In this document: positions 1 to 64,000 of the stretch, one piece after another | How positions within the stretch are numbered: the stretch's first letter is position 1 | How the letters are laid out: each line of letters starts with the position of its first letter | Sequence record: NC_005083.2 | Reading direction: 5' to 3' (one strand) | DNA: 64,000 bases | Position numbers and translations under genes: made by a program | Notes under the pieces: generated by a model | What the model was told of the DNA's origin: nothing | Database searches by the model: none | Seen by the model: the letters and a program-made list of their open reading frames with translations, nothing else

Positions 1-118
1 TAAGTCTGTACTGCATTTCAACAGCAAATGTACAATATTTTCGAAGATTGCGTTTTACAATCTCACAGCGATGCAAGATACAATCAAGTTCGTCATTTAT
101 GTCATCAAACTTATTCAT
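1..118 (-). CDS. Hypothetical protein inside the tRNA cluster, 5' part only (MNKFDDINDELDCILHRCEIVKRNLRKYCTFAVEMQYRL...), running off the window edge
   Basis: Manual translation: ATG at 118-116 preceded by GAGG, open to position 1. Not in the ORF track. Confidence 0.6.
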   Translation of the reverse strand, partial: MNKFDDINDELDCILHRCEIVKRNLRKYCTFAVEMQYRL

Positions 119-132
119 AAAACCTCGAAAAT

Positions 133-256
133 TGGTGGAGAGTGATGGATTTGAACCACCGACCAAAAGATTTACCTAGTTATTAAGGTTTGCAGCATGA
201 ATGCTTGTCAGTATTCTTTAACATTCTTTTGCTCTACCAGACTGAGCTAACTCTCC
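133..256 (-). ncRNA. tRNA-like RNA 1: intact acceptor, D and T arms and CCA end, with a 54-nt loop replacing the anticodon loop
   Basis: Minus strand: GGAGAGT-TA-GCTC AGTCTGGTA GAGC-A-AAAGA[54 nt]TCTTT-TGGTC-GGTGG TTCAAAT CCATC-ACTCTCC-A-CCA. Confidence 0.85.
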
Positions 257-262
257 ATAATT

Positions 263-380
263 TGAGGGTGAAGTACAGGACTCGAACCTGCGACCTCCGG
301 CGTGCATGTAAATGCAGAATGAAATCTTATCAGACTTCGTTTTTTGAGCCGGCATTCTAACCAACTGAACTAACTTCACC
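263..380 (-). ncRNA. tRNA-like RNA 2: 46-nt loop replacing the anticodon loop, G-1:C73-type acceptor, no encoded CCA
   Basis: Minus strand: G-GTGAAGT-TA-GTTC AGTTGGTTA GAAT-G-CCGGC[46 nt]GCCGG-AGGTC-GCAGG TTCGAGT CCTGT-ACTTCAC-C-CTCA. Confidence 0.85.
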
Positions 381-384
381 ATAG

Positions 385-478
385 TGATCAACAGCCCTCA
401 GAATACCCGCAGTCTACACCCTATAATAAGGGACTATACTGAGTCGTTTAATGAGTCGGATAACTCAACTGTTAATCA
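385..478 (-). ncRNA. Putative ~95-nt multibranch structured RNA between the tRNA-like units
   Basis: Closing stem TGATTAACAG/CTGTTGATCA; inner helices GAGT/ACTC, CTCAG/CTGAG, AGTC/GACT, CCCT/AGGG; no ORF. Confidence 0.5.
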
Positions 479-490
479 AATTGTTAAAAA

Positions 491-628
491 CATATAGTTG
501 CGGGTGCAGGATTCGAACCTACATCACGATCTTATGAATGATATGCGAAATTGATTGCCGTACAGATTCTTATCAGAATCAGTTTTGTGCTACGTGTGCT
601 ACCACTTACACCAACCCGCAACTATATG
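491..628 (-). ncRNA. tRNA-like RNA 3 with expanded anticodon region, enclosed by a 15-bp perfect terminal stem; no encoded CCA
   Basis: Inverted repeat CATATAGTTGCGGGT (491-505)/ACCCGCAACTATATG (614-628); D arm GTGT AAGTGGTA GCAC; T arm GTAGG TTCGAAT CCTGC; 4-nt variable loop TGAT. Confidence 0.8.
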
Positions 629-634
629 CTTTCG

Positions 635-674
635 GGATGCTTACGCAGGTTCTTCTCTACGTAAGCACAGATCC
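635..674. other. Bulged stem-loop
   Basis: GGAT-GCTTACG ... CGTAAGC-(ACAG bulge)-ATCC. Confidence 0.45.
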
Positions 675-694
675 TCAATGTATATTTTGCCTTA

Positions 695-783
695 GCTAAT
701 CACAACACAACCCAATATCGTGCGCTTTAATTACGGGATTGATGACCCGTTCGCATGTGATTAGCGTAAAAGTATGATTACGC
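695..783 (-). ncRNA. Putative structured RNA (nested hairpins)
   Basis: 10-bp perfect inverted repeat GCTAATCACA (695-704)/TGTGATTAGC (756-765) enclosing TGCG/CGCA and ACGGG/CCCGT; adjacent GCGTAA/TTACGC hairpin. Confidence 0.45.
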
Positions 784-874
784 ACCTTTTCTTCTTCAAT
801 GTCCAAGGCAAAGAGGACTATGAATACCAGTGCGAGAAGATATACAATCAAATTGCTCACCTCGCTTAATAAGT

Positions 875-1021
875 GAGAGTACATTGGTCGAGTGTAACGG
901 AATCGAACCGTTCCCACGATCTCCCTATGATATGCGTAAATTGGTTGCTGAATATAATCATGTCTGATTACAGTATGCTACGTGTGCTGCCACTACACCA
1001 ACACTCGACCAATATACTCTC
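875..1021 (-). ncRNA. tRNA-like RNA 4 (core 885-1007, ends A-CCA) with expanded anticodon region inside a 21-bp terminal stem; paralog of RNA 3
   Basis: CGAGTGT-TG-GTGT AGTGGCA GCAC...AACGG TTCGATT CCGTT-ACACTCG-A-CCA; inverted repeat 875-895/1001-1021 with one non-Watson-Crick position; insert clearly homologous to RNA 3. Confidence 0.82.
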
Positions 1022-1022
1022 G

Positions 1023-1174
1023 ATATTTTAAATGTGCGCTACTTGCACGCCGACTGAGCGAATTTTAACTCAGCTAGTTTTTGTTTGAGACATCGTCCGC
1101 TAAGACTATTCTCTGCATGCCAGAACTTATACTGGCTCTATGTATTCATTTCGGCTAACGCACATTTAAAATAT
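1023..1174 (-). ncRNA. Putative ~150-nt structured RNA with a 16-bp perfect terminal stem
   Basis: ATATTTTAAATGTGCG (1023-1038)/CGCACATTTAAAATAT (1159-1174); inner helices GCCGA/TCGGC, GCCAG/CTGGC, CTGAG/CTCAG. Confidence 0.6.
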
Positions 1175-1175
1175 T

Positions 1176-1280
1176 ACTCATCTTCAGAGAAGAGACAGAA
1201 ACGATGAGTCTAGTCTGTTTAATCAATGTTGTTCATCTTCAAGAAGAGGCGAGAACGATGAACTTAGCTCGCTTAATCAA
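1176..1280 (-). repeat. Two tandem ~55-nt repeats, each folding into an H-type pseudoknot
   Basis: Copies 1176-1226 and 1231-1280; stem 1 ACAGA/TCTGT vs GCGAG/CTCGC, stem 2 ACTCATC/GATGAGT vs GTTCATC/GATGAAC; all stem differences are compensatory. Confidence 0.8.
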
Positions 1281-1288
1281 CTGTGTTA

Positions 1289-1316
1289 ATCTTATCAGCT
1301 TCTCAGCGAAAGTCAA
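1289..1316 (-). promoter_or_regulatory. Sigma70-type promoter for the RNA array
   Basis: TTGACT-16 bp-TAAGAT with TG extension and an A-rich upstream element. Confidence 0.7.
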
Positions 1317-1380
1317 CATCTTTTTCAAATATTTCATCGAGTTGAAAGTTTGTTTTCTGTCTCTCGACTCGATGAAATAC

Positions 1381-1408
1381 ATTCTACATCCTTTTCAGAT
1401 GAAGTCAA
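1381..1408 (-). promoter_or_regulatory. Second tandem sigma70-type promoter for the RNA array
   Basis: TTGACT-16 bp-TAGAAT with an AT-rich upstream element. Confidence 0.7.
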
Positions 1409-1424
1409 CAACTATTTTAACTTT

Positions 1425-1679
1425 TTAAACGGAAATGATAATGCCGCTTTCAGTCTCACCTCGTTCAAGCGCAGCGTGCTTGATCTGAAGTTGTGATACT
1501 GCTTGCTGAAGTTCAATAATAGCTTTGTCATAAAGCTTGTTGTTCTCTTTAAGCAAAGCAATCTGATCGGTCTGCATACCAATGATGTACGTTAGTAGAA
1601 CAACGTTCTCATCAGTCGTCAGCGTTTCAGGCGCTTCATTGTACTTCTTCAGCACCGCTTCGGTAGATAGATCAGTCAT
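1425..1679 (-). CDS. Hypothetical coiled-coil protein (~84 aa)
   Basis: ORF track 1425..1688; the likely start is MTDLSTE at 1679, overlapping the 57B stop. Confidence 0.7.
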   Translation of the reverse strand: MTDLSTEAVLKKYNEAPETLTTDENVVLLTYIIGMQTDQIALLKENNKLYDKAIIELQQAVSQLQIKHAALERGETESGIIISV

Positions 1680-2127
1680 TATTAGCAACCCATTCTAGAT
1701 CTAATGGTTCGATATATTCATCGACAAGGCGAACCTCTGTATTGATGAACATAGGGGTAATTACGTCGTCATAAGACAATGTGACGTGCGGAGTATAGTC
1801 AGGGTAATCGTGAGTACCACCGATAGAGATAAGGTCTTCGTGACGTTCTACAAGAGCAGGACATGACATCTTAGCAACGACCGCGTGTTTACCGTCTTGC
1901 GTTTTCCAACAGTCAACTTGTTCAACAGTGGCAACGAAAGTGGTATCTACAACGGGCACATCAATTTGCTTACGACTATAAAGCACAGTCACGTGGAATT
2001 TATCGGGATCTAACGGATTTTTTAGACGAAGCGTTTTTTGCAAGCGAACTAGTTCTTGCTTACTTGCTTCGTCTAATTTGATACCAACGTAAGTTCCCTG
2101 ACTCTCAAGGAACTTAGATAGTTTCAT
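1672..2127 (-). CDS. 57B: gp57B, 2H phosphoesterase (Acb1 anti-CBASS nuclease family)
   Basis: Two HxT motifs (KFHVTVLYSR, TPHVTLSY); position next to 57A and the tRNA cluster as in T4. Confidence 0.9.
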   Translation of the reverse strand: MKLSKFLESQGTYVGIKLDEASKQELVRLQKTLRLKNPLDPDKFHVTVLYSRKQIDVPVVDTTFVATVEQVDCWKTQDGKHAVVAKMSCPALVERHEDLISIGGTHDYPDYTPHVTLSYDDVITPMFINTEVRLVDEYIEPLDLEWVANND

Positions 2128-2393
2128 TATTCAGCTTCTTTCTCTTTTTCGCCGTCGCCTTCTACAGGGCGTTCAGCTTTACCGGTTAGATAAGCGACTT
2201 CATCAACATAGTTCTGTAGAGAACTTGCTTTTTCTTGATCGAAGTCTAGCAGTTGAGCTAGTACACCAACGAATTGACCAAATGAATTGCGTTCAGCTTG
2301 AAGTGCTTCTTGCAAGTCAAATGTACGAACTTTCAGATCTTTGATTTGCGCGTCTTTCTGTTCGATTACTTGTTCTGGAGTTTGTTGTGACAT
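2127..2393 (-). CDS. 57A: gp57A-like tail fibre assembly chaperone
   Basis: 88-aa acidic coiled coil containing LKVRTFDLQE; synteny between gene 1 and 57B. Confidence 0.75.
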   Translation of the reverse strand: MSQQTPEQVIEQKDAQIKDLKVRTFDLQEALQAERNSFGQFVGVLAQLLDFDQEKASSLQNYVDEVAYLTGKAERPVEGDGEKEKEAE

Positions 2394-2402
2394 TTCTTCA
2401 CC

Positions 2403-3041
2403 TTAAAATAATTTGTTGATTTGTTCATGTAGTTCTTCAAGAGAACCATTATTGTCTATTTGAATTGCATCTTTGATAAAACCCAATTCAGTATCGCTAA
2501 CGTGATTAGATGCAAGCGAACCTTCTCGGTTAACTTGAAGCATCGTGCCACCAAGCTCTTGTACCAATTCTAATTCGTTTTGAAAACGAACATCAGTGAT
2601 TATAAACACCAAATCCGGGTTTTTAAACACTAGCTCATTGTATTTATTACGTGCGTAATTGATCCAATGTTGATCATCAAGCGAACGTGCAACGTCAGTG
2701 CCAGTCATTTGCAGTAAATCACGAATGCTGAACAGTTTCGTGTGAGGGAGCAACGTGTAGTAGACATAATCATAATCAGCGTCTACATTCGCGTACTCAC
2801 AACAAGTCAAAACAAGTTCAATTGCTTCGTCGAGGGTAAATGTCGGGACTTCTCTATCAAAATTGTTTTGCCCGTCGATGTCTGCATACTCATAGCCATA
2901 TTCTTTCAATCCAATGTACAAACCCTCTTTAATCGGGTCTGCAAACTTGTAAATGTAAGCATTATCACTATGAATATCTTGAATGGCTTGAGCTACAGTA
3001 TCTTTGCCTGAGCGTTTTTGTCCATTTATTCCTATTATCAT
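2403..3041 (-). CDS. 1: Deoxynucleoside monophosphate kinase
   Basis: P-loop GINGQKRSGKDT, IRDLLQMTGTD, ITDVRFQNE, HVSD motifs. Confidence 0.95.
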   Translation of the reverse strand: MIIGINGQKRSGKDTVAQAIQDIHSDNAYIYKFADPIKEGLYIGLKEYGYEYADIDGQNNFDREVPTFTLDEAIELVLTCCEYANVDADYDYVYYTLLPHTKLFSIRDLLQMTGTDVARSLDDQHWINYARNKYNELVFKNPDLVFIITDVRFQNELELVQELGGTMLQVNREGSLASNHVSDTELGFIKDAIQIDNNGSLEELHEQINKLF

Positions 3042-3077
3042 AATGAGTTACCAGTCAATAGTGTGTTTCGTCTCTTG

Positions 3078-3106
3078 ATTATACGACGAAAGTGCTATCT
3101 TCTAAA
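3078..3106 (-). promoter_or_regulatory. Promoter downstream of iteron cassette A, driving gene 1
   Basis: (TG)TTTAGA-17 bp-TATAAT. Confidence 0.6.
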
Positions 3107-3130
3107 CATGCACCAGCCATACTAGTTTCT

Positions 3131-3247
3131 CTAATATTTCTAATATCCCTAACTTCACTAAAACTACTAATACTACTAAGATGATGCCCAATTTTTGGGC
3201 CTCAAATCCAAACCTGCCGCTTCGCTCTAGATTCAGATACAAAAAAA
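3131..3247 (-). repeat. Intergenic cassette copy A: GCGAAGC motif, hairpin and six TTAG units at 9-bp period
   Basis: CTAA at 3131, 3140, 3149, 3158, 3167 and 3176; hairpin GCCCAA-AAA-TTGGGC; homologous to 29135-29245 and 57391-57481. Confidence 0.85.
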
Positions 3248-3261
3248 GCCCCGATAGGGGC
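3241..3261 (-). terminator. Rho-independent terminator after gene 3
   Basis: GCCCC-TATC-GGGGC followed by a T7 tract on the minus strand. Confidence 0.8.
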
Positions 3262-3274
3262 TTATTGCTTGTGT

Positions 3275-3808
3275 CTAACCCATATAGGGTGTGATGACTT
3301 CTTCTTTGCCATCGACTTTATGGATCATTTCAAAGTATGAGTATTCAAACTCAACATCACACGTTACAGTTTCAACATCACCTGCTTCAGTGTAGTTCCA
3401 TTCAATAGCACTTAGAGACTTTGGAAACGCATTGACAAAGCGATACGTTGCAACAATCTTGTCTTTGTTATTGTCTAAAACATGAAGCAACATAGTAACT
3501 GGAACAATCCCGTCACTTGTACTAGCACCAGTTGGGTTATTCATAGTGATTAACCACTTGTATAACTCAGCATAAGTACGCATTTCTTCATCGACCAGAA
3601 ACTGAATCGACAGGTCATCGTAAGATGTACCAGAACCTGCTACATGGTTGTTAGCTAGTTTGGCATATTTGGGACCTCGTGTAATACTTGCAATTTCCAT
3701 ATTAACACCCGGGATAGTGGCAGTTTGAATCTGCCACTGAAACGTTTGTGTTGCGTTGTTATCTGGGATGTCGATTCGGAAATTATTCTTCATCGTCAAG
3801 TTTTTCAT
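3275..3808 (-). CDS. 3: gp3 tail tube terminator / tail completion protein
   Basis: Tube-fold motifs TATIPGV, YDDLSIQFLVDEEMRTYAELYKW, VEFEYSYF. Confidence 0.88.
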   Translation of the reverse strand: MKNLTMKNNFRIDIPDNNATQTFQWQIQTATIPGVNMEIASITRGPKYAKLANNHVAGSGTSYDDLSIQFLVDEEMRTYAELYKWLITMNNPTGASTSDGIVPVTMLLHVLDNNKDKIVATYRFVNAFPKSLSAIEWNYTEAGDVETVTCDVEFEYSYFEMIHKVDGKEEVITPYMG

Positions 3809-5778
3809 TAGTTCACGTTACCTCTTGTAGACGGAATCTTAGCTTCACCGCTTGTAGTCAATGGACGAGTGAAGTTGGTTGTATTTTGCACTGAGCTTAC
3901 AGCGTTGTTGACGAAGTTCGTCCCAACTTCTTTTGTTTGCTGTGCTGCTCTGTATGCTGCTTCACGCGCTGCTACAGCTTCTAAGATTACTGAACGCTTA
4001 ATCTCTTGGAATGGCTTAATCAACCCTTCTTCAATCATACGTTGTCTCTCAGCAGCAACGATAGCGTCTTCTTGCATTTGCTTCTTCTCAACTTCAGCCG
4101 CTAGGAACTTGTCTAGGGATTCAGTTGAACTTGCTAATGACTCGACAGGTCGTTTGATTGCATCGGCAGCGTTCTTAGCACCGTCTATAACCGCTTGTGC
4201 TGTATTCTTAGCACCGTCTACGATCATATCCCCTGCTTTCCCTAGATAGTCAGTTTGATAGCGTGCATTGAGTCTGTCCTTGACTTCAGCCTTGCTTGCG
4301 TCAATACGCGCTCGGTTGCCTTCGATGTCTGCGCCAGCAATGAACTTCTCCATGCCTTCTGACTTCAGAAAATCAGGTAGTGCATTTAATGCATTCACGA
4401 CGAACTCTTTAACGTTTAACATTAGGTCATCTATTGCTAACATAAGAAGTCTGAATGAGTCAGGAATTGATAGCCAACTTGCAATGATCTTATTAACCGC
4501 ATTGACATACATTTGAAACGCACTTCTAACGAAAGAAGTTACTTTCTCGAAGCCAGATACGATTCCCTCAACTGCGCCTTCTGGTACAGCGTCTTTGATG
4601 TTTTCACCAACGATTCCAAACCATTCACCAATCCCTCGAACCATATCCGTGAACCAGTTCGAGATTATACTGAATAGCATTGCTCGTTTTTCGGGGTCGC
4701 TAAAAATGTTCTTCAGTGCGGCGAAGATTCTGTCTAGCTCTTCTTCGAAGATTTTGTAAATACCATAACCTGCAACCATTGCAACTAGAGCCGCTGGGTT
4801 TAGCATTATCGCAACCATTCTACCTAGACCTAAGAATAATTGACGAACAACAGTCCACATCCACCCTTTTATAGTGCCGCTCATATCAGTAGCAAGAGCT
4901 TGAACTATATTACCTGTTCCTTTACTAAACTTACCGAACCCTAGAAGAATGTTAGATGCGATTTTACCGAGCGTTCCGAATTTCGTTGCAGTCGAAGCAG
5001 CCATTGCCATTGATGTACTGAATGTTACCAATTGACCGCCTAACATTACTAACCCAACACCGACAAGTCTGAATAATTTAGCAATCCAGCCTAGTTTTTC
5101 ACCAGCAAGGTGATTCGCGATACGTCGCAGATCACTAGCTTGATTGCGCTGAACTTTCATATTCTCTTTGTAGCGTAGTTGTTCAGTCTTACGATTGCGA
5201 GTTTCGGTAACGACTTGATACGCGAAAATTTTCTTGTACAATGCGCTTATAAAGCCCACAGTCAACGGAGCGTTGTTACCCGCACCGTTCTGTAGAAAAC
5301 TGTTTAAATCGTCGGCAGCCGTCTTCTGAAGCCCTATAACGCGCTTCATGTCGTTGACTCTAAAGATCAGACGTTCAAACCAACGATTAAAGCCCTCCTG
5401 CATACGTGCGAACTGCATTTTTGCAGTTAAGCGCATTTCTTGAATGCCACGATCAATACGAGACAAATGTCCTTTAAAGTCAAGAGTAGTCTTGATAATA
5501 TCCGTTAGTGATATAATCGAAGCACGAACTTTATTGGAAGTTTGCTCAAAGTTTTCGATAACGCGCTGAAACAGATTCTTTTGCTGCGCCACCGCCTTTT
5601 CGTTTGTTTTAAACACCGACTGCATAGTTTCGAGCATAGACGTGGTCGTAATATCAATGTTGTTGATATGACGAGCGACACGCTGCATCGTATAAACTTC
5701 AGGTCGGTCTTCTTGTTGGAGAATGATATGATCTAATCTTCCGATTATCTCATTCATTTTCTTGTCGTCAGCCGCCAT
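3808..5778 (-). CDS. 29: gp29-like baseplate hub / tape-measure protein
   Basis: 656 aa, helical and Ala-rich with hydrophobic central segments; lies in the 54-26-51-x-3 tail operon. Confidence 0.7.
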   Translation of the reverse strand: MAADDKKMNEIIGRLDHIILQQEDRPEVYTMQRVARHINNIDITTTSMLETMQSVFKTNEKAVAQQKNLFQRVIENFEQTSNKVRASIISLTDIIKTTLDFKGHLSRIDRGIQEMRLTAKMQFARMQEGFNRWFERLIFRVNDMKRVIGLQKTAADDLNSFLQNGAGNNAPLTVGFISALYKKIFAYQVVTETRNRKTEQLRYKENMKVQRNQASDLRRIANHLAGEKLGWIAKLFRLVGVGLVMLGGQLVTFSTSMAMAASTATKFGTLGKIASNILLGFGKFSKGTGNIVQALATDMSGTIKGWMWTVVRQLFLGLGRMVAIMLNPAALVAMVAGYGIYKIFEEELDRIFAALKNIFSDPEKRAMLFSIISNWFTDMVRGIGEWFGIVGENIKDAVPEGAVEGIVSGFEKVTSFVRSAFQMYVNAVNKIIASWLSIPDSFRLLMLAIDDLMLNVKEFVVNALNALPDFLKSEGMEKFIAGADIEGNRARIDASKAEVKDRLNARYQTDYLGKAGDMIVDGAKNTAQAVIDGAKNAADAIKRPVESLASSTESLDKFLAAEVEKKQMQEDAIVAAERQRMIEEGLIKPFQEIKRSVILEAVAAREAAYRAAQQTKEVGTNFVNNAVSSVQNTTNFTRPLTTSGEAKIPSTRGNVN

Positions 5779-5945
5779 TATTGTTGTTCCTTATTCTTTT
5801 CTTGAATGTAATGTATAAGCTGTGCGGCATAGATTTCACGCTCGAATAGAACCATCGTTTCTAAGTCGTGAAGAGAAAAATTGCCATGAGTGATCATGGC
5901 AAAGTTTTCCTTGTAATACTCTTCAAGTGAGTATCTACCGAGCAT
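5778..5945 (-). CDS. 51: 55-aa gp51-like hub assembly ORF (MLGRYSLEEYYKENFAMITHGNFSLHDLETMVLFEREIYAAQLIHYIQEKNKEQQ); possibly made as a -1 frameshift extension of gp26
   Basis: Manual translation (below the ORF-track cutoff); TAATG overlaps at both ends; YYKxNF...M...EREIY pattern of short gp51-like ORFs. Confidence 0.8.
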   Translation of the reverse strand: MLGRYSLEEYYKENFAMITHGNFSLHDLETMVLFEREIYAAQLIHYIQEKNKEQQ

Positions 5946-6793
5946 TATACGAAAAAATCTTCGATGCCTCTTAGCGTAACTTTCTCGTGATTACCACACT
6001 TAGGACATTTCACGTCAACGTATGTCGTGATGCGTGGAACTGAATCGACGAATGTCTGAACTTTTTTGAATGCTGCCGTATCAAGTTCGCCCATGATGTT
6101 CACAAGCTGCCCTTGCTCTTCAAGTTCTTCTTTGGTGTAAACAGTATCACCAACATGAACTTCTTTAATTGATTCAACCGCAATATTGAACAGACCTTGT
6201 GGTGTATTCGGGTCGTTGTTCTCATACACTCGAATTGTCGGGTGTTGGAGTTTGATAACAACTTTTGGGTTGACTCGAACTGTATCTTCACCTGTAAATT
6301 CAGGCACGAAAGCAGCTTTCAAGTCGATGTTGGTTCTGATACGCTCACCGCATAAGTGCTTCTCAGGTGCAAACACTGCTTCAATCGCTTCTTCGTTTGA
6401 TTGATTCATAATCTCGGCAAAAATATCATCAGCAGATTTAGCCAGTTCAGCCTCTTCTTCTTCAGAAAGCTTTTGAAGTTCTTCTTCGGACTTCGGAGCA
6501 CAGCAGTTGTATTCTGCTTGAATGTTAGTCACACCGTTACTGTTCATATACATATGCAGAAACAGATACTCAGAGTCACCAACCGTCAGGTCATCCATTT
6601 TGATGTCAGATACAATGCAGTTTTCAAGACACTGTTCGATTGCGTCAATCTTCTCATCAGATTCATTTGCGATAAGCAATGCTTTATGCTCTTTTGCAAG
6701 CATTGCACGCAGTTTAATTTCTTCACCAGTTGATGGTAGTTTTACAGTATATTGTGGCGCAGCAAGTACGCTAATATCAAATGCTTTAGTCAT
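5945..6793 (-). CDS. 26: gp26 baseplate hub assembly chaperone
   Basis: LPSTGEEIKLRAMLAKEHKALL, DSEYLFL, C-terminal CPKCG...LRGIEDFF. Confidence 0.88.
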   Translation of the reverse strand: MTKAFDISVLAAPQYTVKLPSTGEEIKLRAMLAKEHKALLIANESDEKIDAIEQCLENCIVSDIKMDDLTVGDSEYLFLHMYMNSNGVTNIQAEYNCCAPKSEEELQKLSEEEEAELAKSADDIFAEIMNQSNEEAIEAVFAPEKHLCGERIRTNIDLKAAFVPEFTGEDTVRVNPKVVIKLQHPTIRVYENNDPNTPQGLFNIAVESIKEVHVGDTVYTKEELEEQGQLVNIMGELDTAAFKKVQTFVDSVPRITTYVDVKCPKCGNHEKVTLRGIEDFFV

Positions 6794-6804
6794 GATGTTT
6801 TACC

Positions 6805-7551
6805 TTAGAATAGACCTGAAATGGCTTCAGCGCCTGTATTGAAAAAGCTGTTATATGTTTTCTCGAAGTTTTGAGTAATACCCAGTTTATCCGAGATTGT
6901 GCTTGATAGATCTTCAGTCATGTATGTTGCGCTTTCGTAAACAAACTCGACTTCGAATTCAGCCACTGCGTTGTTATTCTCGTATCCTAACTGAACCCCA
7001 CCTACTCGAATTGGATACGCATTCTTCAAGCTAGTCATCGTAACCATTTCTGCGTTACGATTGTATGTGTAAATCTCAATTGTTCGAGCATAGTTCGAGA
7101 AGAAACCGACTTGAGCAGAATCATTCGAATAAATCTGCTTAAACCAACCAAGTAACATTTTACGTTCTGGGTGTGTTGGTGACAGATACAATGACATGGT
7201 CACTGTTTCGTCGGTTTTCGCTTTTACTACGTGATGTGGCTTACGTCGAGTTTTATCTACGTCAGTTTCGTATGACGACCCTGGGATATTAACTGATTTC
7301 ACCATCATTCCGATGTTTCGTTCGAACTCAAACCCTGAGCCGAAAAGAGAAGCAGTTGACGCAAGGGCATCTTGTACCCCTACGCCTTTGATGTCTGAAA
7401 AGTCAGCATTCAAAAATGACTCGCCTGTATTCATCAACTGCTTTGCTGTATCTTGTAGCGATGCAAATCGCACCGCATACAAGTTTTGTCTGGCTAAGTC
7501 GTTCTTTGTAATTTGAGATAAGAACTTCTTAACATCTATTCCGATTGCCAT
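6805..7551 (-). CDS. 54: gp54-like baseplate-tail tube initiator (tube fold)
   Basis: DLARQNLY, VKSVNIPG, AYPIRVGGVQLGYE...EFEVEFVY tube-fold motifs. Confidence 0.75.
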   Translation of the reverse strand: MAIGIDVKKFLSQITKNDLARQNLYAVRFASLQDTAKQLMNTGESFLNADFSDIKGVGVQDALASTASLFGSGFEFERNIGMMVKSVNIPGSSYETDVDKTRRKPHHVVKAKTDETVTMSLYLSPTHPERKMLLGWFKQIYSNDSAQVGFFSNYARTIEIYTYNRNAEMVTMTSLKNAYPIRVGGVQLGYENNNAVAEFEVEFVYESATYMTEDLSSTISDKLGITQNFEKTYNSFFNTGAEAISGLF

Positions 7552-7554
7552 TCG

Positions 7555-8151
7555 TTATCTCCTTCTATAACGATCATCGTAAGCACGAACAGCAGAAATG
7601 TTGCGACCATTTTTAGCAACGAATTGTTGCAATGGCATGTGAATAACGTTGTACCAGTCATGTGGCTTGACTTCTTCAAGCGACCCTTTAATTCGCTTGA
7701 GAATGTATAATTTCACCATATGTTTACTGAACTTGATGTTTTTCACTCGACCCCAATCGATCATTAATCGTGTGGAGTTGCTCACTGTTTTCGTGTTAGC
7801 ATATCTAAGTAATGTGGTTAAAAATTTCTCGCGATCTTTGGGTGGGATGTAATGCAAGTTCAAGCCTAGCATATAGCCTTTTTGTTGCCCCAAGCAGATG
7901 ATGCACGGAAATTTATCCCAGTATGGTAACTGGTGTTTAGTTTTTGCGTCGTACGCGAAAACATACATGTTGCCTTTGTGAGGAACTTGCACTTTTCGAC
8001 TACGAATTGCATCATGAACGCGCTTTTTGAACCACGCCAGTGATTTGCGCTGATTCTTTGCAATTGGAGTACGACCAAGCTCGTGTGTTTGAGCTTTGAA
8101 GCTGTCAAGAAGACTCTCTTTTTTCTTCTTTGCTCTTTCTGGTCTAGCCAT
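7555..8151 (-). CDS. 2: gp2 DNA end protector
   Basis: YDAKTKHQLPYWDKFP, GLNLHYIPP motifs. Confidence 0.95.
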   Translation of the reverse strand: MARPERAKKKKESLLDSFKAQTHELGRTPIAKNQRKSLAWFKKRVHDAIRSRKVQVPHKGNMYVFAYDAKTKHQLPYWDKFPCIICLGQQKGYMLGLNLHYIPPKDREKFLTTLLRYANTKTVSNSTRLMIDWGRVKNIKFSKHMVKLYILKRIKGSLEEVKPHDWYNVIHMPLQQFVAKNGRNISAVRAYDDRYRRR

Positions 8152-8606
8152 TACACTCTCAGTCCTATTAGTTTACGAAGTCCGACTTCAGTCAAGACTT
8201 TGAATTGCCATCCCTTCTGCTTTGCGAATTTAATCGCAGCAGCCCACTTATCTTGGTTTACTTGATACGTATATATCTCTTTCAGTAAACGCTTCTTAGC
8301 TTTTTCAGTAAGTCTCTGTGGTTTCTCGGGTGGCAACGTTTCTTTGTTGGGTTTGATCTCGAATATGAATTCTCGACCGTCACTGAACTTCACGTAAAAG
8401 TCCATGAAATATCTACGTTTTTTCCCACCGTCAGCAGAACTAACATAAGGGATAACGATTTCTTCAGAGTTCCAGCGAACTACATGCGGGTTGTTGTCAC
8501 ACCAGCGCATGAAAGACAATTCCCATGAGCTTCTGTACTCAATTTTCTGATAGTTGCCTTTGTATTTCGATTTGTTTGTTGGAACGTATTTGCCAGAATA
8601 TGCCAT
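8151..8606 (-). CDS. 4: gp4 head completion nuclease
   Basis: YRSSWELSFMRWCD, WNSEEIVIPY, RYFMDF, EIKP motifs. Confidence 0.95.
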   Translation of the reverse strand: MAYSGKYVPTNKSKYKGNYQKIEYRSSWELSFMRWCDNNPHVVRWNSEEIVIPYVSSADGGKKRRYFMDFYVKFSDGREFIFEIKPNKETLPPEKPQRLTEKAKKRLLKEIYTYQVNQDKWAAAIKFAKQKGWQFKVLTEVGLRKLIGLRV

Positions 8607-8672
8607 AAAACGCCTCCTTTCATTTATTTAGTATCGAGTCTAAATACAGATATATTTTAAAGGAGATCTAAC

Positions 8673-9812
8673 ATGGGATTTTTAAGTTACGTCGGTCTTA
8701 ACGGAAAACAAAGTGATACTCTTGATCGTGTACTGTCTTTTGATGGGGGCGTTGAAAGTAGCACAACTGAGATTACCCAAGACACAGATCAGGGCAGAGT
8801 TAGCACGTCTAATATAGTTGCACTGACATATCCGCCCAATCTTGGCGCGAGATCTGGACACTCGAACTTTTTTATTTTTCGAGCGTATGACTTGGCTAGC
8901 ACAACAAAGCAACATTACACTGACATGCGGCAGTCATTCACAGCATCATCGAAAGAATCTAAGCAGGCGTCTGAAATTCCTAGTGAGTTGATGGCAACTA
9001 TGGCTCTTTACGCGCCAAACTTAGTTGAAGAAGTTTCGCATGAATATGACAAAACACCGACTTCAGTTTTAAATGACTTCTTAGCCGCAGCCGCTACAGC
9101 AGCCGGTGCAGATACTGTTTCTCAGGGTGTAGAAGCGGGTAAGAAAGCCGTAGCAACCGCAGCCGGTGCTACGTTAGCACAGATCAAGCGTTCATTCATT
9201 CAATCAAATGCTGCCGGTCAGCTTGAGAAGAACAGCAGCGTAGTTACGGATAACGTTACTGTAACTGCATACAAAGGGACCGCTCAACGTCAGCAAACAT
9301 TGATGTATCAATTTCACCCGAAATCACTAGATGAACTGAAGATCGTCGGTGAGGTCATTAAAACATTCTATCGACTTTCTCTACCAGTGAAAGGTCAGAT
9401 TAGTTCTGATTTGCTAGATACTGGTAATGCTGCATTAGGTTCAGGGTTTTCAAATGGCTTTGCGAAGTATGCAACGCTATTGAAAACGCCGCCAGTGTGG
9501 ATGATTGAAGAAGTTTCAGATGTTGACGCGACACGATACACCCCGCGATTCGTTTTCGGACCTGCGGGTATCACGTCAGTGAAATTAAACAGAACACCAG
9601 ATCAGTATTGGCGCACATTTCGCGGTACAGCAGGCGACCCAGCAGGTATTGAACTTGAAGTAACGTTCACTGAGCTTATCCCTATGGATCGTGCAATGTA
9701 CGAGCGAGATCAAGCAAGTAGCATTCGTGGTTACGACAATGGTACCACTACTGCAAGTGGTAACCGTAATGATTCTGGTTCATTCTTTGGTGATATTGGG
9801 AGTTTATTCTAA
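8673..9812 (+). CDS. 48: gp48 baseplate tail tube cap
   Basis: Tube-like fold (ITSVKLNRTPD, IELEVTFTEL); first gene of the 48-53-27-5 block; CTAAATA late-type promoter upstream. Confidence 0.75.
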   Translation: MGFLSYVGLNGKQSDTLDRVLSFDGGVESSTTEITQDTDQGRVSTSNIVALTYPPNLGARSGHSNFFIFRAYDLASTTKQHYTDMRQSFTASSKESKQASEIPSELMATMALYAPNLVEEVSHEYDKTPTSVLNDFLAAAATAAGADTVSQGVEAGKKAVATAAGATLAQIKRSFIQSNAAGQLEKNSSVVTDNVTVTAYKGTAQRQQTLMYQFHPKSLDELKIVGEVIKTFYRLSLPVKGQISSDLLDTGNAALGSGFSNGFAKYATLLKTPPVWMIEEVSDVDATRYTPRFVFGPAGITSVKLNRTPDQYWRTFRGTAGDPAGIELEVTFTELIPMDRAMYERDQASSIRGYDNGTTTASGNRNDSGSFFGDIGSLF

Positions 9813-10390
9813 TGATTTTCGCGATATTTGACAAGACTGAATATCTTGGTGTTGAAACTGCGAATATTTTCAAGAATTTGAATTATTATCATAAGCAGAT
9901 CATCCCATCATTCACGACTATTCAGTACAAAATCAGGGGCGACTATCGCCCTGAACAGATTGCATATGAACTGTATGGCGATACGTCGTTATACTGGTTG
10001 ATTATGCTTCTAAACGAACGAGTTGACCCTTTTTATGATTGGGTTCAGCCCAACGAATCGGTTTCTGAGAACGCTATTTATCGTTATCAGTTTATTGGCG
10101 GCAACGAGCAAGTTCATCATCACGTAGATGAGCAAGGTCGATGGTGGTATGACGTGGTCGAAGACCCAGAAAATCCTCGAAATTGGTACAATAAATTCGA
10201 TTGGGAAAACAACGCGCCTGAAGAAGGGCAGGAAGATTATCGTGAGCTTCTATATCACGGCGTGATGATCCCTGTTTCCGTTGACGAATATGAATTCAAC
10301 CGAAACGAAGAAAATCGCGTAATCAATGTACTATCGAGGGATGATGTTAGTACTTACATTAGCACATTCATGAAATTAGCAGGGGTATAA
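9812..10390 (+). CDS. 53: gp53 baseplate wedge subunit (LysM-like)
   Basis: RPEQIAYELYGDTSLYWLIMLLN...DPFYDW motif. Confidence 0.93.
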   Translation: MIFAIFDKTEYLGVETANIFKNLNYYHKQIIPSFTTIQYKIRGDYRPEQIAYELYGDTSLYWLIMLLNERVDPFYDWVQPNESVSENAIYRYQFIGGNEQVHHHVDEQGRWWYDVVEDPENPRNWYNKFDWENNAPEEGQEDYRELLYHGVMIPVSVDEYEFNRNEENRVINVLSRDDVSTYISTFMKLAGV

Positions 10391-10391
10391 C

Positions 10392-11663
10392 ATGTTTGAA
10401 ATGCGCTCCGCTAACCCAATTGAGAACTTTGTGGTTAGCAAGATTCACATACGCGGTCTTGATTTTGCAGCGTCGGTGGAGAATGAAATCACACACATGG
10501 AAATTTATGAATCGCTTAACGGGTTGGTTTCTGGCATGTTCATGTTCAAGGATTCGATTGGCGTCGTTGACACAATTCGAATGACTGGGTTTGAAGCAAT
10601 TGACGTTGAATTTGCGTCGTATGTCGGGGAGCAAGCAAACCGAGTCTATCAAAAATCATTTCGTGCAACGGGTATTTCTAGAATGCCCGCACGTACTGGT
10701 GGGTTTGAGACTGTATTGGTGCGTTTCACAAATAACTTACTGACTCTTAACGATTACGTTAAACGACCTTATGTATTCAAGAAGACTAGTATTTCGAATA
10801 TCATAAAAGCGATTTTGGATAATCTGGGCGATGAGAAGCCAGAATATGAAATTGAAACGTCTTTATATCAACGTGATTTTGTGACGAAGATTGGTAAACC
10901 GTACGACATTATTAAAAGTATCGTCGATCATGCTAGTACAGACGTGAATAACAGTTGTAAATTCATGTTCTATGAAGACCGCGACTCAGTTAAATTCGCA
11001 TCACTTGGGTCAATTCGTGACAAAGAATATGAATACATCATCCGTAAGGGTGCTGATACGGGCGATGGTAAATGGACTTCTGGCAACACGAATACAATTA
11101 CAGCATTGCGGGTTGTGGTGAAGGAACAATCTAATATGCACGAGATTTCTAGTGGTTTATTCGGATCTAGAACATATTCGCATAGTTTAATTCGGAAGAA
11201 ATTGACTACAAAAGATGTTCGTAGAAATGATTATATTGCTCAAGTTGGAATTTTGAATGACCGCGCTCATATGTACACTAATGAACTTGAGTTTGCAAGC
11301 GAAGTTCCTGAAACTGAGCAGCCATTAAACAGCATTCAGCTACTCCCGAACGATGGTTTTTACGAACATGACAACAAACACCCACTGGGGTCTATTCACG
11401 GCGTATCTCTTATGGAGGAGACGTATTTGAAAGCTAAACAGATCATCGTTGAAATACCCGGGAACACTAACATCACGGTTGGTGACGTTGTATTTCTTGA
11501 TTATCACGCGGTGACTGGTGAGAATCATTCTAGTTTAGACGCATCGGGTCGTTGGATTGTTCATGAGTTGAAGCACCGTGTTGAACCCAACTCATTTATA
11601 ACTACTCTTGAATTGTCTAGTGATTCATCGGTTAATATCGCAATTGCGGGGAGCAAGAAATAA
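10392..11663 (+). CDS. 27: gp27-like baseplate hub trimer
   Basis: 423 aa directly upstream of gp5; FMFYED, EIPGNTNITVGD, GRWIVHELKH motifs of the gp27/VgrG hub fold. Confidence 0.85.
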   Translation: MFEMRSANPIENFVVSKIHIRGLDFAASVENEITHMEIYESLNGLVSGMFMFKDSIGVVDTIRMTGFEAIDVEFASYVGEQANRVYQKSFRATGISRMPARTGGFETVLVRFTNNLLTLNDYVKRPYVFKKTSISNIIKAILDNLGDEKPEYEIETSLYQRDFVTKIGKPYDIIKSIVDHASTDVNNSCKFMFYEDRDSVKFASLGSIRDKEYEYIIRKGADTGDGKWTSGNTNTITALRVVVKEQSNMHEISSGLFGSRTYSHSLIRKKLTTKDVRRNDYIAQVGILNDRAHMYTNELEFASEVPETEQPLNSIQLLPNDGFYEHDNKHPLGSIHGVSLMEETYLKAKQIIVEIPGNTNITVGDVVFLDYHAVTGENHSSLDASGRWIVHELKHRVEPNSFITTLELSSDSSVNIAIAGSKK

Positions 11664-12928
11664 TGTTTATGGGATTAGATGGGTTTGAGTGGTGGACTGG
11701 CGTTGTCGAAGATCGAACAACCGACCCACTCAAACTTGGTAGAATTAAAGTTCGAATGATTGGTCTGCACCCAGATAAGAAAAGTTCAGAACAAGGTATT
11801 CGAACTGAAGAACTGCTTTGGGTTCATCCCATGCAGTCTCTTGATAATGCAGCAATGAACGGAATCGGGAATGCTCCTATAGGCGTCGTTGAGGGAACGT
11901 GGGTTTTTGGTTTCTTCAGAGACAAGTTGCGTCAAGATGCAGTCGCCATGGGTGTATTGCCCGGGATTCCCGAAGATTTGCCGAACGGTAGCGTTGGGTT
12001 TAATGACCCGAATGAGAAATATCCGTTAGCAGATAAGCTTAATGAGCCAGATACAAACCGTCTAGCTCGTAATGACGTTGATCCTGACGTATATGACGAA
12101 AGTCAATCTCAGACTGCGTTTGATAACGGTGAAGCGCCTTATGTATATCGACCGCACCCGATCATTGCAAGTAAAAGAGCGGCTGAAGAGAAAGAAATCC
12201 CACTTGCTGGTTACAATGCAGAGGGTCCGAAGTACGATGAGAAAGGCACGCCGTATGCAGCACAGTATCCGTACAATCATGTTCGTGAATCAGAATCAGG
12301 ACACATTCATGAGATTGATGACACAGAGGGAGCAGAGCGTCTTCATACGTATCACAGAACTGGAACGTTTGAAGAAATTCACCCAGATGGTAGTCGAGTG
12401 ACAAAGATTATAGGCGATGATTTTGAGATTGTACATAAGAATCAAAATGTGTACATCAAAGGCAACTTGAATATCACCGTTGTTGGCGACGCGACTTTTT
12501 ACTGTCAGCAAAACGTTACTCAACAGATTGACGGGGACTTGAAACAGCACGTCAAGGGTAATGTTGATCAGCACGTCGAAATGAACGTGACTCAAACAGT
12601 TGACAAAGACGTTACGCAAGTCGTTCATCAGAACGTTACACAAACCGTCGATATGAATGTCACTCAGACAGTGCATCAGAACGTTACACAGACGGTTGAC
12701 GGGGATGTTAATCAAACTGTGGGCGGTAACGTTCAAAGTAACGTCACGGGCGATTACACGCAGAATATCAGCGGTAATTACACAATCACAGTGGGCGGTT
12801 CTATGTCTGAAAGTGTTAGTTCATCGTATACTCGTTCAGCAGCATCAATAAGTGATGATGGTGGTGGCGCAACTTTGAATTTAGCAGGTTCAGCAGCATT
12901 GGACGGCACAACAGTAAGTCTAGGTTAA
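11663..12928 (+). CDS. 5: gp5 cell-puncturing spike (OB fold plus beta-helix, no lysozyme domain)
   Basis: GVVEDRTTDPLKLGRIKVR, YPYNHVRESESGH, 8-residue VxxNVTQT repeats. Confidence 0.95.
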   Translation: MFMGLDGFEWWTGVVEDRTTDPLKLGRIKVRMIGLHPDKKSSEQGIRTEELLWVHPMQSLDNAAMNGIGNAPIGVVEGTWVFGFFRDKLRQDAVAMGVLPGIPEDLPNGSVGFNDPNEKYPLADKLNEPDTNRLARNDVDPDVYDESQSQTAFDNGEAPYVYRPHPIIASKRAAEEKEIPLAGYNAEGPKYDEKGTPYAAQYPYNHVRESESGHIHEIDDTEGAERLHTYHRTGTFEEIHPDGSRVTKIIGDDFEIVHKNQNVYIKGNLNITVVGDATFYCQQNVTQQIDGDLKQHVKGNVDQHVEMNVTQTVDKDVTQVVHQNVTQTVDMNVTQTVHQNVTQTVDGDVNQTVGGNVQSNVTGDYTQNISGNYTITVGGSMSESVSSSYTRSAASISDDGGGATLNLAGSAALDGTTVSLG

Positions 12929-12932
12929 TTGA

Positions 12933-13418
12933 ATGGCTAGTATTACACCAACAACATTGCCAATCATTGCAGAGGGTGAGAACGTCGATGTGACGTTCTT
13001 CGCTGTTATGGATGAAGGCGAAACATTGGTTGACATAAACATCACGAATTTTATACCAAATACGGGCATCACGATTGAGGGTGCTCGTTATTACGGTCAG
13101 TATCAGGATTCGTTTGATTTGGGACCAAGTGGCTTGAAGTATCGCGACACGCGAGACAATAGCTATCATGAAGTGAGTAAATTCAGTGATTTGCCAGCGA
13201 ATCCGGCTCATGGTCACGTGTATCGCTTCGAAGCGCCTAGTCCGCTGTCAACTGATTACACATACGAAGTCACAGTCAATTACGAGTATGAAGATCCACT
13301 TGTGCCTGGTGTTATCGAAGAGCGTCAGCTAATCGAAACGTTCAGTCAGACCGTAAAGGGTAAATGGGATAATTGGGCACAGCAACTTAGAGATTATATA
13401 GCAGCGGGAGGTAATTAA
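12933..13418 (+). CDS. gp5.1-like conserved baseplate-associated protein
   Basis: 161 aa between gp5 and the PAAR gene; assignment by synteny only. Confidence 0.6.
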   Translation: MASITPTTLPIIAEGENVDVTFFAVMDEGETLVDINITNFIPNTGITIEGARYYGQYQDSFDLGPSGLKYRDTRDNSYHEVSKFSDLPANPAHGHVYRFEAPSPLSTDYTYEVTVNYEYEDPLVPGVIEERQLIETFSQTVKGKWDNWAQQLRDYIAAGGN

Positions 13419-13714
13419 TGCCAGCTTTAGCAGGGGCAGACGAACCGACTACTGGTCACGGAACATATCCACCGACAGTAGTAACAGGGGGTAGCGGGAG
13501 AGTTACAGTACAAGGCAAACCTGCGTTATCAAAAGATAACATGGTTCATGTTACGCATTGTAACACAGTTCCGAATCATGATTGTCACGCCGGTAGTGCA
13601 GCAACGTTTAGTCCGAAAGTGTTTATTGAGGGGAGTAATGCAATCCGTATCGGCGACACATTGACGTGCGGCGATACGGTAGCAGGTGGTGCGGGGAAGG
13701 TTACTAGTTCGTAG
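13418..13714 (+). CDS. 5.4: gp5.4 PAAR spike-tip protein
   Basis: TTGHGTYPP, VTVQGKPA, H/C metal ligands, AIRIGDTLTCGD. Confidence 0.92.
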   Translation: MPALAGADEPTTGHGTYPPTVVTGGSGRVTVQGKPALSKDNMVHVTHCNTVPNHDCHAGSAATFSPKVFIEGSNAIRIGDTLTCGDTVAGGAGKVTSS

Positions 13715-14063
13715 CGTTGTGCGATTTGATTCGCTCTTCACTATTCAGAGTCGTAACGTCAACTTCTTCAGCTTTGAATGAATTATCGACCATTTTTGGT
13801 GCTTCGACAGTCGTCATTGGATCGACTTTGTATTTTGCAGTGTCGTTTACGACTTCGGTCGCTGTAGGGCGTGTGATTGGTGATGTGAACACTTTAAACG
13901 CACCAGCAGCAAGTGTCAGAACTAGAGCTACTGCAATGATTTTGCCGTAAGGTAGTTTCAAATCAAACTTGAAGATCTTTGACAAGATGAACGCAACAAG
14001 CAAGATTAGCAGTAATGAAACGAATACGCCAACGACTGGTGCGAGAACTAATAAAAATTCCAT
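13704..14063 (-). CDS. Small membrane protein, partner of the SPFH gene
   Basis: Two N-terminal hydrophobic segments followed by a polar tail. Confidence 0.75.
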   Translation of the reverse strand: MEFLLVLAPVVGVFVSLLLILLVAFILSKIFKFDLKLPYGKIIAVALVLTLAAGAFKVFTSPITRPTATEVVNDTAKYKVDPMTTVEAPKMVDNSFKAEEVDVTTLNSEERIKSHNATN

Positions 14064-14084
14064 TGTATTTTCCTATTTCGTGTG

Positions 14085-14110
14085 AAACAAAGGGGCGACA
14101 TAGCCGCCCC
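14085..14110 (-). terminator. Terminator/attenuator between the SPFH gene and its partner
   Basis: GGGGCG-GCTATGT-CGCCCC then TTTGTTT on the minus strand. Confidence 0.65.
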
Positions 14111-14117
14111 GTTTTGA

Positions 14118-14993
14118 TTATTTAATCGGAGTTTGCACTGCGATTTTGTCAAGCATTTCGGTAGGTACGAATACCTTGTTGTTTGATTTCGCAAGCTCAC
14201 GTAGAGTTTTTTGCTCTTCTAGGAAGCGTACGTTGTTGTTCATCAGCTTGTCAGCAACCAGTTTCTTGGTTTCTGCTTCGTACAGTTCGATTTCGCGTTG
14301 ACGTTTTGAAACTTCTTCACGAGTCGCAATCTGTAGCAGGTCAAGTTTACGTTGTGCTTTTACAGTATCTTCTTGCTGACGACGTTCAGCCGATGCTTCT
14401 TGCGCAGCAGTAATCGTTTTAGGGTAAACTACGTCAGTAACACCCACGACTTTAAGAACGAATGGCGTATCTTTCAGTTCTTGATTAAGACGCTGTTTCA
14501 CGAACTGGTTAAGCTTTTCACGGTTAGATGCGACTTCCGAAATGCTGTATTCAGCAATGATTGACGGAATAATCGTGTTCAGTTTAGCTCGTGCATAACG
14601 AACGAACACATCTTGCTGTGAAATCACACCTAATTGATCAGTCTGCGATTTGAACGGCACCTTCGCAAAAACGAAGTTGTATTTCGCAGGATCGACCGCC
14701 ATGGTCATTTCAACGTCGTACTTCAGCATTAGTTCGTCTTTCGGCATGAAAGTGTCAAACTTCATTTCGTAGAAGCTGTCAGATACATCAAGCAGTACTA
14801 GACGATCTGGGTAGCGCCATGCCCAATCAAGACGGAACTTAGATGGTTGACGTGGCTCTTGAGTCAAATCGAAGCCGTCTTTAGTCTGAATCTTACCAAC
14901 GAAGCCGGTTGGGATTTCAGCAGGAGTACCACAGCCAGTTAGTGCGAAGCCCAGTGCTGCTACTGAAAGAAGTTTAGCGATATTTTTAAACAT
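14118..14993 (-). CDS. SPFH/band-7 (prohibitin-like) lipoprotein
   Basis: Lipobox ALTG-C; SPFH core (YSISEVASNREKL, VVGVTDVVYPKTITAAQE); C-terminal coiled coil. Confidence 0.88.
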   Translation of the reverse strand: MFKNIAKLLSVAALGFALTGCGTPAEIPTGFVGKIQTKDGFDLTQEPRQPSKFRLDWAWRYPDRLVLLDVSDSFYEMKFDTFMPKDELMLKYDVEMTMAVDPAKYNFVFAKVPFKSQTDQLGVISQQDVFVRYARAKLNTIIPSIIAEYSISEVASNREKLNQFVKQRLNQELKDTPFVLKVVGVTDVVYPKTITAAQEASAERRQQEDTVKAQRKLDLLQIATREEVSKRQREIELYEAETKKLVADKLMNNNVRFLEEQKTLRELAKSNNKVFVPTEMLDKIAVQTPIK

Positions 14994-15025
14994 GTTTTGC
15001 TCTCTTAGTTAAGTTGACGATGTGA

Positions 15026-15054
15026 ATGATACGTTGTGTAGTTCAGCATGTCAA
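15026..15054 (-). promoter_or_regulatory. Early sigma70 promoter of the SPFH module
   Basis: TTGACA-17 bp-TATCAT with an A-rich upstream element. Confidence 0.8.
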
Positions 15055-15110
15055 GTTGTTTTTCACAAATTTCTCATTTTGTTTGTGCGCTTCGTTGCGC
15101 TGAGGAGTAC

Positions 15111-15139
15111 ATAGTAGGCAAAACAAATACCCCTGTCAA
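15111..15139 (-). promoter_or_regulatory. Second upstream early promoter of the SPFH module
   Basis: TTGACA-17 bp-TACTAT. Confidence 0.7.
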
Positions 15140-15147
15140 CACTTTTC

Positions 15148-15155
15148 TATAAATA
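15148..15155 (+). promoter_or_regulatory. T4-type late promoter (gene 25)
   Basis: TATAAATA. Confidence 0.85.
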
Positions 15156-15178
15156 AATTTAAAATTCGGAGAAAATCT

Positions 15179-15598
15179 ATGGCAATTGCAGAGTTGAACA
15201 CTCTAAAGCCAGGGAGTTACTACTTCAGTGACATCCCAGCAAATTTCGGCAAGAGTGTTGTAAACAATGACTTGAGCGCATCATATGACTTGAAAGCAAT
15301 ACAAGAATCAATCATCGGAATCGTGAGTACAAAGAAAGGCGAGCGACCTTTCAATCCCGAATTCGGATGTGACATCAGCAATCAGCTATTTGAAAATATT
15401 TCGCCTGCAAGTGCGTTTGCAATCAAATACAGTATTGAGAACGCGATTTCTAAATGGGAACCGCGTGTGGTGATTCAAAAGATTGAAGTTCTACCGCTTT
15501 ATGACAAGAACACATACGAAATTGTGGTTCAGTATCATCTACGCACCAACTTTGATCGACTGTTTGCGCTTAAAACAAGACTTGTGAATCGTCTTTAA
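15179..15598 (+). CDS. 25: gp25 baseplate wedge / sheath nucleator
   Basis: GERPFNPEFGCD, ISKWEPRV motifs. Confidence 0.95.
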   Translation: MAIAELNTLKPGSYYFSDIPANFGKSVVNNDLSASYDLKAIQESIIGIVSTKKGERPFNPEFGCDISNQLFENISPASAFAIKYSIENAISKWEPRVVIQKIEVLPLYDKNTYEIVVQYHLRTNFDRLFALKTRLVNRL

Positions 15599-15603
15599 TG
15601 AAC

Positions 15604-15628
15604 AGCCCGCCATTGTGCGGGCTTTTTT
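15604..15628 (+). terminator. Rho-independent terminator after gene 25
   Basis: AGCCCGC-CATTGT-GCGGGCT followed by T5. Confidence 0.85.
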
Positions 15629-15682
15629 GTGCATTAAATATAAGAAACGAAATTTACATAATTTTACCAACAGGGGAATAAC

Positions 15683-17641
15683 ATGACAACTAACTCGAAT
15701 TTGCCTGTTAGTTCTGGCTCGTTTGAGACAATCAAACAAGACCTTATTCAATATCTGAAAGGTCAAGACGAGTTCAAGGATTACGACTTTAAAGGTAGTC
15801 GCCTGAACGTACTAACAGATTTGCTTGCATACAACACAATGTATCTTCAGCACTACTCGAATGCAGCACTATTCGAGGGATTTATTCGCACTGCACAGAA
15901 ACACAGCAGTGTGGTTCAGCACGCTCAAGATATGGGTTATGCTCCAAGCTCTTTGTCGGCAGCAACACATACTATCGGTATCAAAGCGTATCACGCTGAA
16001 AACCCAGTTGAGATCACATTAGGTACAGGTACTCGATTCAGCGCAGATGTTGATGGTGTTGATTACTACAGCTACATCGTATGGGAACCTCATATTCTAA
16101 TCGGTGCGAAACAAGACCCGCTTGATCCTGCGAGTCCCTTAGTGTATCAAGACCAGATTGATTTGGTTCAAGGAACACTAGGTCGCTATGAAACGATTTT
16201 CAGTGAAAGTGAGTCGATTACGATCAAAGACCCGGATTTAGACAGAAATTATGTTCGTGTGTTCGTAGATAATGCAGAATGGACTAACTGGACTGACAAA
16301 TCAATCGTGAACGTAACTGGTGGCTCGAATGTATTCTATCTTCGCGAAACAGTAGACGGGTACACTGAGGTTTACTTCGGCGAGGGTGTTCTGACTGATT
16401 TTACCGAGAACGCAGGTGCATACAATCCCGGTTATATCGGTGGTTTGCGACCAATTGAAGGTCAGCGCATTCGTGTTCAATACGTGAAAACATCGGGACC
16501 GCTTGCGAACGGTTCACAACGTTTCACATGGGCAGATGACATCCCGAATTTCCAATTGGATGACAAGAACATCGACGACAATCCGAATAACGATGAGAAC
16601 TTCGTGGGATCTATCGGCGGTGGCTATGCTGAAGGCACAGAACGTATTAGAGAACTCGCACCGATTTTCCGCGAGTCGCAACGTCGATGCGTGACTAAAC
16701 TTGACTATGAAACGTTCGTTTCTCAGAAGTTCGGTAATATCGTTCAGGCTGTTCAAGCGTTCGGTAGCTCAGACAAGCCGGGATATGTGTTCATTTCGAT
16801 TAAACCGAAAAGCGGATTGACTCTGCCTCAAGTTGCTCGTAATGACATCGAAGAATATCTGAAAGAATTTAATATTGTAACAGTAACACCTAAAGTTGTT
16901 GACCCAGATTACTTGTACATCAAGCACAATCTGAGAATCAACTACCGTACCGGTTCATTGGCTGAGGGTGCTGACTATCTGAAAGCTCAGATCATCAATG
17001 CGATTTCAGATTACTACTACAATGAAGTGGAGATTTTCAACGCATCGTTTCACGTGTCAAAGATGTTGAGCTACGTAGATGACGCGCACCCGTCTATTCT
17101 AGGTTCACGCTGTGACATCAGCTTGATTCGCGAATTGACCAACTTTGCACAAACTCCTATGAGTGGCTACAGTTTCTTGAACCCAATTACACCAGCAACT
17201 GTGAAGTCCGAAGACATCACGTTTACCCCGGGTAATTACAAAGTTCAAATGAGAACAACTGAAGCTCGTACTGCGCCGACACAAGAAGATATTGGTACAA
17301 TTCTATTGGGTCCATTTGCAGCAGGTGACATCACAGCGCCAGTTGACCCAGAGACTGGCTTGCCAACTGGCGCATACACAGACAACGACTTTGATCGCGA
17401 AGTAATTGGCGGTCGCAGTCTATATTACCGTGTAGGTACAATTAACTACGCATCAGGCATGATGGACTATGACTTCATCAACTTGGGTATCAACTCATCA
17501 GATTGGGATGTTACTGGCAACCTGATCGTGTCAGCAACGCCAACACGTGTGAATATATACACAGATGACGGTAGCTTGATTGTATATGAGAACGAGCTGC
17601 GTCCTCAATACACAGACATCGTCCTAGAGGGTATTTCTTAA
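15683..17641 (+). CDS. 6: gp6 baseplate wedge
   Basis: DYDFKGSRLNVLTDLLAYNT, QRRCVTKLDYE motifs; 652 aa. Confidence 0.95.
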   Translation: MTTNSNLPVSSGSFETIKQDLIQYLKGQDEFKDYDFKGSRLNVLTDLLAYNTMYLQHYSNAALFEGFIRTAQKHSSVVQHAQDMGYAPSSLSAATHTIGIKAYHAENPVEITLGTGTRFSADVDGVDYYSYIVWEPHILIGAKQDPLDPASPLVYQDQIDLVQGTLGRYETIFSESESITIKDPDLDRNYVRVFVDNAEWTNWTDKSIVNVTGGSNVFYLRETVDGYTEVYFGEGVLTDFTENAGAYNPGYIGGLRPIEGQRIRVQYVKTSGPLANGSQRFTWADDIPNFQLDDKNIDDNPNNDENFVGSIGGGYAEGTERIRELAPIFRESQRRCVTKLDYETFVSQKFGNIVQAVQAFGSSDKPGYVFISIKPKSGLTLPQVARNDIEEYLKEFNIVTVTPKVVDPDYLYIKHNLRINYRTGSLAEGADYLKAQIINAISDYYYNEVEIFNASFHVSKMLSYVDDAHPSILGSRCDISLIRELTNFAQTPMSGYSFLNPITPATVKSEDITFTPGNYKVQMRTTEARTAPTQEDIGTILLGPFAAGDITAPVDPETGLPTGAYTDNDFDREVIGGRSLYYRVGTINYASGMMDYDFINLGINSSDWDVTGNLIVSATPTRVNIYTDDGSLIVYENELRPQYTDIVLEGIS

Positions 17642-20600
17642 TGGCAAATGTATTACAGGCACCGCCAATTATGGAAGTGTCGATTAACAAATTGACACGA
17701 AACTATGCTGAACTTTCGTGGACAACCGTGGGTGAGAATTTCCGTTATGAAATTCACGTGCGCTCGGCGGTCAGTGCTGAACTGCTTTTAACGCAGCCTT
17801 TCGCGCCGTTATACCCAAACCCGTTCACGGCTGAAACACGTCTGTTTACAAACATTAACGAATCAGTGCGCTACTATCAGTGGCGCATTCGTTCAGTTTA
17901 TCAAGGATTTAATCCGAGTGAATGGATTCAGTCAGACATCGGTTACACGTCTGAAACAAACGATTACGATATTGTCACGCAAGACGAATTCACGCCTGCT
18001 AGTTCATTTATAGAAGCGCGTCTTAACAACGATAACGTTCAGTATCTTAACAGCCGCAACCAGTTGCAAGCAACCTTAGTAAGACCAGGGTTTGAATTTG
18101 ACCCAAATATGTTCAATGCTGATTCAGCCGCGTATTGGTTCGTTACTAACCCAGGATTTAGCGCAAATTACGGGAAAGTGCCGTCAGTTTGTCAGAGCAA
18201 TAGTCGAGTGATCCCGTCGGTGATCGACGATGTGATATATGCATTCGAGCGTTGGCAACAAGTTTGTAAAGTATCAAACGACGGTGGGAAAACATGGCAG
18301 ACATACAAGGCAACCAACTCGCGTCTAGGTAGCCCTGTGTACGACTGTATCTGTAAGCAGTCTAACACGTTTAGTTATCTTCTAGGGTACGATTACCTTA
18401 TTCAGGGCGTTTCGTCTACTGACGTTGATTACTCGCATGATAACGGACTGGAATACTCACACGCTTCGGTTGATCTTACGTTCGATAAACTAGACTTTGA
18501 CTTGGGTTTTGGTTTTGATGTTGAGCGTTTCAAAGATCTTGCTATTTTACCACCACAAGTGCGTCATAAAGCAGATGCGTTCGGGGTTGATGATGTAATG
18601 ACCGTTGTAACATACGGAAACACATACGTATGGCACAACAATAGAATCCCGCGTATTTTCGACAACGTTCAATCTGACCTATACGGTGAACGTATTTTCG
18701 AAACAGTAGGTGAGCTTGACAATGAGCCGGTCTATTTCGAAGCTCGTATTGTTCAGAACGATATTAGTCGCCCAGATTTCGACGAAAATACTGCCGATGT
18801 TTGCGTGAAAAAGATTCAGTACTTTGATGATCCTGAGCAAGGTCTTGATTATCAAGATGGTCACATGTATGCGCTGGTTATAGGTGAGTGGGAGCATGAT
18901 AGTAACGGCAAACGAATCGGAACTTCTGATCCAAATGAGATTCGCGGCGTATATCGTCTGAATCGCACCGCTATCATGAACGGCGACATCGTTGTAGGCT
19001 ATTCAGGTCTATCTTGGGAGCGCGTATACGGTAATATTGCTGAAGAGCGTTTGCTGCTAAACGAACGTTCGGTTATTTCTCGCGATAACACTCATCTAAT
19101 CGTTGGGCATGACTTGACAAAGAACTATGGTGAAGAAGGCAACCCTGCTTATGATAATCGTCAAGAATCTAGCGGCGCGCCTGGCAACTATCACTCAACT
19201 CTCGGTAGCAATTACGGCACAGTCGATGACCCGTACCTAGTTGCAGACAACGATGAAGTTGACGAAGCAGTTCGCATGTTTACTAAGCCGTTCTTTACGA
19301 CTTATGTTAAGCCGATGACTCAGATTATCGCAACGAAAGACGGGAATACGTGGGATTATAAGCCACAAGATTACTACGGTTCAGCGCACTTTAACTGGAT
19401 GCAGCGTGCAGAAACGCGAGATTGGAAATCGTGGGCAAACGAAATCATGTACTACAAGAAAGAGTCTATCTTCCGCCATGATTTTGCTGATCTTGATGAT
19501 GTTCGTTGGAAAGAAACGTTTAACGAAGGCGAATACACATTTGAAGCACCGAACTTATCTATTTTCGGTTTCAATGGGTATGCGGCAGGTGCAATCATTC
19601 ACTCAAAGAATGATAACAAAGTGATTGGTTACTACAAGTTCCCTTATCGCGTTGACATCACCGCACCGATTCGTTGGTCGCCAGAGCGTCGTGTGATAAC
19701 TGCTAGTCTGTCAAATTACACACCTGTAATCATCGAGCCGCCAGCAGAAGATCCAACGACTATGCTCGATCCTACGTTGACGCCACTGATTTACAAAATG
19801 ATGCCAGAAAACTACTTAGATGCAGACGGATTTTACAAGCAATTCGCGAAGCACTACTTGGATTTCATCAGTAAAGGCGACGGAACAGCGTATAATAACG
19901 TGTACAACTTGCTGAACAGCAAAAACCCGTTAGATGACCATTACACTGAATACTTGCACAAGCTTGTATATGAGCGAAATCGTATCTTAGAGCCAGAGAA
20001 GCGCGACGCAGTTGTTAAGTTCTTCTTAGCACGCAGAGCAGACTTTTACAGCACGAAGGGTATTTTGGACTCATACAAGTTTCTGTTCAAGTTACTGTAC
20101 AACGAAGATGTTGAAGTTGAGATTGAATCGCTTAACACATTTGAGTATGCAATTGTGGTGAATTCAAATGATGTAACAGATGATATTGTCGGTCGACGTA
20201 TCTACTCAGGTACAGGCAATGCGGATGTTACGTATATCTCTAGACATTACATTGAGGGTAAACGTTACTGGAAATTGACGTTGAACAACTTAATCGGTGA
20301 ATTGAACATCGGTGATGTTTTGTCAATTGACGGTCTGGATTTTACCGCTACCGCGATCACTCGCGTACAAGGTGAACGAATCGACTACGACTCAAACGAG
20401 TTCTTAGATCGAAGCAAGTCATACTACGTGATGAAATTGCGTTCTGAAATGCAATTGAGTCAGTACAAAGATGATGTAATTCGATTTGTGCATCCAATTG
20501 GATTTGGGTTTTTGGGTATTACGCTACTAACCGTACTGATCAATCATGGTATCTCAGTAGAGCACCATGAAACAATCGTTGATTCGTATCGTTTGATTAG

Positions 20601-21138
20601 ATACGACAATGGTATCGGTCTAAACTTCACAGAAGAAACGTCATTACTTGACATGTATGAAGAGCGTGTTTACAACTCGTTCGGTGAGCTTCAAGTGAAG
20701 CCGCATCCGTTAGCTCTTGAAAATCCGTTAGACCATGTGATTCATGATCGTATTCTGAACACGCAAGGCGTGACAATCACAGAATACAACGACTACTGGC
20801 GTAATGATCGCGTAATCGCCCTTGACGAATCGGTTGCGATTGATGAGCAACGATATATAGAGACAGATACGGGTGATATTAATGACATTTGGGGTGGGAA
20901 ACAGCGCGTTCTTAACCCGAATTACAACCCAACTGCGAAAATTCAACCAGCAGACGCGAACAACTCAGAGCAATGGGGAATGACGCCGTACGAACGTGCG
21001 CCTGCATTCATGTTTGACTGGTCGACAGGGGCAACGAGTATTTCAGATATGTACGAGGATACTGACTACAGACTGAAAGACAACGTAGGTAACCCATACG
21101 ACCCAGAAACGCCGACTCAAAAACAAATAGGTGAATAA
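17641..21138 (+). CDS. 7: gp7 baseplate wedge initiator
   Basis: 1165 aa, N-terminal FN3-like region, FYSTKGILDSYKFLFKLLYNE, FVHPIGFGF. Confidence 0.93.
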   Translation: MANVLQAPPIMEVSINKLTRNYAELSWTTVGENFRYEIHVRSAVSAELLLTQPFAPLYPNPFTAETRLFTNINESVRYYQWRIRSVYQGFNPSEWIQSDIGYTSETNDYDIVTQDEFTPASSFIEARLNNDNVQYLNSRNQLQATLVRPGFEFDPNMFNADSAAYWFVTNPGFSANYGKVPSVCQSNSRVIPSVIDDVIYAFERWQQVCKVSNDGGKTWQTYKATNSRLGSPVYDCICKQSNTFSYLLGYDYLIQGVSSTDVDYSHDNGLEYSHASVDLTFDKLDFDLGFGFDVERFKDLAILPPQVRHKADAFGVDDVMTVVTYGNTYVWHNNRIPRIFDNVQSDLYGERIFETVGELDNEPVYFEARIVQNDISRPDFDENTADVCVKKIQYFDDPEQGLDYQDGHMYALVIGEWEHDSNGKRIGTSDPNEIRGVYRLNRTAIMNGDIVVGYSGLSWERVYGNIAEERLLLNERSVISRDNTHLIVGHDLTKNYGEEGNPAYDNRQESSGAPGNYHSTLGSNYGTVDDPYLVADNDEVDEAVRMFTKPFFTTYVKPMTQIIATKDGNTWDYKPQDYYGSAHFNWMQRAETRDWKSWANEIMYYKKESIFRHDFADLDDVRWKETFNEGEYTFEAPNLSIFGFNGYAAGAIIHSKNDNKVIGYYKFPYRVDITAPIRWSPERRVITASLSNYTPVIIEPPAEDPTTMLDPTLTPLIYKMMPENYLDADGFYKQFAKHYLDFISKGDGTAYNNVYNLLNSKNPLDDHYTEYLHKLVYERNRILEPEKRDAVVKFFLARRADFYSTKGILDSYKFLFKLLYNEDVEVEIESLNTFEYAIVVNSNDVTDDIVGRRIYSGTGNADVTYISRHYIEGKRYWKLTLNNLIGELNIGDVLSIDGLDFTATAITRVQGERIDYDSNEFLDRSKSYYVMKLRSEMQLSQYKDDVIRFVHPIGFGFLGITLLTVLINHGISVEHHETIVDSYRLIRYDNGIGLNFTEETSLLDMYEERVYNSFGELQVKPHPLALENPLDHVIHDRILNTQGVTITEYNDYWRNDRVIALDESVAIDEQRYIETDTGDINDIWGGKQRVLNPNYNPTAKIQPADANNSEQWGMTPYERAPAFMFDWSTGATSISDMYEDTDYRLKDNVGNPYDPETPTQKQIGE

Positions 21139-22162
21139 AGTGGCAAAAATTTACAGATCAACAATCACAACAGAATATCGAGTTAACAACTTGATGAACT
21201 TCTACGAAAACGTAGGTGATGAAGACGACAAGAACACAATTTACCTTATGTTCGGTCGTAATGAGCCTTGGTCAGATCGCGAAGATGAAATAAACTTCGC
21301 GCCACCTTACCCGAACGACAGCCCAGACGGAAAAGCCGACGTTTGGGCGCGTGCGCTCGGTCTGATCAAGATTCCAAAATCACAGCTTCGCCCTGTTCTT
21401 CCTCGTAAGGACTGGGGCGACCCTGATTTGAATAACTCGCTTCGATTCACATTCGGTGATATTGTAACAGTTAACACTATGCCGATCAATAGTCACCCAA
21501 GTGCATTGAACGGCTACATGGTTTATCGTTGCATAGACATCCCAGAAACAGACCCGAACAACACAAACATTCGCGGTACGTGTTCGATTGCGACAGTAAC
21601 GAACAAAAATGACTGTGTAGCAGTCGGCGGTGAATGGAATGCACCGTCATCACCAGGTAACCAAGAAAACATCCCACACGGCACAGGGAATGCAATCGAA
21701 ACAGGTGATGGGTACGTATGGGAATATCTTTACACTATTCCACCGAGTGAAGTTCTTACGAACGTAACTCAAGAATACATCGTTTGCCCGTTCCCTGAAG
21801 ACATTATCGCTGATCGTGTTGCATGGGGTCTAGATCAGAACATCGTTTTCAATGAAAACTACGATGAGACGATTTACAGTGTAGGCGCAGTGCAGTTGCG
21901 TTTTCGAGCTAAACTAGCAGGTGCAGACTTCATTCACTTGTTTGGTCCCGGCAATCAGGGCTATCGCCAGATTTCGCTGGTTCAAAACCCGTTGCTAGTT
22001 CGAGAAGAAGGCGCAACGTCGGATACGAAAGCGACTGAAACACGTTATGACCCACACGAGATTCAAGCAGGGACTGGTCAGATAATTTACATGGAAAATC
22101 GCCAGCCGATTCGTAAAACACTTGACCAAGTAGAAGAGTTCAACTTGATCTACAACTTCTAA
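21131..22162 (+). CDS. 8: gp8 baseplate wedge
   Basis: PRKDWGD, GDGYVWEYLYTIPP, YMENRQPI motifs. Confidence 0.95.
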   Translation: MNKVAKIYRSTITTEYRVNNLMNFYENVGDEDDKNTIYLMFGRNEPWSDREDEINFAPPYPNDSPDGKADVWARALGLIKIPKSQLRPVLPRKDWGDPDLNNSLRFTFGDIVTVNTMPINSHPSALNGYMVYRCIDIPETDPNNTNIRGTCSIATVTNKNDCVAVGGEWNAPSSPGNQENIPHGTGNAIETGDGYVWEYLYTIPPSEVLTNVTQEYIVCPFPEDIIADRVAWGLDQNIVFNENYDETIYSVGAVQLRFRAKLAGADFIHLFGPGNQGYRQISLVQNPLLVREEGATSDTKATETRYDPHEIQAGTGQIIYMENRQPIRKTLDQVEEFNLIYNF

Positions 22163-22217
22163 TAAATAAAGTAAACAACTCATTAGGCGCGTGTTCGCGC
22201 CTTTCTTGGAGATTAAG

Positions 22218-23174
22218 ATGGGACGACAAAGATTAGAAACTGGTACTGCGGGTTCGGTTGGTACTGGTGATACAATTCACAACGGTGGTAATAAGCTGCG
22301 TGACAACTCTGACGAGTTCTACCACATTAACGCAGACTTTGAACTAACTGAAGCAGGTGAAAACTATATCCCTGCTTACAATGACACGTCGCCACGCCCT
22401 TTTGCAGGTGGCTATTGGCAGAGAATTCCGCCAAGCTCAACTGCGGGTGGTTCAGGTGGTCCGAACAACACTAACTTGCTAACATCAATCATTACTGGTG
22501 GTAAGTATGACATTGACACGTCAGCACTAGGCGGCGGGGCATCAATGACATTAAACTTGCCGAAAATCGGTACAACAGCGGGTATGGCAAAGCGCGGTGA
22601 GAGAATTGAATTTCAAAACACGACTGCGACTCTAGACACAAACCCGATTGTTATCGCACCATCAGCAGGTGATGCAATTGTTGGTGCGACTGAACTAAAC
22701 GGCACACAAATCGTTCGTAACAATTACTGCCACATAATCTGTACAGTAATTGATGATGGTACTGGTCTAGCAGGCACACCTCAGTGGGGTATTAAAATCA
22801 TCCCAATTTTAGGTGACTTCGGTGCGCCAGTTAACGACACGATTTACACAATCCCAGAGACAGTGACAGTCACAATGCCGCTATTTGATACTTTATCGTA
22901 TGCAGCGTGTAAGTTGATGGTTTACGCAGAAAACAGCGACCCAGCTCAGGGTGGTGCGGTTACTCGTCGTATGTCATCAGAATTGTTGCTGCTAAATAAT
23001 GTAACAGACGTTTATATTGATGAATACTCAGTAATCAATACAGACAAAGATTTCGGTAACTTGGTTCTAATTGAACCGCGAGTTGATAACGGAACAATCG
23101 TTCTCGATATTACATCAAATGACGATAACGTGTCAATTTCAATCAAATCTATCGAAACAATCAGACTATCGTAA
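22218..23174 (+). CDS. 9: gp9 long tail fibre connector
   Basis: Start re-assigned to ATG 22218 (GGAG RBS); GTGDTIHNGGNKL motif. Confidence 0.9.
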   Translation: MGRQRLETGTAGSVGTGDTIHNGGNKLRDNSDEFYHINADFELTEAGENYIPAYNDTSPRPFAGGYWQRIPPSSTAGGSGGPNNTNLLTSIITGGKYDIDTSALGGGASMTLNLPKIGTTAGMAKRGERIEFQNTTATLDTNPIVIAPSAGDAIVGATELNGTQIVRNNYCHIICTVIDDGTGLAGTPQWGIKIIPILGDFGAPVNDTIYTIPETVTVTMPLFDTLSYAACKLMVYAENSDPAQGGAVTRRMSSELLLLNNVTDVYIDEYSVINTDKDFGNLVLIEPRVDNGTIVLDITSNDDNVSISIKSIETIRLS

Positions 23175-23183
23175 GGGACAATA

Positions 23184-25430
23184 ATGAAACAGACGATCAA
23201 CGTCGGGCAAATTGTTGATGACGGTACTGGTGATTACCTACGACAAGGTGGCATTAAGACCCGTGACAATTTCGACGAAATATACAGTCACTTAGGCGAC
23301 GGTAGCAGACTCTATGCTGCCGGTGCTTGGCGCAATTGGAAATTTGCTTCTACATATCTAAACGGTGATACATCGTACAACCCTGCTAACGCTGAACTGT
23401 ATTTCGACGAGAACGGCGATGGTCAGGGTCCTGAACTACATACGAATTTCGGCGAGTCATGGACAGTCGATACGTCGCTTGGTGCAGTCGATGTGTATCT
23501 CCCAAGTGGTGTTGAAGAAGCAGACTACGGTAAAGCGATTCGCGTTCGTGATGTTAAGGGTACATGGGACAAACAGCTTGTAACAATATACCCAGATTCG
23601 AAAGACTCAATCAAACGTGTTGCAGGTTCAACTCAGAACGAACTAGGCTCAGGTGCTGAATTCAGCAACGCATATCAAGATCTTGAGCTAGTGTTTACGC
23701 CACCCCGCCATTGGGAATATGTTGCTCAGAAATACGTAAACGGGCTGACATTTGGCGATGTTCCGAGCGTATTACGTCGTGCAATTATTGCACGTCAAGA
23801 TCAGCGTGATTTCAACATGTCACTTGAATTGAATGGTGGCGTGTACAACCAAGCTGCGGTTGAAGTATATCGCCGCGGTAACTTGCTGTACTTCGGAAAC
23901 GACCTGAATGACTTCAGTGACTACGGCTCAGTTCCGCTTCACACAGTCGAACCGTGGGTTGCTAATAACCCTGAAACGTATTACGTAGGTGACTTAGTTC
24001 GAGGGGACGTGGTTACAGGTCGTGATGACCGAGTATGGCAGTGTATTGTTGAACACAACAGCATCGGTACGTGGGAAGAGAACAACTGGGCAGAATTTGC
24101 AGATTTTCCTGATTATCAACCACATGCAGGTTCAACTGCATATTCAGTAGGTGATGTGGTTACTCAAGTTGTAGGCGGTTTTGTTCAAACATTTGAATGC
24201 TTGATTTCACACACATCAGCGGCGGGTACAACTGACTTAACTACTGATAATCGCTGGAAGCAATTGACAAATGACGACTTAGCACCACTTGATGGTCGTA
24301 CAATCCGTCTTCGATTGCCTGCAAATGAAGCAGACCCGGTCGCAATGGTCACTTATTTGAGTGACGTATCGAGCTTCCGTAGCAGTTATGTTCTGAAGTC
24401 AATCAAAGTGATTGATGAAAATAACTATGGCGTTCAAGAATCACCGGGCGCGGTTGTTAAAAAAGATTTCGTACCGGGAATGCAAGTTACACTATCAGAT
24501 TTTGGTCTTCCTGAATATACTCAGTTCAATACAGAAACTCTTGAAGTTCTCCTGAACGGTACTCAGTTGACAAAATCAAACACTGCGGGTAATGGTGACA
24601 GTCAGAACGGCGGTGATTATGATTATGACTACATTCAAGATGCTGAAGGGCGCTGGAATACAATCGTGTTTGCAGAAGCATTAGCTGATAGTGATGTAAT
24701 CACAGTCAGATGGTACGATAACGTAATCGGAACGCTTTTGACGTGGGATGAAGGCGATGACAACTTGCAAGAGCGTACACGTGAGATTTTCGTTTCTCGT
24801 GACGACTGGGCAGACGTTCGTCGATTCAACAAGATCATTTACACTGATCCACAAAACCCGTCTGCGGCTGTTACTGAAGTTCTACCGGACCCAGAGACAT
24901 TTGCACCGGGCGGAACGCTAGTTTCGTTATTTGAAAGTATCTTCCCGATTGGCTCAGTGTATACGAATGCAAACAACCCGAACAACCCCGCCGATTACAT
25001 GGGATTCGGTACTTGGGTTCGCTATGCGCCAGGTCGTACAATCGTGGGATGGAACCCAAATGATGATGGGAAATTCCATCGAAACAATAACAACGAAAAC
25101 ATTGTTCAAGCAGGTGGTACAGGCGGTTCGATTGGTGTGACTCTTACTAAAGAGAACATCCCTGAGCTAATAAGTACAACAAACCCTGACTACAACAGTG
25201 AAGGCGAACGCGACATTGGAAATGTCAACGAGCAATATAGCTTAGTTGCGCGTTCAGCAACATCGGGTGGTGACATTAACTTGAACGGCTGTCTTGGTGA
25301 TCCAGAGAACACAGTTCCTCTAGCTTACTACAAAGAAGAGCCAATCAAAGTCAACCACGGTCAAATCGCACAAGCAGTTGACGTAACTCAGCCATACATC
25401 ACTGCATACACTTGGTTAAGGACTGCATAA
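23184..25430 (+). CDS. 10: gp10 baseplate wedge/pin with two inserted chitin-binding-like modules
   Basis: INVGQIVDDGTGDYLRQGGIK, C-terminal QPYITAYTWLRTA; 748 aa. Confidence 0.93.
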   Translation: MKQTINVGQIVDDGTGDYLRQGGIKTRDNFDEIYSHLGDGSRLYAAGAWRNWKFASTYLNGDTSYNPANAELYFDENGDGQGPELHTNFGESWTVDTSLGAVDVYLPSGVEEADYGKAIRVRDVKGTWDKQLVTIYPDSKDSIKRVAGSTQNELGSGAEFSNAYQDLELVFTPPRHWEYVAQKYVNGLTFGDVPSVLRRAIIARQDQRDFNMSLELNGGVYNQAAVEVYRRGNLLYFGNDLNDFSDYGSVPLHTVEPWVANNPETYYVGDLVRGDVVTGRDDRVWQCIVEHNSIGTWEENNWAEFADFPDYQPHAGSTAYSVGDVVTQVVGGFVQTFECLISHTSAAGTTDLTTDNRWKQLTNDDLAPLDGRTIRLRLPANEADPVAMVTYLSDVSSFRSSYVLKSIKVIDENNYGVQESPGAVVKKDFVPGMQVTLSDFGLPEYTQFNTETLEVLLNGTQLTKSNTAGNGDSQNGGDYDYDYIQDAEGRWNTIVFAEALADSDVITVRWYDNVIGTLLTWDEGDDNLQERTREIFVSRDDWADVRRFNKIIYTDPQNPSAAVTEVLPDPETFAPGGTLVSLFESIFPIGSVYTNANNPNNPADYMGFGTWVRYAPGRTIVGWNPNDDGKFHRNNNNENIVQAGGTGGSIGVTLTKENIPELISTTNPDYNSEGERDIGNVNEQYSLVARSATSGGDINLNGCLGDPENTVPLAYYKEEPIKVNHGQIAQAVDVTQPYITAYTWLRTA

Positions 25431-26116
25431 TGACAACTAAAGCAAGACATGCGTCACGAGTGTGGAGCAATGACTCGCGCATGAAGATTTTCGATCAAAC
25501 AGCAATTGACGACTCGGGTTTATTCCCGGGTGGTCGCTTCAATTTCCGCGGTGCGGTATTAGGCGATTCAACAATTGACGAAATTCAAGAAGGCGCGTGG
25601 GACCCGAACGTTCAAGCTGCGATCATGCAGCTTGCAATGGCAGCAATTTTGCCAGTCGGTACTATTATCTCGTCAACAGACGCAACGAACCCGTTTAACA
25701 CGAACCAGTTCAACGAAACAATTACATTCACTGGGACTTCGGCAGTTGATAACATCAGCTTATATGGCGTTTCAGTGCAGTTGACTGTAGGCGATTCGGA
25801 TAATGACATTGCAGAAAAAGTTTTCACGGCTCTGCACGCATCGAATCTGTTTGACACTGTTCCGACAGATCACGTCGCACCGTCAAACACGTTTCTATTG
25901 AAGCACCGCAGTTCTAGACCGCACAATCCTGCGTACTCAACGACGTTTGAAGACATTTTAGACCCAGAAGGTAGTCCAACTGGGATTCAAGCTAAAAGCG
26001 TCGTCACGGGTTCGTCAGACGGTCAGAAGAGCTTAGGTTACGGGGAATGGGAATTGTATCACACTGATACAACAACATTCACTGATACTGTATATTACTA
26101 CAGAAGGATTGCATAA
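25430..26116 (+). CDS. 11: gp11 short tail fibre connector
   Basis: Start at the TAATG overlap (25430); MTTKARHASRV N-terminus; position between 10 and 12. Confidence 0.85.
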   Translation: MTTKARHASRVWSNDSRMKIFDQTAIDDSGLFPGGRFNFRGAVLGDSTIDEIQEGAWDPNVQAAIMQLAMAAILPVGTIISSTDATNPFNTNQFNETITFTGTSAVDNISLYGVSVQLTVGDSDNDIAEKVFTALHASNLFDTVPTDHVAPSNTFLLKHRSSRPHNPAYSTTFEDILDPEGSPTGIQAKSVVTGSSDGQKSLGYGEWELYHTDTTTFTDTVYYYRRIA

Positions 26117-27654
26117 TGTCAGGAACAAACATATTCACGCACGCGAGTGACGAGGCAAAATATGTTTACCTGCAACCGTTCACTTCTCCCGGTTCAGCTT
26201 TTGAAGCGGGAGGAGATGTTCAGAGTATTTTGGAGCAAATTGATCCAAGCGCATTGCTACCACTGCCGCCGTTACCTTATGCAACTCCGACTGAGGACGG
26301 TGCAGTTGAGTACTCGACTCAAGCAGAAGCTAATGCACTTGATGATTTATTGACTGTTCTTACACCCGAAACATTAGACGGTGTTGATCAGTTTGTATCA
26401 CCAGCAACCGATACTCAGCTAGGTAACTTACTTGAATTACGTTCAAGTGATTTGACTCGAACATATGCATCGTCAGATGCTAGTCGTTTGCTTTCATATC
26501 GTCGTCTTGAAGAAATGATGACGACTAGAAATGCACTTGCCGATGACACAACTAATGAATCTCAGGGGTTTGCTCAGTTTGCAACTCTAGCTGAATCATT
26601 AGCATACAACCCATCACGCATAATCTCGCCTATGCGAACGTGGAACTTGATTAAAAAAGAAATTCCAAACCCGTGGGCGCAAGCAACCGAGACATCAACC
26701 GGTGTCGTTAGAACAGTAGCACCGAGTGATTCATTGAAATCAGATGCTTCTATCGCGATTAGTGTCAAAGGGTTGAATCATGTATCAGCAACAACTTCAA
26801 AGCGAGGTGCGTTTAAGTTAACACAAAACAACTATGATCGCAATGCAAGTGATGCAAACGAATATGCAATAACTCCCGGTACAATTGATAATTTATTGGC
26901 TACGAGTGATAAGGTCGGATTCTTTCAACTCCCTGCTACGTTCACAAACGACTCAACTCAAGCAACTAGTGCGGCATTAGGCTACGAACTTGCAAATAAA
27001 CTGGGTCCAGATGGTGGTACGATTACAGGTACGCTTCAATGTGACAACATTTACAGTAATATTGTTACGAGACAAAAGCAATACAGCTATGGCGGCTCAT
27101 ATTACGTTAATGTAAGAGAAACGCGAGAAGTATTCCCGAACAATCAACTTGACGCTAAAATCGGCTTAGCAGGTCGACCAGTCGGGAGCATTTTCCATTG
27201 TACCGAAAATGTAGACCCGAATGTTGTATTTGGGGGCGTGTGGTATAGAATCAGAGCAGGTCAAACAATGATTGGTCAAGGCACGGGCGACGATGGCGTG
27301 CGTCGTCGTTACTTCTCGGCAGGGACATATCGCGATGACGACCGAGTTACATTGTACGAGCGCCATTTGCCTAGTCATAGTCACAAAAGCTGGGGTGAAA
27401 CATACTCGGGTTCTAAATCTGCATGTGTTAAGTACGGTACATATCGAAACCCGTATGGCGTGACGTATTACTGTAAAGAATACAGCTACGTTGATTATTG
27501 GAGATTTGGTAAATCTGGCTCTCGCAATAATATAGGCATGGGTTCTACTGACCGAGATAATTACATGTATTACACATCACCGGTAGGTGGCGGTCAAGCT
27601 CATGAAAACATGATGCCATTCTATCCCGTTTATATTTGGAGACGAGTTAAATGA
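26116..27654 (+). CDS. 12: gp12 short tail fibre, copy 1
   Basis: NIFTHASDEAKYV N-terminus, ATETSTGVVR repeats, HSH metal motif, HENMMPFYPVYIWRR. Confidence 0.88.
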   Translation: MSGTNIFTHASDEAKYVYLQPFTSPGSAFEAGGDVQSILEQIDPSALLPLPPLPYATPTEDGAVEYSTQAEANALDDLLTVLTPETLDGVDQFVSPATDTQLGNLLELRSSDLTRTYASSDASRLLSYRRLEEMMTTRNALADDTTNESQGFAQFATLAESLAYNPSRIISPMRTWNLIKKEIPNPWAQATETSTGVVRTVAPSDSLKSDASIAISVKGLNHVSATTSKRGAFKLTQNNYDRNASDANEYAITPGTIDNLLATSDKVGFFQLPATFTNDSTQATSAALGYELANKLGPDGGTITGTLQCDNIYSNIVTRQKQYSYGGSYYVNVRETREVFPNNQLDAKIGLAGRPVGSIFHCTENVDPNVVFGGVWYRIRAGQTMIGQGTGDDGVRRRYFSAGTYRDDDRVTLYERHLPSHSHKSWGETYSGSKSACVKYGTYRNPYGVTYYCKEYSYVDYWRFGKSGSRNNIGMGSTDRDNYMYYTSPVGGGQAHENMMPFYPVYIWRRVK

Positions 27655-29072
27655 GTAAAGGAACTCAAATTTTCAATCACGTGATTGATGATGCGGGTAC
27701 GGTTACAGTTGAAGTCGCTGGTACTGCCTTTGACGGGCAGACTGGCGGCAACGATGATCTTCAGACGTGCCTTGAATTGATTCAAGATCACGCTGTTCAG
27801 CCGTTACCTGATTATCCAGTCGCGTCAACGACTGTGGCTGGTATTACGAAATTAAGTGATGAAGCCGCTGTAGTTGACCCGCTAAACACAGATAGCGCGG
27901 TTACGCCAAGTTCGCTTGATTATTGGATGCAAAATCACGCAACTGCAACTGAATTGCAGTATGGTTTCGTAAAGCTGATAACCGAAAGCACAATCGACAC
28001 AGTAGCACCGTCAGATCCCGTAGAAGCTGCACAAAAGCACGCATTCACGTTAAAAACGCTGAACTATGCTCTTAATACTAGATTTTACGCGACTGAATCT
28101 GACCCAGGTGCTGTGCGTCTAGCGACGAACGCGCAAGCAACGACAACAGGCACACTTTCAACGACTGTAGCAATGACGCCGCAGCGAGTTAAAGAAATGC
28201 TTGACGTGTGGGCAAATACAACTGCATCAGACGCATCCGAAACTACAAAAGGGTTGATTCGACTAGCAAACGGGACTGAAGTCAACAGTACATTAGCGAC
28301 TGAAGATAACTTGGCAATTTCGCCATATCGTTTTAACTTTAGAACAGCAACTACGACTCGTAAGGCAGGGTTTTATCTACCCGACGCTACAGTTGCCAAC
28401 GCTCGTGCGTCGAACGAACATGCAGTTACAGTGGGCACATTGAATCTATTCAGTGCAAATAGTTCTCGTGTGGGTGTTGCTAAAATAGCAAATAACCTGA
28501 CGACGAATGATCCGTTACAAGCTCTAAGCGCAGCAATGGGTTATAAGTTGAACAACGAGAAGATTGGCGATGCAGGTGGTACAGTCACGGGTACCCTGAA
28601 GATCAACAATGTTCAGTCAGTTGGCGGAACTCAGTTGATGACTAATGGTCTAATTGAATCGCAAGCAATGCTTAATATGTATCCAGTCGGTTCAGTTTAC
28701 ATGTCGTTAGTATCAACATCACCGGCTACACTTTTCGGTGGTACATGGGCTAGATTGGCACAAGGTCGTGTTCTTGTTTCAGAGGGTTCATATGGCGGGA
28801 GAACTTTTGCAGTTCGCCAAACTGGCGGCGAGTATGAAGTTCAGCTAACTGAAGCAACAATCCCTGCTCATAAACACGCTGGCTGGGGTGAACATTACGA
28901 TGGTAATGGTATAGGATTTGGTGTTGCGAAGCAATACGGTCGTAACAACCCAGGTTCTCGTAGAACAGACAGTGACAACTATCTATACTACACATCACCA
29001 GTCGGTGGTAACCAAGCGCACAACAACGTACAGCCATACTATACTGTTTACATGTGGGAAAGAACTGCATAA
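27651..29072 (+). CDS. 12: gp12 short tail fibre, copy 2 (paralog)
   Basis: IFNHVIDDA N-terminus, ASETTKGLIRLA repeats, YPVGSVYMS collar, HKH motif, HNNVQPYYTVYMWERTA. Confidence 0.88.
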   Translation: MSKGTQIFNHVIDDAGTVTVEVAGTAFDGQTGGNDDLQTCLELIQDHAVQPLPDYPVASTTVAGITKLSDEAAVVDPLNTDSAVTPSSLDYWMQNHATATELQYGFVKLITESTIDTVAPSDPVEAAQKHAFTLKTLNYALNTRFYATESDPGAVRLATNAQATTTGTLSTTVAMTPQRVKEMLDVWANTTASDASETTKGLIRLANGTEVNSTLATEDNLAISPYRFNFRTATTTRKAGFYLPDATVANARASNEHAVTVGTLNLFSANSSRVGVAKIANNLTTNDPLQALSAAMGYKLNNEKIGDAGGTVTGTLKINNVQSVGGTQLMTNGLIESQAMLNMYPVGSVYMSLVSTSPATLFGGTWARLAQGRVLVSEGSYGGRTFAVRQTGGEYEVQLTEATIPAHKHAGWGEHYDGNGIGFGVAKQYGRNNPGSRRTDSDNYLYYTSPVGGNQAHNNVQPYYTVYMWERTA

Positions 29073-29112
29073 AGACAAGCATAGTATAGCTTGAAAGTCA
29101 ATGCTAATAAAC

Positions 29113-29140
29113 GGGTGAGATTGATTTCTCACCCTTTTTT
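29113..29140 (+). terminator. Terminator after the gp12 paralogs
   Basis: GGGTGAGA-TTGATT-TCTCACCC followed by a T tract. Confidence 0.85.
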
Positions 29141-29245
29141 GTATGAGCGAAGCGGTAGAAACGGATCGAGGCGGAAAAATTCCGTCTCATCTTAGTAGTA
29201 TTAGTGGTTTTAGTGAAGTTAGAGATATTAGTATGATTAGTATTA
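29135..29245 (+). repeat. Intergenic cassette copy B: GCGAAGC, hairpin and six TTAG units at 9-bp period
   Basis: TTAG at 29192, 29201, 29210, 29219, 29228 and 29237; hairpin GAGGCGGAA-AAA-TTCCGTCTC. Confidence 0.85.
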
Positions 29246-29253
29246 AATACTTG

Positions 29254-29282
29254 TTTAAACCCATGAATGTGCCTGCTATTAT
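29254..29282 (+). promoter_or_regulatory. Promoter downstream of iteron cassette B
   Basis: (TG)TTTAAA-17 bp-TATTAT. Confidence 0.55.
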
Positions 29283-29323
29283 AAACGCATAAAGACATCT
29301 CCCTCCTTGATCCTTTGTATTGC

Positions 29324-29331
29324 TATAAATA
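29324..29331 (+). promoter_or_regulatory. Late promoter (wac)
   Basis: TATAAATA. Confidence 0.85.
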
Positions 29332-29370
29332 GTAGTAAGCTATGTTCATTTACAATACAAGGGAACAAAA

Positions 29371-31050
29371 ATGACAATTCAAAAGCCTATCATTACAGAG
29401 CTTAGATATGTAAATGGTCAACCAGATCCTTCTCAACGTCCCGATCAAACTCGAATTAACTGGGCTAAGAATGGTGAAAGCATCAATGGTGCTTCTGGTG
29501 ACACGGTTTCTGACGGTGTGCTAAACCGCGCAGGAGTACAGATCCAAGAAAACGTTCTGAACACACATTATAATACAAAAGCACAGCAAACGACAATCGA
29601 AGAACTTGTCGATACCGTAAACGAACTGACGGGTGGTGGCGACGCAAACCTTGGTGCTCGTGTTTCTCAGACTGAATTCGATATTGATGTTCTTGAAAAT
29701 CAAGTAGATGATCTTCAAGACAATGTTGGTGTACCGTCTACTATTGATGTTATGGCAACCGGTTTATATCGTCGCGCTGAAGACATCGAAGCTGATATTG
29801 GTGTTCGTAACCCAAATGACATCCCAAATGACGTTGAGAATAATGACACGATTCGTAAAGACTTGTATTTCATCAAACGTCGTATCGGTAACGACCGTAA
29901 CTACGATGTCAACGGGAATTCATCTCCGAGTACAAACCCAACTGGTATGAAATATCAGATTGAAGATTTGTACAACAAAACTGCAACGATCAATGCTGAA
30001 ATTGGTGAAAACACAATCCCGTTGACAATCAATGGTCGTCTGTATGAGTTGGAGCAAAACTCACAAGTTGGTGACGTTGCTGAACTTCGTAGCGAAATCG
30101 GCGATTCTCAAGATGCAGATCCTGCTCGTACGATTTATTTGCGCCTTGACGACGCAGAGAGTGCGATTAGTGACAACTCATCAGACATAAATTTGTTGCA
30201 ACAAGAAATCGAAACTCCAACAACTGGTCTAATTGTTCGCGTTTCGGCTAATGAAACTGCAATTTCAGACGGTCAGACTCAAATCACGGCTAATGCTCAG
30301 TCAATTAATGACATTACAACTGACCTTGGCTCGTACTCAGTAGGTGACGTGTATGCAGGTACGGTTAAAGCTCGTCTATCGACGTTTAACGACGACATTT
30401 CTAATCTATGGAGCCGTTTAGGGGCTACTGACGCAGAGACTGGCACAGTGTCGTACAGAGTGGCAGGATTAGAGGCTAGTCTAGGGGATCGCGATAGTCC
30501 GGTTGAATTCACAGCGTGGTACACTATTCAAGAAAACCGTGGTCTGATTGACTCAGCTCAGTCGGATGTTGATGGTCTATTGACTGTAGTCGGTCAGAGT
30601 GATACTGAAGTGGGTACTTTGCGTGCTCGTGTTCTTGAGCTTGAAGCCAACTTGGATTATGCAATGTTGACTTCAGACACGCCAAACACGGCATCGTTGA
30701 CAACAACACCGACAGACATGTTCAGTTTATTCAACGTTGAATCAGACGTAAGTGGTTTCACATACACAGGTGGTGTTTTGACTAGAACTGGTCTTGGTAT
30801 TAAAAAGCCGATCATGTTGAACTGGGTAGTTGTTTCGCCAACTACAACAACACTTACGATTAAGATTGATATTGTCAATCCGTCTGGTAGTGTTACTATT
30901 GAAAAAACACGTACGCTTCGTGCAGGTGCAGTTACGCCGATCAATATTGTTCACGTTGCTGACATTGAAGACACTGGTGACATTAGTATTCTTGCTAGTA
31001 CTGCGGCAAACGTTACGATTGAACACGAATCGTTCTTCATGCAACTATAA
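29371..31050 (+). CDS. wac: Fibritin (whisker/collar protein) with a non-foldon C-terminal domain
   Basis: LRYVNGQP...RINWAKNGESINGAS...GVLNRAGVQIQEN N-terminus and segmented coiled coil. Confidence 0.92.
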   Translation: MTIQKPIITELRYVNGQPDPSQRPDQTRINWAKNGESINGASGDTVSDGVLNRAGVQIQENVLNTHYNTKAQQTTIEELVDTVNELTGGGDANLGARVSQTEFDIDVLENQVDDLQDNVGVPSTIDVMATGLYRRAEDIEADIGVRNPNDIPNDVENNDTIRKDLYFIKRRIGNDRNYDVNGNSSPSTNPTGMKYQIEDLYNKTATINAEIGENTIPLTINGRLYELEQNSQVGDVAELRSEIGDSQDADPARTIYLRLDDAESAISDNSSDINLLQQEIETPTTGLIVRVSANETAISDGQTQITANAQSINDITTDLGSYSVGDVYAGTVKARLSTFNDDISNLWSRLGATDAETGTVSYRVAGLEASLGDRDSPVEFTAWYTIQENRGLIDSAQSDVDGLLTVVGQSDTEVGTLRARVLELEANLDYAMLTSDTPNTASLTTTPTDMFSLFNVESDVSGFTYTGGVLTRTGLGIKKPIMLNWVVVSPTTTTLTIKIDIVNPSGSVTIEKTRTLRAGAVTPINIVHVADIEDTGDISILASTAANVTIEHESFFMQL

Positions 31051-31060
31051 GGGGTAATTT

Positions 31061-31984
31061 ATGCAAGCGTATAACGCCACATCGCCTCGTGAAATGAAAG
31101 ATTTGATTTTAAGGCGCCTAGGTGCGCCTATTGTCAACGTCGAAGTATCTGAAGATCAGGTATACGACTGTATTTCTCGTGCGCTTGAATTATACATTGA
31201 GTATCACCCAGACGGTGTTAATAAAACGTATTCTATCATTTCATTATCTGAAGAGCAAGCTCAGACAGGCATCATCGACTTGGATATCCCTGCGACTGCT
31301 ATCACTAAGATTTTGCGTGCAGAAAGTTCGTTTTTCACTATGGATGGTAATGCTACTTACTCATGGTTTAGTGATTTTCTACAAGGTCTAGCTGGCGGTC
31401 CCGGTGCGGGGTCGTGTAACTCATATCATCAGGGGATGTTAGGTCAAGGTAGTCTAAGTGACTACTGGAACTTGATGTCATACAAAAATATGTTGACTGA
31501 CTTGTTATCACCTGAATACGATTATTGGTATAATGGCGTAAACAAGCAGCTTCGTATCAATGCAAACTTGAGTGCAGGTGAGCTTATTGTAGTTGAAGCA
31601 TTTGTTCCTAGTGCGTTGTTGGTTTCTGAATCGGCAACTGGTATTATTGGTAACAAAGCAGCTACTATCGGCTCATATGAAGATACGACTGCACAAGAGC
31701 GTTGGGATGACCCATACAGCATTCTTCGTCAGAACAACACAATCGGTAACCCGAACCAATTCGCTGAACAAAATGCTTATTCAGTTCGCTGGGTTAAAGA
31801 CATGGCAACCGCTATGACTAAGCAAATGAACGGCGTTATCTTGAAAAAACATCAAGGGTTGCAATTGCCAGGTGGAATTACAATTGATGGTAAGGAAATT
31901 TACGATGAGGCAACTCAAGAGATTGAGAGGCTACGTGAAGAGCTAATGTCATTGACTGTTCCACTAGGCGTATTCATGGGGTGA
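31061..31984 (+). CDS. 13: gp13 neck protein
   Basis: LILRRLGAPIVNVEV, QLPGGITIDG motifs. Confidence 0.95.
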   Translation: MQAYNATSPREMKDLILRRLGAPIVNVEVSEDQVYDCISRALELYIEYHPDGVNKTYSIISLSEEQAQTGIIDLDIPATAITKILRAESSFFTMDGNATYSWFSDFLQGLAGGPGAGSCNSYHQGMLGQGSLSDYWNLMSYKNMLTDLLSPEYDYWYNGVNKQLRINANLSAGELIVVEAFVPSALLVSESATGIIGNKAATIGSYEDTTAQERWDDPYSILRQNNTIGNPNQFAEQNAYSVRWVKDMATAMTKQMNGVILKKHQGLQLPGGITIDGKEIYDEATQEIERLREELMSLTVPLGVFMG

Positions 31985-31987
31985 TTT

Positions 31988-32824
31988 ATGGGAGCATACG
32001 ACACTAATACGGGTGGTATGTTCGCTAAGTTAGAAAGTCAAAAAGGGTATGATCAGATTTACAACAATCACTTGGTCAACCCTTATTTTAACTGGGTGAA
32101 TCATACTAATGAGCAGAATCTAACGGACATGCTCGTAGCAGAATCAATCATCAACCGAGGGGTTGAATGTGTGTATCTGCGAAGAGAAATGGAAAAGGTC
32201 GATCTTGTGTTCGGCGAAGACCCAATGAGTAAATTCACTCAGAACTTTCGAATGTCTCTTTACGTCGAATCATTTGAAGGGTGGGATGGTGACGGCGATT
32301 GGTACAGTAAATTCGGATTTCAAGTGAATGATGAAATGAACGTCTGTATCAACCCGAAATTGTTCGCTCAACAAGGCGACGGTAAGCAGCCGTTAATGGG
32401 TGATTTAATTTACTTCCCTCTTGCAAATAGTCTTTTTGAGATTAGTTGGATTGAGCGCGAAGACCCTTGGTATATGAACGGTGTTCTACCTATGCGCAAG
32501 ATGAAAATGACTAAATTCGTTTACTCCGGTGAAGAAATTAATCTTGAGAAGCCAGAGGCAGTCATTGATTCAATTGACGATATTCTAAACTTTGGAGAAG
32601 ATACTGACGAAATGATTGACATTGACAAAATCAATGCACTTGACGGGCGTTGGGATATTGGTATCGAACAAGGTGCTGAAATTACTCAAATCGAAGATGA
32701 AGTTGACAAGTTCTATGAGTCTGAGCAAGTCGTGCCTAGCGGCAGTGACGTTCAGCCTACAGACCCGCGCAACGCAACGATTGGTTTCAATGTAAATAAC
32801 AGTAATCCATTCGACAGTTTTTAA
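31988..32824 (+). CDS. 14: gp14 neck protein
   Basis: LVAESIINRG, FSKFG-type motif, GDLIYFP. Confidence 0.95.
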   Translation: MGAYDTNTGGMFAKLESQKGYDQIYNNHLVNPYFNWVNHTNEQNLTDMLVAESIINRGVECVYLRREMEKVDLVFGEDPMSKFTQNFRMSLYVESFEGWDGDGDWYSKFGFQVNDEMNVCINPKLFAQQGDGKQPLMGDLIYFPLANSLFEISWIEREDPWYMNGVLPMRKMKMTKFVYSGEEINLEKPEAVIDSIDDILNFGEDTDEMIDIDKINALDGRWDIGIEQGAEITQIEDEVDKFYESEQVVPSGSDVQPTDPRNATIGFNVNNSNPFDSF

Positions 32825-32833
32825 GGGGGCATC

Positions 32834-34186
32834 GTGAAAGGGTATTTCTATCACAGATCGATACGAAAATACGTTCTCTTGATGGGAAACTTGTTCTCTA
32901 ACATATACGTGTCTCGCGGAGACGGGTATAGAAAGGTGCCAATTACAGTTTCATCAAAGGAGCACTTTGTTGCATCTTTGAACAGTCAAGAGCTTAACGG
33001 CGACGGTAGCGTGGCAAATGTAGCTACGCTGCTACCAAGAATTGGCTTGGACATGGTTTCGTGTACGTATGACGCTACTCGAAAGACAAACATTGCAAAT
33101 CGTAAGCTGACACGTGACTTTACGGGAGACCGACCTAAGTCGAACAAGTTGTTTAACCCTGTCCCTTACGACTTCGAATTTGAAGTGAGCGTTTATACGC
33201 GACATCAGGATGATGCATTTCAGATTATAGAACAAATACTACCATACTTTCAACCTCAGTTCAATACAATGATCAAAGAGCTTGATGAAAATGAAGTTGT
33301 GGTAGACCAGCGTGATATTCCGATCATCTTAGAATCGGCTGTTCCTGAGACAACGTTCGAGGGTGCGGCTGGTGATATGAGACACATCGAATGGACGCTT
33401 AACTTGCGAATGAAAGGTTGGCTATATCCGCCTACAAACGCACAGTTTGGTGAAATCAGAACGATTTACCTAAACTTTCAAGATGAAGAACAAACGATCA
33501 TTCACGCAGAGCGCGAAGCGGTTACAAGCTCTTACGACATTCTTTGGAAAGTTCGCTCAGAGGTTGAAGCACTTACTACGTTCGGATGGCGTCATAGCGT
33601 TGATAGTCTATACGGTCTTGTATGGAACACACGTGGCGATATTGTCAGCGATCTTGAAATTGACTGGAATCGTCGATTCAGCATCACAGATGCATTGCAA
33701 ATTGATTGGTCAACACGTTCAAGCGCGAGTTCTGAGCTATTGGTTGATTGGAATATTCGTGATGTCGTCGGTCGAGACTACGATGTTGACTGGTACAACC
33801 GTCAGATCATTGAAAGCACATACGACTCGCCTTGGGGCGTATCACCAATTGCTTCTAATGAACTGGCAATCGACTGGGATACACGTGAGTTTGTTGAACT
33901 CAACACCGACATTCAGTGGTCAGAGGGTGCAATTGCTGAAAGTAGCTTAGATGTTGATTGGAATCGTTCTCAATATGTTGAAGCAGTGTCAGACATAGAT
34001 TGGTCGACTCGCGCAGTCGTAACATCGGTCAATGACATAGATTGGTCAACACGTTCTGAACTATCGGCATCTACTGATATTAACTACAACATGTCTTCAC
34101 AAGTAACAAGCAGCTACGAAATGTACTACCTACCGGGTGAACTTGCTTGGAACTTCACTGACGTGACGTACAACATTGAAAACTAA
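32834..34186 (+). CDS. 15: gp15 tail terminator fused to a C-terminal 14-aa repeat domain
   Basis: YFYHRSIRKYVLLMGNLF, PVPYDF, QIIEQILPYFQP, then about 14 xxxIDWxxR repeats. Confidence 0.92.
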   Translation: MKGYFYHRSIRKYVLLMGNLFSNIYVSRGDGYRKVPITVSSKEHFVASLNSQELNGDGSVANVATLLPRIGLDMVSCTYDATRKTNIANRKLTRDFTGDRPKSNKLFNPVPYDFEFEVSVYTRHQDDAFQIIEQILPYFQPQFNTMIKELDENEVVVDQRDIPIILESAVPETTFEGAAGDMRHIEWTLNLRMKGWLYPPTNAQFGEIRTIYLNFQDEEQTIIHAEREAVTSSYDILWKVRSEVEALTTFGWRHSVDSLYGLVWNTRGDIVSDLEIDWNRRFSITDALQIDWSTRSSASSELLVDWNIRDVVGRDYDVDWYNRQIIESTYDSPWGVSPIASNELAIDWDTREFVELNTDIQWSEGAIAESSLDVDWNRSQYVEAVSDIDWSTRAVVTSVNDIDWSTRSELSASTDINYNMSSQVTSSYEMYYLPGELAWNFTDVTYNIEN

Positions 34187-34240
34187 TACGTATGGTCTTC
34201 TAAATATGAAGACCATCCTTATCTTTTTGGAGAGCTAACA

Positions 34241-34789
34241 ATGCCTATCGTAACAGGTGATTTGAAATTTAAGAAAAGTCTGCACGTAGTTGCAGCGGGA
34301 CCGGGTAACGGCAATACGCATGATCTAGAAATTGATTCACTTGGTGGCGGTATTAGTGCTACTGAATTAGTGTCTGGTGAATTGCACGGTCTTTTTGATG
34401 CTGTGCCGTCAGCGGAAGCAGCATCAGGACGTGTTGAGTATCGTTTGATTTACGTACAGAACACACACGCTACATTGACACTGTATGATGCGAAAGTATT
34501 CATCTTTGCAAATACAGCATCGCCAGATTCAACAATCGAAATCGGTCTGGACCCTGTAGCAGGCAATGGCGTTGACTCGCTGATCTTGCTAGATGATGAA
34601 GTTGACTCAGGTAATGAATTGTCTGCGGTAGTATTCGGTGAACATTCTGATTTCGCATCAGGTCTAGACATCGGTAATCTACAAGCAGGTGAACAACGCG
34701 CCGTTTGGGTTCGTCGTACAATCAGTCCGGGTGCAGCGGCAGCGGCAGAAACTGCAACAATATCATTGCGCGGTGACACTGACGCTTAA
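34241..34789 (+). CDS. Conserved hypothetical virion protein (182 aa)
   Basis: GLFDAVPSAEAASGRVEYRLIYVQN motif; GGAG RBS; located in the late gene block. Confidence 0.8.
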   Translation: MPIVTGDLKFKKSLHVVAAGPGNGNTHDLEIDSLGGGISATELVSGELHGLFDAVPSAEAASGRVEYRLIYVQNTHATLTLYDAKVFIFANTASPDSTIEIGLDPVAGNGVDSLILLDDEVDSGNELSAVVFGEHSDFASGLDIGNLQAGEQRAVWVRRTISPGAAAAAETATISLRGDTDA

Positions 34790-34900
34790 ATGCTTATTTT
34801 AACGCTGTGTGCAGCTCGTACGCAGCGTTTGTCTATTTTATTGAGTGTTTGTACTCATATTATTGAAAAGACGCTCACAGAGCGTTTTAGAGAGGAACGT

Positions 34901-37211
<2,311 letters not shown>

Positions 37212-37212
37212 T

Positions 37213-37220
37213 TATAAATA
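37213..37220 (+). promoter_or_regulatory. Late promoter (gene 18)
   Basis: TATAAATA. Confidence 0.85.
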
Positions 37221-37257
37221 TTGAATGAACAAACAACTTAATGGTAAGGAAAAATAA

Positions 37258-39273
37258 ATGACTCTTTTATCTCCGGGCATCGAAAATAAAGAGATTAACC
37301 TTGCAAGTGCTATCGGTCGTGCGGCTACAGGTCGTGCGGCTATGGTGGGGAAATTTGAGTGGGGTCCAGCTTACAGCATCACTCAGGTAACTTCAGAGTC
37401 TGACTTGGTTACTATTTTCGGTCGTCCAAACGACTATACCGCAGCTTCATTCATGACTGCAAACAACTTCTTGAAGTATGGTAACGATCTGCGTTTGGTT
37501 CGTATCTGTGATGCAACAACTGCACAGAACGCGACTCCACTGTACAACGCAGTTGAATACACCATCGGTGCTTCAAACGGTTGTGTTGTGGGTGATGACA
37601 TTACAATCACTTACTCGGGCGTTGGTGCGCTAACTGCAAAGGGTAAAGTTCTAGAAGTTGACGCTGGTAACAACAACGCTGCATCGAAGATTTTCTTGCC
37701 TTCTGCTGAAATCGTCGCTGCTGCGAAATCTGACGGGAACTACCCGAGTGTGGGTACTATCACACTTCAGCCAACTCAAGGTGACATTGCACTAACAAAC
37801 ATTGAAATTATCGACACGGGTTCAGTTTACTTCCCTAACATCGAGCTTGCTTTTGATGCGTTGACAGCAATCGAAACTGAAGGCGGTGCGCTGAAATACG
37901 CTGATCTAATCGAGAAGCAAGGTTTCCCACGTCTTTCTGCACGCTATGTAGGCGACTTTGGTGATGCAATCTCAGTAGAGATCATCAACTACGCTGATTA
38001 TCAGACTGCATTTGCATTCGCAGCGGGTCACACACTAGGCGACATCGAACTTCCAATCTACCCAGATGGCGGTACACGTTCGATCAACCTATCGAGCTAC
38101 TTCACATTCGGTCCGTCGAACAGCAATCAATACGCTGTAATCGTTCGTGTATCTGGTGAAGTTGAAGAAGCGTTCATCGTTTCGACTAACCCAGGCGACA
38201 AAGACGTAAACGGTCAATCAATCTTCATTGATGAGTACTTTGAAAACAGTGGGTCGGCTTACATCACTGCTATCGCAGAGGGATGGAAAACTGAATCTGG
38301 TGCGTACAACTTCGGTGGTGGCTCAGATGCTAACGCAGGTGCTGACGATTGGATGTTCGGTCTAGACATGCTATCTGACCCAGAAGTGCTTTACACTAAC
38401 CTAGTTATTGCGGGTAACGCGGCGGCTGAAGAAGTTTCAATTGCTTCAACTGTTCAGAAATACGCGATTGACTCAGTTGGTAACGTTCGTCAAGACTGTG
38501 TGGTATTCGTATCTCCGCCTCAGTCACTGATTGTTAACAAGCAAGCAGGTACTGCGGTAGCGAATATTCAAGGCTGGCGTACGGGCATCGACCCTACGAA
38601 TGGTCAAGCAGTAGTTGACAATCTAAACGTAAGCACAACTTACGCAGTGATTGACGGCAACTATAAGTATCAATACGACAAGTACAACGACCGCAATCGC
38701 TGGGTTCCACTAGCAGGTGATATTGCTGGTCTATGTGCGTACACTGATCAAGTATCACAACCTTGGATGTCGCCAGCGGGCTTCAACCGTGGTCAGATCA
38801 AGGGCGTAAACCGTCTAGCAGTAGACTTGCGTCGTGCGCATCGTGATGCACTGTATCAAATCGGTATCAACCCTGTAGTCGGCTTTGCTGGTCAAGGTTT
38901 CGTACTGTACGGTGATAAGACTGCTACACAGCAAGCAAGTGCATTTGACCGCATCAACGTGCGTCGCCTGTTCAACTTGCTGAAGAAAGCAATCTCAGAC
39001 GCTGCTAAGTACCGCCTATTTGAATTGAACGATGAGTTCACACGCTCAAGCTTCAAGTCAGAGATCGACGCTTACTTGACTAACATTCAAGATCTAGGTG
39101 GCGTATACGACTTCCGCGTTGTGTGTGATGAGACTAACAACCCTGGCTCTGTCATCGACAGAAACGAGTTTGTGGCAAGTATCTACGTGAAACCTGCTAA
39201 GTCAATCAACTTCATTACGCTGAACTTCGTAGCAACGTCAACTGACGCTGACTTCGCAGAAATCATCGGTTAA
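37258..39273 (+). CDS. 18: gp18 tail sheath
   Basis: MTLLSPGIENKEINL, FDRINVRRLF, KSINFITLNFVA. Confidence 0.98.
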   Translation: MTLLSPGIENKEINLASAIGRAATGRAAMVGKFEWGPAYSITQVTSESDLVTIFGRPNDYTAASFMTANNFLKYGNDLRLVRICDATTAQNATPLYNAVEYTIGASNGCVVGDDITITYSGVGALTAKGKVLEVDAGNNNAASKIFLPSAEIVAAAKSDGNYPSVGTITLQPTQGDIALTNIEIIDTGSVYFPNIELAFDALTAIETEGGALKYADLIEKQGFPRLSARYVGDFGDAISVEIINYADYQTAFAFAAGHTLGDIELPIYPDGGTRSINLSSYFTFGPSNSNQYAVIVRVSGEVEEAFIVSTNPGDKDVNGQSIFIDEYFENSGSAYITAIAEGWKTESGAYNFGGGSDANAGADDWMFGLDMLSDPEVLYTNLVIAGNAAAEEVSIASTVQKYAIDSVGNVRQDCVVFVSPPQSLIVNKQAGTAVANIQGWRTGIDPTNGQAVVDNLNVSTTYAVIDGNYKYQYDKYNDRNRWVPLAGDIAGLCAYTDQVSQPWMSPAGFNRGQIKGVNRLAVDLRRAHRDALYQIGINPVVGFAGQGFVLYGDKTATQQASAFDRINVRRLFNLLKKAISDAAKYRLFELNDEFTRSSFKSEIDAYLTNIQDLGGVYDFRVVCDETNNPGSVIDRNEFVASIYVKPAKSINFITLNFVATSTDADFAEIIG

Positions 39274-39283
39274 GAGCAATCAC

Positions 39284-39303
39284 GAGGGGCTAAAAAGCCC
39301 CTC
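39284..39303 (+). terminator. Hairpin after gene 18, abutting a CTAAATA late-type promoter for gene 19
   Basis: GAGGGGC-TAAAAA-GCCCCTC; weak T tract. Confidence 0.5.
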
Positions 39304-39323
39304 TAAATAAAAGGTAAGAGAAA

Positions 39324-39824
39324 ATGGCACTTAATGTAGACAACATTAAAAGAGCTTTCAGCAACGGTGATTTCGCTCGTCCTAACTTGTTCGAAGTTGA
39401 GATTCCGTATCTGGGACAGAACTTTAAATTTCAATGTCGCGCCTCTTCAATGCCGCCGGGCAGTGTTGAGAAAGTGGAAGTTTCATATCAAAACCGTAAG
39501 TACAACATTGCGGGCGACCGTACGTTCGACGATTGGAACGTTACTGTGTACAACGATGAAACTCACGACATTCGCAAAGCAATTATGGCATGGCAAGCTC
39601 GTGCTGTAGGCTTAGGCAAAGACATTTCAGGTGAAACGCCTGATCAGTACAAACGTACTGGTACAATCACACAGTTAGACCGTAACGGTGATCCGACTAC
39701 TTCGGCAACTGTATACGGAATTTTCCCGACTGTGGTGGGTGAAGTTGCGCTTGACTGGGATTCAAACAACGAAATCGAAACGTTTGAAGTAACATTCAGC
39801 CTTGATTACTTCACATTAGATTAA
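39324..39824 (+). CDS. 19: gp19 tail tube
   Basis: GDFARPNLFEV, GDRTFDDWNVTVYND motifs. Confidence 0.97.
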   Translation: MALNVDNIKRAFSNGDFARPNLFEVEIPYLGQNFKFQCRASSMPPGSVEKVEVSYQNRKYNIAGDRTFDDWNVTVYNDETHDIRKAIMAWQARAVGLGKDISGETPDQYKRTGTITQLDRNGDPTTSATVYGIFPTVVGEVALDWDSNNEIETFEVTFSLDYFTLD

Positions 39825-39863
39825 GAACAATAGGGGCGTTCAGCCCCTTTATTGAGGTAAAAT

Positions 39864-41411
39864 ATGTTAGAGTTTATGAAATTCTGGACAAAAGAAGAAG
39901 AGCAGGACATTCAAAAAATCGAGAAAAACCCTGTCCGTTCGTTTTCTGCGCCAGATAACGTAGATGGTGCTAAAGAGATTCATACTAACTTATTAGCACC
40001 TCAACTTGGTCATGCAATTATCCCGTCGGATGCTCAATCTGAAGGGACGATTCCAGTTAAGGAACTAATCAAGAGCTATCGTGCTCTAGCAGAATATCAC
40101 GAAGTCGATGATGCGATTCAAGAAATCGTCGATGAAGCAATCGTTTATGAAAACGATAAAGAAGTTGTGTGGTTGAACTTAGACAACACCGACTTTTCAG
40201 AAAATATCAAAGCTAAGATCAATGAAGAATTCGACCGCGTTGTAAGCTTGCTTCAAATGCGTAAACATGGTTACAAGTGGTTTAGAAAGTGGTATGTTGA
40301 CTCTCGAATCTATTTCCACAAAATCTTAGACAAAGATAACAACATTATCGAATTGCGCCCGCTAAACCCGATGAAAATGGAGCTAGTGCGCGAGATTCAG
40401 AAAGAAACTATTGATGGCGTAGAAGTTGTAAAAGGAACGCTTGAGTATTACGTTTACAAGCAGTCTGACTACAAAATGCCGTCATGGATGAGCGCAACAA
40501 ACCGTGCTCAGACATCATTCAGAATTCCAAAAGATGCAATTGTTTTCGCTCACAGCGGATTAATGCGCGGTTGTGCCGATGACCCGTACATTATCGGTTA
40601 TCTTGATCGTGCTATCAAGCCTGCAAACCAGTTGAAAATGCTAGAAGATGCGTTGGTAATCTATCGTCTAGCACGTGCGCCCGAGCGTCGCGTATTCTAT
40701 GTTGACGTTGGTAACTTGCCGACTCAGAAAGCACAGCAATACGTAAATGGTATCATGCAAAACGTTAAAAATCGCGTTGTGTACGACACACAGACTGGTC
40801 AAGTTAAAAATACGACTAATGCAATGTCGATGCTTGAAGACTACTACCTACCACGCCGAGAAGGTTCGAAGGGTACTGAGGTAAGCACACTACCTGGCGG
40901 TCAGTCGCTTGGAGACATCGAAGACGTATTGTACTTCAACCGTAAGTTGTATAAAGCAATGCGAATTCCGACATCACGTGCAGCGTCTGAAGATCAGACG
41001 GGCGGTATTAACTTCGGTCAGGGTGCAGAAATCACACGTGACGAATTGAAGTTTACTAAATTCGTGAAGCGTTTGCAAACAAAATTCGAAACTGTAATTA
41101 CCGATCCGCTTAAACATCAGTTGATTGTAAATAATATCATAACTGAAGAAGAGTGGGATGCTAATCATGAAAAACTTTACGTTGTATTCAACCAAGACTC
41201 ATATTTTGAAGAGGCTAAGGAATTAGAGATTCTAAATAGTCGTATGAACGCAATGCGTGACATTCAAGATTATGCTGGGAAATATTACAGTCATAAATAC
41301 ATTCAGAAAAACATTTTACGTTTGTCTGACGATCAGATCACTGCAATGCAGAGCGAAATTGATGAAGAAGAGACAAACCCACGATTCCAACAAGACGATC
41401 AAGGATTTTAG
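39864..41411 (+). CDS. 20: gp20 portal
   Basis: YRLARAPERRVFYVDVGNLP, EDYYLPRREG, EITRDELKF. Confidence 0.98.
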   Translation: MLEFMKFWTKEEEQDIQKIEKNPVRSFSAPDNVDGAKEIHTNLLAPQLGHAIIPSDAQSEGTIPVKELIKSYRALAEYHEVDDAIQEIVDEAIVYENDKEVVWLNLDNTDFSENIKAKINEEFDRVVSLLQMRKHGYKWFRKWYVDSRIYFHKILDKDNNIIELRPLNPMKMELVREIQKETIDGVEVVKGTLEYYVYKQSDYKMPSWMSATNRAQTSFRIPKDAIVFAHSGLMRGCADDPYIIGYLDRAIKPANQLKMLEDALVIYRLARAPERRVFYVDVGNLPTQKAQQYVNGIMQNVKNRVVYDTQTGQVKNTTNAMSMLEDYYLPRREGSKGTEVSTLPGGQSLGDIEDVLYFNRKLYKAMRIPTSRAASEDQTGGINFGQGAEITRDELKFTKFVKRLQTKFETVITDPLKHQLIVNNIITEEEWDANHEKLYVVFNQDSYFEEAKELEILNSRMNAMRDIQDYAGKYYSHKYIQKNILRLSDDQITAMQSEIDEEETNPRFQQDDQGF

Positions 41412-41423
41412 AGGTAGCAGATT

Positions 41424-41591
41424 ATGAGCTTAGAAACAATGGTAGCAGCGGCACGCGACGGTAAACTAGCAGATTTTGAAGCGCAATTCCGCCAAGAAAT
41501 CGGGCAACGTGTAGCGGCTCGCATTGACGACATGAAGCAAGAGCTTGGTCGCTCAATCAAAGTAGACGGTGAAATCAATCAGGAGGACTAA
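41424..41591 (+). CDS. 67: gp67 prohead core protein (55 aa)
   Basis: Manual translation MSLETMVAAARDGKLADFEAQFRQEIGQRVAARIDDMKQELGRSIKVDGEINQED; GAGG RBS; between 20 and 68. Confidence 0.85.
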   Translation: MSLETMVAAARDGKLADFEAQFRQEIGQRVAARIDDMKQELGRSIKVDGEINQED

Positions 41592-42082
41592 TGAAGTTCA
41601 TTTCCGAAGCCGTACAAGAGAAAATGGTTGAAGACTTGGTTGAAGCAGTACTTGGCGGTCATCTTGATCGTCAAGATATTAGCGACACAATCAAGGCGTT
41701 CGCCGAAGCTGAAGACATCGGCGTACACAGCAATAAAGACATCACAGATGAAGTCAATGTTGTTCTTGACGTGCTGAGTTCTCTTGAAAACGGATTAACA
41801 TTTGAAGAAGCATGTGCAGAGTTCAATCTGTCTGAAAAACTGGTTAAGCAAGTATCGGTAGCTAATCAGAAAGCGGGCGGGCCTCTGATCTCTAAGCGCA
41901 TCGACCGAAAAACTGCCTCACGAAAAGCGACGCAGACAACTGGTCTAAGTAAATCGAAGAGACAAAAAACGGCTCGCAAAGCAGCTAAAACGCGCAGACG
42001 CCAAAAGGGCACAAGTGCAGAGCGAAAAGCTAATAAGTTGCGTAAAAAGTCGCTGAAGAAGCGTAAGCAAATGGGGCTTTAA
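41591..42082 (+). CDS. 68: gp68 prohead core protein
   Basis: Acidic N-terminal half and basic C-terminus RKAAKTRRR...KKSLKKRKQMGL. Confidence 0.9.
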   Translation: MKFISEAVQEKMVEDLVEAVLGGHLDRQDISDTIKAFAEAEDIGVHSNKDITDEVNVVLDVLSSLENGLTFEEACAEFNLSEKLVKQVSVANQKAGGPLISKRIDRKTASRKATQTTGLSKSKRQKTARKAAKTRRRQKGTSAERKANKLRKKSLKKRKQMGL

Positions 42083-42084
42083 TT

Positions 42085-42726
42085 ATGGAATTACAACTCT
42101 TAATTGAAGACTGGGGCGTATCGAGCTATGCAACTGCTGAGACTGGCGAAAAGCCGCTTGTTGAAGCGAAAATGCCCGCTGAAAAAGGCGGCGACTTGTA
42201 CATTGAGGGTATTTTCATGCAATCGAATGTCGTGAACCGTAATGGTCGCAGATATCCGAAAAAAGTCATGGAAAATGCCGTATCTAAATACATTCAAGAG
42301 CAAGTCAAGACGAATCAAGCGTTGGGCGAGCTTAATCACCCTAGCCGTTCGAACGTCGATCCTGCTGAAGCTGCAATTCGTATCACTGAGTTGTGGTGGG
42401 ATGGCGATAACGTAATGGGAAAAGCAATCGTACTAAATACTCCGAAGGGACAAATCGTACGCGGTCTAATCGAAGGCGGTTGGGTTCCGGGCGTAAGTTC
42501 ACGAGGTCTTGGTTCAGTTAAGCAAGTTGACGGGATCAACGAAGTACAAGACTTTCGTCTTACAGTTGGTGTAGATGTAGTGTGGGGTCCGAGTGCGCCT
42601 GCTGCATACGTTAAGCCAGTAACTGAGTCAAATGAAGCTGCTAAATCAGTAAAAACAGAAGAAATTACAGAAAGTAATGACGCTGAGTTTGCGAAACTAG
42701 CGGAAACGTTAAAAACTCTCTTATAA
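42085..42726 (+). CDS. 21: gp21 prohead protease
   Basis: LYIEGIFMQ, GELNHP, GVSSRGLGS, DVVWGPSAPAA. Confidence 0.98.
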   Translation: MELQLLIEDWGVSSYATAETGEKPLVEAKMPAEKGGDLYIEGIFMQSNVVNRNGRRYPKKVMENAVSKYIQEQVKTNQALGELNHPSRSNVDPAEAAIRITELWWDGDNVMGKAIVLNTPKGQIVRGLIEGGWVPGVSSRGLGSVKQVDGINEVQDFRLTVGVDVVWGPSAPAAYVKPVTESNEAAKSVKTEEITESNDAEFAKLAETLKTLL

Positions 42727-42729
42727 ATA
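42722..42729 (+). promoter_or_regulatory. Late promoter (gene 22)
   Basis: TATAAATA. Confidence 0.8.
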
Positions 42730-42758
42730 TATAAAACATATTTAAGGAATTGAAGAAG

Positions 42759-43601
42759 ATGCAAATCAAAGAGCAACTACTTGAAGCGGTATCAAAAGAC
42801 GATACTAAAATCACTACTGCTTTGGATGGCATTTTTGAATCAGTTGAACTTTCCGAAGATGTTCGTAATAAGTTCAGCACTGTTTTCGAAAGTGTAATCA
42901 AGACTAAAGCCGTTGAGCTTGCTGAAGCACATATTGCTGAAGCTGCTGAAAAGGCTGAAGCAGTAATCAACGAACACAAAGAAGAGCTAAATGAAGCTGC
43001 TGAAAAATACGGCGAACATCTAGCAGAGCAAATGGCGAACAAACTTGATTCATACCTAGATCACGTTGTTGAAGCTTGGATGGCTGAAAACAAACTAGCG
43101 GTTGAAAATGGTCTGAAAGTTTCTATGTTCGACGGCTTGATGGAAGGCATGAAAAATGTATTCATCGAGAACAACGTTCACTGCCCAGACGAGAAGATCG
43201 ACATGATCGAAGCTCTTGAAGAAAACATTCAAGATCTTGAAAGCCGTCTAGACGCAGTTATCGTCGAAAACCGCCAACACAAAGAATACGCTAACTACGT
43301 AGAGAAAAACATCATCATCGAGCGCGTGACTGCTGGTATGGCTGAATCTCAAAAAGAGAAAGTTGCTGACCTAGCCGAGTCAATCCGCTTCGACGAGAAC
43401 TTTGAAGACAATCTAAATAGTGTTATCAAGTTCGCTTCTGGTATCAAGCTTGCTGAAAAAGAAGATATGGAAGATGACAAGAAGCCGGCTGAGAAAAAAG
43501 ACGGTGAAGACGACGCTGAGAAGAAAGACGACAAAGAAATGAAAGAATCCGCAGTACCATCTATGGCTGCATACTTGAAAGCTGCTCGTACTACTCGATA
43601 A
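42759..43601 (+). CDS. 22: gp22 prohead scaffold
   Basis: LDSYLDHVVEAWMAENKLAVENGLK motif; ATG at 42759 preferred for RBS spacing. Confidence 0.93.
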   Translation: MQIKEQLLEAVSKDDTKITTALDGIFESVELSEDVRNKFSTVFESVIKTKAVELAEAHIAEAAEKAEAVINEHKEELNEAAEKYGEHLAEQMANKLDSYLDHVVEAWMAENKLAVENGLKVSMFDGLMEGMKNVFIENNVHCPDEKIDMIEALEENIQDLESRLDAVIVENRQHKEYANYVEKNIIIERVTAGMAESQKEKVADLAESIRFDENFEDNLNSVIKFASGIKLAEKEDMEDDKKPAEKKDGEDDAEKKDDKEMKESAVPSMAAYLKAARTTR

Positions 43602-43625
43602 GCAATAAAACGTGATTTCACGTTA

Positions 43626-43633
43626 TATAAATA
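43626..43633 (+). promoter_or_regulatory. Late promoter (gene 23)
   Basis: TATAAATA. Confidence 0.85.
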
Positions 43634-43671
43634 CTTTTGTAAATTTTAGAATTAATTAAGGAATCATTCAA

Positions 43672-45216
43672 ATGAACCTAACTGAAAAATGGAAAGACTT
43701 GCTTGAAGCAGAAGGTGCGGATATGCCAGAGATTGCAACTGCAACTAAGCAAAAAATCATGTCGAAAATCTTTGAAAACCAAGATCGCGACATCAACAAC
43801 GATCCGATGTATCGTGACCCGCAACTTGTTGAAGCATTCAATGCTGGTCTTAACGAAGCTGTAGTTAACGGCGACCACGGTTACGATCCTGCGAATATCG
43901 CACAAGGCGTTACTACTGGTGCAGTAACTAACATCGGTCCTACCGTAATGGGTATGGTACGTCGTGCTATTCCACAGCTTATCGCTTTCGATATTGCTGG
44001 TGTCCAGCCAATGACTGGTCCAACTAGCCAAGTATTCACACTTCGCTCAGTATACGGTAAAGATCCTCTAACTGGCGCAGAAGCATTCCATCCGACTCGT
44101 CAAGCTGACGCTTCGTTCTCTGGTCAAGCTGCTGCATCGACGATTGCAGACTTCCCAACTACTGGTGCTGCAACTGACGGTACTCCGTACAAAGCTGAAG
44201 TAACTACTTCTGGTGGCGACGTTTCAATGCGTTACTTCCTAGCACTAGGCGCTGTTACTCTAGCAGTAGCTGGTCAAATGACTGCAACTGAATACACTGA
44301 CGGTGTTGCGGGTGGTCTGCTTGTTGAAATCGACGCTGGTATGGCAACTTCTCAGGCTGAACTACAAGAGAACTTCAACGGTTCAAGCAACAACGAGTGG
44401 AACGAAATGTCATTCCGCATCGACAAACAAGTTGTTGAAGCGAAATCTCGTCAATTGAAAGCTCAATACTCAATCGAGCTTGCGCAAGACCTACGTGCTG
44501 TACACGGTCTAGACGCTGACGCTGAACTGAGCGGTATCCTAGCTAACGAAGTAATGGTTGAACTGAACCGTGAAATCGTTAACCTAGTTAACTCTCAAGC
44601 TCAAATCGGTAAGTCTGGCTGGACTCAAGGCGCAGGTGCTGCTGGTGTGTTTGACTTCTCAGACGCAGTAGACGTGAAAGGCGCTCGTTGGGCTGGTGAA
44701 GCTTACAAAGCTCTATTGATCCAAATCGAAAAAGAAGCGAACGAAATCGGTCGTCAAACTGGTCGTGGTAACGGTAACTTCATCATTGCATCACGCAACG
44801 TAGTTTCTGCACTATCAATGACTGATACTCTTGTTGGTCCTGCTGCACAAGGTATGCAAGACGGTTCAATGAACACTGACACTAACCAAACTGTGTTCGC
44901 GGGTGTTCTAGGCGGTCGCTTCAAAGTGTACATCGACCAATACGCAGTGAACGATTATTTCACAGTTGGTTTCAAAGGTTCTACTGAAATGGACGCTGGT
45001 GTGTTCTACTCACCTTACGTACCGCTGACTCCACTACGTGGTTCAGACAGCAAGAACTTCCAGCCAGTAATCGGGTTCAAGACTCGTTACGGTGTGCAAG
45101 TTAACCCATTCGCAGATCCAACTGCTTCGGCAACTAAAGTTGGTAACGGTGCTCCAGTCGCTGCATCAATGGGCAAAAACGCTTACTTCCGTCGCGTATT
45201 CGTTAAGGGTCTGTAA
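43672..45216 (+). CDS. 23: gp23 major capsid protein
   Basis: MVRRAIPQLIAFDIAGVQPM, SRQLKAQYSIELAQDLRAVHGLDA, GFKTRYG. Confidence 0.99.
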   Translation: MNLTEKWKDLLEAEGADMPEIATATKQKIMSKIFENQDRDINNDPMYRDPQLVEAFNAGLNEAVVNGDHGYDPANIAQGVTTGAVTNIGPTVMGMVRRAIPQLIAFDIAGVQPMTGPTSQVFTLRSVYGKDPLTGAEAFHPTRQADASFSGQAAASTIADFPTTGAATDGTPYKAEVTTSGGDVSMRYFLALGAVTLAVAGQMTATEYTDGVAGGLLVEIDAGMATSQAELQENFNGSSNNEWNEMSFRIDKQVVEAKSRQLKAQYSIELAQDLRAVHGLDADAELSGILANEVMVELNREIVNLVNSQAQIGKSGWTQGAGAAGVFDFSDAVDVKGARWAGEAYKALLIQIEKEANEIGRQTGRGNGNFIIASRNVVSALSMTDTLVGPAAQGMQDGSMNTDTNQTVFAGVLGGRFKVYIDQYAVNDYFTVGFKGSTEMDAGVFYSPYVPLTPLRGSDSKNFQPVIGFKTRYGVQVNPFADPTASATKVGNGAPVAASMGKNAYFRRVFVKGL

Positions 45217-45245
45217 TAGACTCTTAATTGAAACAGACAACAAAG

Positions 45246-45268
45246 GGGACTCTTCGGAGTCCCTTTTT
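45246..45268 (+). terminator. UUCG-loop terminator after gene 23
   Basis: GGGACTC-TTCG-GAGTCCC-TTTTT. Confidence 0.92.
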
Positions 45269-45272
45269 GCGT

Positions 45273-46370
45273 TTATAGACTATGCAAATAATTGTAGGCG
45301 ATACTGACTCGCTTATCTTCTAGAGCTTCGCCGTATGCAGGTCCCGGCTCAACGTCAACTTTGATATTTCGAGTTAGTTCAATTAACTCAGTGAGCATTT
45401 TACGCTTCACTTCATCTTTTACTTGCGATAATGCAACTTCGAACGGTAGACCTTCTTTGTATGCACCTAGTTTACGTAAAACAATGACAATCGTTTCATC
45501 AAATGCATTAGCAACGTTTAGACTCATCAAGATCTCAGATGCTTTATCAAATTGCTTAGTCGCACCGAATTTTCGAGTGTAACGATTACGATGGTCGAAT
45601 GATGCCCATTTAGCAATTAGCTGCACGTCTTCACACTTAAAAGGCATACGATTGTAGAACTTCAATTCAAGCAATTCGCGTGCGCTAGGTACTGCACAGA
45701 ACCCAATTTGACCTAAAAATGCGAAGTACATGTGCGCGTCTTTCTCAGACAGTGCTTTTTGAGTCTCTAGCCACACACGTTCTTTAGGTAGATTCTCAAG
45801 CATACCGTCATTGATCATCTTCTTGCATAGCTCAATCGTTTCTTCTGCGACTTTGAATCCCATGCTGTAGTAACGAGCATAGAAACGAGCAACACGCAGA
45901 ACACGCAATGGGTCTTCAGCAAATGCTTCAGTCGTGTGACGAAGAATCTTATTTTTCAAGTCGTCTAGACCCCCGTACGGGTCGATGATGTCATCAGTCG
46001 AGCCCCACATGAATAGACTATTCGGTGTCATGTCTGGTATAGCCATTGAGTTGATAGTCAGATCTCGACGAGATAAGTCGTCTTCTAACGTAACACCGTC
46101 AGTTGTGAAAGTGAAGTCAGTAGTTTTACCGCCAGTGCTACGCTCTACACGAGCAAGCGCGACTTCATTACCGTCTTTATCAAGCCAAACAGGGAAATCA
46201 GCGCCGATTGGTTCGCCGTACATAGCCATCATTTGCTCATGCGTACAACCGGTTACTACGTAATCAATGTCTTTCGGGAATCTAGACCAACCCTCGACAT
46301 GTTTCAGAATGGAGTCGCGTACTGCGCCACCGACAATGTATTTTTTCATCAAGTTAAGATTCGCTTTCAT
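45273..46370 (-). CDS. cca: tRNA nucleotidyltransferase (CCA-adding enzyme, class II)
   Basis: YIVGGAVRD, KDIDYVV, EDDLSRRDLTINSMA, EDPLRVLRVARF. Confidence 0.93.
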   Translation of the reverse strand: MKANLNLMKKYIVGGAVRDSILKHVEGWSRFPKDIDYVVTGCTHEQMMAMYGEPIGADFPVWLDKDGNEVALARVERSTGGKTTDFTFTTDGVTLEDDLSRRDLTINSMAIPDMTPNSLFMWGSTDDIIDPYGGLDDLKNKILRHTTEAFAEDPLRVLRVARFYARYYSMGFKVAEETIELCKKMINDGMLENLPKERVWLETQKALSEKDAHMYFAFLGQIGFCAVPSARELLELKFYNRMPFKCEDVQLIAKWASFDHRNRYTRKFGATKQFDKASEILMSLNVANAFDETIVIVLRKLGAYKEGLPFEVALSQVKDEVKRKMLTELIELTRNIKVDVEPGPAYGEALEDKRVSIAYNYLHSL

Positions 46371-46392
46371 TGTGCTCTCCTTTTGAACCTAT

Positions 46393-46421
46393 ACAGTACA
46401 TGACTAAATAATATAAGTCAA
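46393..46421 (-). promoter_or_regulatory. Early promoter of cca, overlapping a divergent CTAAATA late-type promoter
   Basis: TTGACT-17 bp-TACTGT on minus; ACTAAATA at 46403-46410 on plus. Confidence 0.6.
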
Positions 46422-46429
46422 CCAGATTT

Positions 46430-46783
46430 ATGGGAAGATTTATGGAATACACAAAATACGAGATTCAGAAATATCGTAGTCGTCGAAGTCATGGCATCAA
46501 TCTGCCAGATTACAACGGAGCGATATACATCGACTTGCCAAGTAGCCCGTGTGGGTCTGATAGCAATTACTTTGCTGTACTGAACAGCGAAGAGCAAATC
46601 GCAGTTGAGATTGCATTTGGTGGGTATTACAACGAAACTGAGGGTGATAGAGACCCTATACCAGAAGATACCGATTTTCATTTGATTGGTTCTCAGGGTC
46701 ATTATGAAGCTCAGGGTCGAATGTTTAATAGCAACTTGCGCGTATGGCTGCGAGGGGCGGGTAAAATCACTATAATTTACTAA
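46430..46783 (+). CDS. Hypothetical late protein (117 aa)
   Basis: ORF track; beta-rich; late-type promoter upstream. Confidence 0.7.
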   Translation: MGRFMEYTKYEIQKYRSRRSHGINLPDYNGAIYIDLPSSPCGSDSNYFAVLNSEEQIAVEIAFGGYYNETEGDRDPIPEDTDFHLIGSQGHYEAQGRMFNSNLRVWLRGAGKITIIY

Positions 46784-46792
46784 GGGAATACT

Positions 46793-48247
46793 ATGTCAAG
46801 TATTAATATACCTGGATTCGGTTACTCGGCTGTACCTGAATCGCCAAACGATGGGCAGCTATACGGTAGACGAAATGCCACATGGGAGTTAATTGCTCTC
46901 TCAGACGGTGTGTTAGAAGCACCCGCAGACGGACAAGAATATGTTCGAAAAGATTTTCAATGGGTTTTGCCAACTTACCCAACTTATACCGCAAGTAATA
47001 TTAGCCTAACGTCGTCGTTATTCGCGTCAACGAATGTTCACGATGCGCTTGAGGAACTTTACTACGAAAACCCACTCAATGTCGTACTTGTTCGCAGCGA
47101 AGATGATCTGCCAGCCCCACAAGTGATCAATGGTGTGTTGACGCACAAACTCGAAGAAAAGGAATATGTCATTGATGGTAATGTTACGATTGCAAATTCA
47201 CTAGGGTTTCCGGGAGCGGGGATTAGTGCAACGATTAAAGCGATAAACCGTTCGGTGTTGACTTATACTGGAACCGATGCCATGTTCTATGATCTAGGGG
47301 CACAAGGAAATATTGAAATCGCTGGTCAGACTGAGTTCCAAGCCCCGAATGCCGACATGTTCAATTTGATTTCTGGTGCGGGTGGTTTCTCATTTCAGTC
47401 ACGGTATGCTGACCGATTCAATAACTGTGACCGTCTAGGTGAAGTTTACTGCGGCGGATTATCTACGATTGTGTTCAATAACGGTACATTCAGAAACTTC
47501 AATCAAGGGCTTGTTGTTCACGACCCGGGCTTTTTTGAAGTAAACACGTTCTTCGTATTCGGAAACAATCAAGCCGGTTGCACGTACTTTACAGTACAAG
47601 GAACATCATCAACTGGCTCGATTAACATCGACACAGTGACATGTTCTATCGGGACAAATGAGACAATTTTCAATTTTAACCCGAATATCCAAGCAACTAT
47701 TGATACGATCAACGTTCGAAACTGTAGTCTTCGTGGACCACTGAACGGTACGCTATTTGCACCGGGAAGTTTGACACCTCGTGATTTCAAATTTGAAAGT
47801 CTTGGTAACACTCTTATCCCGAATACGGTTCAGGGTGGTTTGTTGTCATTATCTAGCAATGCGACACCAACTGTAGTCGGGGCAGTAAATACTCCAACAC
47901 TTGCGGCAGGTACATGGGTTGTTCAAGAAACATCACATTTCCTAGGTTCAACGGGAGGTCGTTTGACTTCGCAAGTTATTAGAGACATTTCGACTAGTAT
48001 TGATGCGTCAATGACAGTTGAACCATCATCAGGTCAGGGTATCGTAATTCGCGCATACTTAGCTAAAAACGGTGTTCCGATTGCAGCAAGTGCAAAAACA
48101 ACAACTGCTGATAGTGGCAGAGAGGGCTTCTTGTCATTGACATGGCAAATGGACATATCTAAAGACGATTATATCGAGTTATTTGTTGAAAACCGTTCTG
48201 GTTCAACGTCGATTATTGTCACAGATGCTACGTTACGCATCCCGTAA
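46793..48247 (+). CDS. Putative trimeric fibre/decoration protein with two N-terminal foldon-like motifs and a C1q/BclA-like C-terminus
   Basis: VPESPNDGQLYGRRNATW and LEAPADGQEYVRKDFQW; C-terminal ISKDDYIELFVEN. Confidence 0.75.
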   Translation: MSSINIPGFGYSAVPESPNDGQLYGRRNATWELIALSDGVLEAPADGQEYVRKDFQWVLPTYPTYTASNISLTSSLFASTNVHDALEELYYENPLNVVLVRSEDDLPAPQVINGVLTHKLEEKEYVIDGNVTIANSLGFPGAGISATIKAINRSVLTYTGTDAMFYDLGAQGNIEIAGQTEFQAPNADMFNLISGAGGFSFQSRYADRFNNCDRLGEVYCGGLSTIVFNNGTFRNFNQGLVVHDPGFFEVNTFFVFGNNQAGCTYFTVQGTSSTGSINIDTVTCSIGTNETIFNFNPNIQATIDTINVRNCSLRGPLNGTLFAPGSLTPRDFKFESLGNTLIPNTVQGGLLSLSSNATPTVVGAVNTPTLAAGTWVVQETSHFLGSTGGRLTSQVIRDISTSIDASMTVEPSSGQGIVIRAYLAKNGVPIAASAKTTTADSGREGFLSLTWQMDISKDDYIELFVENRSGSTSIIVTDATLRIP

Positions 48248-48283
48248 TAAATATAATTGAATGGATAAATTTGGAGATTCACA

Positions 48284-48775
48284 ATGAGTCAATTGAAAAC
48301 ACACGCAGATTCACTAACTAAAGCAGAACTAGATGAGTTTGCACAAGAGTTTTACGGCATAGAGCTTGATCGTCGTAAATCAAAAGGCGCTATGACTAAA
48401 GCTCTTCTTGAGGGTGCGGAAGGTAAAACTCCACTGAAGCAACTTCCGTGGGAAGAACTTCTTCTTGAAGAAACACCCGAGCCAGTCGTAGAGACGGAAG
48501 TCAAAGAAGAATCCGAATCTGTTAAAGTTGAGATTCCAACAGATGATTCTTTCGAGCCTCTACCACTACCTTTCAAACGCGGGCATGAACGTTTCATGAT
48601 TGCGTCTGATTCTGCCGTTGAATCGGCAAAGGGAATTGTTGCAGGTAAAGTCTCGATTGACGATGTGCTTGCATCAGATCTTCGCGTAGTTAAATCAATC
48701 TTGCATTATGTCGAGCAAGACGGCAAGGTGCTAGTGCGTGAAACTCGCAATAGTCAATTCATCACAATTAAATAG
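48284..48775 (+). CDS. inh: Inh, inhibitor of the prohead protease
   Basis: ELDEFAQEFYGIELDRRKSK N-terminus; SILHYVEQDGKVLVRETRNSQFITIK C-terminus. Confidence 0.85.
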   Translation: MSQLKTHADSLTKAELDEFAQEFYGIELDRRKSKGAMTKALLEGAEGKTPLKQLPWEELLLEETPEPVVETEVKEESESVKVEIPTDDSFEPLPLPFKRGHERFMIASDSAVESAKGIVAGKVSIDDVLASDLRVVKSILHYVEQDGKVLVRETRNSQFITIK

Positions 48776-48783
48776 GAACTGAA

Positions 48784-49116
48784 ATGACAACACCAATCAA
48801 CACTGATATGAACCTTGCAGTCACTCTTGATGATTTGACTGTAGCAGCGGCAATCGCCGCAAAAAGTGGGTACGATGATGTGACAACTTCCGCACTAAAT
48901 CACGCGGGTGAGTCATACATCATTGTAGACAAGCAAACTTATGAAGAGCTTAAAGCTGCGATTGAGACTGCTAGTCCGTTGAGTTCAATCACTGGTCTTT
49001 CTCAAGAATGTGTTGACATTCTAGCAGGAGCAGTTGATTCAGCAACGACACTTTGCCGCGAACACACTAACAGTCGATTCTTCCGAATCGCATGGACTGT
49101 TACAGTAACGCCATAA
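48784..49116 (+). CDS. Hypothetical protein (110 aa)
   Basis: ORF track, RBS, followed by a terminator. Confidence 0.7.
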   Translation: MTTPINTDMNLAVTLDDLTVAAAIAAKSGYDDVTTSALNHAGESYIIVDKQTYEELKAAIETASPLSSITGLSQECVDILAGAVDSATTLCREHTNSRFFRIAWTVTVTP

Positions 49117-49120
49117 TAGA

Positions 49121-49146
49121 AAAGCCCGCATTTAGCGGGCTTTTTT
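49121..49146. terminator. Bidirectional terminator
   Basis: AAAGCCCGC-ATTTA-GCGGGCTTTTTT between convergent genes. Confidence 0.85.
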
Positions 49147-49174
49147 GTGTCTACGAGACGCGCTGTAAGCGATT

Positions 49175-50359
49175 CTAAGCGACGAACGCGACACGCTGTA
49201 CGATTGTCTGTTTTTCGTCGCGAAACTCGTCGTGAGCTTTTACAGTCGCTTTTACAGTTACTGTAGTGCCGTTCTCAATCTTTTCGCCTTCTTTATCGCG
49301 TAGGCGAGTTGAGCCAAACCACACGATTAGGTTGTTTTGTTCGTCTCGGAAATGATGGATGAACGTGTCGCCATAGTAGCCTTCAGATACGATGACTTTT
49401 TCAAGTGTCACATTGAAGTTTTCACGTTTTTTGATGATACCGACGTGCTCAGATTCAGGCAACTCTGCTTTACGTTCAGCTTCGCGTTTAGCTAGAATCT
49501 CACGCTCTTTTGCTTTGTTAAAAGCTAAGATAGCTGCCGCAATATAACCAGTCTGTTTGTACTCGATGAATGGAGCAGCACATGACGCGATAACATTGTG
49601 CATGAAATCGTTCGTCGCTTCTTGAGTTGAAACCCATTCTAAGATCTCTTTTGCTTGCTCTTCACACTTATCGTAATCGTATTCCGCAAGCATTGCATCA
49701 CGCTCTTCACGCAGTGCTGGTGAGCCAACATTAATCATGTCGATAACCCACTGACGAGTCACACCACCGCCATGGTAACAGCCTTTGTGCTCAACATACA
49801 TAGCAGCCCATGTAACAATCTGAAGTGCGTTGTATGAGATTTTACGAGAACCACCACCCCATGACTCTTCATCACCGAAATCAGCGATTGCAGTGTAGAA
49901 CGTAGCTAGTGAGTCGATGGATTTAGTTGGTAGGTAGTATTTCAAGCATGAACCGCCAACGCGCATTTCTTCTTTCGTCTCTTCATTTTGAATGACGTAG
50001 GTTACATTACGCTGACGTTTAGAGTTGCAGTGATCGCAAGTTGTGTCACCTAGAAGATGACGATGATTAGTCTCGTTGTTAGAGCGAACAAGATTTGTTG
50101 CGTGGTCAAGTTGAGTCAAGAAAGACCAACCTTTAGTTGACGGGTATTCACCGCGAATAGTAACATCAACGTAATATTCACGATATTTTTGATGATTGAT
50201 GATAATGATTTCTGAGTACACTTCACCGAACTCAAATGTGATTTCAGCAACACCAAGACGTTTTGCAATCTTGTTAGTAGATGCAACACGCGCTTCGAAC
50301 TCGCTCATGTAGATTGATTTGATTGTGTAAGTGTTTTCGAATTTGTTTAGTGAAGTCAT
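49175..50359 (-). CDS. Conserved hypothetical early protein with a CxxC...C motif and a C-terminal OB-fold-like region
   Basis: CDHCNSKRQR...VGGSCL; HVGIIKKRENFNVTLEKV...TVKATVKAHDEF. Confidence 0.8.
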   Translation of the reverse strand: MTSLNKFENTYTIKSIYMSEFEARVASTNKIAKRLGVAEITFEFGEVYSEIIIINHQKYREYYVDVTIRGEYPSTKGWSFLTQLDHATNLVRSNNETNHRHLLGDTTCDHCNSKRQRNVTYVIQNEETKEEMRVGGSCLKYYLPTKSIDSLATFYTAIADFGDEESWGGGSRKISYNALQIVTWAAMYVEHKGCYHGGGVTRQWVIDMINVGSPALREERDAMLAEYDYDKCEEQAKEILEWVSTQEATNDFMHNVIASCAAPFIEYKQTGYIAAAILAFNKAKEREILAKREAERKAELPESEHVGIIKKRENFNVTLEKVIVSEGYYGDTFIHHFRDEQNNLIVWFGSTRLRDKEGEKIENGTTVTVKATVKAHDEFRDEKQTIVQRVAFVA

Positions 50360-50401
50360 AATATTCTCTCTTGTTGTGGACGATTCGTTTCGTTGATAGA
50401 G

Positions 50402-50430
50402 ATATTACGGCTTTTTGGTGTAGTCGTCAA
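50402..50430 (-). promoter_or_regulatory. Early promoter
   Basis: TTGACG-17 bp-TAATAT. Confidence 0.75.
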
Positions 50431-50440
50431 CCAATAGATA

Positions 50441-50466
50441 CAAAAAAAGCGCAAAATGCGCTTTTT
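50441..50466. terminator. Bidirectional terminator
   Basis: A7-GCGCA-AAA-TGCGC-T5. Confidence 0.75.
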
Positions 50467-50563
50467 AATTATCAATCAGGTAAGAAATCTGCTGACTCGG
50501 GGTGAATTTGTGTTTTTCAGCACGCGCTTCAGTCAATTCAGTTGACTCTTAGGATGTTTTCAT
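50465..50563 (-). pseudogene. Possible disrupted mini-gene MKTS*ESTELTEARAEKHKFTPSQQISYLIDN
   Basis: ATG with an RBS-like GAAGAG, in-frame TAA at codon 5, frame open to TAA at 50465. Confidence 0.35.
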
Positions 50564-50574
50564 TTATTGCTCTT

Positions 50575-51537
50575 CTATTTATCTAAGTTAAAAATTGTAA
50601 CATCATCATGAGTCACAAACGATGGTTTGTAACCGTATTGCGGACCAAGGCGATTGAATAACCGCTTGTACAGACTGATTCGTTTCTCGTTCCCATCTTT
50701 GATTGATGTTGCAATTGTCTCACAGTTGTATTTCTTAGCAAAGTTCACTGTTTCATTGACTACCGTTGCAAATACTTTCATTGGGTTTTCAGAAGCAGTC
50801 AGATCATTAGTCCATCCACTCTCACCGCGAACTTGAAAATGCACCTCAACAGCTTGTACAAACTCAGGCGGATTGAAATTGAAAATCTCATCATTACCAC
50901 CCCAATCAATGCCTCGCGGTATTAGAATGACGCGATAAACTTGTTTACCTATCTGAAATAGACCCTCGATTGGTTTCTTGTCACCCACGGGAACGTCGCC
51001 TTTCGGGTACATGACTTTCGCGGGCTTGTCAAGTGATTCCGTCAAATTAACCGAAGACAGCCACTCGCGCCATGTCTTTTTATTTCCGATTTTCGCAAAC
51101 GGAATATCGTCATGGTCTAGCCACTGTGCCGAGCGGTCATACGACTGAGAAGTATCAAATCCGCGGTAATCATCGCCAACCCATAGCCATTTATGATGCC
51201 AGATTTGATTGACTTGACGTGGCTTAGAAACAGCACCGTCTTTGTAAGTGATCATCATACCCGCGGCTGGTTCCTGTACAGTGTCAAATTCAACTGAGTC
51301 ATAGAACGCAACGCCACCTTTTTTATAGTCAATTCGGACAATGTTCGGTGTGAATTGCGGATTTGCTATTGATACTTGAGTACGAGCATCAGCAACCATT
51401 TGCTTGAACTCGTCAGGAACATAGTCAACGTGAACATATAATGAACCGCCAATGTCTTTACCAACGCCCCATTTGCTGCGTTTTACTGCACTACCTTTTC
51501 GGGTTTTTAATGTAGCGCGTTCAAAAATTATGCTCAT
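50575..51537 (-). CDS. Two-domain hypothetical protein, candidate internal head protein
   Basis: 320 aa; IFE and LTE-S motifs resembling gp21 cleavage sites; second gene of a late-type operon. Confidence 0.8.
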   Translation of the reverse strand: MSIIFERATLKTRKGSAVKRSKWGVGKDIGGSLYVHVDYVPDEFKQMVADARTQVSIANPQFTPNIVRIDYKKGGVAFYDSVEFDTVQEPAAGMMITYKDGAVSKPRQVNQIWHHKWLWVGDDYRGFDTSQSYDRSAQWLDHDDIPFAKIGNKKTWREWLSSVNLTESLDKPAKVMYPKGDVPVGDKKPIEGLFQIGKQVYRVILIPRGIDWGGNDEIFNFNPPEFVQAVEVHFQVRGESGWTNDLTASENPMKVFATVVNETVNFAKKYNCETIATSIKDGNEKRISLYKRLFNRLGPQYGYKPSFVTHDDVTIFNLDK

Positions 51538-51539
51538 TA

Positions 51540-52133
51540 TTACCTCGTTGCTGCGTTTGTGATATTTCTGATCATACGCACTGCGAATTGAGTGTCGCCT
51601 GTCATGGCTGCTGACGCCGCCTTATCGACGTAAAACGTGCTATCTTCGATCATGTTCAAGTGATGGTAGATTTCACGAAAATCATGGCGGTCGAACTCTT
51701 TAGTGGTGAAACGAAGCGCGCCTGCTTTCTTGTCATCGTCGTGAACACGTTTGTATTCATCAATGACTCGAATCATTTCACTAGCGTATTTCTTCATTTC
51801 CATGTTATCGAGCTTCAAACGTTTTGCTGCTTGAATTACCTCGTCACGAGGACGCTCAAGTTCAATCGCATCTTTAAGAATGTTCAGGCTGTGAATGGTA
51901 TTCACTGCTGCCTTTTCCATTTGTAATTTGTGATCTTCAAGCGTTCGATTATGCTTTCTCAACTCACCAGTTGCGGTAGCACTTGCAATCAAGCCAGCAA
52001 AAACTCCCCAGAACCCGCCTTTACGCTGCAAGCGTTTCTTAACTTCGCCTTTCGAACCTGCTGTAATTGCTTGAAATTGAGCCCATTTGCCGCTTTTTCT
52101 TGCTTTATCCATTTCTGTTAAAAATTCAATCAT
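51540..52133 (-). CDS. Hypothetical helical protein, candidate internal head protein
   Basis: N-terminus MIEFLTE-M; TCTAAATA late-type promoter at 52159-52166. Confidence 0.8.
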   Translation of the reverse strand: MIEFLTEMDKARKSGKWAQFQAITAGSKGEVKKRLQRKGGFWGVFAGLIASATATGELRKHNRTLEDHKLQMEKAAVNTIHSLNILKDAIELERPRDEVIQAAKRLKLDNMEMKKYASEMIRVIDEYKRVHDDDKKAGALRFTTKEFDRHDFREIYHHLNMIEDSTFYVDKAASAAMTGDTQFAVRMIRNITNAATR

Positions 52134-52173
52134 AGTTTTAACCCCTTATTGTTTACTGTATTTAGACGTAAAC

Positions 52174-52201
52174 GAAAAAAGGGCGACCGAAGTCACCCTT
52201 T
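52174..52201 (-). terminator. Terminator after the 208-aa gene
   Basis: AAGGGTGAC-TTCG-GTCGCCCTT followed by a T tract on the minus strand. Confidence 0.8.
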
Positions 52202-52215
52202 AACAGTTGGTTAAA

Positions 52216-52842
52216 TTAACCGTAGATTGCTTTGATGTTATCAAAGAACGAAGAAGATTTATTTACCTTCGCGATTACGTATGTAGCATTCATCCGAACC
52301 ATGTTCGATACGTTGATTTTTTCAAGCTCTTCTTTATCGAGATTTGCATCAGTGACAAGTTTTAGAATGTCGCGTGCATTGTCTCGCAATGCAATTGATG
52401 TCAGATAGCGAATTTGCTGCTTTGCTTCAAGTGATTTGAATGCATCAATCGCATCTTGACCAGCAACTGCAACTGAAAGACCCAGCCCGCGATTAAGTGC
52501 GCGAGTCAAAAGCTTCTCCATGCCTTCGATTGGCTTGCGTGGCGTCGCTCGTTTTGGGATGTCGATAGCTAGACGACCTTTGTTTTTCAGCGAGTAAACG
52601 TGAACTTCACGAACGCCGTACTTCTCAAATCGTGTTACGATGATCTCATCAGAGTTCTGTACGTTATCTTGTACACGTCGTCGTAGAGTTTCGTTGTACT
52701 CGCCGCCATTTAGTGCATAGACAAGTTCAGCAACGGTTAGATCACGATGTGAAAGTAGCTCGATAATCGCAGGGCGAAAGTTTTTGCTGCTAACTTTGTC
52801 ATTTGAAGCAAGTGCTTTGCGTACGATTTCAACGTTTTTCAT
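52216..52842 (-). CDS. Hypothetical protein with an N-terminal winged-HTH-like segment
   Basis: RPAIIELLSHRDLTVAELVYAL pattern. Confidence 0.75.
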   Translation of the reverse strand: MKNVEIVRKALASNDKVSSKNFRPAIIELLSHRDLTVAELVYALNGGEYNETLRRRVQDNVQNSDEIIVTRFEKYGVREVHVYSLKNKGRLAIDIPKRATPRKPIEGMEKLLTRALNRGLGLSVAVAGQDAIDAFKSLEAKQQIRYLTSIALRDNARDILKLVTDANLDKEELEKINVSNMVRMNATYVIAKVNKSSSFFDNIKAIYG

Positions 52843-52858
52843 AATATATTTCTCTCAA

Positions 52859-53134
52859 TTAAATTTCTTTCTCAACGGGAACTTGAATTTCATCAAATTG
52901 CGTATCGTGGTATTGCTCATACGCTTCGTGAAAGCTATCAAGTTCATCGTCAACTATAATCTGTTCGCCGGTCTCGAAAACATACATGATGCTATCGTAT
53001 AAACCAGTGGCAGTATTGTACATTGGTTCAGTTGTGAATCTCACACCGCACGGCGTGAAAAGCTCAATTCTGACTTCAGGGACTGGGACTTGCTCTGCAT
53101 TGTGTACTGCAAAGGCTTGTTCTAATCTAGTCAT
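52859..53134 (-). CDS. Hypothetical acidic protein (~91 aa)
   Basis: Start re-assigned to MTRLEQ (AGAGAG RBS); TTGACA-17-TAAACT promoter upstream. Confidence 0.7.
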   Translation of the reverse strand: MTRLEQAFAVHNAEQVPVPEVRIELFTPCGVRFTTEPMYNTATGLYDSIMYVFETGEQIIVDDELDSFHEAYEQYHDTQFDEIQVPVEKEI

Positions 53135-53195
53135 AATGTGCTCTCTGTATTGTCTCAACGAAAACAAGTTTAGGTCAAGACAATACTAATGTCAA

Positions 53196-53684
53196 TTACT
53201 TTTTGCGCCATTTTGCAAGTTTTTCATCGTATTCACTGTGCTTCCACAAATCAAACACGATAGTACCGCTCTGGAACCACCACACAAGTGAGATTGTATC
53301 ATTCAGCTTAGGATCTTTAGGGTTCTTTCCTAAGTAAAGCTCAGTACTCGGGTGCGAGTGGTAGATTGCTTTTTTGACAGCGAACTTATATCCGCCTTCT
53401 GGCATACCAATTTCTTTCGGTGGGTAGATATTACCCAGATACGCTACTTGATATACTGTGTTTTTGAACACAACACGAGCCGAGTCAATATTGAAAAGCA
53501 AGTTTTGATACTTAGCAGCATTCGGGGCAATCTTCCATTTATTCTTAGGCTTGGTTTCGAGTAGTTTATCAATCTCGGGTTCTGGTATCAATTTACCGAG
53601 ATTGTGATTTCCCCATTCTTCCTCAAGAGAAAGACTAATATGAATGCCGTAAAGCGTGTTTTCATATTCGTTAAATCGAAGCAT
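53196..53684 (-). CDS. Hypothetical protein (162 aa)
   Basis: ORF track, GAGG RBS. Confidence 0.75.
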   Translation of the reverse strand: MLRFNEYENTLYGIHISLSLEEEWGNHNLGKLIPEPEIDKLLETKPKNKWKIAPNAAKYQNLLFNIDSARVVFKNTVYQVAYLGNIYPPKEIGMPEGGYKFAVKKAIYHSHPSTELYLGKNPKDPKLNDTISLVWWFQSGTIVFDLWKHSEYDEKLAKWRKK

Positions 53685-53688
53685 GTTG

Positions 53689-54207
53689 TTACCTCAGATA
53701 AGTGAAGCTATTTGAATTGCGTTCATGAACTAACAATTCACCGCGAAGCTTAACCCAATGTTCAATTGTCTTTAGATCGTGCGAGTCTCGACGACCGATG
53801 TGCCAATCATGAATGATTTCAGCCGATAACGGTTGATATAATTCATCACCGCGACGATATGTAGGCATCCATTTAGGCTTGAATTCATCTTCAATATCAA
53901 TTTCGACCTTAATCGCATCAACTGGATCGACTAGAACTACGCCAACACGTTCTAAATGCTCGTGAGAATCAACGTCAACGCATTCAGCGTCTTTAGCATC
54001 TGATTCATCGACTAAATCACAACGAGTCTCAGAATCAATTACAGCGCATTCTAGCGGTACTTCGGTTTGAGCTACGATTTCATGAGCGATAAGCTCTTCG
54101 ATCATTTTGCTCTTTGTAAGGGATTTGTCAAGCTCGATGTCATAATGTTTCAACGCGAATTCAGCGACCCCTCTCTTAGTCTGTTTCTTTAGATATTCAG
54201 TAATCAT
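53689..54207 (-). CDS. Inh paralog
   Basis: AEFALKHYDIELDKSLTKSKM and TIEHWVKLRGELLVHERNSNSFTYLR align by eye with 48284-48775; start re-assigned to MITEYLK (AAGGA RBS). Confidence 0.75.
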   Translation of the reverse strand: MITEYLKKQTKRGVAEFALKHYDIELDKSLTKSKMIEELIAHEIVAQTEVPLECAVIDSETRCDLVDESDAKDAECVDVDSHEHLERVGVVLVDPVDAIKVEIDIEDEFKPKWMPTYRRGDELYQPLSAEIIHDWHIGRRDSHDLKTIEHWVKLRGELLVHERNSNSFTYLR

Positions 54208-54215
54208 ATTATTCC

Positions 54216-54422
54216 TTAGCACGTAATAGTGACCCATTCGTTTTGGTTCAAATCAAAGAATGTCAGAGTATCGACACAACGTTCATTCTTCCTCATTTCT
54301 TCGCGATTCGTTTCAAGAACAGGCAAATAATGCTTGCACAATGTGCCGTGATATTTGCGCCCGTCGCGTTCTAATTTAAGACATCCTTGTGTCATACAGG
54401 ACATCATTTCTTCTCGTGTCAT
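54216..54422 (-). CDS. Small protein resembling the WYL_2/Sm-like SH3 barrel (DUF2693-type)
   Basis: MTREEM...GTL...LP...FFDLNQNEW pattern. Confidence 0.55.
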   Translation of the reverse strand: MTREEMMSCMTQGCLKLERDGRKYHGTLCKHYLPVLETNREEMRKNERCVDTLTFFDLNQNEWVTITC

Positions 54423-54435
54423 GATTTTAGACCTC

Positions 54436-54443
54436 TATAAATA
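54436..54443 (+). promoter_or_regulatory. Late promoter (uvsW)
   Basis: TATAAATA. Confidence 0.85.
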
Positions 54444-54485
54444 CAGTTATACATATTTAGACAAAACTCGCATAGAGAGAAAAAC

Positions 54486-56009
54486 ATGACAGATATTAAA
54501 ATTGAGTACTTCGATGAGAGTTATGCGAGAGTCGTAGCCGAGCCAAGCATTACTCATGAAATGATTGATTACTTTTCATTTCTAACTGACGGGTACAAAT
54601 TCAACCCTAAATTTAAAATGGGCATATGGGATGGCAAGATTCGACTAATGACGTATCAAGGTCTATTGCCATACGGTCTAGTCGGTCAAGCTAAAGCGTT
54701 TGCATCAAACATGATGTACACGATTGAAACTGATCCACTACTTGATCCGATTGAGAAAATTTCTCGTGAAGATTTTGAAGCATGGGTTTCTTCTCTTGAT
54801 ATTTACGGTGGCAGCAATAAAATTAGCCCGTACTGGTATCAAATGGATTCAGTATTTCACGGTATTAACAATCAGCACAGCCTTTTGAATCTACCAACAT
54901 CGGCGGGTAAATCGCTGATTCAGTCACTTTTGACACGTTGGTTTTTAGAAAATCACGAAGCTCAGAAAGTGTTGATTATCGTCCCAACGACTGCACTAGT
55001 TCAGCAAATGCGTGACGACTTTTTAGACTATCGCTTGTTTGAACACGGTGACATATATCAAATTCGAGGTGGCGTAGATAGAGACGCAATCGGCGACTGC
55101 CGTATTGTTGTTTCAACATGGCAATCGGCTGTTAAGCAAGATAAAGCATGGTTCGATCAGTTCGGTATGCTTCTAGTCGATGAATGTCACTTAGCAACGG
55201 GTAAGTCGCTTGACGGCATCATCAAAAAAATGACCAGTTGTGAATACAAAATAGGTCTTACTGGTTCACTTAGAGACGGTAAAGCTAATATTCTACAGTA
55301 CGTGGGTTCATTTGGTGATATTTTCAGACCTGTATCGACTGCACAGTTAATGGAAGAAGGGCAAGTAACTGATCTGAAGATCAATTGCTTGATGCTTGAA
55401 TATCCTCAGCCACTACGTGATGAAATGAAAGGCAGTTCATATCAAGAAGAAATGAAATTCATTCTTGAGAACAAACAGCGAAATCGTTACCTGATTAAGC
55501 TTGCTCATCATCTGAGTGCTAAGAAAGGCGAGAACACGCTATTGCTGTTCAAGAACATCAAACATGGTAAATTGCTCTACGAAGCATTGAAGAAAGTCTA
55601 CGATCCTGAGAAAGTGTTCTACGTATCAGGTGAAACTAAGACTGACGACCGTACACATGTTAAGAAAATTGCAGAAGATATTGACGGGGCAGTTATTGTC
55701 GCATCATACGGTGTATTCTCGACTGGTATCAGTATCAAGAAACTACACAACGTAATTTTCGCACACCCGACAAAGAGTAAGATCATCAACTTACAGTCGA
55801 TTGGTCGTATTCTACGTAAGCACGGTTCGAAAGTTACTGCGAAGCTGTTTGACATTATCGACAACTTGGCGATCAAGCCGAAACGAGCTAACGCTAAGAA
55901 GCCGTATACGCATGTCAATTATACTATGAAGCATGGGATGCAGCGCATTGAGCTTTACAACCAAGAAGAGTTCAAGTACGCAGTCAAGAAAGTCGACCTT
56001 GCTGCATAA
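54486..56009 (+). CDS. uvsW: UvsW SF2 helicase
   Basis: LPTSAGKS, VDECH, GLTGS, STGISIKKLH, QSIGRILR. Confidence 0.97.
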   Translation: MTDIKIEYFDESYARVVAEPSITHEMIDYFSFLTDGYKFNPKFKMGIWDGKIRLMTYQGLLPYGLVGQAKAFASNMMYTIETDPLLDPIEKISREDFEAWVSSLDIYGGSNKISPYWYQMDSVFHGINNQHSLLNLPTSAGKSLIQSLLTRWFLENHEAQKVLIIVPTTALVQQMRDDFLDYRLFEHGDIYQIRGGVDRDAIGDCRIVVSTWQSAVKQDKAWFDQFGMLLVDECHLATGKSLDGIIKKMTSCEYKIGLTGSLRDGKANILQYVGSFGDIFRPVSTAQLMEEGQVTDLKINCLMLEYPQPLRDEMKGSSYQEEMKFILENKQRNRYLIKLAHHLSAKKGENTLLLFKNIKHGKLLYEALKKVYDPEKVFYVSGETKTDDRTHVKKIAEDIDGAVIVASYGVFSTGISIKKLHNVIFAHPTKSKIINLQSIGRILRKHGSKVTAKLFDIIDNLAIKPKRANAKKPYTHVNYTMKHGMQRIELYNQEEFKYAVKKVDLAA

Positions 56010-56017
56010 TAGATACG

Positions 56018-56047
56018 AAAAAGGGAGCAATTTGCTCCCTTTTTTAT
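56018..56047. terminator. Bidirectional terminator
   Basis: AAAAGGGAGCAA-T-TTGCTCCCTTTTTT. Confidence 0.8.
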
Positions 56048-56161
56048 TAGTCAGAAAAGATTGCCGAGAGAATCGCACCGATTAACTCGAACAGAAATTC
56101 AAATGGCGCCCAGAGCCAGTCGAAAAACCCACGATCTCGTTTACGATCTCTTCCCATACCT

Positions 56162-56332
56162 TTACCCGTTTAGAAGTTGTGTTTCGACAAGTTGCTGATC
56201 GCCGCCAGATTCAGAAATAGCCATTTCTGCTAGATGTTGCTGACATTGACCTGCGTGAACTGTGCCTTGTGGCGTATCAATCGTGACATCGCCTTCTTTG
56301 ATAGGTTGCTTGCATACAACACAATGTGCCAT
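56162..56332 (-). CDS. uvsY.-2: UvsY.-2-like small zinc-finger protein
   Basis: MAHCVVCKQPI...HAGQCQQHLAEMAISES; start re-assigned to 56332. Confidence 0.8.
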   Translation of the reverse strand: MAHCVVCKQPIKEGDVTIDTPQGTVHAGQCQQHLAEMAISESGGDQQLVETQLLNG

Positions 56333-56505
56333 TAGTCTAACCCCGATTTTGTAAGTGATTGGTAGAGTGCGAAGTCGTTGACTTGCAATGAGCCATTCAA
56401 TTCCCACCCGTCGTTTAGTAGCTCTTGCACCTCTTCTTCGAATTCATCTGCGAACTCGTGACGCCGAGATACTACTTTGTATTTATGTCTAAGCCAGTTC
56501 TGCAT
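56332..56505 (-). CDS. 57-aa protein, DUF1737-like (MQNWLRHKYKVVSRRHEFADEFEEEVQELLNDGWELNGSLQVNDFALYQSLTKSGLD)
   Basis: Manual translation; YKVV...V..LL.DGW.L.G...YQ pattern; fills the gap with a TAATG overlap. Confidence 0.75.
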   Translation of the reverse strand: MQNWLRHKYKVVSRRHEFADEFEEEVQELLNDGWELNGSLQVNDFALYQSLTKSGLD

Positions 56506-56506
56506 A

Positions 56507-56920
56507 CTACATACCTATTGCTAGTTTGAATAGAGCAGACGCTTTACCACCATCGAAAACTTTACCTGTAGCCTTTAGAGCGCCCATTAGTTTGCCCATA
56601 TCACGCATAGAATCTGCACCAGTTTCTAGCACGAAGTTAGAAACAAACGTGTCTAGCTCTGAATCGGATATTTTTGCTGGTAGTAAAGACTCAAGAACAG
56701 CGTTTTCCGCGTTCAGGATGTCAACATGGTCGCCTTGTGCATGTTCAAGTGCCAGATTGTTGTTGTCGATTGCGCTTGAGATCACTTTGATGCAAGACTC
56801 ATCATCGTGTTTTTGACGACGGTCAAGTTCACCCATAATGACACCCAAGACAGACGCAACTGCGTTGTTGCGGTCTTTACGAGCTTGTAGGCGTGTTGCT
56901 TTGATTGTTTCGATGATCAT
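56507..56920 (-). CDS. GatB/YqeY-domain protein
   Basis: ARKDRN...LGVIMGEL...ENAVLESLLPAKIS...MRDMGKLMGALK...DGGKASAL. Confidence 0.9.
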   Translation of the reverse strand: MIIETIKATRLQARKDRNNAVASVLGVIMGELDRRQKHDDESCIKVISSAIDNNNLALEHAQGDHVDILNAENAVLESLLPAKISDSELDTFVSNFVLETGADSMRDMGKLMGALKATGKVFDGGKASALFKLAIGM

Positions 56921-57330
56921 ACTATACCACTCTCAATTTTTCTATTATCAATAATGTGTTTAATTGTGAAGCCCATTTGGCTAATGCCTTTCAAAGCTTC
57001 TTCGATGAAAGATAACACATCTTTCATATGTTGAAAACGTGCAATCGCTAATTGAAGAGCTTCATCACCAGCGAGTGCGTATTTCATTTCACTTTTTTCA
57101 ACGATAAAATCACAAACTTCATCGTCATGCTTGCCGCTATAAAAGAGCCAGCGGTCTTTTCTCACTGCTTCCATTTTCATTTCAGCTTTAATAAGAAGCT
57201 GTCTTGCATCGGCTCTATATGCAAGCCACTTTGCATGAAGTACTGGGATTCGAATGGCTGCTGTTTCTAGTGCAGTCGTATCGATCTTAACGTCTTCATG
57301 GTATTCTGCTTTTAAATCTTGTAACTTCAT
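56917..57330 (-). CDS. uvsY: UvsY recombination mediator
   Basis: LHAKWLAY, RWLFYSGK, GFTIKHIIDNRKIESG; start at 57330 with GAGG RBS. Confidence 0.93.
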   Translation of the reverse strand: MKLQDLKAEYHEDVKIDTTALETAAIRIPVLHAKWLAYRADARQLLIKAEMKMEAVRKDRWLFYSGKHDDEVCDFIVEKSEMKYALAGDEALQLAIARFQHMKDVLSFIEEALKGISQMGFTIKHIIDNRKIESGIV

Positions 57331-57350
57331 ATAATACCCTCGCTTCATCA

Positions 57351-57379
57351 AGTATACATATCAAACGGGTTTTTGTAAA
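57351..57379 (-). promoter_or_regulatory. Promoter of uvsY, downstream of iteron cassette C
   Basis: (TG)TTTACA-17 bp-TATACT. Confidence 0.75.
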
Positions 57380-57390
57380 CACGAATCTCA

Positions 57391-57481
57391 CTAATATTAC
57401 TAACTTCACTAAAACTACTAATTCTACTAAGATGAGACGGAATTTTTCCGCCTCTTACCTTTTGCTTCGCGTATAAAAAAA
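57391..57481 (-). repeat. Intergenic cassette copy C: GCGAAGC, hairpin and five TTAG units at 9-bp period
   Basis: CTAA at 57391, 57400, 57409, 57418 and 57427; hairpin identical to copy B. Confidence 0.85.
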
Positions 57482-57497
57482 GCCCCGAAGGGCTTTC
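57475..57497 (-). terminator. Terminator after gene 35
   Basis: AGCCC-TTCG-GGGCT followed by a T tract on the minus strand. Confidence 0.85.
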
Positions 57498-60182
57498 TTA
57501 TTGCATTGCGTAATCAATCGCAGTGATTGTGTCTTCATAGAAACAAGCAACTTTGACTTCAGACACGATAGGCAAAGCCCACATTGTCTGACTTTCAGTT
57601 ACAGATCCCTCATCACGATAGCGCAAGAACATCTTGGCGTGGTCTGATTTCCATCTGTAGAAACTAACTGCGTTCGTTGTGTATGAACCAACGCCTTTTG
57701 CTGTTAAGCTACTTGGATCATCTTCAGGGTTGTAAACGCCGAAGTAGTTTTCATATTTGTCTTGGAACGCTTGATGTTGAGCATCTGTCCACGTATGCGG
57801 TAGAATGAATGCTTGCATCAGAATCCATTTTCCGTTAGCGGCAGGGAAGTTATCAACACGATCAATCGTTGCAAATGTTGAAGCATCTGTTCCATCGGCT
57901 AATTTCAATGTGCTAAACGCATCAGCGCCATCTTTGACTCGACAACTAAAATGTAAATAACCCGCGTCTTTATCAATTGAGTTTACCCACAATGACAAGA
58001 AGTATGGTCTTGTCGGGTCAATATTGATTTCAGACATTTCAATCATTGATTGTGTGCCTGTAGAGCGTGTGAAACACTTCTCGCCATTCGAAAGAACATA
58101 ATTCCCCCAATGAACGTTATCTGTTTCTCTGACTGGCATATTGACATTCTCGTATAGATTCGAGTTCGAGTTGTATGCATTAAACCAGCTTGTGTCATTC
58201 ACTACGTTGCCTGATATTGGTGAATTTACAATATCTTGAGCAGCTAGACCATTTATATTCGAAATCAAATGAGGTGTTCCGCTAGGAACTGCAAACCCGC
58301 CTTTGTAAACGAGTGCATAATCGAAGTACTCTTGGTCAAGATCTGACCAAACGCCAAATGTAACTGCACCTGCTGGGACTTGAACAAAAAACTCTTGAGT
58401 TTCGAATAATTCCGCTGACCCGAAGAAAATATTCTGCCTTGCAACTTCAGTATTCACCGCATTGTACATTCTCAAGTTACACGACTTCGTACCGCCACCG
58501 ATAGCAGTAGTTCTATCAATACACGCTCTTACTTTGTAGATCAGGTATTGACCTTCAACAACACCGAAGTCAGATAGATTGTATCGAGTATCAACGGGTA
58601 CCGTATCACGTGCTAGAAGCGCGTTTCCGAATCCTGCTGAACCGATTCCGTCTTTGTCTTCGAATGCAGTATCAACAATGCTGTCGCCGTCTGACGGGTG
58701 GTCGAATATACATCGATCATATACAATACCTAAATCAGCACGACCGAACGCCGCATAACTGTAGCTGTATTGGCTGAAGTACGAACTTCCTCTATACTCG
58801 ACGGGATTGTATTGATTAATTGCAGCATCAACCGCCGCATCGCCGTACATCGAACCGTTAGAGACGATGATGAAGATTTCATTCGTCAGGTTATTCAATG
58901 CATTGACGAAGTTTCCGCGTTCAGTTGAACTACTCAAAAGATACTTACTGCTTGTTTTCACTGTCAAATCATCATTCATAATCAGAAGACGAATTTGATA
59001 TGCTTGTTTAGTTTCGGGCGTGAAAAGCCTAACATCATTCAAATAGCATGATGCTAGATTCGAACTACCGTTTGCAACACCCGTAGCAACTAGACGATAA
59101 TTGTTATTCGAGAATTCGCGAATGTGTCTAGCCGCAAGTTCATATTCACCGACTCGTGATCCTACAGGCGCATATATCCACAATTCAGTTACATTAACTG
59201 TTTGTCCGGGACCTGGCGTAGAGCCGCCTGACGCAGCTTGCGCACCGATTGCATAATACCAGTTTGAGTGATTCACTGACCCATCAGCAAGTGAGTTTGA
59301 GCCTGTGTTGTACTCAATACCACCCCAATACTGAACGTCAGATTGGATTGAAATCGCTTCATAGCCACGAACCCCACCAGTACGAGCATCATAATCCCCT
59401 GTGTAGTTTTTAATCAACGGAGCATCAGAAATCATGAAGTTAGTCAACCAACGTTTTCCAGTTGGTAGTTTAGCAACATCTGACGTATACCCACAATACC
59501 AGTACATATTACTTGTTGACAGAGTACTAGGCGTCGTGAAACGAGCATAATGACGCTTCCATAAAATTCCATCAACTATACGTTCATTGCCTGCTGACTC
59601 AAACACATCACCCGGGATGTGACCTAGTGTATATGGGTTTGATGCACCGTCATACCAGCGAGAATGAAACAGAGCTGCGGTATCATGATCAGTATCGACT
59701 TCATATCCAACCCAGCATGACATTGTGTATGTTCGATTCGGAAGAAGTCGAGTTTGTGGAACTGAAAACACAATTTGATCGTTGACCGCCGCAGTCGGCT
59801 GCTCGACAACGTATTTTGATGACCCTGGGTTTTCTTTTTCAACAACGACCCATGAGCCTGTTTTTGTCGTTTGTTCAGTAACAAATTGACCTCCAGCCAA
59901 GTTACCGTTTGTCAGATACTGACCTACGCCTTTCGCTGCGAAGTTGTTACTTTGTTTCCAAATATTCGTAATGCCGACTTCAGGGTAATGCAGCTTGAAT
60001 TGGAATTTACCGTCCTCACGACGAAATTCTTCAAGTGAGTTTAACGCACTGAATTTGGCTTCAATGTCGGGATCCGTCCCGACACTTCTAGCCTCAGCAT
60101 CGGAGGTGAAAAATACACCTCCTGTAGAATCATGGCGAAAGATTAGTAACCAATCGCCTTCACGTTTAAGTCTTTCGTACAT
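57498..60182 (-). CDS. 35: gp35 long tail fibre hinge, enlarged with extra N-terminal domains
   Basis: Directly downstream of gp34; 894 aa; central ILEI-like segment typical of gp35. Confidence 0.8.
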   Translation of the reverse strand: MYERLKREGDWLLIFRHDSTGGVFFTSDAEARSVGTDPDIEAKFSALNSLEEFRREDGKFQFKLHYPEVGITNIWKQSNNFAAKGVGQYLTNGNLAGGQFVTEQTTKTGSWVVVEKENPGSSKYVVEQPTAAVNDQIVFSVPQTRLLPNRTYTMSCWVGYEVDTDHDTAALFHSRWYDGASNPYTLGHIPGDVFESAGNERIVDGILWKRHYARFTTPSTLSTSNMYWYCGYTSDVAKLPTGKRWLTNFMISDAPLIKNYTGDYDARTGGVRGYEAISIQSDVQYWGGIEYNTGSNSLADGSVNHSNWYYAIGAQAASGGSTPGPGQTVNVTELWIYAPVGSRVGEYELAARHIREFSNNNYRLVATGVANGSSNLASCYLNDVRLFTPETKQAYQIRLLIMNDDLTVKTSSKYLLSSSTERGNFVNALNNLTNEIFIIVSNGSMYGDAAVDAAINQYNPVEYRGSSYFSQYSYSYAAFGRADLGIVYDRCIFDHPSDGDSIVDTAFEDKDGIGSAGFGNALLARDTVPVDTRYNLSDFGVVEGQYLIYKVRACIDRTTAIGGGTKSCNLRMYNAVNTEVARQNIFFGSAELFETQEFFVQVPAGAVTFGVWSDLDQEYFDYALVYKGGFAVPSGTPHLISNINGLAAQDIVNSPISGNVVNDTSWFNAYNSNSNLYENVNMPVRETDNVHWGNYVLSNGEKCFTRSTGTQSMIEMSEINIDPTRPYFLSLWVNSIDKDAGYLHFSCRVKDGADAFSTLKLADGTDASTFATIDRVDNFPAANGKWILMQAFILPHTWTDAQHQAFQDKYENYFGVYNPEDDPSSLTAKGVGSYTTNAVSFYRWKSDHAKMFLRYRDEGSVTESQTMWALPIVSEVKVACFYEDTITAIDYAMQ

Positions 60183-60190
60183 AAGTCACC

Positions 60191-63100
60191 TTAAATTGCG
60201 TGACCGAATGTGAACTCCAGCACGCCTTGATTGTTTGTTGACATTCTTACAGAGCCAACTTGAATGTAGTCTCTGTATTTAACGTTGTCACCAGTACCGC
60301 CATCTGGCGTGAACAAGTCAATTCGCTCAGATAGAGTCTTACCTGCACCAGCCGATAGAGCTTGGTGTGGGTCTGAAGCATTCACTGGGTCTGCTGTACG
60401 TACATCACTTGTTACTTGAACAATACCTGGGTTCGTACGACTTGACTTGATTAGTCGGTCGTTCGAGATCGTACCGCTCGTGATGTTCTCACCTGAGTGA
60501 TTGTGACTATTGTCGTTAACTTGCACGTTTGTAGAAACGTTTCCGCTTCCGTCAATTGTGAAGTTACCAGTCAAGTCGCCAGTGAACGTCACTGTACGCG
60601 CTGTAACCCACTTCTCAGCCGCTTTTGCTACGTTATTGATACCCAAGTACTTCTGACGAAGTGTACCTGCTGCTGGGCTTGAATAAGTCCCGTATGTTGC
60701 ATCAACGTTTGCGCTTGATTCGTTTTCAGTAACTGTGCTACCGAAAGTCGCACCACTTGCTTGTGTAGTATAACCAGACGAATTAACTTGCCAGCGAACA
60801 AAATCAGCCGCGCCTTGAATCGAGAACGTAGCAGTTGATGAAGCACCGCTTCCCCCGACGCGAATGCGGGGAGCAGAATCAAACCAATCTAGCTTAACAA
60901 TATCACCAGTCGGTGCATTCTGTACTTGAAGCCAGCCACCTGCATTAATTTCGACGTTTTTAGCATTGAACGTATAAGTTCCGTTGATCGTTTGATTAAT
61001 ATCACGACGAGCAAACTGAGTACTGTCTAAACCATCTAGCAATTCTGAGTCATCAGCCTTTGCATTCAATGGCAAGTAGTTGCGCAATGCATAATTCAAG
61101 CTGTACGGCGTAACTGCATACGGTGTACGCAAGTAAGCTGTATATGCTTGAGTTGAACCGTCAGTGCTGTTACCAACGAATGTTTCTGCTGGCGTAGCTA
61201 GACGAACAACACCGAAGCGTGTTTCATCAGAACGTGAATTCGTAGAAGTACGAGTCCAACGAAGCAAGTCTTTTGGCGATACGTAAACTGGTGTGTTATC
61301 AACGCCACCGATTGTCGCAGTGTCAATTTCAGCATTTGTTGCACGACGTGCAAGACCGTATTGTGTTTCAGTGGCACGACGGCGATCAAGTGTCAATGGT
61401 GTGACAATTTTATCGGCTGCTGCTGCTGTGCCGTCCCAAGACGTACCGTTCCACGTTTGCTGAACTTTAGCTTCTGTTTCAGTCGCTGTTTCTAGGGTAC
61501 CGCGTTGCGTTGTTGTTGCCAGTGCGATTTCTAGATTGATGCCGTTCCAAATGTCACCTGTATGTGAGATACCCGATACGCCGTAACCCGCGCCTTGAGC
61601 AACGCCATCACTAGTAAAGTGATCGTATGCAAGCCATGTTGCAACTTTCAGAGGCGTAACTATACGTGTATCATCAGTCCCTGCGTCAACTTCGACTTGA
61701 GTTGCAATCTCAGCAACACCGCGACGAGATTCAGTCGCTGTACGACTGTTTAATGTCTCAGGTGTAACGAAAACAGTTGTCCACGCTTCACCTGTCCCGC
61801 TGATTGCGTTTGTTTCAGCTTGAGTTGCTGAACGTGCAATACCGCGAATTGTTGAGCTTGCTTTCCACGCTGCTAATTTCTTAGGCGTGATGATTGCATC
61901 ATCAACTGTTGAGTCGTTTACACGAAGCTCAGTGCTCTTAGCAACCCATAGAGTACCCGGTTGGTTCTCAGTAGCTCGATATTCATCAAGCATTTTCGGA
62001 GTTACAATGCGAAGATGATCAGTTTTGTCATATACAGTATCAACAACACCGTTAACTGTTCTGTCAGAACGCATATTTGCAGTGGAAGCTACTGTGCCAT
62101 TAGCGTTAATGTTGTTTGACGCCTTGACAAGTTCTGCAACGCCTGTTAAATTCTCTTCCGCTTGCGCAGCATGAAACTTCTTAGGCGTGATCACTTGCAC
62201 ATCGTTAGTTGTGCTACGTGTTTCAGTCTGTGTCGCAATTTCAACAACACCGCGACGTGTTTCAGTTGCTGTACGAGCGTTCAAGCTTCTCGGCGTGATC
62301 ATGATGTCATGACGGAATGCACTATCTGGGTAGCGAACTAACGCGCCAGAACGTGATTCTTCAAGTGCTTCATCAACACCAAGAGTCGCGATACGAGCCA
62401 TACCGACTTGATCTTCGGCTGCACGACGTGCATCTAAAGTTTCAACGGTAATTACGTGATCTTTCAACGGACTCTGATCAGCCCATGGTTTTGCAACATC
62501 TTCTGGATGTGCATATTCAATGCCGTGAGCTAGAGCCTCAGTTGGGTCAGCTAGTGGCACGATACCCGGACGTTTTCGGTGAAGTTCATCTGCAATGTCG
62601 ATACGAGTTGCAATGTTACCGAATGACCATACTTTACGAGTTCCGTCATAGTACAGTACGAATGAGTAACCGCTGTCATAGTCGCTAATATCGAACGATT
62701 CTACGAAGAATGGAACGAAATCGACGTAATGACGATATTTTTGATAACGGTAAGTCTCGAAGTCCAAGAATACTTTGTATTCATCTGGGCCGTGACCTGG
62801 GTCATCATCACCAAAATTCGGGTGAACTTGAACTGTTACAGGTTTGTGCGCAGTCTTGTTGTGTGAAATCTCGATCCAGTCACCATCAACTGGTTTTTCT
62901 GGTAGCGTGATTGTCATTGCACTAACTGCATCAGCGATTTCAATCGCGTAACGAGTACGTGGTTTTAGCGTAACTGCACTTGATTCACCCACATAGTTCC
63001 ACAAATGCGGGTTGTTCGCAATAGTGATAACCCAAACGCCAGTGCCGTTGTCATCAATAAACGTGATGTCAGCTCCACCTATTGTGTCTAAGCTGATTAC

Positions 63101-63961
63101 TGCACTGCGATCACCTGAAACAGGGTCTTGAACAACCTGACCTACTGCTGTTGGTCGAACGCCGATTTGAATTGTCGTTTGACTTTCAAGATATGCAACA
63201 TCTTTAAGATGAATTGTATCGCCCACGTTCGGGTGTAGCGGTAGAGAGATCGCGATTGTTTTTACTGAACCTTCGTATGTGACAGTTTCACCTACGTTCG
63301 TAAAGTAACCACCAGTAGTTAGATAGCCACCTTGTTGACTTGGATGGCTGTCATCTAGGTACGTGTGGTATAGTTGCTGTTCAATTTGATACGTCCATGC
63401 AATCCCGTTGTACACAAGATAAATTGTACTGTTCGGGCGATTGAATGATAGACTTGCATCAGATTGAATTCCGCCATTAATGCCATACGACTGAATAGTT
63501 AGACCGCCTGCTGCTGCAATCGTACATGGGTAAGTCGATAGAATACCGCGCCCATCTTTGATTGTAACAGTATCGCCGGTTAATGGCGTTTCTGGTAGTG
63601 TAATTGTAATTGCTGAACTAGCTGTCAACCATAATAAGTCACCTACGTTTGCACCAACTGAAGAATCTGTATCTTCCCACTCTGGGTCGGTACGCATCTT
63701 CTTCCACTTCTGTGGGTCAAATGGTTCGGGCGCGGTGATTTCAATGATGTTTTTGTAGAGACGTTGGTTAAATTCAACGATGAAATCTACTTTGTAGTGC
63801 GCTCGTGATGGATCATACTCTTGAACAGTGTTTTCATCAATGAAGTAGCCTTGGTTAATACCGTCGAGCAATTCATCTACTCGTGGGTTTGCTACGTTAA
63901 TTACATTTTGACCACTTGCATCAAGACCTGACGCACGAAATGCTCTGCGGAATTCCGACAT
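60191..63961 (-). CDS. 34: gp34 proximal long tail fibre
   Basis: FRASGLDASGQNVINVANP, ATETRRGVVEIATQ repeats, NAKADDSELLDGLDSTQF. Confidence 0.96.
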   Translation of the reverse strand: MSEFRRAFRASGLDASGQNVINVANPRVDELLDGINQGYFIDENTVQEYDPSRAHYKVDFIVEFNQRLYKNIIEITAPEPFDPQKWKKMRTDPEWEDTDSSVGANVGDLLWLTASSAITITLPETPLTGDTVTIKDGRGILSTYPCTIAAAGGLTIQSYGINGGIQSDASLSFNRPNSTIYLVYNGIAWTYQIEQQLYHTYLDDSHPSQQGGYLTTGGYFTNVGETVTYEGSVKTIAISLPLHPNVGDTIHLKDVAYLESQTTIQIGVRPTAVGQVVQDPVSGDRSAVISLDTIGGADITFIDDNGTGVWVITIANNPHLWNYVGESSAVTLKPRTRYAIEIADAVSAMTITLPEKPVDGDWIEISHNKTAHKPVTVQVHPNFGDDDPGHGPDEYKVFLDFETYRYQKYRHYVDFVPFFVESFDISDYDSGYSFVLYYDGTRKVWSFGNIATRIDIADELHRKRPGIVPLADPTEALAHGIEYAHPEDVAKPWADQSPLKDHVITVETLDARRAAEDQVGMARIATLGVDEALEESRSGALVRYPDSAFRHDIMITPRSLNARTATETRRGVVEIATQTETRSTTNDVQVITPKKFHAAQAEENLTGVAELVKASNNINANGTVASTANMRSDRTVNGVVDTVYDKTDHLRIVTPKMLDEYRATENQPGTLWVAKSTELRVNDSTVDDAIITPKKLAAWKASSTIRGIARSATQAETNAISGTGEAWTTVFVTPETLNSRTATESRRGVAEIATQVEVDAGTDDTRIVTPLKVATWLAYDHFTSDGVAQGAGYGVSGISHTGDIWNGINLEIALATTTQRGTLETATETEAKVQQTWNGTSWDGTAAAADKIVTPLTLDRRRATETQYGLARRATNAEIDTATIGGVDNTPVYVSPKDLLRWTRTSTNSRSDETRFGVVRLATPAETFVGNSTDGSTQAYTAYLRTPYAVTPYSLNYALRNYLPLNAKADDSELLDGLDSTQFARRDINQTINGTYTFNAKNVEINAGGWLQVQNAPTGDIVKLDWFDSAPRIRVGGSGASSTATFSIQGAADFVRWQVNSSGYTTQASGATFGSTVTENESSANVDATYGTYSSPAAGTLRQKYLGINNVAKAAEKWVTARTVTFTGDLTGNFTIDGSGNVSTNVQVNDNSHNHSGENITSGTISNDRLIKSSRTNPGIVQVTSDVRTADPVNASDPHQALSAGAGKTLSERIDLFTPDGGTGDNVKYRDYIQVGSVRMSTNNQGVLEFTFGHAI

Positions 63962-64000
63962 TTCATTGCTCCTTTGTTTAGATATGCAATTCGCTATGTT

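What the first reader, a model, noticed from the sequence alone, without database searches (positions are those of the whole stretch)
133..1007. Family of four tRNA-shaped RNAs in which the anticodon loop is replaced by a large insert (natural tRNA-scaffold chimeras)
Seen: four minus-strand units (133-256, 263-380, 495-620, 885-1007) each have an acceptor stem, a D arm with GG, a variable loop and a canonical T arm (TTCRADT loop). The anticodon loop is 54 nt in unit 1 and 46 nt in unit 2, with comparable expansions in units 3 and 4. The tRNA bodies are of different types (5-nt vs 4-nt variable loops, different acceptors), so the insert was acquired or retained on several scaffolds. Established: anticodon-loop insertions in a tRNA body are a known laboratory way to make small RNAs stable in bacteria, and T4-like tRNA clusters contain stable RNAs of unknown function (T4 species I/II). 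Inference: these are not decoding tRNAs but processed, stable RNAs that display a payload. One possible role is as decoys or inhibitors of tRNA-targeting defences (PrrC/RloC-type anticodon nucleases, PARIS AriB, tRNA-cleaving toxins) that bind the tRNA elbow or acceptor but find no cleavable anticodon. Automated tools would likely report them as pseudo-tRNAs or intron-containing tRNAs.
Basis: partly seen in the sequence, partly recalled or inferred. Interest (0 to 1): 0.9.

Follow-up and report, generated by a model that had tools for sequence, protein, structure and literature searches.

The report
tRNA-embedded Y-RNA-like modules in KVP40
Four tRNA-shaped genes of vibriophage KVP40 each carry a conserved ~50-base RNA module in the anticodon arm; in many unrelated phages this module lies beside the gene for a Ro60-like RNA-binding protein, so they are most likely phage 'Y RNAs' built on a tRNA body, not broken tRNAs.

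Summary
The window is the last 64 kb of Vibrio phage KVP40, and the four minus-strand units sit at the stated coordinates. GenBank calls two of them "tRNA-Pseudo"; a fifth lies just outside the window. They are not decaying pseudogenes, because acceptor, T and insert-hairpin stems change by compensatory substitutions.

The insert is one conserved module: an A-rich leader, a 5-7 bp hairpin with loop C-UG(A/U)YAA-G, then CNGCA. It occurs in more than 50 distinct tRNA bodies in IMG/VR. In units 3 and 4 it sits exactly between tRNA positions 28 and 29, next to an intact anticodon hairpin. In units 1 and 2 it lies in the loop region.

The module tracks a DUF2828/DUF7788 protein whose predicted fold matches Ro60. 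It was on the same strand in 33 of 33 loci, usually 0.2-2.5 kb away. The KVP40 homolog is gene 0300.

Beside DUF2828 genes in Felix-O1-like, Listeria, mycobacterial, Aeromonas, cyanobacterial and Lak phages, the same stem + ACAGCAA element occurs as free small RNAs and as permuted YrlA-like tRNA mimics. The units are therefore most likely stable tRNA/Y-RNA chimeras that partner the phage Ro-like protein. A spliced-intron reading is not excluded. The motif also resembles Dictyostelium Class I RNAs.

The parts
133..256 (-). Unit 1 (GenBank tRNA-Pseudo-4). It is a tRNA body with encoded CCA and an intact 5-bp anticodon stem, AAAGA/TCTTT. A 54-nt segment at window 171-224 contains an Asn-like heptamer, ATGTTAA, followed by the module.
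199..216 (-). Unit 1 module hairpin, GAATAC-TGACAA-GCATTC. The 8-mer CTGACAAG is at 204-211, and the motif CTGCA follows at 191-195.
   Evidence: The ortholog in K566 has a fully paired stem, GAATAT-TGTCAA-GTATTC.
267..379 (-). Unit 2 (GenBank tRNA-Pseudo-5). It is a tRNA body with no encoded CCA and an intact anticodon stem, CCGGC/GCCGG. The 46-nt insert is at window 302-347. It has the A-rich leader TCAAAAAAC, the hairpin GAAGTC-TGATAA-GATTTC (8-mer at 326-333), CTGCA at 313-317, and then the heptamer CATGCAC (A33, anticodon UGC).
495..620 (-). Unit 3. A 50-nt module at window 543-592 is inserted between tRNA positions 28 and 29. Its parts are the leader TAGCACAAAACT, the hairpin GATTC-TGATAA-GAATC (8-mer at 569-576), CGGCA at 556-560 and the tail ATCAATTTCGCAT. 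An anticodon-type hairpin, ATC-ATTCATAA-GAT (8-nt loop, window 529-542), follows; with the flanking CG/CG it completes the 5-bp stem CGATC/GATCG.
   Evidence: The unit is 75.7% identical over insert and body to unrelated IMG/VR units.
885..1007 (-). Unit 4. It is a tRNA body with encoded CCA and a 49-nt module at window 932-980, inserted between positions 28 and 29. The hairpin is TAATC-AGACAT-GATTA (8-mer CAGACATG at 959-966) and CAGCA is at 946-950. An anticodon-type hairpin, ATC-ATAGGGA-GAT, follows.
   Evidence: The K566 ortholog has a wholly different but paired hairpin, CTTAC-TGACAA-GTAAG.
1289..1408 (-). Two sigma-70-like promoter matches upstream of unit 4 on the strand of the units: TTGACT-16-TAGAAT at 1408->1381 and TTGACT-16-TAAGAT at 1316->1289.
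   Evidence: These are consensus matches only.

Best explanation
The four units, plus a fifth outside the window, are stable chimeric RNAs. Each is a complete tRNA body with a 46-54-nt 'stem + CNGCA' module in its anticodon arm. I take this module to be the binding platform for the phage's Ro60-like protein, KVP40.0300 (DUF2828+DUF7788). The RNAs would then be the KVP40 equivalent of Y RNAs, in particular of the tRNA-mimicking YrlA class, but with normal tRNA ends and the protein-binding helix closed by a loop.

Proposed working: the units are transcribed from early-type promoters and processed like tRNAs by RNase P and 3' trimming or CCA addition. The module recruits the Ro-like ring protein. 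The tRNA-shaped part presents a tRNA elbow, acceptor end and, in units 3 and 4, an anticodon hairpin to a second partner, which could be a tRNA-acting enzyme, a nuclease or a host defence protein. The resulting RNP would serve RNA surveillance/repair or counter-defence during infection.

Shown: the anatomy, the conservation and covariation, the Ro60 fold of the protein, the genomic linkage, and the existence of the same element as free and permuted RNAs.

Inferred: binding to the protein, retention of the module in the mature RNA, and the biological role.
For: 1. The module is conserved across more than 50 distinct tRNA bodies. Loop 8-mers are CTGACAAG (27), CTGATAAG (16), CTGTCAAG (4) and CTGTTAAG (3), followed by CNGCA.
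2. The hairpin stem covaries. For example, one pair is CG 11, UA 8, AU 5, GU 1. Overall 98% of cells pair against 65% in shuffles. Orthologs in relatives show full compensatory swaps.
3. The module is linked to DUF2828/DUF7788 genes. It is on the same strand in 33 of 33 loci holding both, mostly 170-2500 nt away. Aeromonas phage APT65 has no ordinary tRNA in 20 kb, yet has three insert-bearing units and two free small RNAs around the gene. In Synechococcus phage BUCT-ZZ01 two units start 226 nt after the gene.
4. KVP40 has the protein. Gene 0300 matches DUF7788 at E 1.3e-45, lies on the same strand and is 9.6-12 kb from the units.
5. The protein has the Ro60 fold. The Foldseek top 9 hits are all Ro60/TROVE, including 2nvo at E 1.4e-7 and the phage phiLo Ro60 at TM 0.55, over the full length. 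A profile search against PDB also hits TROVE proteins.
6. The same element (stem, then U(A)ACAGCAA after the 5' strand, and an A-rich run before the 3' strand) occurs as free small RNAs. It also occurs as circularly permuted tRNA mimics. Both forms lie directly beside DUF2828 genes in wV8, Listeria LMTA-57, mycobacteriophage Faith1, APT65, BUCT-ZZ01 and Lak-B8. In 80 IMG/VR DUF2828 loci there are 70 hits on the gene's strand and 3 on the opposite strand.
7. The permuted forms align full-length to Rfam YrlA at 21.7 and 30.8 bits.
8. No insert-free allele appears among close relatives. All hits of the spliced fifth unit at 99% identity or more are split into two pieces.
9. KVP40 already has uninterrupted tRNA-Asn, Glu, Met and Leu(UAG), so the units are not needed to fill decoding gaps.
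10. The Felixounavirus homolog, Bas63 gp130, counters the Ppl defence. The authors guessed that nearby 'tRNAs' might be Y RNAs.
Against: - There are no RNA-level data: expression, RNA ends, retention of the insert and protein binding are all untested.
- In KVP40 the protein gene is about 10-12 kb away, not adjacent, with the tRNA cluster in between.
- DUF2828 genes tend to lie next to tRNA clusters in general, which partly confounds the linkage.
- Deleting the module at 28|29 rebuilds a perfect 5-bp anticodon stem. All 14 distinct 7-nt loops have U33 and R37, and the joined exons align contiguously with genuine tRNA-Asn genes. A spliced intron would look exactly like this.
- The motif differs from the known Ro60-binding motif (GNCGAA/CGAA).
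- No Rfam Y-RNA model reaches its gathering score on these RNAs.
Confidence: 0.6

Rival explanations
1. The units are genuine intron-containing tRNA genes. The module would be a protein-dependent intron, cut out and resealed by phage or host heal-and-seal enzymes (Pnkp-type kinase/phosphatase, Rnl, RtcB) to give decoding tRNAs. The excised intron might itself be the Y-like RNA.
For: - Deletion at exactly 28|29 restores a perfect anticodon arm in 37 distinct units. The 7-nt loops are canonical, for example CTGTTAA (Asn), CTTTCAC (Glu) and CTGTCAC (Asp).
- The spliced fifth unit aligns contiguously with real tRNA-Asn genes.
- An AAA_33 kinase, a metallophosphoesterase and a DSP phosphatase are nearby in IMG/VR loci, and RtcB is nearby in Listeria phage.
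- Lak megaphages, which have a DUF2828 homolog, were reported to carry 'enigmatic' tRNA introns.
Against: - No splicing endonuclease is known in bacteria or seen here. The inserts are far too small for group I introns, and Rfam gives no intron hit.
- The distances from the conserved core to both junctions vary: 10-21 nt on the 5' side and 8-15 nt on the 3' side.
- Unit 2 would have no usable anticodon loop (A33), and in K566 the unit 1 ortholog has C33.
- About a third of class-A loops are 8 nt long, and the loops differ between close orthologs.
- The same module is fused to permuted tRNA mimics whose acceptor end is closed by a loop, so no tRNA can be released from them.
- No intron-less alleles exist among relatives.
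Confidence: 0.2
2. The units are free-standing decoys or inhibitors of tRNA-targeting host nucleases. They would act through the tRNA body and anticodon-like loops, independently of the Ro-like protein.
For: - Both the module loop (GAU, GAC, GUU, GUC, GUA in the middle) and the anticodon-type loops change rapidly between orthologs, as expected in an arms race.
- The anti-defence gene Acb1 lies immediately upstream.
Against: - This does not explain the invariant CNGCA motif or the invariant loop flanks.
- It does not explain the tight same-strand linkage to DUF2828 genes.
- It does not explain free small RNAs that carry the motif but have no tRNA part.
- No nuclease target is identified.
Confidence: 0.1
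3. The units are decaying pseudo-tRNAs that picked up inert insertions, which is what the GenBank 'tRNA-Pseudo' annotation implies.
For: - They are annotated as pseudo in KVP40, phi-pp2, phi-Grn1 and phi-ST2.
- Units 3 and 4 are not found by Rfam or ARAGORN.
- They duplicate intact tRNAs.
Against: - Compensatory changes occur in every stem, including the insert hairpin.
- The module is conserved across unrelated phage families and hundreds of metagenomic contigs.
Confidence: 0.03

Closest known systems
Bacterial and phage Y RNAs of the YrlA type (Rfam RF02553), partners of Ro60/Rsr
   Same: - Both have a tRNA-like domain (acceptor, D and T arms) joined to a helix that binds a Ro60-fold ring protein.
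- Both are encoded near the protein gene and on its strand. YrlA lies within 4 kb on the same strand in 254 bacteria and 22 phages.
- Permuted relatives of the KVP40 module align full-length to the YrlA model.
- The phiLo phage Ro60 binds two adjacent Y-like RNAs.
   Different: - The KVP40 units keep normal tRNA 5'/3' ends, often with encoded CCA, and the protein-side helix is closed by a conserved loop. YrlA is circularly permuted.
- The conserved motif is CNGCA(A) rather than GNCGAA/CGAA.
- The protein is Pfam DUF2828/DUF7788, not a Pfam TROVE member.
- Scores are far below the Rfam gathering score of 69 bits.
- Many units retain an anticodon hairpin.
Dictyostelium Class I RNAs (Rfam RF01414)
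   Same: - Both have a short (~6 bp) covarying stem and a conserved motif directly after its 5' strand. The Dictyostelium motif is CCUUACAGCAA, with C6, C9, A10 and A11 near-invariant. The phage motif is U(A)ACAGCAA or CNGCA(A).
- The conserved termini 5'-AAG...CUGU-3' match the phage free small RNAs, UAGG...CCUGUU.
- Joined through one nucleotide, those termini match the loop CUG(A/U)-Y-AAG of the KVP40 hairpin.
- There are weak full-length Rfam hits on phage small RNAs: 28.4 bits in APT65 and 18.9 bits in Faith1.
   Different: - Class I RNAs are eukaryotic, 42-65 nt long, use the DUSE promoter, have no tRNA part and were reported as unique to Dictyostelia.
- Their only named direct binder is an RRM protein.
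- The Rfam hits are not significant on their own (E 0.35-0.53).
- Homology versus convergence is unresolved. Whether Dictyostelium has a DUF2828 protein was not tested.
Intron-containing tRNAs (archaeal/eukaryal protein-spliced, bacterial group I, and the 'enigmatic' Lak megaphage tRNA introns)
   Same: A discrete insert lies in the anticodon arm, and removing it restores a canonical tRNA.
   Different: - The insert is 46-54 nt with its own conserved motif, and has no group I core.
- The main position is 28|29, inside the stem.
- No splicing endonuclease is evident.
- The same module exists outside tRNAs.
T4 stable RNAs species 1 and 2 (rnaC, rnaD)
   Same: They are small stable RNAs of unknown function inside a T4-like tRNA cluster, and rnaC has a T arm.
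   Different: No CNGCA module adjoins a hairpin and no alignable similarity was found. rnaD has a CUGAGUAAG hairpin loop and an ACAGCAG 50 nt away, which I could not interpret.
Engineered tRNA scaffolds for expressing recombinant RNAs
   Same: A foreign structured RNA is carried in the anticodon arm of a tRNA body, presumably gaining tRNA processing and stability.
   Different: The KVP40 units are natural and evolutionarily conserved, and the payload is one specific protein-associated module.

Membership tests
Canonical decoding tRNA | Contiguous cloverleaf with a 5-bp anticodon stem and 7-nt loop, recognised by tRNA finders | tested here: not met
   ARAGORN finds 0 tRNAs in the window. Rfam tRNA hits only units 1 and 2, and only by skipping 45-49 nt. 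Units 3 and 4 get no hit at E<=10.
Canonical decoding tRNA | Acceptor, D and T arms with conserved tertiary nucleotides (G18 G19, T-loop TTCRANY) | tested here: met
   All four units have perfect 7-bp acceptor stems, D arms with GG and 5-bp T stems. These stems covary.
Group I intron in a tRNA | An intron of roughly 200 nt or more with the P1-P9 catalytic core, matched by Rfam Intron_gpI | tested here: not met
   The inserts are 46-54 nt. There is no Rfam intron hit even at E<=10.
Protein-spliced tRNA intron (bulge-helix-bulge type) | A bulge-helix-bulge motif at the exon-intron junctions and a splicing endonuclease in the genome | tested here: inconclusive
   The junctions were inspected by eye only. 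No consistent 3-4-3 motif was seen, and the distances from the conserved core to the junctions vary. No endonuclease search was run on the whole genome.
Y RNA / YrlA | Encoded close to a Ro60-fold protein gene and on its strand | tested here: met
   The units are on the same strand in 33 of 33 loci, mostly within 2.5 kb. In KVP40 they are on the same strand but 9.6-12 kb away. The protein has the Ro60 fold.
Y RNA / YrlA | A tRNA-like domain | tested here: met
Y RNA / YrlA | A terminal 5'/3' stem carrying the Ro-binding motif GNCGAA, and a score above the Rfam gathering threshold | tested here: not met
   The ends of the units are tRNA ends. The helix is loop-closed and the motif is CNGCA. No window unit matches the YrlA model; its only hit there, 29.8 bits, spans the junction of units 2 and 1. 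Permuted relatives score 21.7-30.8 bits against a threshold of 69.
Y RNA / YrlA | Physical binding to the Ro60 ortholog | not testable with these tools
   This needs EMSA or co-immunoprecipitation.
Dictyostelium Class I RNA | A ~6-bp stem joining the ends, the adjacent 11-nt motif CCUUACAGCAA and the termini AAG/CUGU | tested here: inconclusive
   The motif core CNGCA(A) and a covarying stem are present. The termini appear fused as the loop CUG(A/U)YAAG. Only related free small RNAs get weak Rfam hits, 28.4 and 18.9 bits against a threshold of 41.5. No hit falls on the window units.
T4 species 1/2 RNAs | Sequence or structure similarity to rnaC or rnaD | tested here: not met
   The T4 sequences were read and scanned. 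They have no module and no alignable similarity.

The most novel reading that the evidence does not exclude
The 'stem + CNGCA(A)' element would be the RNA half of a previously unrecognised, widespread RNP formed with DUF2828-family Ro60-fold proteins. Phages would deploy it in three topologies: free small RNA, permuted tRNA mimic, and embedded in a full tRNA as in KVP40. It would serve as a counter-defence or RNA-repair tool. Dictyostelium Class I RNAs, whose function is unknown and which were thought unique to social amoebae, would belong to the same RNA family.
Probability: 0.35. Interest if true: 0.9.

Novelty: new variant of a known kind. Interest (0 to 1): 0.8.

Why it matters
- It turns five 'pseudo-tRNAs' of a model marine phage, and hundreds of similar unannotated genes in viral metagenomes, into candidates for a defined ribonucleoprotein.
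- It supplies the missing RNA partner for a Ro60-like phage protein family found in more than 700 GenBank phage records. One member of that family has already been shown to defeat a bacterial defence system.
- It shows a natural tRNA used as a scaffold for another functional RNA.
- It gives Y-RNA biology a second, sequence-distinct protein/RNA pair to compare.
- If the resemblance to Dictyostelium Class I RNAs reflects common descent or a common protein partner, it makes their long-unknown function directly testable.

Tried and rejected
- Self-cleaving ribozymes (hammerhead, twister, pistol, hatchet): the loop CUGAYAAG lacks the hammerhead G8 context, and Rfam gives no hit at E<=10.
- Mini-tmRNA: reading frames starting at the GCA of CNGCA reach a stop in units 1, 3 and 4, but not in unit 2, the fifth unit or most metagenomic units, so I dropped this (sequences).
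- Pairing between the hairpin loop and CNGCA: the second position of CNGCA varies (A, U, G, C) without any covariation in the loop.
- A closing helix between leader and tail: some pairs covary locally, such as AAG/CTT in KVP40 against AAAT/ATTT in K566 for the fifth unit. This is not general.
- T4 rnaC and rnaD as homologs: not supported.
- The strict embedded-module pattern near the DUF2828 genes of wV8, Listeria and Faith1 phages found nothing. This led me to look for the permuted and free forms.
- A loose scan for the permuted form across the whole window gave only chance-like hits in coding DNA.
- Literature searches for KVP40 pseudo-tRNAs, phage tRNA introns and DUF2828 found no description of the module.
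- The supplements of the Y-RNA and 224-motif papers were not available.
- MAFFT misaligned the 7- and 8-nt loops. I therefore built a segment-anchored, N-padded alignment for the pair counts. Selecting class-A units required helices 3 and 5 to pair, so their 100% pairing is circular. Their compensatory changes, and all the other helices, are not.
Full report
**Identity of the window and check of the observation**

Window 1-1500 is 100% identical to Vibrio phage KVP40 (AY283928.2) 180835-182334. The window is therefore the last 64 kb of that genome. Each has a perfect 7-bp acceptor stem, a D arm with GG, a 4- or 5-nt variable loop and a 5-bp T stem with a TTCRANT loop.

Rfam's tRNA model matches unit 1 (136-256, 55.5 bits) and unit 2 (267-379, 51.9 bits) only by skipping 49 and 45 nt in the anticodon loop. 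It misses units 3 and 4 even at E<=10. ARAGORN reports no tRNA in the whole window.

GenBank annotates units 1 and 2 as tRNA-Pseudo-4 and -5 and leaves units 3 and 4 unannotated. A fifth such gene, tRNA-Pseudo-3, lies about 1.5 kb beyond the window. Related phage records call them tRNA-Asn, -Phe, -Cys, -Val or 'OTHER', at 113-123 nt. The genome papers mention only 'pseudo-forms'.

**Not pseudogenes**

Orthologs in ten Schizotequatrovirus relatives differ by compensatory substitutions.
- The unit 4 insert hairpin is TAATC-AGACAT-GATTA in KVP40 and CTTAC-TGACAA-GTAAG in K566.
- The unit 3 hairpin is GATTC-TGATAA-GAATC, CAAGC-TGTTAA-GTTTG or CAAGT-TGTATA-GCTTG in different relatives.
- Acceptor and T stems change in the same compensated way.

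I built a segment-anchored alignment of 25 diverse units. On it, 98% of cells form standard pairs, against 65% in shuffles and 35-47% with slid partners. 24 of 28 pairs show changes on both sides, including five pairs of the insert hairpin.

**Anatomy of the insert**

All inserts share one module:
- an A-rich leader;
- a 5-7 bp hairpin whose loop with its closing pair reads C-UG(A/U)YAA-G; among 54 distinct units this is CTGACAAG in 27, CTGATAAG in 16, CTGTCAAG in 4 and CTGTTAAG in 3;
- 3-5 nt, then CNGCA (CAGCA in 37 of 54);
- a variable tail.

Most of them hold 110-128-nt tRNA-shaped genes with this module on many different tRNA bodies.

Two placements occur.
- Class A has 37 distinct units and includes units 3 and 4 and the fifth unit. 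The module lies exactly between tRNA positions 28 and 29. The two nucleotides before it and the three after it together form a perfect 5-bp stem with the 3' strand, closing a loop downstream of the module. All 14 distinct 7-nt loops have U33 and a purine at 37, for example CTGTTAA in the fifth unit. About one third of the loops are 8 nt. ATTCATAA in unit 3 is one of these, and the same loop recurs in unrelated metagenomic units.
- Class B has 17 distinct units and includes units 1 and 2. The 5-bp anticodon stem is intact and the module lies within the loop region. Unit 1 has an Asn-like ATGTTAA before the module. Its K566 ortholog reads ACGTTGA, with C33. Unit 2 has CATGCAC after the module, with A33.

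With the module deleted, the fifth unit aligns contiguously with genuine phage tRNA-Asn genes. All close relatives keep the insert. KVP40 also has uninterrupted tRNA-Asn, Glu, Met and Leu(UAG) genes.

**The associated protein**

I clustered the ORFs in the module-bearing loci. The top family is a ~470-520-aa protein with Pfam DUF2828 + DUF7788. A P-loop kinase (AAA_33), a metallophosphoesterase and a dual-specificity phosphatase were also recurrent.
- tblastn finds this protein in 711 GenBank phage records. Annotators often call it 'Ro-like RNA binding protein'. KVP40 is among them, at 168292-169689.
- That is KVP40 gene 0300. It is on the same strand as the units, 9.6 kb from the fifth unit and about 11-12 kb from the window units.
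- An AlphaFold model has pLDDT 68 and pTM 0.60. Its nine best PDB matches are all Ro60/TROVE proteins over the full length (Deinococcus Rsr at E 1.4e-7, phage phiLo Ro60 at TM 0.55). A sequence profile also reaches TROVE proteins through the vWA MIDAS region.
- In every one of the 33 loci holding both features, the units are on the gene's strand, mostly 170-2500 nt away.

Two cultured phages from other families show that the linkage does not depend on KVP40-like synteny.
- In Aeromonas phage APT65, insert-bearing tRNA-like genes flank the gene, although ARAGORN finds no ordinary tRNA in 20 kb.
- In Synechococcus phage BUCT-ZZ01, two units begin 226 nt after the gene.

**The same element outside tRNAs**

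Phages that have the protein but lack the embedded module carry, right beside the gene and on its strand, small RNAs built from three parts. These are a 6-10 bp terminal stem, the sequence U(A)ACAGCAA directly after the 5' strand, and an A-rich run directly before the 3' strand.
- There are three copies each in Felixounavirus wV8, Listeria phage LMTA-57 and mycobacteriophage Faith1. There are two in APT65 and one each in BUCT-ZZ01 and Lak-B8.
- One copy in wV8, one in Faith1 and several in IMG/VR enclose a T arm, a loop-closed acceptor helix and a D arm. These are circularly permuted tRNA mimics. They align full-length to Rfam YrlA at 21.7 and 30.8 bits, below the threshold.
- In 80 IMG/VR loci retrieved with the protein alone, this detector gives 70 hits on the gene's strand and 3 on the opposite strand. 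The embedded form gives 8 against 0.
- I found 84 distinct candidates, 41-195 nt long with a median of 68.5 nt. They typically start UAGG and end CCUG followed by UU.

Read around the circle, the KVP40 module has the same order of parts: A-rich leader, stem 5' strand, [loop], stem 3' strand, CNGCA. The KVP40 module is therefore the same element, with the stem closed by a loop instead of by the RNA ends, and with the variable region opened and joined to a tRNA anticodon stem.

**Interpretation**

Y RNAs are small RNAs that bind Ro60. The bacterial YrlA class contains a tRNA-like domain and is encoded within 4 kb of the Ro60 ortholog, on the same strand, in 254 bacteria and 22 phages. A phage Ro60 (phiLo) binds two adjacent Y-like RNAs and can assemble with host PNPase.

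The DUF2828 proteins are a separate sequence family with the same fold. In Felixounavirus Bas63 the homolog gp130 was shown to counter the Ppl defence, and the authors guessed that some neighbouring 'tRNAs' might be Y RNAs.

The KVP40 units fit as partner RNAs of this family. The module would be the protein-binding platform, and the tRNA body would be the part that engages a second partner. Because the module is also fused to tRNA mimics that can never be released as tRNAs, and also exists alone, I think it is retained in the mature RNA (confidence 0.6).

The main rival is that it is an intron (0.2). The precise 28|29 position, the perfect rebuilt stems and the canonical loops are what a spliced intron would look like. 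Against this:
- no endonuclease is evident;
- the distances from the junctions to the conserved core vary;
- unit 2 and some orthologs have non-canonical loops;
- no insert-free alleles exist.

Simple pseudogene decay is excluded.

**A possible wider connection**

The Rfam model of Dictyostelium Class I RNAs gave weak full-length hits on two of the phage small RNAs: 28.4 bits at E 0.35, and 18.9 bits at E 0.53. Neither hit is significant on its own.

The defining features in the Class I literature nevertheless match. They are a ~6-bp covarying stem joining the ends, an adjacent motif CCUUACAGCAA whose near-invariant positions include C6, C9, A10 and A11, and the conserved termini 5'-AAG and CUGU-3' with the G pairing the C. 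These match the phage small RNAs. When the two termini are joined through one nucleotide, they also match the KVP40 hairpin loop CUG(A/U)-Y-AAG.

DUF2828 proteins also occur in eukaryotes. Plant papers mention them. I did not test whether Dictyostelium has one. This is a lead, not a finding.

**Novelty**

Within the libraries I could search, I found no description of this module, of RNA partners for DUF2828 proteins, or of Y-like elements embedded in complete tRNAs. Rfam 15 has no family that reaches threshold on them.

It is a new variant of a known kind, the Ro60/Y-RNA type RNP. It has a new topology, a new motif and a new protein subfamily.

**Limits**

All of this is comparative sequence analysis. 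Expression rests only on promoter-like sites. Binding, RNA ends and function are inferred.

The KVP40 protein gene is not adjacent to the units, and DUF2828 genes tend to neighbour tRNA clusters in general, which partly confounds the linkage. APT65, which has no ordinary tRNAs nearby, argues against a purely positional explanation.

Noticed in passing
window 1672-2127 (-): The T4 57B homolog immediately upstream of the units is Acb1, the anti-CBASS 2H phosphodiesterase (Pfam PF23474, E 1.7e-46). An anti-defence gene therefore sits next to the unit array.
   Followed up: partly
window ~1010-1290 (-): About 270 nt lie between the promoter-like sites and unit 4. This stretch contains two similar hairpins (...CATCGTTCTCGCCTCTTCTTGAAGATGAAC... 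and ...CTCATCGTTTCTGTCTCTTCTCTGAAGATGAG...) and a further structured stretch. Rfam gives only a weak tmRNA-fragment hit (12.5 bits). Its role is unknown.
   Followed up: no
window 696-917 (-) (KVP40.0319): A small hydrophobic ORF lies between units 4 and 3. Its annotated start overlaps the 3' end of unit 4. It is conserved in 13 related loci and has no Pfam match.
   Followed up: partly
L001:6909-7033 (KVP40 ~178302-178426, outside the window): A 125-nt element with an acceptor-like stem and a T arm, but no D arm, no CCA and no CNGCA module. It is another unexplained tRNA-like RNA in the cluster.
   Followed up: no
L130:6939-7020 and 5082-5156 (KVP40 tRNA-Pseudo-2 and -1): Pseudo-2 reads as a class II tRNA with anticodon GUA (Tyr) and a long variable arm. 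Pseudo-1 has a UUGCAAU loop (Cys). Both may be functional tRNAs rather than pseudogenes.
   Followed up: no
L007:3952-4605 (Vibrio phage TCU-VP03-AIR1): A homing-endonuclease gene occupies the place of units 1-3, and only unit 4 remains. Copy number of the units is therefore dispensable or variable among close relatives.
   Followed up: no
Class-A units, e.g. window 529-542 (unit 3), L041, L025, L069, L111: About a third of the rebuilt anticodon loops have 8 nt, with canonical flanks: A-U-NNNN-A-A, for example AUUCAUAA and AUGCAUAA. The loop AUUCAUAA is conserved between unrelated phages. Loops also switch anticodon between close orthologs of unit 3: CAU-type 8-mer, UUC and UCU.
   Followed up: partly
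L132 (Listeria phage LMTA-57): 4968-5066, 7455-8006 and 11835-13046: The same tRNA/DUF2828 neighbourhood holds a drum RNA (50.2 bits, above threshold), a ROOL-like RNA (88.5 bits, just below threshold) and an RtcB ligase gene. Several orphan structured RNAs cluster with the Ro-like gene.
   Followed up: no
L135:14164-14582 and 13042-13117 (Synechococcus phage BUCT-ZZ01): ARAGORN calls a phage-encoded tmRNA (tag ANDETFSMALAA) and a tRNA with anticodon CUA, a possible amber suppressor, in the tRNA cluster upstream of the DUF2828 gene.
   Followed up: no
L137:11813-11882 (Prevotella phage Lak-B8): A stem + AUACAGCAA small-RNA candidate lies about 120 nt upstream of the Lak DUF2828 homolog. Lak phages were reported to have 'enigmatic' conserved tRNA introns. 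Whether those introns are this module was not checked.
   Followed up: partly
L004:1554-1672 (T4 rnaD): T4 species 2 RNA has a hairpin loop, CUGAGUAAG, that resembles the module loop. An ACAGCAG lies about 50 nt downstream, so it is not adjacent. I could not decide whether this means anything.
   Followed up: no
L136:4209-4739 (KVP40.0299): The gene immediately downstream of the Ro-like gene 0300 is an RNaseH_like (PF04308) protein (E 5.9e-17). It could be a functional partner.
   Followed up: no

What the first reader, a model, noticed from the sequence alone, without database searches (positions are those of the whole stretch)
171..975. One conserved module (7-bp hairpin with GAYA loop + 3 nt + CNGCA) is the shared payload of all four tRNA-like RNAs
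Seen, minus strand: RNA1 GAATACT-GACA-AGCATTC-ATG-CTGCAA; RNA2 GAAGTCT-GATA-AGATTTC-ATT-CTGCAT; RNA3 TGATTCT-GATA-AGAATCT-GTA-CGGCAA; RNA4 GTAATCA-GACA-TGATTAT-ATT-CAGCAA. Stem sequences differ widely yet keep pairing (one mismatch at most, G-U allowed). The loop (GAYA), the 3-nt spacer and CNGCA are fixed, and an A-rich run precedes the hairpin in most copies. This covariation pattern indicates selection on RNA structure plus sequence-specific contacts. Inference: the module is a protein-binding or catalytic element. I cannot match it to a named Rfam family from memory.
Basis: seen in the sequence. Interest (0 to 1): 0.85.

Follow-up and report, generated by a model that had tools for sequence, protein, structure and literature searches.

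The report
Ro60-like protein's RNA motif in phage tRNAs
The four odd "pseudo-tRNA" genes of Vibrio phage KVP40 each carry, inside the anticodon arm, a small conserved RNA module that is widespread in phages, absent from Rfam, and genomically tied to a Ro60-like protein, so they are most likely a new, tRNA-shaped kind of phage Y RNA.

Summary
The descriptor N7-GAYA-N7'-N3-CNGCA hits exactly four times in the window, against 0.09 expected by chance. All four hits lie on the minus strand inside tRNA-like genes of Vibrio phage KVP40, and a fifth copy lies just outside the window. The module is a 41-55 nt insert in the anticodon arm. It occurs in many unrelated phage contigs (84 covariance-model hits) with strong stem covariation, has no Rfam family, and was not found in bacterial or archaeal genomes. 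The same parts (A-rich run, 7-bp helix ending C-G/U-A, 3 nt, CNGCA) also occur circularly permuted, as tandem stem-loops clustered beside genes of the DUF2828/DUF7788 family. That protein's predicted fold matches Ro60/TROVE over its full length. KVP40 encodes one (KVP40.0300). Hairpin-module loci carry this gene far more often than control phage tRNA loci (23/60 against 1/119). Best reading: the module is the binding site of a phage Ro60-like protein, and the RNAs are Y-RNA analogues in tRNA topology. Binding is inferred, not shown. A spliced-intron reading is not excluded. Novelty: a new variant of a known kind.

The parts
133..256 (-). RNA1: tRNA-like gene with encoded CCA (KVP40 'tRNA-Pseudo-4'). 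The insert lies after an Asn-like loop AUGUUAA, inside a 5-bp anticodon stem AAAGA/UCUUU.
   Evidence: Rfam tRNA 55.5 bits with a 49-nt insert; annotation; parse
191..216 (-). Module copy 1: GAATACT-GACA-AGCATTC-ATG-CTGCA
   Evidence: 34.1 bits
267..379 (-). RNA2: tRNA-like gene (KVP40 'tRNA-Pseudo-5'). Anticodon stem CCGGC/GCCGG encloses the insert; no loop with U33 on either side.
   Evidence: Rfam tRNA 51.9 bits with a 45-nt insert; parse
313..338 (-). Module copy 2: GAAGTCT-GATA-AGATTTC-ATT-CTGCA
   Evidence: 39.0 bits
498..620 (-). RNA3: tRNA-like gene, unannotated in KVP40. The insert splits the 5' strand of the anticodon stem (CG|...|AUC); the downstream loop has 8 nt (AUUCAUAA); no CCA; the terminal helix extends to 491-625.
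556..581 (-). Module copy 3: TGATTCT-GATA-AGAATCT-GTA-CGGCA
   Evidence: 40.3 bits
885..1007 (-). RNA4: tRNA-like gene with encoded CCA. The insert splits the 5' strand of the anticodon stem (CG|...|AUC); the downstream loop is AUAGGGA; the terminal helix extends to 875-1019.
   Evidence: (fold z-score -5.8)
946..971 (-). Module copy 4: GTAATCA-GACA-TGATTAT-ATT-CAGCA (closing pair A-U instead of U-A)
   Evidence: 38.2 bits
1289..1408 (-). Two sigma-70-like promoter matches upstream of the RNA4-RNA1 array (TTGACT-16-TAGAAT at 1408-1381; TTGACT-16-TAAGAT at 1316-1289). Consensus matches only.

Best explanation
The module is the recognition element of a phage Ro60-like (TROVE + vWA) RNA-binding protein of the DUF2828/DUF7788 family; in KVP40 this is KVP40.0300, about 11 kb downstream on the same strand and outside the window. 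The element consists of a 7-bp helix whose last two pairs are C-G and U-A, an A-rich strand entering the helix from the 5' side, and the strand N3-CNGCA(A) leaving it on the 3' side. In KVP40 RNA1-4 and tRNA-Pseudo-3 the helix is capped by a GNNA loop and sits as a 41-55 nt insert in the anticodon arm of an otherwise tRNA-shaped RNA. Elsewhere the same element is circularly permuted, with the helix open at the loop end and closed around a payload that is sometimes a permuted tRNA-like domain. By analogy with Ro60 and its Y RNAs, the protein would bind the helix and its flanking single strands, while the tRNA body serves as the second module, giving stability and processing by tRNA enzymes and possibly tethering RNA-repair or tRNA enzymes. 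SHOWN: the motif, its covariation, its virus-wide spread, both connectivities, its positional and statistical linkage to the gene, and the Ro60-like predicted fold. INFERRED: physical binding, and any downstream function.
For: (1) Motif reality and spread. (2) The permuted form sits on the strand of the DUF2828 gene in loci chosen by protein alone: 71 units against 3 on the opposite strand (shuffles give about 5 and 1.5), in 39/80 loci, with 37/71 units within 600 nt of the gene. Features the scan did not impose match the hairpin form: 3-nt spacer in 63/66 and G after CU in 63/66. (3) Cultured phages: A511 has a promoter plus 3 tandem units ending 34 nt before the DUF2828 start codon; MrDarsey has 3 units; Lbo-JY46 has units just downstream of the gene; KVP40 has two permuted units in its tRNA cluster and an operator-like unit spanning the SD and AUG of KVP40.0300. 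(4) Specificity: 23/60 hairpin-module loci against 1/119 control phage tRNA loci carry the gene, odds ratio 73, p=7.5e-12. (5) Protein: KVP40.0300 is DUF2828 + DUF7788 and matches the cluster HMM at 1.7e-159. An AF2 model of a homologue (pLDDT 87, pTM 0.87) has Ro60/TROVE structures as its top 7 full-length PDB matches (E 1.5e-9 to 1e-6, TM 0.54-0.64), and later hits cover only part of the model, mostly the vWA domain. (6) One long permuted unit is a weak full-length YrlA match, and its order of arms equals that of the KVP40 RNAs read from CNGCA onwards. (7) The carriers look like tRNA mimics, not decoders: they are redundant with normal isoacceptors, carry Ser anticodons on class-I bodies, and show 8-nt loops, A34 and a missing U33. 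(8) Precedent: Y RNAs lie beside Ro60 genes on the same strand and mimic tRNA in more than one permutation (PMC4201824).
Against: No binding data exist. Only 3/80 protein-selected loci carry the hairpin-in-tRNA form. 37/60 hairpin loci show no such gene within the roughly 5-7 kb fetched on each side, and in KVP40 the gene lies 9.6-11.2 kb from the module RNAs, farther than the 4 kb typical for YrlA. Related contigs inflate the Fisher test; there are roughly 12 independent protein lineages. The Ro60-contact motif of canonical YrlA (GNCGAAN0-1G) is absent, so recognition would have to work differently. Most family members retain a canonical anticodon stem-loop once the insert is removed, which a pure scaffold would not obviously need. 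GAP32 has the gene but no clear unit.
Confidence: 0.6

Rival explanations
1. The insert is a genuine small intron. It is cut out of the pre-tRNA by a phage or host endonuclease, or by its own chemistry, and the halves are rejoined by phage RNA-repair enzymes (Rnl/RtcB, kinase, phosphoesterase), giving a functional tRNA. The conserved module is the splicing signal. This could coexist with Ro60-like binding.
For: Deleting 41-55 nt restores a 5-bp anticodon stem and a 7-nt loop with U33 and R37 in most members, with the stem's 5' strand split between the two flanks. Body and revealed anticodon sometimes agree: a Glu-type D-arm with UUC, and an Asp-type loop CUGUCAC. Neighbouring genes include a PNK-like kinase and a metallophosphoesterase, and RNA ligases in related phages. 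Lak megaphages have other, unexplained tRNA introns (PMC6784885).
Against: The insertion point varies (27/28 to 31/32, and 3' of the loop in RNA1/RNA2 types). There is no bulge-helix-bulge by inspection and no ribozyme or intron family in Rfam. No intron-less near-identical alleles were found. Five lineages carry Ser anticodons without a long variable arm, and there are 8-nt loops, A34 and missing U33. The interrupted genes are redundant in the most complete tRNA sets. The same motif occurs outside tRNAs as tandem permuted units, which cannot be introns.
Confidence: 0.2
2. The module is a recognition or processing signal for some other factor, such as a boxB-like antitermination hairpin, an RNase site or a tRNA-modification-enzyme decoy, and its linkage to the Ro60-like gene is indirect.
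For: CUGACAAG resembles the P22 boxB loop region and G34-type anticodon loops (my knowledge; sequences). Many module loci show no Ro60-like gene in the fetched flanks.
Against: The loop is dispensable: it can be replaced by 4-22 nt linkers in the permuted units. Units abut the Ro60-like gene in unrelated phages of Listeria, Bacillus, a cyanobacterium and Vibrio. There is a 73-fold enrichment over control tRNA loci.
Confidence: 0.1
3. The genes are decaying pseudo-tRNAs disrupted by a small selfish insertion (MITE-like or a homing relic) that has no RNA-level function.
For: KVP40's annotators called them pseudogenes. Several KVP40 copies have irregular anticodon loops. Homing-endonuclease-like ORFs occur in some tRNA clusters.
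Against: The stem shows compensatory changes across 62 distinct sequences. Spacing and single-stranded nucleotides are fixed across unrelated phages. All copies lie on the sense strand of the tRNA. There are no target-site duplications (by inspection). The tRNA arms are intact.
Confidence: 0.05
4. The module is a small self-cleaving or otherwise catalytic RNA.
For: About a dozen invariant nucleotides around a short helix is typical of small ribozymes; the insert size (about 45 nt) is similar to pistol or twister.
Against: No hit to any ribozyme family at E<=10. The loop region is interchangeable with arbitrary linkers. No conserved tertiary pairing was found outside the hairpin.
Confidence: 0.04

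Closest known systems
Bacterial Y RNAs (YrlA, Rfam RF02553; D. radiodurans Yrn1) with Ro60/Rsr
   Same: A non-coding RNA combines a tRNA-like domain with a protein-binding helix. It is encoded near, and on the same strand as, a ring-shaped TROVE+vWA protein gene, often in several copies, and often near RNA-repair genes (PMC4201824; PMC7824862). The phage protein's predicted fold matches Ro60.
   Different: The protein is the DUF2828/DUF7788 family, not an annotated TROVE family. The conserved RNA element is helix + N3-CNGCA + A-run, not GNCGAAN0-1G. In KVP40 the RNA keeps normal tRNA topology with an open acceptor end and CCA, and the binding helix is an insert in the anticodon arm, whereas YrlA is permuted with a closed acceptor. 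The Rfam YrlA model does not reach its cut-off.
tRNA introns (archaeal/eukaryal bulge-helix-bulge introns; Lak megaphage 'enigmatic' tRNA introns)
   Same: A short insert in the anticodon arm of an otherwise normal-looking tRNA gene; removing it restores a canonical anticodon arm in most members.
   Different: No bulge-helix-bulge. The position is variable and mostly within the 5' strand of the stem. Lak introns are longer (for example 93 nt at 37/38) and lack the module. The same motif also exists outside tRNAs.
Engineered 'tRNA scaffold' RNAs (foreign RNA inserted in place of the anticodon arm for stable expression; my knowledge)
   Same: A functional RNA element is carried in the anticodon arm of a tRNA body that supplies folding, processing and stability.
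   Different: This one is natural and conserved, and it retains an anticodon stem-loop beside the insert.
Lambdoid boxB/N nut hairpins (my knowledge)
   Same: A short phage hairpin with a G...A-type loop preceded by an A-rich run; P22 boxB contains CUGACAAAG.
   Different: boxB has a pentaloop that is itself the recognised feature. Here the loop is dispensable, and the fixed parts are the closing pairs and the 3' CNGCA.

Membership tests
tRNA (Rfam RF00005) | Score at or above the gathering cut-off with a cloverleaf | tested here: inconclusive
   RNA1 scores 55.5 and RNA2 51.9 bits (cut-off 29), but only by skipping 49- and 45-nt inserts. RNA3 and RNA4 are not reported. ARAGORN finds no tRNA in the window.
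tRNA (functional decoder) | 7-nt anticodon loop with U33 and R37, and identity elements consistent with the anticodon | tested here: not met
   For the window copies: RNA2 has no U33, RNA3 has an 8-nt loop, RNA4 has anticodon AGG with A34, and RNA1 is ambiguous. Across the family, five lineages have Ser anticodons on class-I bodies.
YrlA Y RNA (Rfam RF02553) | Score at or above the gathering cut-off (69 bits) | tested here: not met
   The only window hit scores 29.8 bits and spans the T-arm of RNA2 plus the D-arm of RNA1. L194 784-887 scores 31.3 bits.
YrlA Y RNA | Permuted order T-arm, closed acceptor-like hairpin, D-arm, with 5'/3' ends forming the Ro60-binding stem | tested here: not met
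   The window RNAs have normal tRNA order with an open acceptor stem and CCA. The permuted order is seen only in related units next to the protein gene.
YrlA Y RNA | GNCGAAN0-1G Ro60-contact motif near the 5' end (PMC4201824) | tested here: not met
   Absent from RNA1-4, Pseudo-3 and the A511, MrDarsey, Lbo-JY46 and L194 units.
Y RNA in the broad sense (RNA partner of a Ro60-type protein) | Encoded near, and on the same strand as, a Ro60-type gene | tested here: met
   Units are 71:3 on the gene's strand and 37/71 lie within 600 nt. 23/60 against 1/119 loci carry the gene. In KVP40 the RNAs are on the same strand but 9.6-11.2 kb away.
Y RNA in the broad sense | Physically bound by the Ro60-type protein | not testable with these tools
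   Needs co-purification or a gel shift.
Ro60/TROVE protein (for KVP40.0300 and relatives) | HEAT-repeat ring plus C-terminal vWA domain with a MIDAS motif | tested here: met
   D-x-S-G-S-M is invariant. The AF2 model's top 7 PDB matches are Ro60/TROVE over the full length. Sequence-level similarity to solved TROVE proteins is marginal (E 0.02, vWA region only).
Archaeal/eukaryal tRNA intron | Bulge-helix-bulge (3-4-3) at the splice sites; usual position 37/38 | tested here: not met
   By inspection of the junctions, the insert interrupts one strand of a continuous helix and its position varies from 27/28 to 31/32 or 38/39.
Group I intron / small self-cleaving ribozymes | Match to the family covariance model | tested here: not met
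   No such hit in window 100-1100 at E<=10 or in the whole window at gathering score. The insert is only 41-55 nt.

The most novel reading that the evidence does not exclude
The module marks a protein-dependent tRNA maturation pathway in bacterial viruses. A Ro60-like ring recognises the insert in the anticodon stem, and phage RNA-repair enzymes excise it and reseal the tRNA. The interrupted genes would then be conditionally activated tRNAs, for example spare tRNAs released when host anticodon nucleases attack. This would be the first non-group-I tRNA splicing system in phages, and a catalytic-pathway role for a Ro60-type protein.
Probability: 0.15. Interest if true: 0.9.

Novelty: new variant of a known kind. 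Interest (0 to 1): 0.75.

Why it matters
If the inference holds, it does four things. (1) It gives the large DUF2828/DUF7788 phage protein family, present in model and applied phages such as KVP40, A511/P100 and Bacillus and Enterococcus phages, both an identity (Ro60-like) and a defined RNA ligand. (2) It explains the long-standing 'pseudo-tRNA' genes of KVP40-type vibriophages. (3) It adds a Y-RNA architecture in which the protein-binding helix is an insert in a normal-topology, CCA-ended tRNA, linking Y RNAs directly to tRNA genes and showing both circular permutations of one design. (4) It provides a compact descriptor and covariance model for annotating these RNAs, which current tRNA finders and Rfam miss or mislabel. 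It also makes the role of Ro60-type RNPs in phage-host conflicts over tRNA directly testable in tractable phages.

Tried and rejected
- ARAGORN finds no tRNA here, and Rfam has no family for the module at gathering score or at E<=10.
- Nine of ten literature searches found no description of the module. The KVP40 genome paper is not held.
- The Lak-phage tRNA introns looked like prior art but are a different element.
- I first doubted the DUF2828 link, because four cultured DUF2828 phages and 77/80 protein-selected loci lacked the hairpin form. That doubt was overturned by finding the permuted form and by the control loci. MrDarsey was a false negative of my strict scan, because its helix is 6 bp.
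- The PF04308 RNase H-like gene (KVP40.0299) as an obligate nuclease partner: present in only 6/80 loci.
- Intron presence/absence alleles: none found; the best uninterrupted match is 81% identical.
- A closing helix between the insert's two ends, or pairing of CNGCA: inconsistent between members, with no usable covariation.
- Bacterial and archaeal genomes: 7 pattern hits, all unpaired chance matches.
- Permuted units elsewhere in the window: only background-type hits in coding regions.
- Sequence search of the protein profile against the PDB: only marginal vWA-region hits, so fold comparison was needed.

Full report
**Source and observation.** The window is the last 64 kb of the Vibrio phage KVP40 record (100% identity; about 50 related Schizotequatrovirus vibriophages share the region). 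On the minus strand between window 133 and 1007 lie four tRNA-like genes. KVP40's annotators called two of them tRNA-Pseudo-4 and -5; other annotators called the set tRNA-Asn, -Phe, -Cys or 'OTHER'. Rfam's tRNA model hits RNA1 and RNA2 only by skipping 49- and 45-nt inserts in the anticodon loop, and ARAGORN finds no tRNA at all. The descriptor N7-GAYA-N7'-N3-CNGCA hits only those four sites in 64 kb, against 0.09 expected, and a fifth copy sits in tRNA-Pseudo-3 just outside the window. A covariance model scores the four copies at 34-40 bits and nothing else in the window above 15 bits.

**The module is a widespread, virus-specific family.**
- A pattern that requires only CTGAYAAG-N8-CNGCA and a downstream T-loop found 119 matches in IMG/VR. 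Of these, 44 have all five extra stem positions paired and 22 have four of five, where chance gives about one, and the stem sequences differ widely.
- An independent scan for over-long tRNA-like genes, using only acceptor, D-arm and T-arm, found 41. Of these, 27 carry the strict module and about 9 carry close variants, which widens the loop to G-N-N-A.
- On 84 covariance-model hits (62 distinct sequences), 92.9% of stem cells pair, against 37-50% when the partners are slid, with 121 double-change cells against 37 in shuffles. The inner C-G and U-A pairs, the 3-nt spacer and C-GCA are essentially fixed.
- Rfam has no family for it, even at E<=10.
- The same pattern in 185,579 bacterial and archaeal genomes gave only 7 unpaired chance hits.

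**Where the insert sits.** I parsed 43 distinct members against tRNA numbering. Removing 41-55 nt restores a 5-bp anticodon stem and a 7-nt loop with U33 and R37 in most of them. The insert usually splits the 5' strand of the anticodon stem (after position 28, 29 or 30), sometimes lies at 31/32, and in RNA1/RNA2-type genes lies 3' of the loop. Some bodies agree with the anticodon that is revealed, for example a Glu-type D-arm with UUC and an Asp-type loop. That suggested a small intron.

**Evidence against a decoding role.** The insertion position is variable. There is no bulge-helix-bulge. No intron-less alleles were found. Five lineages carry Ser anticodons on bodies with a 4-5 nt variable loop. 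Several members have 8-nt loops. In KVP40 itself RNA2 lacks U33, RNA3 has an 8-nt loop and RNA4 has anticodon AGG. In the most complete tRNA sets the interrupted genes duplicate normal isoacceptors. These RNAs keep the tRNA shape more faithfully than they keep tRNA decoding features.

**The protein link.** Clustering ORFs from module-bearing loci singled out a 460-560 aa protein in 24 of 61 loci, on the same strand and often adjacent. Pfam calls it DUF7788 plus DUF2828. KVP40 encodes it as KVP40.0300, downstream of the tRNA cluster on the same strand. I first discounted this link, because only 3 of 80 loci selected by the protein carry the hairpin form, and four cultured DUF2828 phages seemed to lack it. 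Two later results reversed that.

*First, the permuted form.* Weak covariance-model hits in the protein-selected loci all lay on the gene's strand. Reading them showed the same parts in permuted connectivity: tandem stem-loops of the form [AG-N5]-N3-CAGCAA...payload...A-rich-[N5'-CU]-G.
- A dedicated scan found 71 such units on the gene's strand against 3 on the other (shuffles about 5 and 1.5), in 39 of 80 loci. Of the 71, 37 lie within 600 nt of the gene.
- Features the scan did not impose match the hairpin form: a 3-nt spacer in 63/66 and G after CU in 63/66.
- Listeria phage A511 has a promoter and three units ending 34 nt before the gene's start codon. Bacillus phage MrDarsey has three units. 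Leptolyngbya phage Lbo-JY46 has several just downstream of the gene.
- KVP40 has two units in its tRNA cluster and an operator-like unit enclosing the Shine-Dalgarno sequence and start codon of KVP40.0300.
- Long units enclose a permuted tRNA-like domain (T-arm, closed acceptor, D-arm). One is a weak full-length YrlA match. Read from CNGCA onwards, its order of elements is the same as in the KVP40 RNAs. The KVP40 RNAs and these units are therefore circular permutations of one design.

*Second, the control.* Of 119 random phage tRNA loci (995 kb), one carries the gene, against 23 of 60 hairpin-module loci (551 kb): odds ratio 73, p = 7.5e-12. Related contigs inflate this figure, but about a dozen protein lineages are involved.

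**What the protein is.** The family has an invariant vWA MIDAS motif. A confident AlphaFold2 model (pLDDT 87, pTM 0.87) has Ro60/TROVE structures as its seven best PDB matches over the full length (E 1.5e-9 to 1e-6; TM 0.54-0.64), and every later hit covers only part of the model, most often the vWA domain. Sequence alone barely shows this. Ro60 proteins bind Y RNAs. Bacterial Y RNAs are encoded beside the Ro60 gene on the same strand, mimic tRNA, and occur in more than one permutation (PMC4201824). Some jumbo phages are known to encode TROVE proteins (PMC7824862). The canonical YrlA contact motif GNCGAAN0-1G is absent here, and the YrlA model does not reach its cut-off. This is therefore not YrlA but a parallel system.

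**Conclusion.** The module is most likely the binding element of a phage Ro60-like protein, and RNA1-4 with Pseudo-3 are Y-RNA analogues in tRNA topology (confidence about 0.6). Binding and function are inferred. The main rival, a spliced intron (about 0.2), is compatible with some of the data and could coexist with the binding model. A catalytic role has no support. I found no prior description of the module in the searchable literature; the Lak-phage 'enigmatic' tRNA introns are a different element. PF04308, the RNase H-like neighbour in KVP40, is not a consistent partner.

Noticed in passing
window 531-538 (-) in RNA3; also L056, L094, L021/L057/L078: After removal of the insert, several unrelated members have a perfect 5-bp anticodon stem closing an 8-nt loop (AUUCAUAA, AUGCAUAA, AUCGAAAA). 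That loop size is otherwise known from frameshift-suppressor tRNAs.
   Followed up: partly
window 875-1019 (-) and 491-625 (-): RNA4 and RNA3 have terminal helices that continue well beyond the 7-bp acceptor stem into both flanks (about 20 bp for RNA4; fold z-score -5.8). This is unlike ordinary pre-tRNAs and may be a processing or stabilising stem.
   Followed up: partly
window 696-917 (-): The annotated ORF KVP40.0319 (73 aa, GTG start) overlaps the 3' part of RNA4 (885-917). Either the ORF call is spurious or the two features overlap.
   Followed up: no
window ~1180-1420 (-): Downstream of two promoter-like sites and upstream of RNA4 lie three hairpins: CATCGAGT...ACTCGATG, and two similar copies of (T)CATCGTT-CT-rich-GAAGATGA. 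This could be another small RNA or a processing region.
   Followed up: no
L115 ~9712-9760 (-) (KVP40 record ~169.7 kb, outside the window): The leader of KVP40.0300 forms a motif-like unit, GACAU-UUUA-CAGCAA-...GAGGAA...-AUGUC, that encloses the SD and start codon. The ORFs of KVP40.0300 and GAP32_176 both begin AUG-UCA-GCA, which itself contains CAGCA.
   Followed up: partly
L004 6346-6520 (-) (KVP40 record ~177.3-177.5 kb): KVP40 tRNA-Pseudo-2 is a Tyr-like tRNA (loop CUGUAAA, long variable arm), immediately followed by a permuted motif unit (AG-CUUGC-AUA-CUGCAA...GCAAG-CU-G).
   Followed up: partly
L014/L043/L072 vs L037/L099: Near-identical interrupted tRNA bodies differ only in the anticodon (UGU against UGA), an apparent anticodon switch between close relatives.
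   Followed up: no
L125 8605-9054 (+): A phage contig that encodes the Ro60-like protein also encodes a full-length tmRNA (Rfam 75.4 bits) within its tRNA cluster.
   Followed up: no
L074 (IMGVR_UViG_3300033696_000004) 269-900 (+): One 120-kb viral contig carries at least five consecutive interrupted tRNA-like genes that look like diverged counterparts of KVP40 RNA1, RNA2 and Pseudo-3, with variant loops (GUCA, GUUA, GAAA) and more canonical anticodon loops (for example CUUAUAA) than the KVP40 copies.
   Followed up: partly
L111 14842-18554 (Listeria phage A511): In A511 the Ro60-like gene is followed within 6 kb by genes annotated as a phosphohydrolase, an RtcB-type 'tRNA splicing ligase' and a second RNA ligase. 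This fits an RNA-repair neighbourhood.
   Followed up: no

Follow-up and report, generated by a model that had tools for sequence, protein, structure and literature searches.

Conserved long helices close the ends of two tRNA-like RNAs in Vibrio phage KVP40

The long helices that close the ends of two tRNA-like RNAs of Vibrio phage KVP40, RNA3 and RNA4, are selected RNA-level features, constant in length and recurrent, in which the CCA end is buried. Comparison of their sequences with those of related phages indicates that both are purpose-built non-coding RNAs and not dead tRNA genes. The explanation that we favour, with a probability of about one half, is that the helices bury the CCA end, block tRNA-type maturation and tag every unit to be excised, most likely by the RNase III of the host. 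The expression of these RNAs, the enzymes that act on them, their true ends and the roles of the released products are what we infer.

The array and its terminal helices

The window, that is, the whole stretch of 64,000 nucleotides that was analysed, corresponds to positions 180835-244834 of KVP40 record AY283928.2 (window 100-1100 is record 180934-181934, 100% identical). RNA1 to RNA5 and a small ORF are all minus-strand features that occupy the promoter-proximal end of the KVP40 tRNA cluster, and genes 3, 1 and 57B are transcriptionally upstream of them. A role for gp57B as an RNA ligase on these RNAs was rejected, since gp57B is Acb1. The features are listed below in window coordinates; R1 is our own covariance model, built from RNA3 and RNA4.

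136..256, minus strand: RNA1, a comparator with the insert module, an ordinary 7-bp acceptor stem and an encoded CCA (Rfam tRNA 55.5 bits, 49-nt insert)
267..379, minus strand: RNA2, a comparator with the insert module and an ordinary acceptor stem (Rfam tRNA 51.9 bits, 45-nt insert)
486..633, minus strand: RNA3, whole sealed unit, 148 nt (R1 145 bits; fold z -5.6)
486..505, minus strand: RNA3 terminal helix, 3' strand, ending in UUUUU and without CCA; the U-run pairs with an upstream GAAAG
506..522, minus strand: RNA3 T arm (4 of 5 T-stem pairs covary)
529..542, minus strand: RNA3 inner stem AUC/GAU with an 8-nt anticodon-like loop, part of CGCATATCAT (alignment)
555..581, minus strand: RNA3 insert module, a 7-bp hairpin with GAUA loop, 3 nt and CGGCAA (pattern scan; covariation)
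614..633, minus strand: RNA3 terminal helix, 5' strand, 20 nt, of which the inner 7 nt are the acceptor 5' strand
696..851, minus strand: small ORF of 51 aa between RNA4 and RNA3 (third-codon-position substitution pattern in 16 phages)
875..1021, minus strand: RNA4, whole sealed unit, 147 nt, paralogue of RNA3 (R1 143 bits; fold z -6.6)
875..895, minus strand: RNA4 terminal helix, 3' strand, with A-CCA (885-888) paired to leader UGGU
945..971, minus strand: RNA4 insert module, a 7-bp hairpin with GACA loop, 3 nt and CAGCAA (pattern scan; covariation)
1001..1021, minus strand: RNA4 terminal helix, 5' strand, 21 nt (orthologue comparison, covariation)
1023..1174, minus strand: RNA5, a non-tRNA domain with a 19-bp helix, 1156-1174 with 1023-1041 (genome-wide helix scan)
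1289..1408, minus strand: two predicted sigma-70-like promoter matches upstream of the array (consensus scan only), at 1408-1381 (10 of 12 consensus positions) and 1316-1289 (9 of 12, with TG)

In KVP40-group records, RNA1 and RNA2 appear as tRNA-Pseudo-4 and -5. RNA3 and RNA4 are labelled tRNA-OTHER, tRNA-Cys or trnX pseudo in the records of phi-pp2 and phi-Grn1/ST2, RNA3 being tRNA-OTHER and RNA4 trnX pseudo in that of phi-pp2. In papers on KVP40-group phages, the sole mention is of low-scoring 'pseudo-forms', and, apart from the 2003 genome paper, the literature yielded neither a KVP40 transcriptome nor an account of RNA3 and RNA4 that goes past that term. Three RNA runs with the same species label contained zero phage reads, which says nothing about expression; one DNA run contained the stretch.

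The helices were measured outward from the acceptor stem, in KVP40 and in the same region of 18 related Vibrio phages (73-100% identity). The first-pass annotation had proposed a 15-bp repeat at the ends of RNA3; 491-505 is indeed the perfect reverse complement of 614-628, but the true length of the helix is 20 bp (486-505/614-633), its outer five pairs (G.U, three A-U, G.U) running into a T-run. The 21-bp helix proposed for RNA4 (875-895 with 1001-1021) is present in full, and one of its 21 pairs is a U.G wobble in KVP40 and C-G in most relatives. The pairing of the RNA4 leader over the CCA was also seen: UGGU faces A-CCA (window 885-888), as it does in all orthologues, and in RNA3 the CCA has been lost. 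Because leader pairs with trailer in this way, the acceptor stem extends into a helix of 20 or 21 bp that buries the discriminator and the CCA position. When folded by minimum free energy, both RNAs form the complete terminal helix, with the z-scores given above taken against shuffles.

The length of these helices is constant among orthologues. That of RNA4 has 21 pairs in every one; that of RNA3 has 20 positions, 19-20 of them paired, in every full-length orthologue but ValKK3, where the 5' arm has a 1-nt gap. The upstream partner of the RNA3 T-run is GAAAG, GAAAA, AAGAA or UAGAA, depending on the orthologue. The stems of RNA3 and RNA4 had been taken for unrelated sequences, which proved wrong: they are homologous and alike at the outer 12-14 positions, most clearly in phage K566, where both start with UAGA, and the one such gene present in phage 1.081.O has a 20-bp stem intermediate between them. 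In TCU-VP03-AIR1, a homing-endonuclease gene stands in place of RNA3, which indicates that the paralogues are at least partly redundant and that at least one copy is dispensable.

Covariation was assessed in a 19-sequence alignment of the helix, with 500 shuffles and slid-partner controls. Thirteen of the 21 helix pairs have changed on both sides, 99.2% of the cells are paired, and none of the 500 shuffles matched the observed covariation values; when the partner was slid by 1-3 columns, pairing fell to 26-44%. Sixteen helix cells are G.U or U.G, all of them valid on the minus strand only. As these would be A.C mismatches on the opposite strand, selection has acted on the minus-strand RNA and not on the DNA, which, with the compensatory changes, bears out the view of the helices as selected RNA structures.

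These data bear directly on the idea that the loci are decaying pseudo-tRNAs with accidental repeats, or that the repeats are DNA inverted repeats of a small mobile element. Records of the KVP40 group do call them pseudo-tRNAs and homing endonucleases are active in the region, but the two arms change in concert, with compensatory double changes at 13 pairs, the G.U pairs make sense on one strand only, the length of the helix is constant across genera, and the flanks that were read show no sign of a target-site duplication. This idea, already disfavoured, now seems scarcely credible. Within the 5' strand, A2, A4 and G12 are invariant from Vibrio to Aeromonas phages and their neighbours covary, a pattern that speaks for recognition of particular bases and against a generic double-strand cut.

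A tRNA-like body around a conserved insert

RNA3 and RNA4 combine the D arm, T arm and acceptor stem of a tRNA with an insert located within the anticodon stem, in its 5' strand. Four of the five T-stem pairs covary and the D stem is invariant, with GG in its loop, so that tRNA D and T arms are both present. The insert is about 50 nt long in RNA3 (45-60 nt in the family) and leaves an anticodon arm made of an outer ACG/CGU stem and an inner stem of 2-3 bp with a 7-8-nt loop. The motifs reported earlier as common to the two inserts, ACGTAGCA, GCAAYCAATTT(A)CGCATATCAT and AGATCGT(G), were all found. A module consisting of a 7-bp hairpin with a GAYA loop, 3 nt and CNGCA is common to all five insert-bearing tRNA-like RNAs of KVP40 (hereafter shells), namely Pseudo-3 (record 179301-179416) and RNA1-4, and the pattern scan gave exactly five modules of this kind in the genome. 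All seven pairs of the insert hairpin covary. No further copy of the strict module pattern occurs within the KVP40 tRNA cluster, and 13 other matches in the genome have differing loops or spacers, shuffled genomes giving 4-15. RNAalifold suggests in addition a GUAGC/GCAAC stem closing the insert, the pairs of which never vary; this stem is unproven.

The conserved CGCATATCAT, taken to be single-stranded, had been put forward as a possible pairing or guide sequence. The comparison does not support this reading, given that its AUC pairs with a downstream GAU to form a 3-bp inner stem with a 7-8-nt anticodon-like loop; phage D479 has GAA/UUC where RNA3 and RNA4 have AUC/GAU. Since CGCATATCAT holds the 5' strand of a residual anticodon-like stem, it is no obvious guide, and the remainder of CGCATATCAT, being invariant, provides no evidence for or against such a role.

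The loop of RNA3 and RNA4 drifts among orthologues in sequence and length (7-9 nt) and is thus not a working anticodon. With two copies of tRNA-Asn, tRNA-Phe and tRNA-Cys intact in KVP40, there is no decoding gap for these genes to fill. Neither RNA matched tRNA RF00005 in an Rfam search, even at E <=10, and ARAGORN found nothing, or, with introns allowed, arbitrary anticodons (Val-CAC and SeC-TCA). The combination of a 7-bp acceptor stem, an unpaired discriminator and a free or addable CCA, by which a tRNA would be recognised, is absent from both. No Rfam family was found for RNA3, RNA4 or RNA5.

The position of the insert inside the anticodon stem, and the survival of a 7-8-nt anticodon-like loop, raise the question of whether these are interrupted tRNA genes, in which the insert would be a removed intron and the helix would keep the two halves in place while RNA-repair enzymes of the phage cut and ligate them. 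In 'type b' shells (Pseudo-3, BUCT-ZZ01 RNA-b, Ahp1 and phiAS5) the loop is CUGUUAA, an Asn loop that is perfectly conserved from cyanophage to Vibrio phage. The free drift of the RNA3 and RNA4 loop argues against this proposal, as do the intact phage tRNAs for the candidate anticodons, the loss of CCA from RNA3 and the fact that the insert is the best-conserved part of the molecule. There is, moreover, no bulge-helix-bulge motif and no Rfam ribozyme match, and we know of no splicing endonuclease in bacteria. We consider interrupted genes very improbable.

Proposed excision, neighbouring domains and a Ro60-like protein

The helices that bacterial RNase III cuts span about two turns, so that an uninterrupted one of 20 bp is a natural substrate for it. 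A leader that pairs with the RCCA and discriminator hampers RNase P and makes the end inaccessible to the CCA-adding enzyme and the synthetases. According to the mechanism that we favour, RNA3 and RNA4 would be redundant paralogues in a phage family of tRNA-derived non-coding RNAs, in which the helix would bar RNase P, the CCA-adding enzyme and the synthetases, leaving an RNA neither matured nor charged as a tRNA. The same helix would be the double-stranded cut signal that frees each unit from the polycistronic RNA, probably by host RNase III, and the excised product would keep an exonuclease-proof blunt end; a cut at RNA4 would also release the mRNA of the downstream small ORF. In every lineage the double helix is a continuous one of about two turns, 19-21 bp, the size of an RNase III substrate. 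No gene for RNase III or a dsRBD protein was found in the phage, so the enzyme acting would be that of the host.

A scan of the 245-kb KVP40 genome for helices of at least 17 bp enclosing 60-320 nt yielded just three on the minus strand, those of RNA3, RNA4 and RNA5, all within 700 nt; six shuffled genomes gave 0-2 helices of at least 17 bp each, both strands together. The helix of RNA5 (1023-1041/1156-1174) encloses 114 nt of a non-tRNA domain that ends 1 nt upstream of RNA4. It is 19-20 bp long, with compensatory changes in F86, K566 and 1.081.O, and the fold has a z-score of -5.9. RNA5, RNA4 and RNA3 form a row of domains of about 150 nt, each closed by a two-turn helix and all seemingly on one transcript. 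That domains of differing content are all closed in this manner points to a generic role of the helices in end definition, not tied to one cargo.

The small ORF between RNA4 and RNA3 has a TTG start at 851, a hydrophobic N-terminal half and a synonymous substitution pattern, and matched no Pfam family. Its Shine-Dalgarno sequence, GAGGUG (858-863), begins 12 nt past the RNA4 helix. This arrangement could mean that the helices control transcription and translation, the RNA3 helix with its U-run serving as an intrinsic terminator and the RNA4 helix keeping the pyrimidine-rich 3' strand (CUCUC) off the Shine-Dalgarno sequence. A run of five U ends the RNA3 helix directly, opposite an A-rich tract, and a competing CUCAC/GUGAG hairpin overlaps the RNA4 helix by 3 nt. 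The U-run of RNA3 is, however, the homologue of the CUCUC strand of RNA4 and lies inside the helix, which encloses 108 nt, unlike known terminators with loops of 3-8 nt, and a terminator scan made no call. Moreover, RNA2 and RNA1 are located further downstream and their strand has no promoter match for them, and no ORF follows RNA5, RNA3 or the Aeromonas copies. Control of this kind is therefore quite unlikely to be what the helices are for.

Sealed relatives extend beyond the Vibrio phages. The R1 model, which gives KVP40 RNA3 and RNA4 145 and 143 bits, scores a shell of phiAS5 at 92, cyanophage BUCT-ZZ01 RNA-a at 82, KVP40 Pseudo-3 at 69 and a shell of Ahp1 at 63 bits. The sealed Aeromonas shells have a helix of 20 bp in phiAS5 and avDM12, whereas Aeh1 and PX29 have 19 bp, and one pair has changed from G.U to A-U; the end helix of the Ahp1 shell consists of 9 bp, one C.A mismatch and 10 bp. 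phiAS5 and Ahp1 also encode one extra tRNA-like RNA each, which differs in its body and has its ends paired over about 20-21 bp. BUCT-ZZ01 RNA-a has the body of RNA3 and RNA4 on an ordinary 7-bp acceptor stem with ACCA. A long helix for it was rejected, despite a full-length alignment to the model, because its flanks are direct repeats of the spacer. Members of the family with ordinary ends (Pseudo-3, RNA1 and BUCT-ZZ01 RNA-a) indicate that sealing is a derived, selected state, and the comparison argues for its selection in the KVP40/Aeh1 group of T4-like phages. A pattern scan of IMG/VR for the D arm with ACGTAG gave one match only. BLAST matches of the cyanophage shells in Klebsiella, Salmonella and Campylobacter phages were set aside as ordinary tRNA 3' halves.

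The evidence fits what had first been suggested for the long stems, that is, RNase III-type excision, control of RNase P access or a non-aminoacylatable RNA, as far as sequences can tell, and the fit is strengthened by the third, abutting domain sealed by 19 bp and by the sealed relatives found among Aeromonas phages. A sequence alone does not reveal whether RNase III will cut it, and a protein bound to perfect 20-bp helices could just as well protect them.

KVP40 also encodes, on the same strand as the shells (record 168286-169719), a protein with the domains DUF2828 and DUF7788. Its AlphaFold model (pLDDT 80) was compared with the PDB by Foldseek, the 13 best matches all being Ro60/TROVE proteins (9kop at 1.3e-8, 2nvo, 1yvr; TM about 0.55). 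The MIDAS motif DxSxS of the vWA domain is conserved. A sequence search of the PDB with this Ro60-like protein returned designed armadillo repeats only, and the Pfam TROVE model misses it. DUF2828 proteins are present in about 710 phage records, and to our knowledge no partner RNA has been assigned to the phage Ro60-like proteins of this type. Shells and the Ro60-like gene co-occur in every shell-bearing phage found (KVP40, D479, BUCT-ZZ01, Ahp1, LR756501 and phiAS5/Aeh1), and T4 has neither. In BUCT-ZZ01 the shells come directly downstream of the gene; in Aeh1/phiAS5 the gene is about 2.6 kb upstream of them, on their strand, and in KVP40 it is 11-13 kb away, again on the same strand. The products of the sealed units probably work with the phage Ro60-like protein.

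How they would do so is another matter. One proposal is that the long 5'-3' helix is itself the docking site of the protein, RNA3 and RNA4 being phage Y RNAs of Yrn1 topology, with ends at the acceptor position and a tRNA-like module above. The Ro60-like predicted fold with its conserved MIDAS, the co-occurrence with shells and the proximity of the genes in BUCT-ZZ01 and Aeh1/phiAS5 are consistent with it, and bacterial Y RNAs likewise mimic tRNA, have a long 5'-3' stem and are encoded near Ro60 (PMC4201824). In addition, a Thermus phage, phiLo, encodes its own Ro60, which binds the phage's own Y-like RNAs, Yrl1/2 (PMC12135203). What the five KVP40 shells have in common is, however, the insert module and not the long helix, since three of them have ordinary ends, and RNA5 and other sealed RNAs have differing bodies. 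The leader of the Ro60-like gene contains UUACAGCAA in a small stem over the ribosome site and start; with the CNGCAA module common to all shells, this makes the module the likelier handle, if the protein binds. The helix has no bulge and no conserved GNCGAA, a CGAA at the foot of RNA3 being found in KVP40, QD01, CZ01 and nt-1 and absent in phiGrn1, F86 and K566. The single match to the Rfam YrlA family, at 29.8 bits (threshold 69), spans the RNA2/RNA1 junction and not RNA3 or RNA4, and no Rfam families were found near the Ro60-like gene. The distance of 11-13 kb in KVP40 also speaks against docking on the helix, as does the module being barely enriched at DUF2828 genes: within 6 kb of 80 viral loci there were 18 matches, against 6-12 (about 9) in shuffles, so that adjacency of shell and gene is not general. 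On balance, a helix that serves as the handle is unlikely.

A broader proposal, which we hold to be doubtful at present, is that RNA5-RNA4-RNA3, together with RNA2, RNA1 and Pseudo-3, would be the precursor, in several units, of a new class of Y-like phage RNAs, unpermuted and tRNA-derived, that use CNGCAA as a handle for a divergent Ro60-like ring protein. The ends of such RNAs would be either open, with CCA, or sealed by a helix measured to 20 bp, and it would depend on the sealing whether a host nuclease is tethered to the particle or the particle is threaded or cut. Encoded next to the anti-CBASS gene Acb1, such particles might serve counter-defence or the takeover of host RNA decay.

Comparison with known systems

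Engineered 'tRNA scaffold' RNAs carry foreign RNA in the anticodon arm for stable expression. They resemble RNA3 and RNA4 in combining a tRNA body with a payload in that arm; RNA3 and RNA4, however, are natural and conserved and have sealed ends, whereas the engineered scaffold relies on those tRNA ends. The comparison shows that the loci listed as pseudo-tRNA or 'tRNA-OTHER' are selected RNAs with a non-tRNA feature, a helix of about two turns by which the CCA end is no longer free. For annotation, this translates into a simple rule, according to which a tRNA-like match with a large insert in the anticodon arm and an end helix of about 20 bp is treated as a distinct RNA gene and not as a pseudogene. 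The array also offers a system for asking how a tRNA fold is diverted from translation, how arrays of non-coding RNAs are processed during infection and which RNAs are the partners of DUF2828 proteins.

T4 also has small stable RNAs of unknown function in its tRNA cluster, RNAC and RNAD (species 1 and 2; PMC3014915, PMC9697503). These lie at the far end of the cluster, whereas RNA3 and RNA4 lie at the near end, and they were rejected as homologues because R1 matches only ordinary T4 tRNAs, at <=26 bits. Processing stems for RNase III, in rRNA operons and in T7 early RNA, are leader-trailer helices of about two turns, arranged in tandem and followed by mRNA, as here. Known RNase III sites usually have internal loops or bulges, whereas the helices of RNA3 and RNA4 are perfect and prolong the acceptor stem, and cleavage here is predicted.

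Several Y RNAs, namely Deinococcus Yrn1, YrlA (RF02553) and phiLo Yrl1/2, are tRNA-like, with a long stem of 5' and 3' ends and a co-encoded Ro60-type protein, as are RNA3 and RNA4. The end stem of Yrn1 is at the acceptor position (PMC4201824), as in RNA3 and RNA4; YrlA is circularly permuted relative to tRNA and RNA3 and RNA4 are not. The KVP40 RNAs further differ from Y RNAs in having no YrlA match and neither GNCGAAN0-1G nor a bulged Ro-binding helix, and in that their partner candidate is of the divergent DUF2828 type, encoded 11-13 kb away. RNA3 and RNA4 are thus not tRNAs, not YrlA RNAs and not T4 RNAC or RNAD. By analogy, they would work most like structured RNAs flanked by processing stems and like Y RNAs of the Yrn1 type.

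Shells and sealed helices in KVP40 and other phages

Further tRNA shells and sealed tRNA-like RNAs were located as follows.
L020 (Synechococcus phage BUCT-ZZ01):860-1103, minus strand: two shells, lying immediately downstream of the gene for the Ro60-like protein
KVP40 record 179301-179416, L025:689-802, L081 (phiAS5):9876-10013 and L020:860-973: type b shells
Aeromonas phage phiAS5 record 181162-181431 (pieces L117 and L081): two sealed tRNA-like RNAs, back to back

The two BUCT-ZZ01 shells differ from each other and carry the same 34-nt insert module, identical in both, which indicates that the module is homogenised or copied from shell to shell within one phage. In the type b shells, the Asn-type anticodon loop CUGUUAA, which is set on a 2-bp inner stem, is perfectly kept from the cyanophage to the Vibrio and Aeromonas phages, and this conservation hints that the loop is still read by some enzyme, such as Tgt or AsnRS. 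In phiAS5, the upstream helix (20 bp) has about 6 nt (AACAGC) of its 3' strand in common with the 5' strand of the helix that follows; formation of one may therefore exclude the other, or they may form one after the other.

Elements beside RNA3 and RNA4

Window 696-851, minus strand: small ORF of 51 codons between RNA4 and RNA3, with a TTG start and a GAGGUG ribosome site
Window 1023-1174, minus strand: RNA5, a 152-nt non-tRNA domain 1 nt upstream of RNA4
L013 (TCU-VP03-AIR1):500-620: RNA3 cut short by a homing-endonuclease gene

Most of the substitutions in a comparison of 16 phages affect the third base of a codon, so the ORF probably encodes a real small membrane protein, the N-terminal half of which is hydrophobic. 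The annotated start of KVP40.0319 lies further upstream than the TTG, inside RNA4. RNA5 contains 3-4 hairpins within a conserved, covarying closing helix of 19-20 bp, and matched no Rfam family. In TCU-VP03-AIR1, RNA3 is truncated past the initial 10 nt of its helix. In ValKK3 (L011), the 5' arm of the RNA3 helix has a 1-nt gap, which reflects a mistake in sequencing or else damage to this copy.

Two protein-coding genes

L022:2278-2340 (KVP40 record about 169720-169790), minus strand: leader of the Ro60-like gene
Window 1672-2127, minus strand: gp57B

In the leader, the region closed by a 6-bp stem (GACAUU/AAUGUC) holds UUACAGCAA together with the Shine-Dalgarno sequence and the AUG start codon, and a T-arm-like hairpin lies between the -35 and -10 hexamers of the gene. 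Some records label gp57B 'RNA ligase'; its Pfam match is Acb1, the anti-CBASS phosphodiesterase (1.7e-46), and the KVP40 RNA array therefore adjoins a counter-defence gene.

Follow-up and report, generated by a model that had tools for sequence, protein, structure and literature searches.

Tandem H-type pseudoknots at the head of a tRNA-like RNA array in Vibrio phage KVP40 represent a new family of small covarying RNAs

We found that a promoter-driven RNA array of Vibrio phage KVP40 begins with two tandem H-type pseudoknots. Comparison between genomes indicates that both helices of each unit, S1 and S2, are real and maintained by compensatory change. The pseudoknot constitutes a new RNA family of ~50 nt, present neither in Rfam 15 nor in the literature searched, although its structural kind is known. 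The reading we favor, to which we give a probability of about 0.4, is that it may be an aptamer-like module, expressed early, that would bind a partner supplied by the cell and act in trans or at the 5′ end of its transcript.

The window (the whole stretch of DNA analyzed, 64,000 nt) is from KVP40 and matches AY283928.2 from position 180835 with 100% identity. Every relevant element lies on the minus strand, which is the strand of the tRNA genes. The pseudoknot locus is situated between a conserved block (gp1, gp57A-like, gp57B, KVP40.0321) and the KVP40 tRNA region, and comprises a promoter and two units, PK1 and PK2:

1316-1289, minus strand: sigma-70-like early promoter (TTGACT, 16-nt spacer, TG-TAAGAT; nine of 12 matches, TG present)
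1280-1231, minus strand: pseudoknot unit 1 (PK1), H-type, with S1 of 5 bp and S2 of 7 bp
1280-1273, minus strand: PK1 5′ flank, TTGATTAA
1272-1268 and 1253-1249, minus strand: PK1 S1 (GCGAG) and S1′ (CTCGC)
1267-1264, minus strand: PK1 L1, CTAA
1263-1257 and 1237-1231, minus strand: PK1 S2 (GTTCATC) and S2′ (GATGAAC)
1256-1254, minus strand: PK1 L2, GTT
1248-1238, minus strand: PK1 L3, CTCTTCTTGAA
1230-1227, minus strand: A-rich linker between PK1 and PK2, AACA
1226-1176, minus strand: pseudoknot unit 2 (PK2), H-type, with S1 of 5 bp and S2 of 7 bp
1226-1219, minus strand: PK2 5′ flank, TTGATTAA
1218-1214 and 1199-1195, minus strand: PK2 S1 (ACAGA) and S1′ (TCTGT)
1213-1210, minus strand: PK2 L1, CTAG
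1209-1203 and 1182-1176, minus strand: PK2 S2 (ACTCATC) and S2′ (GATGAGT)
1202-1200, minus strand: PK2 L2, GTT
1194-1183, minus strand: PK2 L3, CTCTTCTCTGAA

The predicted transcription start is a few nucleotides ahead of the first TTGATTAA, and PK1 begins ~8 nt after the promoter. All the related phages have TTGACTT, and 12 out of 13 keep the TAAGAT -10 hexamer. A second promoter-like site (TTGACT-16-TAGAAT) lies further upstream, and between it and the pseudoknot promoter is a long, near-perfect hairpin of ~18 bp that may terminate the operon upstream; site and hairpin together occupy window 1330-1379 and 1381-1408.

A preliminary description of this DNA had placed two pseudoknot repeats directly behind the promoter at 1289-1316. 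Both are there, on the minus strand, and both have exactly the layout it proposed (S1, CTA(A/G), S2, GTT, S1′, L3, S2′). Each unit runs in the order S1 5′, S2 5′, S1 3′, S2 3′; the two stems thus cross, which makes the fold an H-type pseudoknot and one that nested folding cannot show. Minimum-free-energy prediction of the unit region recovers S2 alone and does no better than with shuffles. The same description held that four of the five S1 pairs and two of the seven S2 pairs differ between PK1 and PK2, every change being compensated, while the loops are conserved. Our alignment agrees on each point, and extends the conserved loops to all 14 distinct units compared.

How much weight the pairing can bear depends on what is compared. 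A generic descriptor of a pseudoknot with stems of 5 and 6-8 bp has ~180 matches per strand in the 64 kb, at the level of chance, so that pairing in one copy alone proves nothing and the proof must come from comparison between genomes. The loop pattern is far rarer, with two occurrences in the 64-kb window and none in 100 shuffles. Conservation of the pseudoknot region extends to 50 schizoT4 vibriophage records, from which 12 diverse relatives were taken and aligned with KVP40; together with one unrelated marine lineage, these 13 phages gave the 14 distinct units of the comparative set. The base of comparison for the family is only 14 distinct sequences from two lineages. Across them, 165 of 165 stem cells are paired, as against 25%-55% when the partner strands are slid, and seven of the 12 pairs show double-sided compensatory change (34 cells). 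None of 500 shuffles reached the observed covariation score.

The individual substitutions are of the expected kind. S1 switches from GCGAG/CUCGC to GCGAA/UUCGC and from ACAGA/UCUGU to GCAGA/UCUGC, and the marine lineage has a further compensated version, GCACA/UGUGC. S2 occurs as GUUCAUC, ACUCAUC, UCUUAUC, and GAUUAUC, every one with a matching partner strand. The three S2 pairs nearest the junction, AUC/GAU, are fixed throughout the 14 units. They are likely paired, although these invariant nucleotides could be part of some other core fold. Members of the F86/D482 clade have lost the outermost S1 pair of PK2, with A opposite C (L011/L012 1695-1746), through a 1-nt deletion at the border of S1′ and L3; in K566 a deletion of the same length leaves that pair in place.

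Unpaired positions show the opposite behavior to the stems. L1 (CUAR), L2 (GUU), most of L3 (CUCUU..YUGAA), and a UAA triplet immediately 5′ of S1 are unchanged in all 14 units, which also have 8 unpaired nucleotides ahead of stem 1. Seventeen of ~21 such positions are invariant (three of four in L1, three of three in L2, eight of 11-12 in L3, and the UAA triplet), and the 27 invariant columns out of 52 in the alignment cluster in the loops and at the end of S2 next to the junction. The covariance model R1, derived from these units, scores PK1 at 67 bits and PK2 at 78 bits. In the window and the relatives searched, true units reach 66-78 bits with this model and nothing else exceeds 14 bits.

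Two copies are present in 12 of the 13 schizoT4 phages. The exception is phage 1.081.O, with a single copy directly behind the same promoter that combines a PK2-type S1 with a PK1-type S2. In comparison with 1.081.O, PK1 kept S2 and PK2 kept S1, which suggests that after duplication every copy changed a different stem. Neighbors consequently share no stem, a pattern that would be expected from selection against cross-pairing. The KVP40 genome (244.8 kb) contains just these two copies, and its other tRNA transcription units are without the motif.

In exact-loop scans, the motif turned up in no phage of another genus. Rfam 15 contained no family matching the units, either at gathering scores or at E ≤ 10 (searches of 1-1500 and 1150-1300, permissive filters included). 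Over these intervals tRNA alone was matched, with tmRNA and snoRNA at noise level. A BLAST comparison of the units with 72,556 plasmids and 5,426 E. coli genomes found nothing similar. Two exact-loop scans of IMG/VR produced no match that passed the pairing test except KVP40 and VH7D, and a protein-anchored search of the same resource for further schizoT4 contigs gave the same two phages. The exact-loop motif is absent from 185,579 species-representative genomes (GTDB) apart from one probably viral contig, and the scans of JGI/Tara metagenomes and GTDB added one lineage only.

This second lineage is represented by PBMB01000011.1, two Tara Oceans contigs, and one ENA scaffold. PBMB01000011.1 is filed under a Chloroflexota MAG and is probably viral. 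Relatives of the marine element, retrieved by means of its proteins, included a further identical copy of the motif (L083); a distant 282-kb contig piece from that retrieval did not contain the motif. The marine pseudoknot is single and lies within an RNA array, ~150 nt downstream of a repeated promoter unit, TTGTAT-17-TATAAT; a normal tRNA-Asn(GUU) follows it after 9 nt. That promoter unit occurs in three tandem copies (L046 10500-10900, minus strand), each driving a small RNA, and the 5′ hairpins of the three RNAs are alike. Two of these RNAs end in terminators, and the third runs on into the pseudoknot and tRNA-Asn.

The marine stems are new and compensated, and the loops are identical to those of the schizoT4 units. 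In the DNA compared, the schizoT4 and marine lineages have no proteins in common. The marine element's proteins are nearly all orphans: ten ORFs had no PHROG match and one Pfam match (DUF4942), and the element also encodes SIR2, a metallophosphatase, and DUF4942. A second RNA module is nevertheless common to the two. A T-arm-like module of ~95 nt with a GGUUCGAAUCC hairpin is ~79% identical between the marine element, where it lies downstream of the pseudoknot (L046 9864-9958, minus strand), and the arrays of phi-ST2, ValKK3, and PVA8 (L005 2433-2525); it is absent from KVP40. On this comparison of sequences, it is RNA modules and not genomes that the two lineages have in common. Since the pseudoknot and a second module are found in lineages without common proteins in the DNA compared, selection acts on the RNA itself.

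Downstream of PK2 the KVP40 array continues, after 1-2 nt, with a further structured RNA (unit B), then two tRNA-like units, and then Phe-like and Asn-like tRNA genes. The elements of the array that bear on the interpretation, and the gene on the upstream side, are:

1672-2127, minus strand: gp57B, which is Acb1, an anti-CBASS cyclic-nucleotide phosphodiesterase (Pfam PF23474, 158 bits, E = 1.7e-46)
1031-1174, minus strand: unit B, a multibranched RNA of ~145 nt (closing stem of 16-19 bp; -52.1 kcal/mol, z = -5.4)
880-1016, minus strand: tRNA-like unit C ('trnX'), which has a T arm and is closed by a long stem
877-856, minus strand: terminator-like hairpin after unit C
379-267, minus strand: Phe-like tRNA-like gene (Rfam tRNA, 51.9 bits, full-length match)
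256-136, minus strand: Asn-like tRNA-like gene (Rfam tRNA, 55.5 bits, full-length match)

Unit B shows compensatory changes in the closing stem and in two hairpins across nine phages, matches no Rfam family, and may be on the same primary transcript as the pseudoknots. The acb1 gene is ~400 nt upstream of the pseudoknots. Several relatives carry gp57B under the annotation "RNA ligase," and the 87-aa orphan KVP40.0321 (1425-1688) begins within it.

Our preference for an aptamer-like module follows from the combination of invariant loops and junction, covarying stems, modular copy number, lack of an expression platform, and conservation across lineages. Invariant loops round a helical junction, together with free covariation of the stems, would be the signature of a binding module rather than of a passive structure. 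Since the two lineages have no common protein in comparable DNA, the partner would most likely be supplied by the cell. The putative partner could be a conserved host protein (an RNase, a translation or tRNA-handling factor, or an immune effector) or, less likely, a small ligand. The units might be released from the array transcript, with cleavage in the A/U-rich UUGAUUAA linkers, or might act at its 5′ end, in either case titrating or recruiting the putative partner early in infection. Divergence of the stems after duplication would have avoided cross-pairing between the copies and doubled the number of binding sites. The pseudoknots are set behind a strong, early promoter, with the anti-CBASS gene acb1 as a neighbor. 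Downstream of the units there is no conserved expression platform, ORF, or terminator, and the sequence after S2′ differs among PK1, PK2, and the marine copy.

Linkage to tRNA or tRNA-like genes, seen in both lineages, could instead mean a role in cis. A leader acting only on its own transcript, in the processing, stabilization, or anti-termination of the untranslated array, is the main rival explanation, doubtful but to be taken seriously. It might be a folding insulator or processing guide for the tRNA and tRNA-like RNAs downstream, a stabilizer of the 5′ or 3′ end after cleavage by RNase P or RNase E, or a put-like element, by which RNA polymerase would be made resistant to Rho or to terminators along the untranslated array. 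The motif is always upstream of tRNA or tRNA-like genes and co-oriented with them, as close as 9 nt to tRNA-Asn in the marine lineage and 1-2 nt to unit B in KVP40; it is the first element after the promoter in the schizoT4 phages. The array is untranslated and rich in stable hairpins, and its T-arm element, too, is common to both lineages. Against a leader of this kind, the other tRNA transcription units of KVP40 do without the motif, the distance from the promoter differs (approximately +1 in schizoT4 phages and +150 in the marine lineage), and there is no conserved alternative pairing with downstream sequence. Moreover, a mere insulator or stabilizer would need no 17 invariant loop nucleotides.

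Invariant loops are equally expected of a riboswitch aptamer or a ribozyme core. The units, with their compact pseudoknot, covarying stems, and invariant junction nucleotides, might thus be ligand-sensing aptamers (a tandem riboswitch) or small self-cleaving ribozymes that control or process the array, although we think this very unlikely. The tandem arrangement resembles that of some riboswitches, and tRNA-linked ribozymes are known, whose position is like that of the units beside phage tRNAs. Pseudoknot riboswitch aptamers (preQ1, SAM-II/V, guanidine-III, fluoride, and NAD+-II) are similar in size, H-type topology, and conservation pattern; the KVP40 units differ from them in that they match no Rfam family, lack both an expression platform and a coding gene under regulation, and have a pyrimidine-rich L3. 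In particular, even permissive filters brought no match to an aptamer model in Rfam 15 at E ≤ 10; the units are accompanied neither by a conserved terminator or anti-terminator nor by a ribosome-binding platform; and there is no gene product under regulation. Ribozyme models (pistol, twister, HDV-like, hammerhead, and hatchet) likewise gave no match at E ≤ 10. A third helix inside L3 was considered and rejected, since its energy is negligible (-0.2 to -0.6 kcal/mol), and a hammerhead-like reading of YUGAAGA was discarded because the fold has two helices and not a three-way junction.

Serial pseudoknots next to a tRNA-like domain also recall tmRNA. The tmRNA pseudoknots PK2-PK4 are, like the KVP40 units, a series of H-type pseudoknots with short A/U linkers, and in the Rfam alignment the PK2-PK3 region of the model falls on the two units, UUAA linkers included. 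This alignment scores 9.1-12.5 bits, far below the gathering score of 47. ARAGORN reports no tmRNA, and BLAST of the units finds nothing in E. coli genomes, where ssrA is present. The array, unlike tmRNA, has no conserved tag reading frame and no alanine-type acceptor. In tmRNA the pseudoknot loops are not invariant and replacement is tolerated, whereas those of the units are invariant. That the units are derived from tmRNA, or are part of a phage tmRNA-like molecule, is hardly credible, and membership of that family is essentially refuted.

Two further likenesses are of layout or context. Upstream pseudoknot domains of some plant RNA viruses are tandem small pseudoknots directly 5′ of a tRNA-like structure; this is a likeness of layout only, in another kingdom, in an RNA genome, and in a 3′ UTR. 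T4 RNAs C and D and GOLLD/ROOL are structured noncoding RNAs co-transcribed with phage tRNA genes, as in KVP40, whereas the KVP40 motif, a pseudoknot of 50 nt, is much smaller and stands at the 5′ end of its array. The Rfam search of the array region gave no GOLLD or ROOL match.

The preliminary description had proposed that the repeats mimic type III antitoxins or form nuclease-blocking caps. Its tandem, covarying H-type pseudoknots at the head of a promoter-driven array have stood, but neither proposed function gained positive evidence. As decoy antitoxins, the units would bind and neutralize a host endoribonuclease toxin freed when the phage shuts off host transcription. The pseudo-ToxI of phage PhiTE reportedly provides a precedent for such a decoy.

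The resemblance is closest to TenpI, which has on average 2.2 copies of repeats with a mean length of 50.9 nt (39-57), within a range of 31-62 nt and ~1.9-5.6 copies for type III antitoxins overall (Blower et al. 2012, PMC3401426, Table 2). Tandem Repeats Finder gives the KVP40 pair a period of 54 nt and 2.1 copies (80% matches, score 135), inside the TenpI range (PMC3401426). In both cases approximately two short repeats lie in tandem directly behind a promoter, and in both an H-type pseudoknot can be formed per repeat; tenpI, too, can consist of two nonidentical repeats of this form (PMC12283969). The tenpIN loci are present in Vibrionales and abort phage infection, and acb1, next to the units, is an anti-defence gene.

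In other respects the units do not resemble an antitoxin. The preliminary description had suggested a search against the Rfam antitoxin models, and no antitoxin family was matched at E ≤ 10 (Rfam 15); tenpI was compared by its published description. BLAST found nothing in plasmids or in the E. coli genomes that carry tenpIN, and bacterial representative genomes contain no host counterpart with the exact loops (the one probably viral contig apart). In tenpI, a conserved stretch of adenosines is placed to contact stem 1 (PMC12283969), whereas L3 of the units lacks such a stretch and is pyrimidine-rich, with CUCUU..YUGAA in 14 of 14. TenpI repeats are followed by a short terminator and a toxin gene. 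The KVP40 units have neither a terminator nor a ToxN, CptN, or TenpN gene after them, which is, though, to be expected of a decoy. The absence of a cognate toxin gene, noted in the preliminary description, is confirmed: the 145-nt structured RNA and the tRNA-like units follow instead, and neighboring ORFs have no toxin match in PADLOC, Pfam, or PDB. The motif also occurs singly, in 1.081.O and in the marine lineage, in the latter embedded in a tRNA transcript. We regard an antitoxin decoy as quite unlikely, although the units could mimic an antitoxin in shape rather than in sequence, or one specific to Vibrio.

A broader form of this idea, a counter-defence RNA that would act through its invariant loops as decoy of an RNA-binding immune effector, with a TenpN-like type III toxin or a nuclease or other enzyme reading the tRNA-Asn anticodon as target, is unlikely in our estimate. 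L2 is always GUU, the Asn anticodon, and a tRNA-Asn or Asn-like gene is present in the array of both lineages; the coincidence may or may not be meaningful. The nuclease-blocking cap is a weak proposal, because the 8 unpaired nucleotides precede stem 1 and Vibrio is not known to have a suitable 5′-3′ exoribonuclease. No Rfam family of exoribonuclease-resistant RNAs (xrRNA) matched the units (E ≤ 10).

Several other readings were tried and rejected. Small ORFs over the units (1239-1382 minus, 1204-1428 plus) are broken in relatives by 1-nt indels and by deletion of a unit, and have no family matches. Complementarity of L3 to RNA targets within the window is at chance level. Mimicry of an RNase P minihelix by the stems (7 + 5 bp) fails on the lack of CCA and on a strand order that is reversed in comparison with the acceptor and T arms.

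Phage tRNA regions contain many unexplained structured RNAs. Among them this unit has unusually clean covariation and is small enough for direct structural work. If it does bind a host factor early in infection, as the aptamer-like reading proposes, an RNA aptamer would join the mostly protein-based tools of phage takeover and anti-defence, and would give a handle on the array of odd tRNA-like RNAs in schizoT4 phages. If counter-defence is its role, the unit would be an anti-defence aptamer of natural origin that marine viruses unrelated to one another exchange horizontally within an RNA cassette. Even as merely a cis-acting processing element, it would be a new and well-defined RNA family for Rfam.

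The tRNA-like members of the array are themselves unusual. The Phe-like and Asn-like genes, at the distal end of the array in the window, have inserts of 45-49 nt in the anticodon loop, and ARAGORN calls no tRNA at either. A group I intron was rejected, the inserts being far too short. In the Asn-like gene the insert comes after an intact AUGUUAA loop. The inserts of the tRNA-like elements (492-627, 880-1016, and 136-379, minus strand) have in common a small hairpin with CUGAUAAG or a close variant, and the units look like tRNA scaffolds that display this hairpin. Outside the window, in the tRNA region, a homolog of KVP40.0317 (L002 80-601, minus strand) is a 173-aa orphan with an unreliable match to the Colicin_D tRNase domain (16.4 bits, cut-off 25, E = 0.012). 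The closing stems of the tRNA-like units C and D are extended, to 14-16 bp, and ATTAAGCGAG, in the loop of the terminator-like hairpin that follows unit C, is a 10-mer identical to part of PK1 (flank and S1 5′ strand).
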